A stretch of DNA of 12,677 nucleotides, taken from positions 309-12,985 of the forward strand of contig JAVZBY010000014.1 of the NCBI GenBank assembly GCA_038874655.1, in the 5' to 3' direction. The DNA is from Candidatus Woesearchaeota archaeon (lineage in GTDB: Archaea; Nanobdellota; Nanobdellia; Woesearchaeales; GW2011-AR15). Below are positions 1 through 12,677 of the stretch, piece after piece. Each line of letters starts with the position of its first letter. The first letter of the stretch is position 1. The notes under the pieces were generated by a model. The model was not told the origin of the DNA. It saw nothing but the letters and a program-made list of their open reading frames with translations, and did not search any database. Position numbers and translations under genes: made by a program.

Positions 1-125
<125 letters not shown>

Positions 126-214
126 TCTTTCTTTTTGTGTTTTTTTTATATATTTTTTTTCACAATTCCAAATCATTTATAAAAGAAAAATTTTTTTCTT
201 CTGTTAGTGAGACA

Positions 215-1483
215 ATGGAAAAAATAAATAAAAATATTGAAGAAAAAAAAGATAATGTATTTGACAATGTTAAAAATCAATTGTATAAATTAACTAAAGT
301 TTATCCCTTAAATGAAAATGAATTGAATTTATTACTAACACCTAAAAGAATTATTGAAGTCAATTTTCCAGTAAAAATGGATTCTGGCAAAATTAAAAGA
401 TTTAAAGGATATAGAGTTCAATATAATGATGCTAGAGGTCCTACAAAAGGAGGAATTAGATTTCACCCTAATGTTGATTTAAATGAAGTAAAAAGTTTAG
501 CTTTCTGGATGACAATGAAATGTGCTGTTATAGATATTCCATATGGTGGAGCAAAAGGTGGCATTGAAGTTAATCCTAAAGAATTAAGTCAAAATGAAAT
601 AGAAAACTTATCTAGAGCTTATATAAAAGCAATTCATGAATTTATTAGTCCATATCAAGACATTCCTGCTCCGGATGTTTATACAAATTCGCAAATAATG
701 GCTTGGATGTTAGATGAATATGAAAAAATAAAAGGAAAACATTTGCCTGGTTTAATTACTGGAAAACCTATTGCTTTAGGAGGTTCAAAAGGCAGAGAGT
801 ATTCTACTTCATTAGGAGGAGCAATTGTTCTAAAAGAATATCTAAGAATTTTAGAAAAAAATCCGAGTGAAGTAAAACTTGCAGTTCAGGGTTTAGGAAA
901 TGTTGGTTCTAATATAGCAAAAATATTACATGACTGGGGTTATAAAATTGTAGCAATCTCAGACTCAAAAACAGGATTATATGATGAAAACGGATTAGAT
1001 ATACCTGCAATAATCTATAAAAAGAATCAAAATGGCACAATTGAAGATTATAAAGCAAAAAAAATAACAAATAAAGAATTATTAGAATTAGATGTTGATG
1101 TTCTAATTCCTGCTGCATTGGAAAATCAAATTACAAAAGAAAACGCTCATAACATAAAAGCAAAAATTATTTTAGAAATGGCTAATGGTCCAATAACACC
1201 AGAAGCAGATGAGATTTTAGAAAAAAAGAAAATTGCTATTATTTCAGATATTCTAGCAAACGCAGGCGGTGTTTTAGTTAGTTATTTTGAATGGGTTCAA
1301 AATTTATATGGCTATTATTGGACAGAACAAGAGATAAATGAAAAATTAGAAAGAACAATGTTAAAAGCATTCACAGAAGTTTATGAAATATCAAACACTC
1401 ATAAAACAACATTCAGGAATGGTGCTTTTATATTAGCAATAAAGAGACTATTGGAAGCAGAAAAGCTAAGAGGAAATTTATAA
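215..1483 (+). CDS. gdhA: Glu/Leu/Phe/Val family dehydrogenase (glutamate dehydrogenase)
   Basis: Motifs GPTKGGIRFHP, MTMKCA, PYGGAKGG, DIPAPD, QGLGNVG, EMANGP, NAGGVLVSYFEW. Start moved from 137 to ATG 215 because a TATA-like TTTATAAA (176-183) lies inside the poorly coding 5' extension. Confidence 0.95.
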   Translation: MEKINKNIEEKKDNVFDNVKNQLYKLTKVYPLNENELNLLLTPKRIIEVNFPVKMDSGKIKRFKGYRVQYNDARGPTKGGIRFHPNVDLNEVKSLAFWMTMKCAVIDIPYGGAKGGIEVNPKELSQNEIENLSRAYIKAIHEFISPYQDIPAPDVYTNSQIMAWMLDEYEKIKGKHLPGLITGKPIALGGSKGREYSTSLGGAIVLKEYLRILEKNPSEVKLAVQGLGNVGSNIAKILHDWGYKIVAISDSKTGLYDENGLDIPAIIYKKNQNGTIEDYKAKKITNKELLELDVDVLIPAALENQITKENAHNIKAKIILEMANGPITPEADEILEKKKIAIISDILANAGGVLVSYFEWVQNLYGYYWTEQEINEKLERTMLKAFTEVYEISNTHKTTFRNGAFILAIKRLLEAEKLRGNL

Positions 1484-1544
1484 AAGTATATGTAAAAAAA
1501 TATATATAGAAAACCTTTAAAAGCAATAAAAAAATCAAAACACT

Positions 1545-1910
1545 ATGAAAATAGCAATTATAGGTGCTTCTAAAGATAGAAATAAATTTGGAAATAAAGC
1601 TGTTAGAGCATATAAAGAACAAGATGATGTTGTTTTTCCAGTTAATCCTCATGAAAAAGAAATAGAAGGCTTACCTTGTTATTCTAGTGTTTTAGACATT
1701 CCTATGGAAGTAGATGTTGCTTCTATTTACTTGCCACCTGAGGTAGGAATAAAAGTAATTGATGATATCATAAAAAAAGGCATAAAAAAAGTTTATTTAA
1801 ATCCTGGTTCTGAATCTGAGGAAATAATTAACAAATTAAGGTTATATGGAATAGAAGTTATTCAAGCATGCAGCATTAGAGCAATAGGAAAAAACCCAAA
1901 TAACCTATAA
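1545..1910 (+). CDS. CoA-binding protein (YccU / CoA_binding_2 family)
   Basis: IAIIGAS, PVNP, LNPG and C-terminal C-S/I pattern in a 121-aa Rossmann-type protein. TATA-like TTTAAAA at 1517-1523 suggests a leaderless transcript. Confidence 0.88.
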   Translation: MKIAIIGASKDRNKFGNKAVRAYKEQDDVVFPVNPHEKEIEGLPCYSSVLDIPMEVDVASIYLPPEVGIKVIDDIIKKGIKKVYLNPGSESEEIINKLRLYGIEVIQACSIRAIGKNPNNL

Positions 1911-1987
1911 TTAATATTCTTTATAAATATCTCCATAAAAATAAGTATAAGAAAACTTTTTTATATATAAGTCAATTATAAAGGATT

Positions 1988-2416
1988 ATGTCAAATACAG
2001 AAATAAGAAATAAAAAAAATTCTCACAAAAAAAAATTTCATATATCCCAAAAAGATAAAATCTCAAGAGAAATGTATCTTAAATCAATTTATTTATTATT
2101 AGATAAAAAAGGAAAAATAAAAGCAATTGATTTATCAAATTATCTAAAAATAAAAAAAAGCTCTGTTTCAGAGATGTTAAAAAAATTAATTCTAGAAAAA
2201 TACATAACAATAAATAATCATTTCATTAAACTAACTAAAAAAGGAGAAAAAGAAGCTAAGAATGTTTTAAGAAAATACTTAATTGTAAAAGATTTTTTAA
2301 TAAATGTTTTAAAAATTTCTCCTGAAAAAGCTGAACAAGAAGCCTGTGAATTAGAACATGGTTTTTCTGATGAGAGTATTGCTAAATTAAATATATTTTT
2401 AAAAACTATTAAGTAA
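1988..2416 (+). CDS. DtxR/IdeR/MntR-family metal-dependent transcriptional regulator (no SH3 domain)
   Basis: EMYLKSIY, HTH with SSVSEMLKKL, LTKKG wing, EACELEH dimerisation/metal motif. Lies directly upstream of an iron permease. Confidence 0.9.
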   Translation: MSNTEIRNKKNSHKKKFHISQKDKISREMYLKSIYLLLDKKGKIKAIDLSNYLKIKKSSVSEMLKKLILEKYITINNHFIKLTKKGEKEAKNVLRKYLIVKDFLINVLKISPEKAEQEACELEHGFSDESIAKLNIFLKTIK

Positions 2417-2469
2417 ATTAATTTTTTAAAAAGTTATATCAAAAAGTTCTATTATTTTGATAAAAATTT

Positions 2470-2491
2470 AAAGTTAGGTTAACCTAACTTT
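2470..2491. promoter_or_regulatory. DtxR-family operator (22-bp perfect palindrome)
   Basis: AAAGTTAGGTT|AACCTAACTTT is a perfect inverted repeat. Its core TTAGGTTAACCTAA resembles DtxR-family (SirR/MntR/EfaR-type) boxes. It sits between the regulator and the FTR1 gene. Confidence 0.85.
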
Positions 2492-2493
2492 TC

Positions 2494-2507
2494 AAAAGAT
2501 TTATAAA
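2494..2507 (+). promoter_or_regulatory. Archaeal BRE/TATA promoter of the FTR1 gene
   Basis: Purine-rich AAAAGA followed by TTTATAAA (2500-2507), about 31 nt upstream of ATG 2539. Confidence 0.6.
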
Positions 2508-2538
2508 TGAAATCTTTTTTATAAAATTCGATATTTTA

Positions 2539-3357
2539 ATGTCAAGTTTCATAATTGCTTTTAGAGAAACATTAGAAGCATTTCTAATAGTTAGCATTGT
2601 TTTAGCTTTTTTAAAAAAAACTAATAATCAAAAATATAATAAAATTGTTTATTTTGCAATTTTTCTAAGTATTTTATGCAGCATTTTTTTTGCATTATTA
2701 TTCTTAAAAGTTTATGGTTCTTTCTCAGGTAGAGGAGAAAAAATTTTTGAAGGAATAACAATGATTATTGGCTCATTTTTATTAACAACAATGATTTTAT
2801 GGCTTTTAAAGCACAGAAATATAAAAAGTAAAATCCAAAATAAAGTTTCTGAAAATTTATCAAAAGAGAATATAATAGGTATTTTTTTATTAGTTTTTTT
2901 ATCAATTTTAAGAGAGGGCATAGAAACTGTTATCTTTTTATTTGCTGCTAGTTTTTTATCTGTATCAAATAATCTATTAAGTGTAATTTTTGGTATTACA
3001 TGTGCATTATTTATTGGATATTTAGTTTATAATGCCTCACTTAAATTTAATATAAAATTATTTTTTAATATTACAAGTGTTTTATTGATACTTTTTGCAG
3101 CAGGATTATTTGCTCATGGAATTCATGAATTAGAGGAAGCTGAAATTTTAAATCCAATTGTTAAAAATATATGGGATCTCAACCCTGAAGCTCCTTCCTC
3201 TGAAGAGGGTATTTATCCATTAATGCATGAAAAAGGTTTTATTGGCTCAATCTTAGTTAGTTTATTTGGTTATAATGCAAACCCCTCTTTATTAGAAGCA
3301 ATGGCTTACCTAAGTTATTTTTTAATTCTATCTATATTAGTAAAAAAAATAAGTTAG
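2539..3357 (+). CDS. FTR1/EfeU-family high-affinity iron permease
   Basis: Two RExxE motifs (RETLE, REGIE), about 7 hydrophobic segments, GIHELEEA, and a C-terminal LFGY..PS motif. Confidence 0.93.
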   Translation: MSSFIIAFRETLEAFLIVSIVLAFLKKTNNQKYNKIVYFAIFLSILCSIFFALLFLKVYGSFSGRGEKIFEGITMIIGSFLLTTMILWLLKHRNIKSKIQNKVSENLSKENIIGIFLLVFLSILREGIETVIFLFAASFLSVSNNLLSVIFGITCALFIGYLVYNASLKFNIKLFFNITSVLLILFAAGLFAHGIHELEEAEILNPIVKNIWDLNPEAPSSEEGIYPLMHEKGFIGSILVSLFGYNANPSLLEAMAYLSYFLILSILVKKIS

Positions 3358-3430
3358 AACAAGCTAAAACAAATAGAGGCATAAAATTTAAATAGTTGTT
3401 TTAATTAAATAATGGTTTGGGGGATGATTT

Positions 3431-3982
3431 ATAGTTATAGATAAAAAAATTATTTCTAAAAATACACAAAAAAAAATAAGTTATATTCTATTTTTATTAT
3501 TACTTGTAATAACAATTTTTGCTTTTTATAAAAAATTATTTTTATTTATATTAATTACATTATTTTGTGGATTCATAGAATATCTAACAAATAAATCACA
3601 TGTAAAATTAAATTTAGGATTGACTCTTTTTTTTGCATTTGTTTTAATAAAAATTGAAAATTTAGAATTGGCTTTATTGTTTATATTATTTGCTGGATTT
3701 TTACCAAATTTAGCAATAGGAAATTTAGATGGTAAAAATCTTTTTGCATTTCCTCTACTTTTTATTATCATATCTTTTGTATTTAAAATTGGTGCTAATT
3801 ACTTTATTGGAATATTAAGCTCAATAATCTATTATTCCACACTTTTTTTTTTATCTAATAAATTTAATGAATCCATTCCAGAAAAAATTACTGAAATACT
3901 ATTACCTTTAACACTAAACATAATTTATTTTATTTCATTTTTTAATCCAATAAACACTATAATAGGAAGAATCATACTTTAA
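3431..3982 (+). CDS. Hypothetical polytopic membrane protein (start uncertain; frame open from 3428)
   Basis: The frame of the 3620..3982 ORF stays open back to TGA 3425-3427 and adds about 63 codons with two more hydrophobic helices. SD-like GGGGGATGA at 3419-3427. Confidence 0.65.
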   Translation: MVIDKKIISKNTQKKISYILFLLLLVITIFAFYKKLFLFILITLFCGFIEYLTNKSHVKLNLGLTLFFAFVLIKIENLELALLFILFAGFLPNLAIGNLDGKNLFAFPLLFIIISFVFKIGANYFIGILSSIIYYSTLFFLSNKFNESIPEKITEILLPLTLNIIYFISFFNPINTIIGRIIL

Positions 3983-3994
3983 TAAAACATATAA

Positions 3995-4336
3995 TCAAAG
4001 AAGTTTCAAATTTCCTGTTATTTTATCAATTTTCTCTTCATCATCTGGACCAATTGCTAAACATGTTTCTGTTCCTGGTTCAATAGTTGTTTTTCCTGCA
4101 TCTGTTATTAATGCTGTAATTAATCCAGAATCTTTTGCTATTTGATTAAATCTATATAAATCCTCTTTAGTTTGAACTTTTAAAACAATTTTCGCACTTC
4201 CAAATAAACGCCATTTCTTTACTTTTTCCTTATCTGACTTTAAAACTGCCTCTACAGAAGCATGAGCTACTTGGCTTGCTAATTTTCCTTTTGGAAGTTT
4301 TAAATCACTTCTGACTAAAATAACTTGTTTGAGCAT
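3995..4336 (-). CDS. pth2: Peptidyl-tRNA hydrolase Pth2 (archaeal/eukaryotic type)
   Basis: KQVILVRSDLKLPKGKLASQVAHA, KIVLKV, DAGKT, T.LAIGP, ITGNLKLL. Confidence 0.96.
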   Translation of the reverse strand: MLKQVILVRSDLKLPKGKLASQVAHASVEAVLKSDKEKVKKWRLFGSAKIVLKVQTKEDLYRFNQIAKDSGLITALITDAGKTTIEPGTETCLAIGPDDEEKIDKITGNLKLL

Positions 4337-4401
4337 TTTTATTATAAAAAAATAAACAACAATATAATTTTTTCTAAATTAAATTTTTGTAATTAGAAAA
4401 A

Positions 4402-5469
4402 TTAATTTCTAATTTTATAATTTCCCTTATTTATTTGGCTTTGTATATAATCTAATTCTGCTCTAACTGCTCTTAAAATAACCGATTGCATTCTACCTTT
4501 TGCAAAATTTTGAACCGCACCCTGAATGTTTTCATTTTTAAAAGGATTATTATCTATATTTCTTTGATTATCCTCAATTAAATTCCTTGAGAAAAAAAAT
4601 ATTTGTATATATTCATCTCCACCACTACCATGATATCTAAAACCAATATCTCTCTCTCTTGTAATTTCAGATATCGTTTGACTAAAAACTTGTAATAATG
4701 CATCAACCATACTTGCACCAAGATTATTATTATTATCTTTCATTCCCTCCAAATCCATTGCTGCAACTATAATATCATAGCCTTCTTGATCATAACCTAA
4801 TAGATATCTTGCTTGCAAATAAACTAAAGTTTGTTGAAGTGATTGAGTAATAGGATTATCAGATACATTAATTTCTTTTAATTTTTGTTTAAGTAAATAA
4901 TCTATTAATTTTCTTATATTTTCCTGCTTATAAGGTTCATCTTTATTTAATCCCTTTTTAATTTCATCAATATTAACTTGAAATCTTTCAAAAATAGGTT
5001 TTAATTTTTCCTCATAAAATATTTTTTCTAAACTAGAAAATGTTCCATTTACATATGTTCTAATTTTTGAAAGAGCATCAACAATTTCATTGATAGCTTC
5101 TTTTTTAATACTTTCAAAACTATAATTAGGTGTTTGTAAATTCAGTCTATCAGGAGAAACATAAAAACTTGGCAATTTTTGATTTGACAATAAATTTTCT
5201 AAAGGACTTCCTAATGTTTTTTTATTTGTATCCACTCCATCTAGAGATCTTTGAGAAGCATAATTCACCATTAAAATTAATGGAGAGATATTATTTTTAT
5301 ATGCCTCCTCTTCAAAAGTTTCCCATAATTCATAAGTATAAGCTATTCTAGGTAATAATGGCTTCAAAGGTTTAGAATTATTATCCGGAGCATTAACTAA
5401 CACTCTACCCTCTCTTAATAAACACAAGAGACTTCTTTCTTGGTCTGTCAATAAGTTATCTGGCTCCAT
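4402..5469 (-). CDS. Protein with a divergent C-terminal GGDEF (diguanylate cyclase-like) domain and an unknown N-terminal region
   Basis: MDLEGMKDNNNNLGASMVDALL matches the spacing of DxDxFKxxNDxxGHxxGDxxL, followed by RERD and RY-HGS-GGDEY. TATA-like TTTTATAA about 25 nt upstream on the - strand. Confidence 0.72.
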   Translation of the reverse strand: MEPDNLLTDQERSLLCLLREGRVLVNAPDNNSKPLKPLLPRIAYTYELWETFEEEAYKNNISPLILMVNYASQRSLDGVDTNKKTLGSPLENLLSNQKLPSFYVSPDRLNLQTPNYSFESIKKEAINEIVDALSKIRTYVNGTFSSLEKIFYEEKLKPIFERFQVNIDEIKKGLNKDEPYKQENIRKLIDYLLKQKLKEINVSDNPITQSLQQTLVYLQARYLLGYDQEGYDIIVAAMDLEGMKDNNNNLGASMVDALLQVFSQTISEITRERDIGFRYHGSGGDEYIQIFFFSRNLIEDNQRNIDNNPFKNENIQGAVQNFAKGRMQSVILRAVRAELDYIQSQINKGNYKIRN

Positions 5470-5612
5470 TTTTTTATCTTAAAAAGGAAGTATTATATAA
5501 AACATACTTTTTTATTTAATAGTCATAAAATTTTGTGCTATTTTAAATTATTATCAAACAAATTTTTAAAAAGAAATTATTTAAAAAAGAATCAAATTTC
5601 AGAGATAATAAA

Positions 5613-6338
5613 ATGAAAGAGTATAATACAAAAGAAAATAAGAAAAAACCAACAGACATCTCAATAAAAGAATTTATCACTCAAGATAATTCACCTACTT
5701 TATTTAATGAAGAGTATCAAGAATTTTATCATTCTAAATCTGGAGCAATTGAAGAAGCATTTGAAAAATATGTAAAACCTTGTAAAATTTCAGAGCTGGC
5801 AAAAAATGGCTCTATTAAAATATTGGATATTGGTTTTGGTTTAGGTTATAATGTTTTTGCTGCTATTGAAACTGCATTAAATGAAAACCCTAATTGTGAA
5901 ATTGAAATAATAAGTCTAGAAAAAGACCAAGAAATAATTAAAAAAATTAAAAATTTAAAACCAAATCTTAAATATTATTGGATAATAAAAAAATTAGAAT
6001 ATGATCCTAAAACAAATTCTTATTATTATGAAGATAAAAACATTTTTTTAAATATTAAAATAGGCAATGCAATAGAAACAATAAAAACAATAAATGAAAA
6101 AAATATAAAATTTGATGCTGTTTTTTTAGACCCTTTTTCACCTAATAAAAATCCTGAACTCTGGAGTGAAGACTTTTTCAGAGAAATAAAAAGATTAATG
6201 AAACTTAACTCAATTTTAGCAACATATTCCTATGCAAAAAAAATCAGGGAAAATTTAAAAAATTCAGGTTTCGAAGTTTTTGATGGTCCAATTGTTGGAA
6301 GAAGAAGTCCTTCTACCTTAGCTAAATTAAAAATATAA
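5613..6338 (+). CDS. MnmC/MnmD-like (DUF752) SAM-dependent tRNA U34 methyltransferase
   Basis: TQDNSPTL..E.YHS..GAIEEA, ILDIGFGLGYN, FLDPFSP.KNPELW, LATYS. This is a stand-alone methyltransferase half of MnmC. Confidence 0.88.
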   Translation: MKEYNTKENKKKPTDISIKEFITQDNSPTLFNEEYQEFYHSKSGAIEEAFEKYVKPCKISELAKNGSIKILDIGFGLGYNVFAAIETALNENPNCEIEIISLEKDQEIIKKIKNLKPNLKYYWIIKKLEYDPKTNSYYYEDKNIFLNIKIGNAIETIKTINEKNIKFDAVFLDPFSPNKNPELWSEDFFREIKRLMKLNSILATYSYAKKIRENLKNSGFEVFDGPIVGRRSPSTLAKLKI

Positions 6339-6366
6339 AATTTATAGAAAGAAAATTTATAGAAAA
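6337..6366. repeat. 15-bp tandem duplication
   Basis: AAAATTTATAGAAAG (6337-6351) followed by AAAATTTATAGAAAA (6352-6366). It abuts the duplicated tRNA end. Confidence 0.7.
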
Positions 6367-6385
6367 AGTGCTCCTGCGAGGATTT
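6363..6385 (-). repeat. 23-bp direct repeat of the tRNA-Arg 3' end (att-like)
   Basis: AAAAAGTGCTCCTGCGAGGATTT is identical at 6363-6385 and 6524-6546. It covers part of the T-loop, the 3' T-stem, the 3' acceptor strand, the discriminator and 6 nt of trailer. Confidence 0.95.
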
Positions 6386-6523
6386 AGGAACCAATCCTTT
6401 TTACAAAAGCATTGATGGAAAATACTTTTTACTCCGTAAAAAGGTTTTGCTTCGCAAAACATGTAAATATGAATTTTACAAAATACAAAAATAAAAATAA
6501 AAAAATTCTAATAAAACTAAACT
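6386..6523. mobile_element. Non-coding hairpin-rich mini-element or remnant between tRNA 3'-end repeats
   Basis: 138 bp between the 23-bp repeats, containing inverted repeats at 6392-6414, 6425-6443, 6444-6460 and 6462-6480. No ORF. Mobility is inferred only. Confidence 0.45.
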
Positions 6524-6529
6524 AAAAAG

Positions 6530-6667
6530 TGCTCCTGCGAGGATTTGAACCCCGGCCCCAAGATTTTCGCAGTGAATACCCTCTTTAGAGGGTATAACGC
6601 TCCGGCGTTAACCTACGCCTAAGGTTAACCGCAATCTTGTGTGCTATCCAAACTACACTACAGGAGC
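6530..6667 (-). tRNA. tRNA-Arg(GCG) with a 64-nt intron at 37/38 (exons 6667-6629 and 6564-6530)
   Basis: Acceptor GCTCCTG/CAGGAGC+A, D-stem GTGT/GCAC with GGA (A20 Arg identity), anticodon stem CAAGA/TCTTG with loop TT-GCG-G|A, T-arm CGGGG-TTCAAAT-CCTCG. Spliced length 74 nt; CCA not encoded; T-run follows. Confidence 0.92.
6565..6628 (-). other. tRNA intron with a relaxed bulge-helix-bulge motif
   Basis: Exon TTGC (32-35) pairs with intron GCGA (6570-6567), followed by a 3-nt bulge AA|A at the 3' splice site. There is no closing helix after the 5' bulge. Confidence 0.82.
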
Positions 6668-6726
6668 AATAATAGGAGCAATAAAATAATAGAATTTAGA
6701 AAGAAATAAAAATTTTTAGATAATAA

Positions 6727-7419
6727 TTAATTTATTTTTTCAGCATTATTTTTTCCAATAAACCTCTCAAATAAACTTTCTGTTTTTTCAACAATTCTTT
6801 CTTTTAACACTTCTCTTTGTCTAGTTTCATTTCTAATAATAGTTATATTAGGATAAATTGTCTCATATCTACATTCAATTGTTTTTGGTGCAGAAATTAA
6901 TATTGCTTCACCTGTTGGTTTATCTCCTTCTAAACAATCTGTTTCAAAACTATATTTTAAAGAAGAGAATTTAGGTATAAATCCTTTTTTTTCTTCTGTT
7001 TCTACCTTTTTACCATTAATATCAAAAACAAATTTATAAACAAATTCGCCATCAATATTATTTTCATTAGTAATTTTAAAATCTGCATAACACTTATAAT
7101 CAGATAACCCATATGGTTTTGCATATACAAATAACTCGCTTAATTTAACTTTTGCATCTTTTTCAACGCAAACTCTTTCTGATTTAGGATTATCTTTATC
7201 TTCAACTATATCACTAACTTCAACAACATAAGTTTCTATTTCTGAATATTTCTCCTTTGCCTTATATGGAACTCTAATTGCAAATAAACTTATTAAAAAA
7301 ACTAAAAAAATAACTAGAAAAATTATAAAAATTGGAATTTCTACCTTTTTTTTCAAATGTGATTTTATTGATTTTTTTTCTTTTTGTGGTTTTTCTGAAA
7401 CCTTTTGTTCCTCGTTCAT
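6727..7419 (-). CDS. Hypothetical protein with a single N-terminal transmembrane anchor
   Basis: Basic N-terminus, one hydrophobic helix (IPIFIIFLVIFLVFLISLFAI) and a beta-rich region with 4 Cys. The listed GTG at 7428 is part of the SD GGGTGA, so the start is moved to ATG 7419. Confidence 0.8.
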   Translation of the reverse strand: MNEEQKVSEKPQKEKKSIKSHLKKKVEIPIFIIFLVIFLVFLISLFAIRVPYKAKEKYSEIETYVVEVSDIVEDKDNPKSERVCVEKDAKVKLSELFVYAKPYGLSDYKCYADFKITNENNIDGEFVYKFVFDINGKKVETEEKKGFIPKFSSLKYSFETDCLEGDKPTGEAILISAPKTIECRYETIYPNITIIRNETRQREVLKERIVEKTESLFERFIGKNNAEKIN

Positions 7420-7528
7420 AATTATCACCCAATCTAATAAAAATCTAAAATTAACTCATATAAAAAATTATTGATTAGGTAATGAAAAAATTTAAAAATA
7501 TTAAAAAAAAATATTAAAAAATAAAGAT

Positions 7529-10378
7529 TTATTGAAATCCAAATAAACTTGTTTGTTTTGACTCTTTAATTATAGTATCAAAACTTGTATTATAAAAAGT
7601 TAATATTGAATCTGCTATAGGCTTTAATTGTTTTTCAATGTAATGTTCATAATCAATACTATGTTTTATATTCTGAATTGGTTCAGGGCCATCACTAGTC
7701 ATAACATATGCTATTACATTACTAGTTAATTTTTCTAATTTTCTTGCTGCTTTAACATGTGGTGGTGTTGTTTTAGTATAATTATCTAATTCCTTTCTAA
7801 TTGCTTTTTTATATATCAATAAATCATCATATTTTCCATTCTTCAAATCAGAAACAAATTGCTTTATATAATCAAAAACTTCCTTTTTATGAAATATTCT
7901 ATCTAATAATTCTAATTGAAACTTTTTTGATAACTCTGTCCAATCACGCCTAACAAATTCTAATCCTCTAAAATCAATCTTTTCCTTGCCATCTACTATA
8001 ATTAAACCTGCATATCTTTTTTTTGCTCCTTGGTCTGTGCCTCTTATTTTTGGCATAATAAATCTTATAAAGGTTTTTTCAAACTGCAACTCTAAAAATG
8101 AATTCAAATCATATGTATTTTTTACATGTTGTGTCCAAAAATTATTAACATAATCAGAAATTTCTTTTCCAATTATTTGAGCTTTTTCATAATTATCTGC
8201 TTTTGTTTCAATAAATATAGAATCTGTATCACCATAAATAACTCTATAACCTTTATTATCTACAATTTCAGCAGTTTTTTTAACAATAAATTGACCAAAA
8301 TGAGTTATTGCATTTGCCATATCTAAAGAATAAAATCTACATGTTGGATTTGCTAATACACCAAAAAAAGAGTTCATTGTAATTTTAATTGCATAACTTT
8401 TTTCTTGATTTTTTTCTTTTTTAGCTATATCCCTTTGTTTCCATAATTGCTCAATAATTTTAGGTAGAATTCCTATTTTTTTTCTAAAGCGTGCTCCATT
8501 AGGTGCAATAATAATATCATCATCTCTAAATTTCTTATGAATTTCCTTAGGAATAAAAGATAAAGGATCAATATTAAAAGTTCTAATTATACTAGGATAT
8601 AGGCTCTTAAAATCATGCACATTTATAAAATCATAAATCCCTGGAATTGGCTCTCTAACATAACCTCCTTTAATTTTTTCCTCTGTCTCAATATTTGCTG
8701 AATTTGGACAAACATAACCTAATTTCTTTGTTTCTCTAATATACAAACTATCTAATGAGGCAATAGAAGCTTTAACTCTATCTAATTGCATTCCTGTTAA
8801 CAATGATCTTAATATTGTTAATTCTATAATATTCTTTTTCTCCAAAATCTTTAAAACAAGTTCAGCATCTTTAAGGTTATATTCTACCAATTTTAATGGA
8901 TCTTCTAAATAAAGATTTTCTATCTCTTCACCCTTATCAAATTCATCAATTAATAATTTAGATTCACCTAATATTTCTTTTGCTGCTGTTTGTAATTTAT
9001 AATCTTCAATTTCCACAAATGAAGATTTTAAAAGATGCATAGCATCCAAAACCATTCTTCCTGGAAATTCAGCAACAGAATCTTTAAAAAAAGAATCATA
9101 AATCTTTAAAGTACATTGCCAATTAGCCCTTCCTAATATAAAATCAATTTTATGTTCATCAAATTTATTTTTCAAAACTTTAAAATCAAAATCAATTAAG
9201 TTCCAACCTGTAATTATATCGGGATCATAATTTAAAATAATCTCTTTAAATCTTAATAACATAGATTTTTCATCTTGAAAAATTTCAACATAAGGGGTTA
9301 ATTTCAGCTCGGATTTTTTATAAGTTTCCCATTTATTACTTTCCAAAACCAATGTTTTTTTAAAATCTTTTGAATATAATGAAATGCAATATAATTCCTT
9401 CAAATCCATTGAGCTTTCAATATCAATAGAAACCGTTCTTAAATTATTAAATTTTTTAGATATTAATTTTTCTTCATCTGAAAATATCTCTGGTTCTTTA
9501 TAAATTCTATTAACATAATTTCCTTTTTTGTAATCACCTTTTATAAACAAAGCACCTTTTATATCTTTATCAATTAAAAACCTATATACAAATCTAATAT
9601 CTGCTTCATAGGTAATAATATCTAATGACTCTAAAATATCTCTTAAAAAAGAAACATTTTTAGGCAAAAATAATTCAATTTTTATAACATTTTCATCAAA
9701 AAAATTTTTAAATTGTGTTTCTATTATTTTAATAGTATCATTTTTTAGATGATATAACTTCAAAATTTCAGAGTCAGATAAATACTTGGAAAAATTATTT
9801 CTATTATTTGGAGATATACTTTTATTATTATTCAATTTTATAGAAGATAATTTTTTATTACTTTTTATTAAAAAATTAAAAAGCATCTCTCCTATTGAAT
9901 CATAATCTAAATTTAGTTCTCTAATTTTAAGTTTTCCATCATCGAAAGAATCTATACTATTTTCATTGTTAAGATCTTCATAAAAAGCATCATTATCCTC
10001 AATTAAATCTGAATCATATAAATTTTTACTTTCAATTTTTTCATGTTGTTGTGAATTTTCATTAACTTGACTAAATTTTAAATTTGATATCTCTTTTAAT
10101 AAATCCTCAACTTTTTTTTTATCTTTTTTTCTAACATAAAAGTAAGGTTTATAATGATTAATTGTTAAAAAAGAATCACCATCTTCTAATCTACCAAATA
10201 AATAAATATAAGCTTTATTATTTATTATTCTATAGGTTGGATAGACAATAAATCCTGCAACTATTTCGCGATTACTAAAAATTTCACGATTATCAAAAGA
10301 ATTTAAAGTATTTGATAGACTAATATTCTTAATAACACTATTTTCCTTCATATAAAATTCTTCATTTATTTTTTGCAT
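7529..10378 (-). CDS. polB: Family B DNA polymerase (DNA polymerase II-like) with 3'-5' exonuclease and C-terminal PIP box
   Basis: ExoI DIES, ExoII GWNLIDFD, ExoIII YNLKDA; polymerase motifs DFKSLYPSII, KITMNSFFG, YGDTDS, KKRYAG; C-terminal QTSLFGF. Confidence 0.96.
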   Translation of the reverse strand: MQKINEEFYMKENSVIKNISLSNTLNSFDNREIFSNREIVAGFIVYPTYRIINNKAYIYLFGRLEDGDSFLTINHYKPYFYVRKKDKKKVEDLLKEISNLKFSQVNENSQQHEKIESKNLYDSDLIEDNDAFYEDLNNENSIDSFDDGKLKIRELNLDYDSIGEMLFNFLIKSNKKLSSIKLNNNKSISPNNRNNFSKYLSDSEILKLYHLKNDTIKIIETQFKNFFDENVIKIELFLPKNVSFLRDILESLDIITYEADIRFVYRFLIDKDIKGALFIKGDYKKGNYVNRIYKEPEIFSDEEKLISKKFNNLRTVSIDIESSMDLKELYCISLYSKDFKKTLVLESNKWETYKKSELKLTPYVEIFQDEKSMLLRFKEIILNYDPDIITGWNLIDFDFKVLKNKFDEHKIDFILGRANWQCTLKIYDSFFKDSVAEFPGRMVLDAMHLLKSSFVEIEDYKLQTAAKEILGESKLLIDEFDKGEEIENLYLEDPLKLVEYNLKDAELVLKILEKKNIIELTILRSLLTGMQLDRVKASIASLDSLYIRETKKLGYVCPNSANIETEEKIKGGYVREPIPGIYDFINVHDFKSLYPSIIRTFNIDPLSFIPKEIHKKFRDDDIIIAPNGARFRKKIGILPKIIEQLWKQRDIAKKEKNQEKSYAIKITMNSFFGVLANPTCRFYSLDMANAITHFGQFIVKKTAEIVDNKGYRVIYGDTDSIFIETKADNYEKAQIIGKEISDYVNNFWTQHVKNTYDLNSFLELQFEKTFIRFIMPKIRGTDQGAKKRYAGLIIVDGKEKIDFRGLEFVRRDWTELSKKFQLELLDRIFHKKEVFDYIKQFVSDLKNGKYDDLLIYKKAIRKELDNYTKTTPPHVKAARKLEKLTSNVIAYVMTSDGPEPIQNIKHSIDYEHYIEKQLKPIADSILTFYNTSFDTIIKESKQTSLFGFQ

Positions 10379-10380
10379 AT

Positions 10381-10400
10381 AAAAAAAAAAGAAAAAGAAA
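10381..10400 (-). terminator. Oligo-T tract, candidate archaeal terminator of the micro-ORF transcript
   Basis: The - strand reads TTTCTTTTTCTTTTTTTTTT, 20 nt after the micro-ORF stop. It overlaps the spacer of the putative leaderless polB promoter (TTTAAATA 10408-10401). Confidence 0.45.
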
Positions 10401-10420
10401 TATTTAAACTTTTATTCAAT

Positions 10421-10477
10421 TTATTTCTTTTTTGATGATTTTTTTGTTGATTTTTTTGCAGCTTTTTTTGCAGCCAT
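10421..10477 (-). CDS. 18-aa lysine-rich micropeptide MAAKKAAKKSTKKSSKKK
   Basis: ATG 10477 to TAA 10421. Perfect archaeal SD GAGGTGA (10488-10482) 4 nt upstream, BRE/TATA GGAAAAA-TATATAAA (10544-10530), and a T-tract downstream. Below the ORF-track size cut-off. Confidence 0.7.
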   Translation of the reverse strand: MAAKKAAKKSTKKSSKKK

Positions 10478-10784
10478 AATTTCACCTCAAAATATTATAT
10501 TAAAATATTAAAATTTATAGCAATTGTTATTTATATATTTTTCCATTCTTTTTTATCATAATTATTAAAAAAATATTCTATTTAGAATAATAAAATTAAA
10601 AATAGAAAAACATTATTCTAATAAAAAATACACCTAATTCGAAAAAAAATCGCAATATAATAATTTAAGATAAAAAATAAAATTTAAAATAATAAAATAA
10701 AAAATATGTCTAAATTCAATTTACTTTTATCAAAAATATATCTTTCTCAATAAATTTAAATAAATAAAATTTTTTTTATAAAAT

Positions 10785-12560
10785 ATGTCCAAAATGTCAA
10801 AAAGAATTGCTATTGTTGATAATTCAAAATTAAAAGATGATGAAAAGAAAAAGTATATTCAAAGTTTATGTCCAATAAATAGAACTGGAAAAGAATGCAT
10901 AACAATACAAGGAAAGAAACTTTTAATAGATGAGTCGTTATGTATTGGCTGTGGCATCTGTGTAAATGCTGCACCAGAAGCAATTAAAATTATAAATTTA
11001 CCTAGTGCATTAGAAAAACAACCAATTCATAGACATGGTTTAAATGGTTTTGTTTTATATAATTTGCCTATTCCTGTCTTTGGAAAAGTTGTTGGTATTA
11101 TAGGTATTAATGGAATAGGAAAAAGTACAGCAATAAAAATTTTAGCTGATGTTTTAAAACCCAATTTAGGTGATGTAGGAAAAGAAGCAACCATTCAAGA
11201 TTTAATAAATTATTTTAAAGGAACAGAAGCCCAGTTGTATTTTGAAAAAGTAAAAAAAGGTTTAGTAAAAGTTGCTTATAAACCACAGCAAGTTGATTTA
11301 ATAGCAAAACAATATACTGGAAAAGTTATTGAGCTATTAAAAAAAGTTGATTCTCAAAACGATATTTCAAGATTGGAAGAAATAACTAAATTGTTTGAGT
11401 TAGAAAAAATATTAGATAGAGATATCTCTGTAATATCTGGTGGAGAGCTTCAAAGAGTTGCTATTGCAGCAACCTTTCTAAAAAAAGCAAATTTATATAT
11501 TTTTGATGAGCCAACTTCTTATTTAGATATTAAACAAAGATTAAAAATTTCTAAATTAATAAAAAACTTAGCTTCAGAAGAAAATGAAATTGCTGTCATT
11601 GTTATTGAACATGATTTAATTGCACTGGACTATATGGCTGACTTAGTTCATGTAATGTATGGCAGCCAAGGTTCTTATGGTGTTGTTAGTCAATTAAAGC
11701 AAACAAGAAATGGGATTAATGCCTTTTTAGAAGGTTATTTAAAAGAAGAGAATGTAAGATTCAGAGAAACAAAATTGCAATTCAATGTTAAAAATCCATT
11801 TAAAACTACAGCAACCCAAACTTTAATAAAATGGCCTGCATTAAATAAAAAAATTGGTGATTTTGAATTATCCTCTAACGAGGGGGACATTAAATATAAT
11901 GAAAAAGTCGGAATTTTAGGTGAAAACGGAATAGGAAAAACAAGTTTTGTCAGAATTTTAGCAGGAGAACTAAATCCTGATAACATAAAATTAGAATTGA
12001 AAATAAAAGTTAGTTATAAACCACAATATTTAAATCAAGATTCTAATGAATTAGTTATGGTTGTTTTGCAAGAAGCATTAGAAAAATATGAAACTGAATT
12101 AATAAGACCATTAGATATTAAACCTCTTTTATTAAAAAAAATAAATGAGCTTTCTGGTGGAGAGCTTCAAAGAGTTGCTATTGCTTTGTGTTTATCTAAA
12201 GATGCTGATCTATATTTATTAGATGAACCCTCTGCTTATTTAGATGTTGAACAAAGAATTGTCGTCTCAAAAGTTATTTCAAATGTCGTTGAACTAAGAA
12301 AAGTATCTGCCATAATAGTTGACCATGATTTATTATTTTTAGATTATTTATCTGAAAGATTAATGGTCTTTCAAGGTAAGCCTGCTGTTTTTGGAAAAGC
12401 ATTAGGTCCTTTTGATTTAGAAACTGGAATGAACACATTATTAAAAGATTTGGAAATAACACTTAGAAGAGATGAAGAAACAAAAAGACCAAGAATCAAT
12501 AAAGAGAATTCATTCAAAGACAGGGAACAGAAAAGAGAAGGGAAATATTACTATACATAA
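10785..12560 (+). CDS. rli1: ABCE1/Rli1 ribosome recycling ATPase
   Basis: N-terminal Fe-S domain, two NBDs (GINGIGKS and GENGIGKT; SGGELQR twice; FDEP and LDEP; EHD and DHD), hinge RRDEETKRPRINK. The start may be 10785 or 10794. Confidence 0.97.
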   Translation: MSKMSKRIAIVDNSKLKDDEKKKYIQSLCPINRTGKECITIQGKKLLIDESLCIGCGICVNAAPEAIKIINLPSALEKQPIHRHGLNGFVLYNLPIPVFGKVVGIIGINGIGKSTAIKILADVLKPNLGDVGKEATIQDLINYFKGTEAQLYFEKVKKGLVKVAYKPQQVDLIAKQYTGKVIELLKKVDSQNDISRLEEITKLFELEKILDRDISVISGGELQRVAIAATFLKKANLYIFDEPTSYLDIKQRLKISKLIKNLASEENEIAVIVIEHDLIALDYMADLVHVMYGSQGSYGVVSQLKQTRNGINAFLEGYLKEENVRFRETKLQFNVKNPFKTTATQTLIKWPALNKKIGDFELSSNEGDIKYNEKVGILGENGIGKTSFVRILAGELNPDNIKLELKIKVSYKPQYLNQDSNELVMVVLQEALEKYETELIRPLDIKPLLLKKINELSGGELQRVAIALCLSKDADLYLLDEPSAYLDVEQRIVVSKVISNVVELRKVSAIIVDHDLLFLDYLSERLMVFQGKPAVFGKALGPFDLETGMNTLLKDLEITLRRDEETKRPRINKENSFKDREQKREGKYYYT

Positions 12561-12677
12561 AATAAATTTTTTAAAAGTCTACTTTCTTTAAAGTCTTGGA
12601 ATTTGAGATAAAAATAATTAGGTATTATTATTAATCAGGACACTTTTTTCTCATTTGTAAAAAATAGAAAGTAAAGA

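Follow-up and report, generated by a model that had tools for sequence, protein, structure and literature searches.

When does an open reading frame (ORF) of 18 codons deserve to be called a gene? We ask this of a lysine-rich micro-ORF in the spacer between polB and a divergent ABCE1-type gene in a 12,677-nt stretch of the Candidatus Woesearchaeota contig JAVZBY010000014.1 (hereafter the window, whose positions are used throughout). If it is a gene, what might so short and so basic a peptide do?

The micro-ORF and its surroundings

The coordinates of the locus are collected in Table 1. Lysine accounts for 9 of the 18 residues of the predicted peptide, arranged as four xxKK units plus a final K, and none is acidic, all of which a preliminary description of this DNA had correctly read from the sequence. 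The 12-nt repeat that it noted is also reported by Tandem Repeats Finder at the same period (3.6 copies, 10428-10470). Shine-Dalgarno (SD) sites are complementary to the 3' end of archaeal 16S rRNA, and the one that had been singled out as the best match, GAGGTGA, is the sole copy of that motif on either strand of the window. BRE/TATA is the established form of archaeal promoters, and the element proposed for this ORF is found at 10544-10528 and is conserved among the related cassettes described below. The 20-nt T-tract exists as well, at 10400-10381, outside the interval originally delimited for the gene.

Table 1. Positions of the micro-ORF, its predicted signals and its neighbors in the window
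Feature	Position	Strand	Description
polB	7529..10378	-	family B DNA polymerase, 949 aa; Pfam DNA_pol_B 6.6e-53, DNA_pol_B_exo1 1.8e-23
T-tract TTTCTTTTTCTTTTTTTTTT	10381..10400	-	likely oligo-U terminator; overlaps polB TATA-to-ATG spacer
polB TATA box TTTAAATA	10401..10408	-	22 nt 5' of polB ATG; outside cassette
Micro-ORF	10421..10477	-	ATG 10477-10475, 18 codons (Met + 17), TAA 10423-10421; product MAAKKAAKKSTKKSSKKK
SD site GAGGTGA	10482..10488	-	4 nt 5' of ATG; single window copy
Micro-ORF promoter (predicted)	10528..10544	-	purine-rich BRE-like GGAAAAA + TATA box TATATAAATA
Second palindrome, degenerate (TATGA-N7-GAATG)	10544..10560	-	abuts promoter, starts 29 nt downstream of first; by eye
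Palindrome TATTCTAAATAGAATA (TATTC-N6-GAATA)	10574..10589	.	putative transcription-factor site ~35 nt upstream of micro-ORF TATA
ABCE1-type twin ABC ATPase with Fe-S domain	10785..12560	+	Pfam ABC_tran x2 + Fer4; divergent upstream neighbor

Taken by itself, the window makes a weak case for the micro-ORF. One SD-ATG pair is about what chance would supply in 25 kb, the repeat is open in all three forward frames, and the TATTC-N6-GAATA palindrome is not significant within the window alone. The SD does stand out from its surroundings: 10 of the 12 candidate genes of the window have none, and have a TATA box 20-22 nt 5' of the ATG.

Several other readings of the ORF were rejected. An antisense gene on the plus strand is excluded because the open frames there have no start codon. 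Translational read-through into PolB as a fusion would have to pass two stops, and the frame that the micro-ORF and polB share in the window and in its nearest relative, L001 (99 nt apart), is not shared in L003 (104 nt) or L009 (187 nt). Nor does the peptide resemble an amphipathic helix or an antimicrobial peptide; by eye, the xxKK period spreads lysine around the helix, and there is neither a hydrophobic face nor a signal peptide.

Orthologous cassettes in one Woesearchaeota clade

We compared the window with 80 related loci gathered by a polB search of genome contigs (1,216,863 nt including the window). The polB N-terminus is present in 72 of these loci, 69 of which extend at least 150 nt upstream of it. 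An SD-led, lysine-rich ORF occurs at the equivalent place in five of the 72 (L001, L003, L008, L009 and L010, all Woesearchaeota). In the six cassettes the ORF encodes 17-31 amino acids, and polB follows it on the same strand 42-102 nt downstream. How unusual is such an ORF? The whole set contains 13 ATG-initiated ORFs of 12-60 amino acids with at least 45% lysine; six are the ones upstream of polB, and these six alone have an SD (the automatic flag marked five of the 13, all upstream of polB, and in the sixth, L008, the SD precedes the second in-frame ATG). No lysine-rich SD-led ORF was found anywhere else in the 1.22 Mb.

The preliminary description had named the loss of the SD or ATG in relatives, or frame-breaking indels in the repeat, as grounds for abandoning the gene; all six cassettes keep the SD, the ATG, an open lysine-rich frame and a predicted terminator. 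The SD takes the form GAGGTGA, GGTGA, GGAGGT or GAGGT, with its GGT core 6-8 nt from the ATG, and a TATA box of the form TATATAAATA, ATTTAAATA, TTTAAATA or TTTATATA lies 33-58 nt 5' of the ATG in every case. The ordinary features of an SD-led archaeal gene (SD spacing, ATG, open frame, stop and synonymous variation) are thus all seen among the orthologues.

The peptides themselves are conserved in composition. After the initiating methionines, their 129 residues comprise K78, A25, T11, P7, S3, V3, G1 and R1. The +1 and +2 frames of the same ORFs yield L, Q, R, E and C, and the +2 frame has 13 stops. In the proposed frame, the changes between AAA and AAG are third-position changes, and the GC-richer L008 and L009 (37-38% GC) encode lysine with 6-7 AAG codons, so that synonymous change preserves the residue. 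Between the window and L001, 53 of the 57 nt of the ORF are identical, compared with a fraction of 0.61 for the third codon positions in ABCE1 and PolB (binomial P = 4e-8) and of 0.58 in the distal spacer. Residue order is not conserved among the carriers, in which PolB identity is 56-80%. The peptides are of low complexity, so orthology is judged by position rather than by alignment, and ordinary sequence statistics are weak.

Could the conserved entity be something other than a peptide gene, that is, an element of the DNA or RNA itself (phased A-tracts, a small RNA or a promoter-proximal element) or simply a chance ORF in the A-rich spacer? The repeat of the window is open in three frames, AT-rich spacers readily give lysine codons, conservation against L001 continues for 42 nt past the stop codon (40 of 42 identical), and the gene callers did not predict the orthologous ORFs of L008, L009 and L010. 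Against this reading, an SD and an ATG are held at a spacing of 6-8 nt in all six cassettes when most window genes have no SD, AAA/AAG differences sit where they are silent in the proposed frame, and the peptide keeps its character when the repeat period of the DNA differs from locus to locus. The clean set of K, A, T and P residues is lost in +1, which gives L, Q, R and C, and +2 is broken by its stops. An Rfam search of the spacer returned no family, the window region folds no better than shuffled sequence, and the open frames of the opposite strand have no start codon. A non-peptide origin therefore seems to us very improbable. Comparison with relatives makes the micro-ORF far more than a chance occurrence and, as far as sequence can do so, demonstrates constraint at the peptide level and conservation of every element of the cassette. 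We regard the micro-ORF as very probably a genuine translated gene.

The cassette also appears to include a regulatory site. Exact TATTC-N6-GAATA occurs nine times in the 1,216,863 nt, and six of the nine copies lie at -82 to -133 from a micro-ORF ATG, in five of the six cassettes (the window, L001 twice, L003, L008 and L009); about 0.003 would be expected in these intervals. A second copy follows the first by exactly 29 nt in L001 (exact) and in L009 (one mismatch), and L003 has the same degenerate second form as the window. Might the palindrome instead belong to the ABCE1 promoter? In L008, where a gene for MTHFR replaces ABCE1 upstream, the palindrome stays with the micro-ORF, and outgroups with the ABCE1/polB pair lack it; this candidate role was therefore rejected.

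In a PolB tree the six carriers fall within one clade of nine (SH-aLRT 99), a distribution that two changes suffice to explain. The divergent neighbor is ABCE1 in five of the six cassettes (85% identical between the window and L001) and MTHFR in L008. The remaining three members of the clade, L004, L005 and L007, have a rearranged region upstream of polB and no micro-ORF within approximately 10 kb on either side of it, which suggests that the micro-ORF may be dispensable. In four outgroups (L014, L016, L017 and L028) ABCE1 and polB stand back to back across spacers of 63-498 nt that contain no micro-ORF.

Relation of the micro-ORF to polB

The constant place of the ORF raises the possibility that it works in cis, as an upstream unit tuning polB, with the peptide as a by-product. 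Under this model, translation of the lysine codons, or transcription through the polB TATA box, would set the balance of termination at the U-tract, read-through and promoter occlusion. We consider this model unlikely, although several observations fit it. In all six cassettes, including L008 with its changed other neighbor, the ORF directly precedes polB on the same strand; there is no further copy in the 1.22 Mb; it is absent exactly where the region upstream of polB has been rearranged (L004, L005 and L007); and, as in leader peptides, what is conserved is composition and not sequence. Its constant position beside polB fits a cis role equally well. Moreover, the U-tract is situated inside the polB TATA-to-ATG spacer in the window, L001 and L003, which means that transcription of the micro-ORF must cross the polB promoter there. 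The hairpins of L010 and L009 begin 10 and 3 nt past the stop codon, respectively, within reach of a terminating ribosome, and in E. coli protein output falls when AAA lysine codons are iterated (PMC4363877, in excerpt).

What weighs against the cis model is that polB seems to be equipped for expression of its own. Judging from sequence, it has a canonical leaderless promoter, with a TATA box 20-22 nt 5' of its ATG in all six cassettes, and the same geometry is seen in relatives without a micro-ORF (L004, L007 and L002) and in other genes of the window. It has no SD from which a read-through transcript could be translated. In three cassettes (L008, L009 and L010) a predicted terminator comes between the micro-ORF and the polB TATA box: in L008 (z = -2.5) and L010 (z = -4.1) it is a hairpin with a U-tract, and in L009 a TTCTTTTTC(T)n element lies upstream of the TATA box. 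The same element is found 3' of the ORF in L001 and L003, and a shorter TTCTTTTTC in L008. The spacers of the window, L001 and L003 fold no better than shuffles or lack a terminator hairpin (the window and L001 have none), and no alternative-structure switch is therefore evident in them. The longest A runs of the window micro-ORF are 7 nt, and the six cassettes share no consistent long poly(A) track.

The likeness to an attenuator leader or uORF is thus one of layout: a short ORF on the same strand upstream, with one amino acid enriched and a terminator behind it. Unlike such leaders, it is followed by a gene that seems to have its own promoter beyond the terminator, and classical amino-acid attenuation would have no rationale since PolB is not a lysine-pathway gene. 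The comparison of spacer folding with shuffles brought no alternative RNA pairing to light. An independent gene is favored over a polB leader because polB keeps its own leaderless promoter, and the poly-lysine leader of the preliminary description is weakened accordingly, by that promoter and by the terminator that intervenes at three of the six loci. In L004 and L007, which have no micro-ORF, the polB promoter contains no such T-tract. The 95% conservation 3' of the micro-ORF stop between the window and L001 could stem from the function of the polB promoter and not from a terminator.

Possible functions of the peptide

What might the independent gene encode? Database searches give few leads, and blanks from such short, low-complexity queries say little. 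An exact look-up in a 15-billion-protein collection found none of four sequences (both reading starts of L008, L009 and L010). Pfam hmmscan of the three orthologues of at least 25 amino acids, at E up to 10, matched no family, including HC2, Linker_histone and Ribosomal_L41; NCBIfam gave only a chance line to F0F1 subunit A (E = 8.2) for the 43-aa reading of L008. The L009 and L010 peptides hit no PDB chain, ribosome entries included, at E up to 10. With phmmer, the 31-aa L009 peptide had no match among 1.84 billion representatives, and none of 157 word-sharing candidates for the natural 43-aa ORF of L008 reached E up to 0.01. Recognition by the ESM Atlas was low (1364): the closest clusters are unnamed proteins of 30-39 amino acids, and the nearest named one carries Pfam HC2 on 20% of its members (score 0.86), which we take only as a lead. 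A literature search of limited coverage returned no description of such a gene.

One candidate role is in the ribosome. The product could be a lineage-specific basic peptide that fills an rRNA pocket as a functional analogue of eL41, bS22 or Thx, the last itself a tiny basic ribosomal peptide. In the ribosome, eL41 sits at the h27/h44/h45 pocket. The strong SD and promoter suggest high expression, and five of the six cassettes have ABCE1, the ribosome-recycling factor, as their divergent neighbor. Ribosomes do contain tiny basic peptides that readily escape notice: archaeal eL41 has 37 amino acids, an N-terminal extension and a 20-residue helix, and in actinobacteria the same site is taken by the 33-aa bS22 (PMC7005279, in excerpt). 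Like eL41 and bS22, the micro-ORF product is very short, very basic, prone to be missed in annotation and encoded by a stand-alone gene (same excerpt). However, it is rich in lysine and alanine rather than arginine and lysine, shows no sequence similarity to them, and is limited to one clade. A length that ranges over 17-31 residues and a residue order that is not conserved are unlike peptides held in a fixed pocket. No copy lies near polB in three members of the clade or in any outgroup, a putative palindromic regulator site would be unusual for a constitutive ribosomal gene, and in L008 the ORF stays with polB and not with ABCE1. The eL41-like peptide that had been suggested earlier finds no support in sequence, given the searches above and the variable length, and we consider a ribosomal role improbable.

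A closer likeness is to the lysine-rich H1-like proteins that have no globular domain (chlamydial Hc2, bacterial and trypanosomatid H1-like proteins, and TgH1-like of Toxoplasma) and to lysine-rich tails such as that of Ku. These share low-complexity short repeats of K, A, P, T and S, and the six peptides have the same composition, without acidic or aromatic residues. Mycobacterial Ku, for example, has PAKKA repeats (PMC3553676, in excerpt), and Hc2 ranges from 165 to 237 amino acids, its size set by the number of lysine-rich pentamers (PMC2848022, in excerpt); the micro-ORF peptides likewise differ in size while composition rather than sequence is conserved. The differences are also plain. 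The micro-ORF peptides are several-fold smaller and under gene-caller thresholds, too short to hold the winged-helix globular domain of Linker_histone; they are archaeal (DPANN), come from an SD-led cassette with a putative palindromic operator, and match neither HC2 nor Linker_histone. An H1- or protamine-like polycation, as first suggested, fits the composition and the conservation of composition only; by sequence the peptides match no H1 or Hc2 family.

Our preferred reading, to which we give about an even chance as a full statement, is an independent micro-gene for a trans-acting, nucleic-acid-binding, H1-tail-like polycation. The BRE/TATA promoter, with the palindromic regulator site upstream, would drive a short leadered mRNA, and the strong SD and ATG would direct synthesis of a peptide of 17-31 residues, nearly all lysine with alanine, threonine, proline and serine. 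The transcript would end at the U-tract, or at the hairpin and U-tract, just before the leaderless promoter of polB. Presumably the cassette arose between ABCE1 and polB in the ancestor of one Woesearchaeota clade; short repeat units would later have been added and removed, so that its length drifted while composition, frame, SD and position were kept. The peptide (approximately +9 in the window version) would act in trans as a sequence-nonspecific polycation that binds and neutralizes nucleic acid, in the mode of the C-terminal tail of linker histone H1 and of bacterial H1-like tails. It would most likely target the AT-rich chromosome, perhaps during replication, as its constant position beside polB hints. 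That the micro-ORF is transcribed and translated, that a factor regulates it at the palindrome, and indeed its whole biochemical function are inferences, and the peptide may be conjectured to serve as the minimal nucleoid peptide of an ultra-small cell that the preliminary description had in mind.

It is tempting to go further, to an oligolysine gene born de novo from an A-rich spacer by expansion of a 12-nt repeat, whose product is a free, regulated, ribosomally made polycation that replaces or accompanies polyamines and histone tails in compacting an AT-rich DPANN chromosome. A dedicated transcription factor at TATTC-N6-GAATA would switch it on, coupled to replication by PolB. That all of this holds jointly is doubtful.

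If the peptide is made, the micro-gene would rank with the shortest stand-alone protein genes known to be conserved, and would be the first DPANN small-protein family with a complete, comparatively supported cassette of operator, promoter, SD, ORF and terminator. Its SD-led translation would stand out as a special signal where the rest of the genome is leaderless. Genes of this kind systematically escape gene callers, as the empty look-up of orthologues in the 15-billion-protein collection illustrates. Since the gene pair occurs in outgroups with no such ORF between its members, the locus offers a clean case for gene birth in a dated intergenic spacer. The hypothesis is also experimentally easy, as an 18-mer can be synthesized.

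Setting of the micro-ORF in the window

The window has a GC content of about 24%. Besides the two genes that flank the micro-ORF, polB and the ABCE1-type ATPase gene, Pfam assigns a glutamate dehydrogenase, a CoA-binding protein, a DtxR-type repressor, an FTR1 permease, PTH2 and a methyltransferase. A search with the PolB protein, limited to one genome per species, gave 80 loci (denoted by L-numbers), mostly titled Woesearchaeota, Nanoarchaeota or Pacearchaeota MAGs, so that the window belongs to a DPANN archaeon from this group. Among 12 candidate genes, ten have no SD, and a TATA-like octamer there ends 20-22 nt before the ATG. Leaderless archaeal mRNAs show this geometry, and most genes of the window look leaderless. 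The exceptions are the micro-ORF and a 233-amino-acid ORF (no Pfam family match) in which an internal ATG, at 7419, follows GGTGA at a distance of 5 nt; the GTG start listed for this ORF is therefore probably incorrect. Rfam reports a tRNA (47.9 bits, E = 7e-8) whose 138 nt are long enough for an intron; ARAGORN finds no tRNA anywhere in the window. A 355-amino-acid protein partially matches GGDEF (diguanylate cyclase), covering residues 28-82 of the 161-position profile at E = 2.4e-7, which is unusual for an archaeon.

The preliminary description presented the micro-ORF as an xxKK-repeat micropeptide gene, and every feature it listed is found in the window sequence (see table), including a 12-nt period (Tandem Repeats Finder). 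However, none of the three frames of the repeat unit is closed by a stop and about one SD-ATG pair is expected by chance per 25 kb, so the window alone is weak evidence for a gene.

Coordinates of features in the window and in related loci
Locus	Feature	Position	Strand	Detail
Window	355-aa protein	4402-5469	-	partial GGDEF match
Window	tRNA	6530-6667	-	Rfam
Window	233-aa ORF	6727-7428		SD-led internal ATG
Window	polB	7529-10378	-	family B DNA polymerase (Pfam)
Window	polB start	10378	-	ATG
Window	T-tract	10400-10381	-	TTTCTTTTTCTTTTTTTTTT
Window	polB TATA box	10408-10401	-
Window	micro-ORF	10477-10421	-	ATG, 17 more codons, TAA
Window	SD	10488-10482	-	GAGGTGA, sole copy in window
Window	BRE-like stretch and TATA	10544-10528	-	GGAAAAA and TATATAAATA
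Window	ABCE1-type ATPase	10785-12560	+	Pfam
L001	polB	9816-12524		902 aa
L004	other genes between ABCE1 and polB	5108-9995		about 4.9 kb
L008	ORF downstream of polB	12311-12865	-
L009	ORF downstream of polB	12352-12882	-
L010	ORF downstream of polB	12615-13157	-

Equivalent ORFs in related genomes

Are there equivalents in related genomes? We surveyed the 72 loci with a PolB N-terminus, of which 69 have 150 nt or more of upstream sequence, for short Lys/Arg-rich ORFs on the same strand within 450 nt upstream of polB. An SD-led short Lys-rich ORF is present in five; for L008 we read from the second in-frame ATG, the one preceded by an SD. In all six cassettes the GGT core of the SD lies 6-8 nt from the ATG, and 42-102 nt separate the stop codon from the polB ATG. 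A blind scan of both strands of the 80 loci plus the window (1,216,863 nt) for ATG-initiated ORFs of 12-60 amino acids with at least 45% Lys found 13; only the six upstream of polB have an SD, while the other seven lack one and lie at scattered positions.

Predicted peptides of the six cassettes
Locus	Peptide	Length (aa)	SD
Window	MAAKKAAKKSTKKSSKKK	18	GAGGTGA
L001	MAAKKAAKKTTKKATKKK	18	GAGGTGA
L003	MPAKKKKAAVKKGKKKK	17	GAGGTGA
L008	MPKKKAKKKATKKKTTKKKTKKKKKR	26	GAGGT
L009	MPVKKKAAKKPAAKKKPVKKAAKKTKAKKKK	31	GGTGA
L010	MPAKKKKPAKKKATKKKATKKKKKK	25	GGAGGT

The 129 residues after the initiator Met in the six peptides comprise 78 K, 25 A, 11 T, 7 P, 3 S, 3 V, 1 G and 1 R. The +1 frame would read L, Q, R, N and C, and the +2 frame contains 13 stops. 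In the GC-richer L008 and L009 (37-38% GC), Lys is retained through 6-7 AAG codons, so that the A/G differences occupy third positions when the DNA is read in the proposed frame. Between the window and its nearest relative, L001 (ABCE1 85% identical), the micro-ORF is identical at 53 of 57 nt and the stretch from its stop codon to the polB ATG at 40 of 42, against 0.61 at third codon positions in the two flanking genes and 0.58 in the distal spacer (binomial P = 4e-8 for at least 53 of 57 matches at 0.61). The two peptides differ at three residues, with Ser replaced by Thr, Ala and Thr. That the region is non-coding, or an ORF by chance, appears to us highly improbable.

PolB of the window (949 amino acids) and of L001 share 70% over 938 columns with comp_based_stats 0, but only a 66-residue match with composition-based statistics (BLASTP, tblastn). 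In proteins as Lys/Asn-rich and low-GC as these, the default masks genuine homology, which explains the odd row of L001 in the locus search. Both proteins have an N-terminal extension and, after residue ~85, a low-complexity insert of ~100-150 residues rich in N, K, S, D and E; relatives of 775-780 amino acids have neither.

For database comparisons the longer orthologues stood in for the 18-mer of the window. With E values of up to 10 admitted, Pfam and NCBIfam give no family for the peptides of at least 25 amino acids, and PDB chains give no match either. The L009 peptide has no match among 1.84 billion representative proteins, and for a 43-amino-acid L008 reading none of 157 word-sharing candidates scored. 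Four sequences (both L008 starts, L009 and L010) are absent from a 15-billion-protein collection by exact look-up. In the ESM Atlas the L009 peptide falls nearest to unnamed clusters of 30-39-amino-acid proteins, with scores of 0.95-0.96; in the closest cluster that has a name (0.86), 20% of the members carry HC2. The Atlas itself rates these placements as leads only. The literature searched on archaeal and DPANN small, nucleoid or H1-like proteins, as far as the search wording reached, contains no earlier report of such a gene.

Putative control elements and history of the cassette

In each of the six cassettes the ATG is preceded, at 33-58 nt, by a TATA-like element. Upstream of this element, at positions -82 to -133 relative to the ATG, five of the six (all but L010) carry a TATTC-N6-GAATA palindrome. 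Six of its nine occurrences in 1.22 Mb are at cassette sites, where ~0.003 are expected. A second copy adjoins the promoter, exactly 29 nt downstream of the first; it is perfect in L001 and has one mismatch in L009, and degenerate copies at this offset can be seen by eye in the window and L003.

Downstream of the micro-ORF, a GC-rich hairpin with U's behind it is found in L008 (z = -2.5) and L010 (z = -4.1), a small hairpin with a 20-nt U-rich tract in L009, and a U-rich tract alone in the window, L001 and L003; oligo-T tracts are reported to suffice for archaeal termination (PMC2253867, PMC8716108). The putative terminator precedes the polB TATA box in L008-L010, and in the other three the tract lies between that box and the polB ATG. 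L004, L007 and L002, which have no micro-ORF, show the same polB TATA geometry and no U-rich tract, which suggests that the tract belongs to the cassette. Might the micro-ORF instead be a cis-regulatory unit of polB? Its linkage to polB is perfect, its transcription must cross the polB TATA box in compact loci, and in E. coli iterated AAA codons are reported to lower the yield of protein (PMC4363877). The A runs in the micro-ORFs, however, are short and not conserved, and we consider this explanation rather unlikely.

We built two PolB trees, one with FastTree from 69 rows (leaving out L009, L023, L054 and L065) and a quick one with IQ-TREE from 24 selected rows including L009. All carriers fall within one clade of nine in both (SH-aLRT 99, IQ-TREE), which also includes L004, L005 and L007, all without the micro-ORF. 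Two changes account for this distribution, and gain followed by loss is one reading of these trees, which have no inferred root. In the window, L001, L003, L009 and L010, ABCE1 is the divergent upstream neighbor of polB, as it is in the outgroups L014, L016, L017 and L028, whose 63-498-nt spacers contain no micro-ORF. L008 has MTHFR in place of ABCE1, and palindrome, promoter and micro-ORF still adjoin polB. Other genes separate ABCE1 from polB in L004 (a complete chromosome), and in L005 the ABCE1 start is ~1.7 kb upstream of polB. On the simplest reading, the cassette would have been born in the ABCE1-polB spacer of the clade ancestor and lost or moved upon spacer rearrangement. The L004 interval, where sister lineages carry the cassette, holds small membrane-protein-like ORFs and two 57-amino-acid basic ORFs. 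Just downstream of polB, L008, L009 and L010 have a convergent ORF of 176-184 amino acids with no Pfam family.

Possible role of the peptide

We infer all that concerns expression and function from sequence. The favored reading is an independent, regulated gene, transcribed from its own operator-controlled promoter, translated from its SD and ended at its own terminator, whose Lys-rich product would be a trans-acting polycation with nucleic acid as its target. We favor it because the micro-ORF has its own candidate operator, promoter, SD and terminator, because polB has a separate canonical promoter, and because composition and charge are conserved and residue order and length are not. H1-type tails evolve likewise. 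Hc2 is reported to vary in size through the number of Lys-rich pentamers (PMC2848022), Ku to carry PAKKA repeats (PMC3553676), and TgH1-like to match the C-terminal part of H1 only (PMC9769792). A ribosomal peptide has precedents in archaeal eL41 (37 amino acids) and bS22 (33 amino acids), described as existing, overlooked tiny peptides (PMC7005279); the variable length and lack of conserved order speak against a fixed rRNA pocket, and we regard this as distinctly unlikely. For the trans-acting polycation that we favor, the constant position beside polB hints at a link with replication.

Follow-up and report, generated by a model that had tools for sequence, protein, structure and literature searches.

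A Woesearchaeotal ABCE1 ortholog that retains the cysteine ligands of one of its two canonical [4Fe–4S] clusters

The window analyzed here is a 12,677-nucleotide stretch of contig JAVZBY010000014.1 from a Candidatus Woesearchaeota archaeon. Toward its end it encodes an ortholog of ABCE1 (Rli1), with a family B DNA polymerase (PolB) as the divergent upstream neighbor (Table 1). Translation gives an intact ABCE1 reading frame, without stop or frameshift. Its start codon is ambiguous because a tandem 9-nt repeat at the beginning of the gene provides ATG codons at both 10785 and 10794; the second of these occupies the position of the start in most homologs. A TATA-like box, a putative promoter element, lies 21 nt before the first ATG and 30 nt before the second.

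Table 1. Coordinates of ABCE1, its sequence features, and its upstream neighbor within the window. Residue numbers refer to the window ABCE1; 89/89 refers to distinct N-domains of the one-cluster class.
Feature	Position	Strand	Basis
Family B DNA polymerase (PolB), divergent upstream neighbor, synteny marker	7529..10378	-	Pfam DNA_pol_B and exonuclease domains
TATA-like box ATTTAAATAA upstream of ABCE1 (putative promoter element)	10754..10763	+	Invariant in 5/5 aligned upstream regions (window, L001, L002, L003, L013)
ABCE1/Rli1 ortholog P0001, 591 aa	10785..12560	+	ORF, translation, PDB, NF009945, AF2 model
Tandem 9-nt repeat encoding MSK-MSK	10785..10802	+	Sequence and upstream alignment
N-terminal ferredoxin-like (FeS) domain, residues 1–73	10785..11003	+	Alignment to known ABCE1 FeS domains, pLDDT, Fer4
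Former cluster-I stretch with L16 (Cys1), K21 (Cys2), and I25 (Cys3), in a conserved Lys-rich motif	10830..10859	+	Position mapping, conservation
C29-P30 (Cys4-Pro), retained ferredoxin-type ligand	10869..10874	+	89/89; C29 on human C29
C38, fifth cysteine, outside the eight canonical ligands	10896..10898	+	89/89; on human C38
C53-x2-C56-x2-C59 (Cys5–7), retained ferredoxin-type ligands	10941..10961	+	89/89; on human C55, C58, C61
A63-P64, cluster-I Cys8 replaced by Ala, next Pro kept	10971..10976	+	A63 on human C65
Walker A of NBD1, G107–S114	11103..11126	+	G107, N109, G110, I111, G112, K113 invariant in 59 sequences
Walker A of NBD2, G379–T386	11919..11942	+	G379, N381, G384, K385 invariant in 59 sequences

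A Pfam profile search confirms the DtxR–FTR1 pair that had been noted in the window and linked to an iron-sparing or oxygen-tolerance adaptation. The pair lies ~7.4 kb from ABCE1, with several unrelated genes in between, and therefore provides no evidence for such a rationale. The window also holds a tRNA with an intron according to Rfam, and none according to ARAGORN.

The encoded protein matches ABCE1 from P. abyssi (3bk7_A) in the PDB over residues 6–590, with an E value of 1.6e-180. It scores 777.9 bits on the RLI equivalog model NF009945, against a cut-off of 469, with residues 6–591 covering model positions 2–590 of 592, and is thus a full-length member of the ABCE1/Rli1 equivalog. Two stretches match ABC_tran in the Pfam profile search. 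The Walker A, Walker B, signature, and H-loop residues of both NBDs are intact and invariant in 59 sequences of the class (G107/K113, S218–E221, D241–E242, H276, G379/K385, S457–G459, D480–E481, and H514), as expected for a twin-NBD ATPase.

The AF2 model of the protein (mean pLDDT 89.7, pTM 0.86) superimposes on full-length P. abyssi ABCE1 (3bk7) with a TM score of 0.90 and an rmsd of 2.7 Å over 601 columns. In this predicted model, the FeS domain is followed by NBD1 with its helix–loop–helix, hinge 1, NBD2, and hinge 2. The 10-residue blocks spanning residues 11–70 reach mean pLDDT values of 88–93; AlphaFold does not model cofactors and had already seen canonical ABCE1 structures, so this confident fold does not by itself imply folding without cluster I.

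The FeS domain aligns to its counterparts in human, yeast, P. abyssi, and S. solfataricus ABCE1 with E values from 2.9e-16 to 1.5e-13. In the phmmer alignment with human ABCE1 (5lzv_jj), residues 6–41 are ungapped, and L16, K21, I25, C29, and C38 pair with human C16, C21, C25, C29, and C38, respectively. Past a two-residue gap, C53, C56, C59, and A63 pair with C55, C58, C61, and C65. This mapping bears out the original prediction that Cys 1, 2, 3, and 8 are replaced while Cys 4, 5, 6, and 7 are kept, within the codons L16 to P64 that occupy exactly 10830–10976.

The excerpt of PMC13255074 containing its Table 1 gives the ligand sets of human ABCE1 as C16-C21-C25-C65 and C29(38)-C55-C58-C61. 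Combined with the mapping, this means that the four lost cysteines make up one complete set and the four kept ones the other, in agreement with the earlier assignment of the lost set to the ABCE1-type cluster (cluster I) and of the kept set to the ferredoxin-type cluster. A random loss of four of the eight ligands would remove one whole set in 2 of 70 cases. C38, whose human equivalent is bracketed beside C29 in the same excerpt (PMC13255074), is also found in canonical relatives. Where the cysteines are lost, the gene reads TTA (L16), AAG (K21), ATT (I25), and GCA (A63), each of which differs from a Cys codon (TGY) by two or more bases; single sequencing errors therefore cannot yield the pattern.

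The profile searches reflect the same partial complement. No match to PF04068 (RLI) is found in the window ABCE1 at E ≤ 0.01, Fer4 matches the N-domain with 21.9 bits against a cut-off of 21.1, and the dicluster model Fer4_21 reaches 16.9 bits, below its cut-off of 35. Since only Cys4–7 remain of the eight cysteines of a two-[4Fe–4S] N-domain, we file the protein as a variant-type ABCE1 ortholog and not as a canonical two-cluster ABCE1. Compared with two-cluster bacterial-type ferredoxins, one site is complete (C29, C53, C56, and C59) and the other is without cysteine. The single [4Fe–4S] ferredoxin-type motif, C-x2-C-x2-C with a remote C-P, is present and invariant, and its occupancy by a cluster is predicted.

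Conservation in the one-cluster class was counted over 89 distinct N-domains, with the ligand columns read from an L-INS-i alignment of the N-domains only. Sequences were selected without requiring two strict Walker A matches, a filter that would drop many of them, including P0125 and the outgroups. C29, P30, C38, C53, C56, and C59, as well as G55, G57, and I58, are each present in all 89 N-domains. At the lost positions, Leu is found at position 16 in 88/89, Ile at position 25 in 80/89 (V in 9), and Ala at position 63 in 81/89 (E 5, G 2, V 1), followed by P64 in 85/89; position 21 is Lys in 54/89 (Q 12, R 10, L 7). Further lysines of the Lys-rich motif are K15 (87/89), K17 (79/89), and K22 (87/89).

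Between the window gene and that of locus L001, dN/dS is 0.029 in the N-domain and 0.088 in the ATPase body. In six of six comparisons pN is lower in the N-domain than in the body, and the mean identity inside the class is 0.706 for the N-domain and 0.659 for the body. By these sequence measures, purifying selection acts more strongly on the N-domain than on the ATPase body. The original prediction of a functional single-cluster ABCE1 thus stands as regards an intact, constrained gene with invariant motifs and one complete ligand set; it does not stand as a loss specific to one genome.

Of the 120 nearest matches, 118 could be classified, and 99 of these show the one-cluster pattern. In a broader set of 296 classified ABCE1 sequences it is carried by 107, with Woesearchaeota or Nanoarchaeota record names, and trees reveal a mosaic distribution relative to the rest of the gene. 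The idea that the loss is a peculiarity of the source genome is therefore not borne out; these comparisons characterize one-cluster ABCE1 as an allele class that is both old and widespread. In Nanohaloarchaeal ABCE1, the N-domain is devoid of cysteines in 120/120 sequences, and these proteins are apparently cluster-free; one of them (P0271) still obtains 711.8 bits on NF009945, which provides a precedent for cluster loss in the same data.

The synteny comparison covered 140 neighbor ORFs from 21 loci. PolB is located upstream of ABCE1 in the window and in four further one-cluster loci (L001, L002, L003, and L013), as well as in a canonical one (L065), while Lit, Endo_dU, and GCD14 are found downstream of both one-cluster and canonical genes. 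The window gene shares its PolB/Lit/Endo_dU locus with the canonical ABCE1 of relatives and so most likely encodes the recycling factor of its cell, in a single-cluster form.

This shared neighborhood also argues against a second ABCE1 copy, on which one alternative depends. According to that alternative, a canonical two-cluster ABCE1 is encoded elsewhere in the genome and the window gene is a specialized or partly redundant paralog, with gene conversion between the copies making the bodies group by lineage and the N-domains by type. The discordance between N-domain and body described below can also arise when paralogs evolve in concert, a few genomes carry two ABCE genes according to an excerpt of PMC6088178, and our view of the source genome spans 12.7 kb. 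We nevertheless regard a paralog as unlikely, since the window and the 21 loci, with flanks of up to 10 kb per side, contain one ABCE1 ORF each, and the N-domain of the one-cluster class is more constrained than the body. Moreover, no assembly carrying both forms was recognized among the matches listed, a weak check in which the one-cluster matches include contigs of 1,157,790 and 712,229 bp.

It is similarly improbable that the four retained cysteines bind zinc or a [3Fe–4S] or [2Fe–2S] center, or form disulfides, in which case the protein would be cluster-free or a metalloprotein of a non-canonical type. Zn can be coordinated by four cysteines, the Nanohaloarchaeal proteins indicate that the fold evidently manages without clusters, and the Fer4 score barely exceeds its cut-off; against this, C-I-G-C-G-I-C and the distant C-P are invariant (89/89 each) and have the geometry of a [4Fe–4S] site rather than a zinc ribbon, and the nearest solved structures outside ABCE1 are [4Fe–4S] polyferredoxin subunits and ferredoxins. 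An origin of the pattern in a sequencing or assembly artifact, a chimeric contig, or a decaying gene is close to refuted. The sequences do come from metagenome assemblies, and short contigs carry some of the mosaic examples (P0103, 2045 bp; P0080, 3877 bp), but 107 independent sequences, drawn from several sources, share the same pattern, each lost position requires at least two base changes, and the ORF is intact, with dN/dS of 0.03–0.09 and all catalytic motifs invariant.

We consider it probable that the gene encodes the organism's ABCE1, a ribosome-splitting twin-ATPase with one [4Fe–4S] cluster in its N-domain instead of two. Many related tiny archaea share the pattern, which suggests that the protein can do without one of the clusters regarded as indispensable. 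In the one-cluster protein, the ferredoxin-type [4Fe–4S] cluster would still be bound by C29, C53, C56, and C59, while the old ABCE1-type site would be empty of cluster and filled by the hydrophobic or small side chains of L16, I25, and A63. The stretch in between would have become the conserved lysine-rich segment (K15, K17, and K21–K23). Such a protein might benefit the cell by requiring less iron or by having fewer sites that oxygen can damage.

In canonical ABCE1, the Cys1–Cys3 stretch is pushed by NBD2 when the ATPase closes and touches rRNA h44 after splitting. An excerpt of PMC7196836 describes contacts of the canonical FeS domain with h5, h44, and uS12, the last involving P25 and R28, and a loop between Cys1 and Cys2 (K12-P13-D14) that would clash with NBD2 on closure. 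With an offset of 5, we infer that the equivalents of P25 and R28 in the window ABCE1 are P30 and R33, both of which are present in 89/89 distinct N-domains. The one-cluster N-domain may therefore still serve as a mechanical wedge, braced by protein packing and one cluster rather than two, in a protein that would split ribosomes after termination. A working protein without four canonical ligands would presumably need compensating changes.

The histories of N-domain type and ATPase body are discordant, with an AU test p value of 8.5e-07 obtained for 25 rows that were picked after the trees had been seen, to include mixed pairs, and under LG+G4, a setting that falsely rejected 5 of 71 true clades. 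This discordance implies that the N-terminal module has been exchanged. A scan of the ATPase body for columns co-varying with N-domain type returned one strong column, L450, which is Leu in 73/105 one-cluster bodies, a residue outside the three commonest of 29 canonical bodies. We rejected L450 as a case of co-adaptation and attribute it to phylogenetic signal, as mixed sister pairs deviate, with M in P0080 and D in both P0043 and P0038. The scan of the body thus turned up no compensating change beyond the N-domain itself.

Taken jointly, these observations permit a broader reading that we put forward tentatively and with more doubt than conviction, namely that the ABCE1 clusters are dispensable braces and not functional cofactors, and that the N-domain is an exchangeable cassette in these archaea. 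Three alleles of the N-domain would then circulate among Woesearchaeota-like lineages: the two-cluster form, the one-cluster form (type 1), and a transitional form (type 2) in which Cys1–3 are gone and Cys8 is kept or lost. They would move by recombination near the junction of the FeS domain and NBD1 at one conserved locus, or alternatively be kept as a long-lived polymorphism. Habitat, through oxygen or iron supply, might maintain the alleles, and the Nanohaloarchaea would represent the end state without any cluster.

Among known systems, canonical ABCE1/Rli1 (P. abyssi 3bk7; S. solfataricus 6tmf; human and yeast) has the same domain order and length as the window ABCE1 and shares all its motifs in the ATPase, hinge, and C-terminal regions. 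Both have the same ferredoxin-type ligand set, and both keep the Pro and Arg after Cys4 that contact uS12. In contrast, C16, C21, C25, and C65 of the human protein are L, K, I, and A in the window, PF04068 is unmatched there, and a new conserved Lys-rich motif extends across the Cys1–Cys3 stretch. Single-cluster ferredoxins (1rof/1vjw and 2z8q; weak PDB matches with E values of 0.01–0.04) likewise keep one C-x2-C-x2-C ... C-P site and have lost the second, and the mono-cluster type is considered a descendant of the di-cluster type. These ferredoxins are free electron carriers, whereas the domain of the window ABCE1 is attached to a twin ATPase and would act as a mechanical module.

Nanohaloarchaeal ABCE1 (P0148, P0271, and relatives) also belongs to the DPANN, combines a degenerate FeS domain of conserved length with a passing score on the RLI equivalog model, and differs in the loss of all eight ligands and in an N-domain sequence unrelated in detail to the one-cluster type. 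The yeast Rli1 mutant C58A, as described in an excerpt of PMC3442406, likewise has an incomplete ligand complement and still supports life. That mutant carries a single engineered change affecting the ferredoxin-type cluster, with a labile [3Fe–4S]+ center and oxidant sensitivity, whereas in the class described here a whole cluster site has been replaced naturally, with conserved substitutes. ABCF factors such as EttA are also soluble twin-NBD ATPases acting on ribosomes (PDB E values of 1e-27 and weaker; TM ~0.5), but they are without the N-terminal ferredoxin-like domain and differ in linker and arm elements; the window ABCE1 scores far below the cut-offs of the NCBIfam ABC-F models.

Few proteins of archaea and eukaryotes are as conserved as ABCE1, and a common argument holds that it makes Fe–S assembly indispensable. 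To our knowledge, the purpose of its clusters has never been settled. Reviews call both [4Fe–4S] clusters conserved and essential (excerpts of PMC13255074 and PMC6088178), and for ABCE1 FeS domains lacking conserved cysteines, the literature found among the matches listed consists of reviews of this canonical picture. No paper was found that treats ABCE1 in DPANN together with iron–sulfur clusters. Among the best-ranked matches for broader topics, we found no report of a one-cluster ABCE1 in DPANN, Woese-, Nano-, or Pacearchaeota, and ABCE1 and DPANN were co-mentioned only in unrelated contexts. The best-ranked literature matches likewise contained no report of a cluster-free Nanohaloarchaeal ABCE1 or of ABCE1 module exchange, and nothing relevant on Nanohaloarchaea and SufB.

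If our interpretation is correct, lineages with one or apparently no cluster would offer ready-made, evolution-tested proteins for the question of cluster function. They could tell whether cluster I is a structural brace only, which residues replace it, and whether its removal alters the sensitivity of translation to oxygen and iron. The mosaic distribution would be a rare example of a module exchanged within a core gene of translation, and the argument that ABCE1 makes Fe–S assembly indispensable would have to be qualified.

The ABCE1 protein encoded in the window, which is very AT-rich (GC 0.19–0.28 across it), scores 777.9 bits against the NCBI RLI equivalog model NF009945 (cut-off 469) and matches 3bk7, the full-length P. 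abyssi ABCE1, over residues 6–590 (E 1.6e-180). In phmmer alignments, residues 6–41 align with human ABCE1 without a gap, pairing L16, K21, I25, C29 and C38 with human C16, C21, C25, C29 and C38; after a gap of two residues, C53, C56, C59 and A63 fall on human C55, C58, C61 and C65. The human ligand sets are listed as C16-C21-C25-C65 and C29(38)-C55-C58-C61 (2026 review, Table 1, PMC13255074), and this pairing therefore removes exactly one set, that of the ABCE1-type cluster (cluster I), and leaves the ferredoxin-type set whole. The original prediction, that Cys1/2/3/8 were lost and Cys4–7 kept, agrees with this alignment. A one-residue gap against 3bk7 is explained by an extra P. abyssi residue between Cys2 and Cys3, where the window protein is spaced as in human ABCE1. 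The replacement codons, read directly as TTA, AAG, ATT and GCA, are each at least two base changes from a Cys codon.

Coordinates of features in the window and in related loci (L001, L002 and L011)
Feature	Location	Strand	Details
DtxR-family iron-dependent repressor	1988-2416
FTR1 iron permease	2539-3357
GGDEF-like ORF	4402-5469	-	355 aa; GGDEF similarity weak and partial (31.1 bits in Pfam, residues 228-282); TIGR00254 24.6 bits, under the 37.4 cut-off
tRNA	6530-6667	-	138 nt; Rfam 47.9 bits; not reported by ARAGORN
PolB	7529-10378	-	949 aa; exonuclease domain from about residue 256
ABCE1 ORF	10785-12560	+	591 aa, no interruption
Tandem 9-nt repeat	10785-10802		ATG TCN AAA, twice; two in-frame start codons
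L16 to P64 codons	10830-10976	+	exact span of flagged site
OapB and OapC	L001:5847-6842		origin-associated; just downstream of ABCE1 in the closest relative
PolB homologue	L002:5240-8731		intein with LAGLIDADG domain
ABCE1, type 2	L011:3058-4815		Cys8 replaced by Asp

The first ATG of the ORF lies 21 nt past a conserved TATA-like box, with a similar spacing (22 nt) counted in the related locus L003, and the second is aligned with the start of the homologues.

N-terminal FeS domains (N-domains) were aligned alone and the eight ligand columns and the C38 column were read, giving one-cluster forms (Cys4–7 only), canonical forms (all eight Cys) and others. The loss is real, but it is not restricted to one genome: 107 of 296 classified ABCE1 share the pattern (176 canonical, 13 other). 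Names on the best 120 matches, where the source gives one, include Candidatus Woesearchaeota or Nanoarchaeota archaeon. Each of the 55 loci of Nitrososphaerota type is canonical; taxon names throughout are record titles, and 'uncultured Methanosarcinales archaeon' is among those of the loci.

N-domain classes in the three sets
Set	Classified	One-cluster	Canonical	Other
Best 120 matches from 5.8 billion proteins	118	99	16	3
Representatives at 50% identity	103	1	92	10
Genome loci	75	7	68	0

Two of the best 120 were left unclassified, the N-terminally truncated P0055 and P0115, which looks canonical by eye. The three others in this set comprise two with Ser or Thr as Cys2 and one without Cys1–3 but with Cys8. 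Rare ligand variants among the representatives are P0126, without Cys5, and P0087 and P0099, with Ser or Thr as Cys2; a group of longer representatives (including P0191, P0211, P0213 and P0220) has a rearranged cysteine pattern.

Among 89 distinct one-cluster N-domains, C29, P30, C38, C53, G55, C56, G57, I58 and C59 are invariant, L16 is kept in 88 and A63 in 81, and position 25 is Ile in 80 and Val in nine. The former Cys1–Cys3 stretch now forms a basic motif that is conserved (N13 in 89, K15 in 87, K17 in 79, D18 in 82 and K22 in 87). Comparison of the window with L001 (85% identical) gives a dN/dS of 0.029 in the first 70 codons and 0.088 in the remainder, with dS near saturation, and non-synonymous difference is lower in the N-domain in six of six pairwise comparisons. 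Mean identity within the one-cluster class is higher in the N-domain (0.706) than in the ATPase body (0.659), an order reversed among canonical relatives (0.601 and 0.650). Both ATP sites are intact; together with the uninterrupted ORF and the constrained N-domain, this upholds the claim of an intact gene. An AlphaFold2 model built from an alignment of 59 one-cluster members has a mean pLDDT of 89.7 (88–93 in blocks over residues 11–70) and superposes on 3bk7 with a TM score of 0.90. By this prediction the sequence is compatible with the ABCE1 fold, which does not imply stability without cluster I.

The window and 21 related loci each contain one ABCE1 ORF, and when the 140 ORFs around them were scanned with Pfam, a single neighbourhood common to one-cluster and canonical loci emerged. 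An upstream ATTTAAATAA box is invariant in five of five aligned loci. Together, these observations suggest that the two forms are versions of a single gene at a shared locus, rather than paralogues at different loci.

Neighbours of ABCE1 by N-domain class
Neighbour	Position	One-cluster	Type 2	Canonical
PolB	upstream, divergent	window, L001, L002, L003, L013	none	L065
Lit	downstream	L003, L004, L013	none	L007, L014, L017, L065
Endo_dU	downstream	L002, L003, L012	L011	L005, L006, L008, L010, L014, L065
GCD14	downstream	L002	none	L007, L008, L010, L018, L019, L065

The position of OapB and OapC in L001 suggests that the PolB–ABCE1 locus may lie near a replication origin. The L003 PolB homologue has 780 aa and an exonuclease domain from about residue 103; the later start in the window PolB indicates a long N-terminal extension.

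Body-only trees, on which the loss was mapped as had been proposed, interleave one-cluster and canonical forms. On the FastTree tree of 105 rows, 14 changes are required, of which well-supported branches force at least eight, and the IQ-TREE LG+C20 tree (53 rows) needs 13, at least six forced. Forcing 11 one-cluster rows together on the body alignment cost 497 log-likelihood units (p-AU 8.5e-07; LG+G4, 25 rows picked after the trees were known). The N-domain tree (68 columns, ligand columns excluded) unites all 26 one-cluster domains with an SH-aLRT of 96. Bodies are equally similar between classes (0.641) and within them (0.659 and 0.650); between-class N-domain identity never exceeds 0.59. 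Close bodies carry distant N-domains (body identity given first, N-domain identity second) in P0080 (one-cluster) and L065 (canonical; 84.3% and 54%), in P0103 (type 2, without Cys1–3) and P0043 (one-cluster; 91.3% and 56%), and in L011 (type 2) and L016 (canonical; 78% and 49%). Per 20 columns, P0103/P0043 identity is 0.50–0.65 and then mostly 0.80–1.00 from just before NBD1; the switch in L011/L016 is visible in the DNA too.

Gene conversion between hidden ABCE1 paralogues, with a distant second copy, would also produce such discordance, but the shared neighbourhood and the single ABCE1 ORF per locus argue against it. Because a single locus is involved, we read the discordance as N-terminal module exchange by recombination, or as long-lived polymorphism. 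The discordant phylogenies and the sharp switch before NBD1 imply that an N-terminal module has been exchanged within a core translation gene. Some sub-clades are the same in both trees (for example, the window with L003 and P0072 with L012), so exchange was occasional, not rampant.

Bodies of at least three lineages carry type-2 N-domains. Three members (P0103, P0391 and P0392) retain Cys8 and three (P0390, P0393 and L011) have Asp instead, suggesting stepwise loss with the orphan Cys8 going last. P0400 is a third variant. Following up four representatives that lack the ligand cysteines pointed to Nanohaloarchaea, where none of the 120 best matches (P0148, P0271–P0389) has an N-domain cysteine; record names include Ca. 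Nanohalobium, Nanosalina and Nanohalococcus. Length is kept and sequence conserved in this domain, and with 711.8 bits P0271 clears the cut-off of the RLI equivalog model.

Elsewhere in the window, the anticodon loop of the tRNA is interrupted by roughly 67 nt resembling an archaeal intron (anticodon GCG by eye), and the GGDEF-like match is unusual for an archaeon of this kind.

Within the post-splitting complex of archaea, the domain is described as lying between h44, the h5–h15 junction and uS12, with R2 and K59 contacting h5, K15 and N17 contacting h44, and P25, R28 and S29 contacting uS12; NBD2 would clash with the loop K12-P13-D14 on ATP-site closure, coupling closure to domain movement (PMC7196836). 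With the alignment offset of 5, we infer that this loop and the h44 contacts fall within the rebuilt L16–I25 stretch, and that the uS12-contacting P and R are the invariant P30 and R33. The one-cluster N-domain would still act as a wedge, with L16, I25 and A63 packing in the former place of cluster I and lysines of the rebuilt stretch providing rRNA contacts. A [4Fe-4S] cluster is very probably still held by the four cysteines that are left. The clusters are reported as an oxidant-sensitive weak point in yeast (PMC3442406), which makes fewer labile sites or a lower iron demand reasonable guesses for the benefit. The DtxR–FTR1 pair (1988-3357) is present as claimed; we found no link between it and ABCE1, and it does not bear on the reason for cluster loss.

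We found no description of a one-cluster or cluster-free ABCE1 in the open-access literature searched. Reviews, as far as consulted here, describe eight conserved cysteines holding two essential clusters (PMC13255074, PMC6088178), no fewer than seven of them being required in yeast. The one-cluster ABCE1 departs from this picture.
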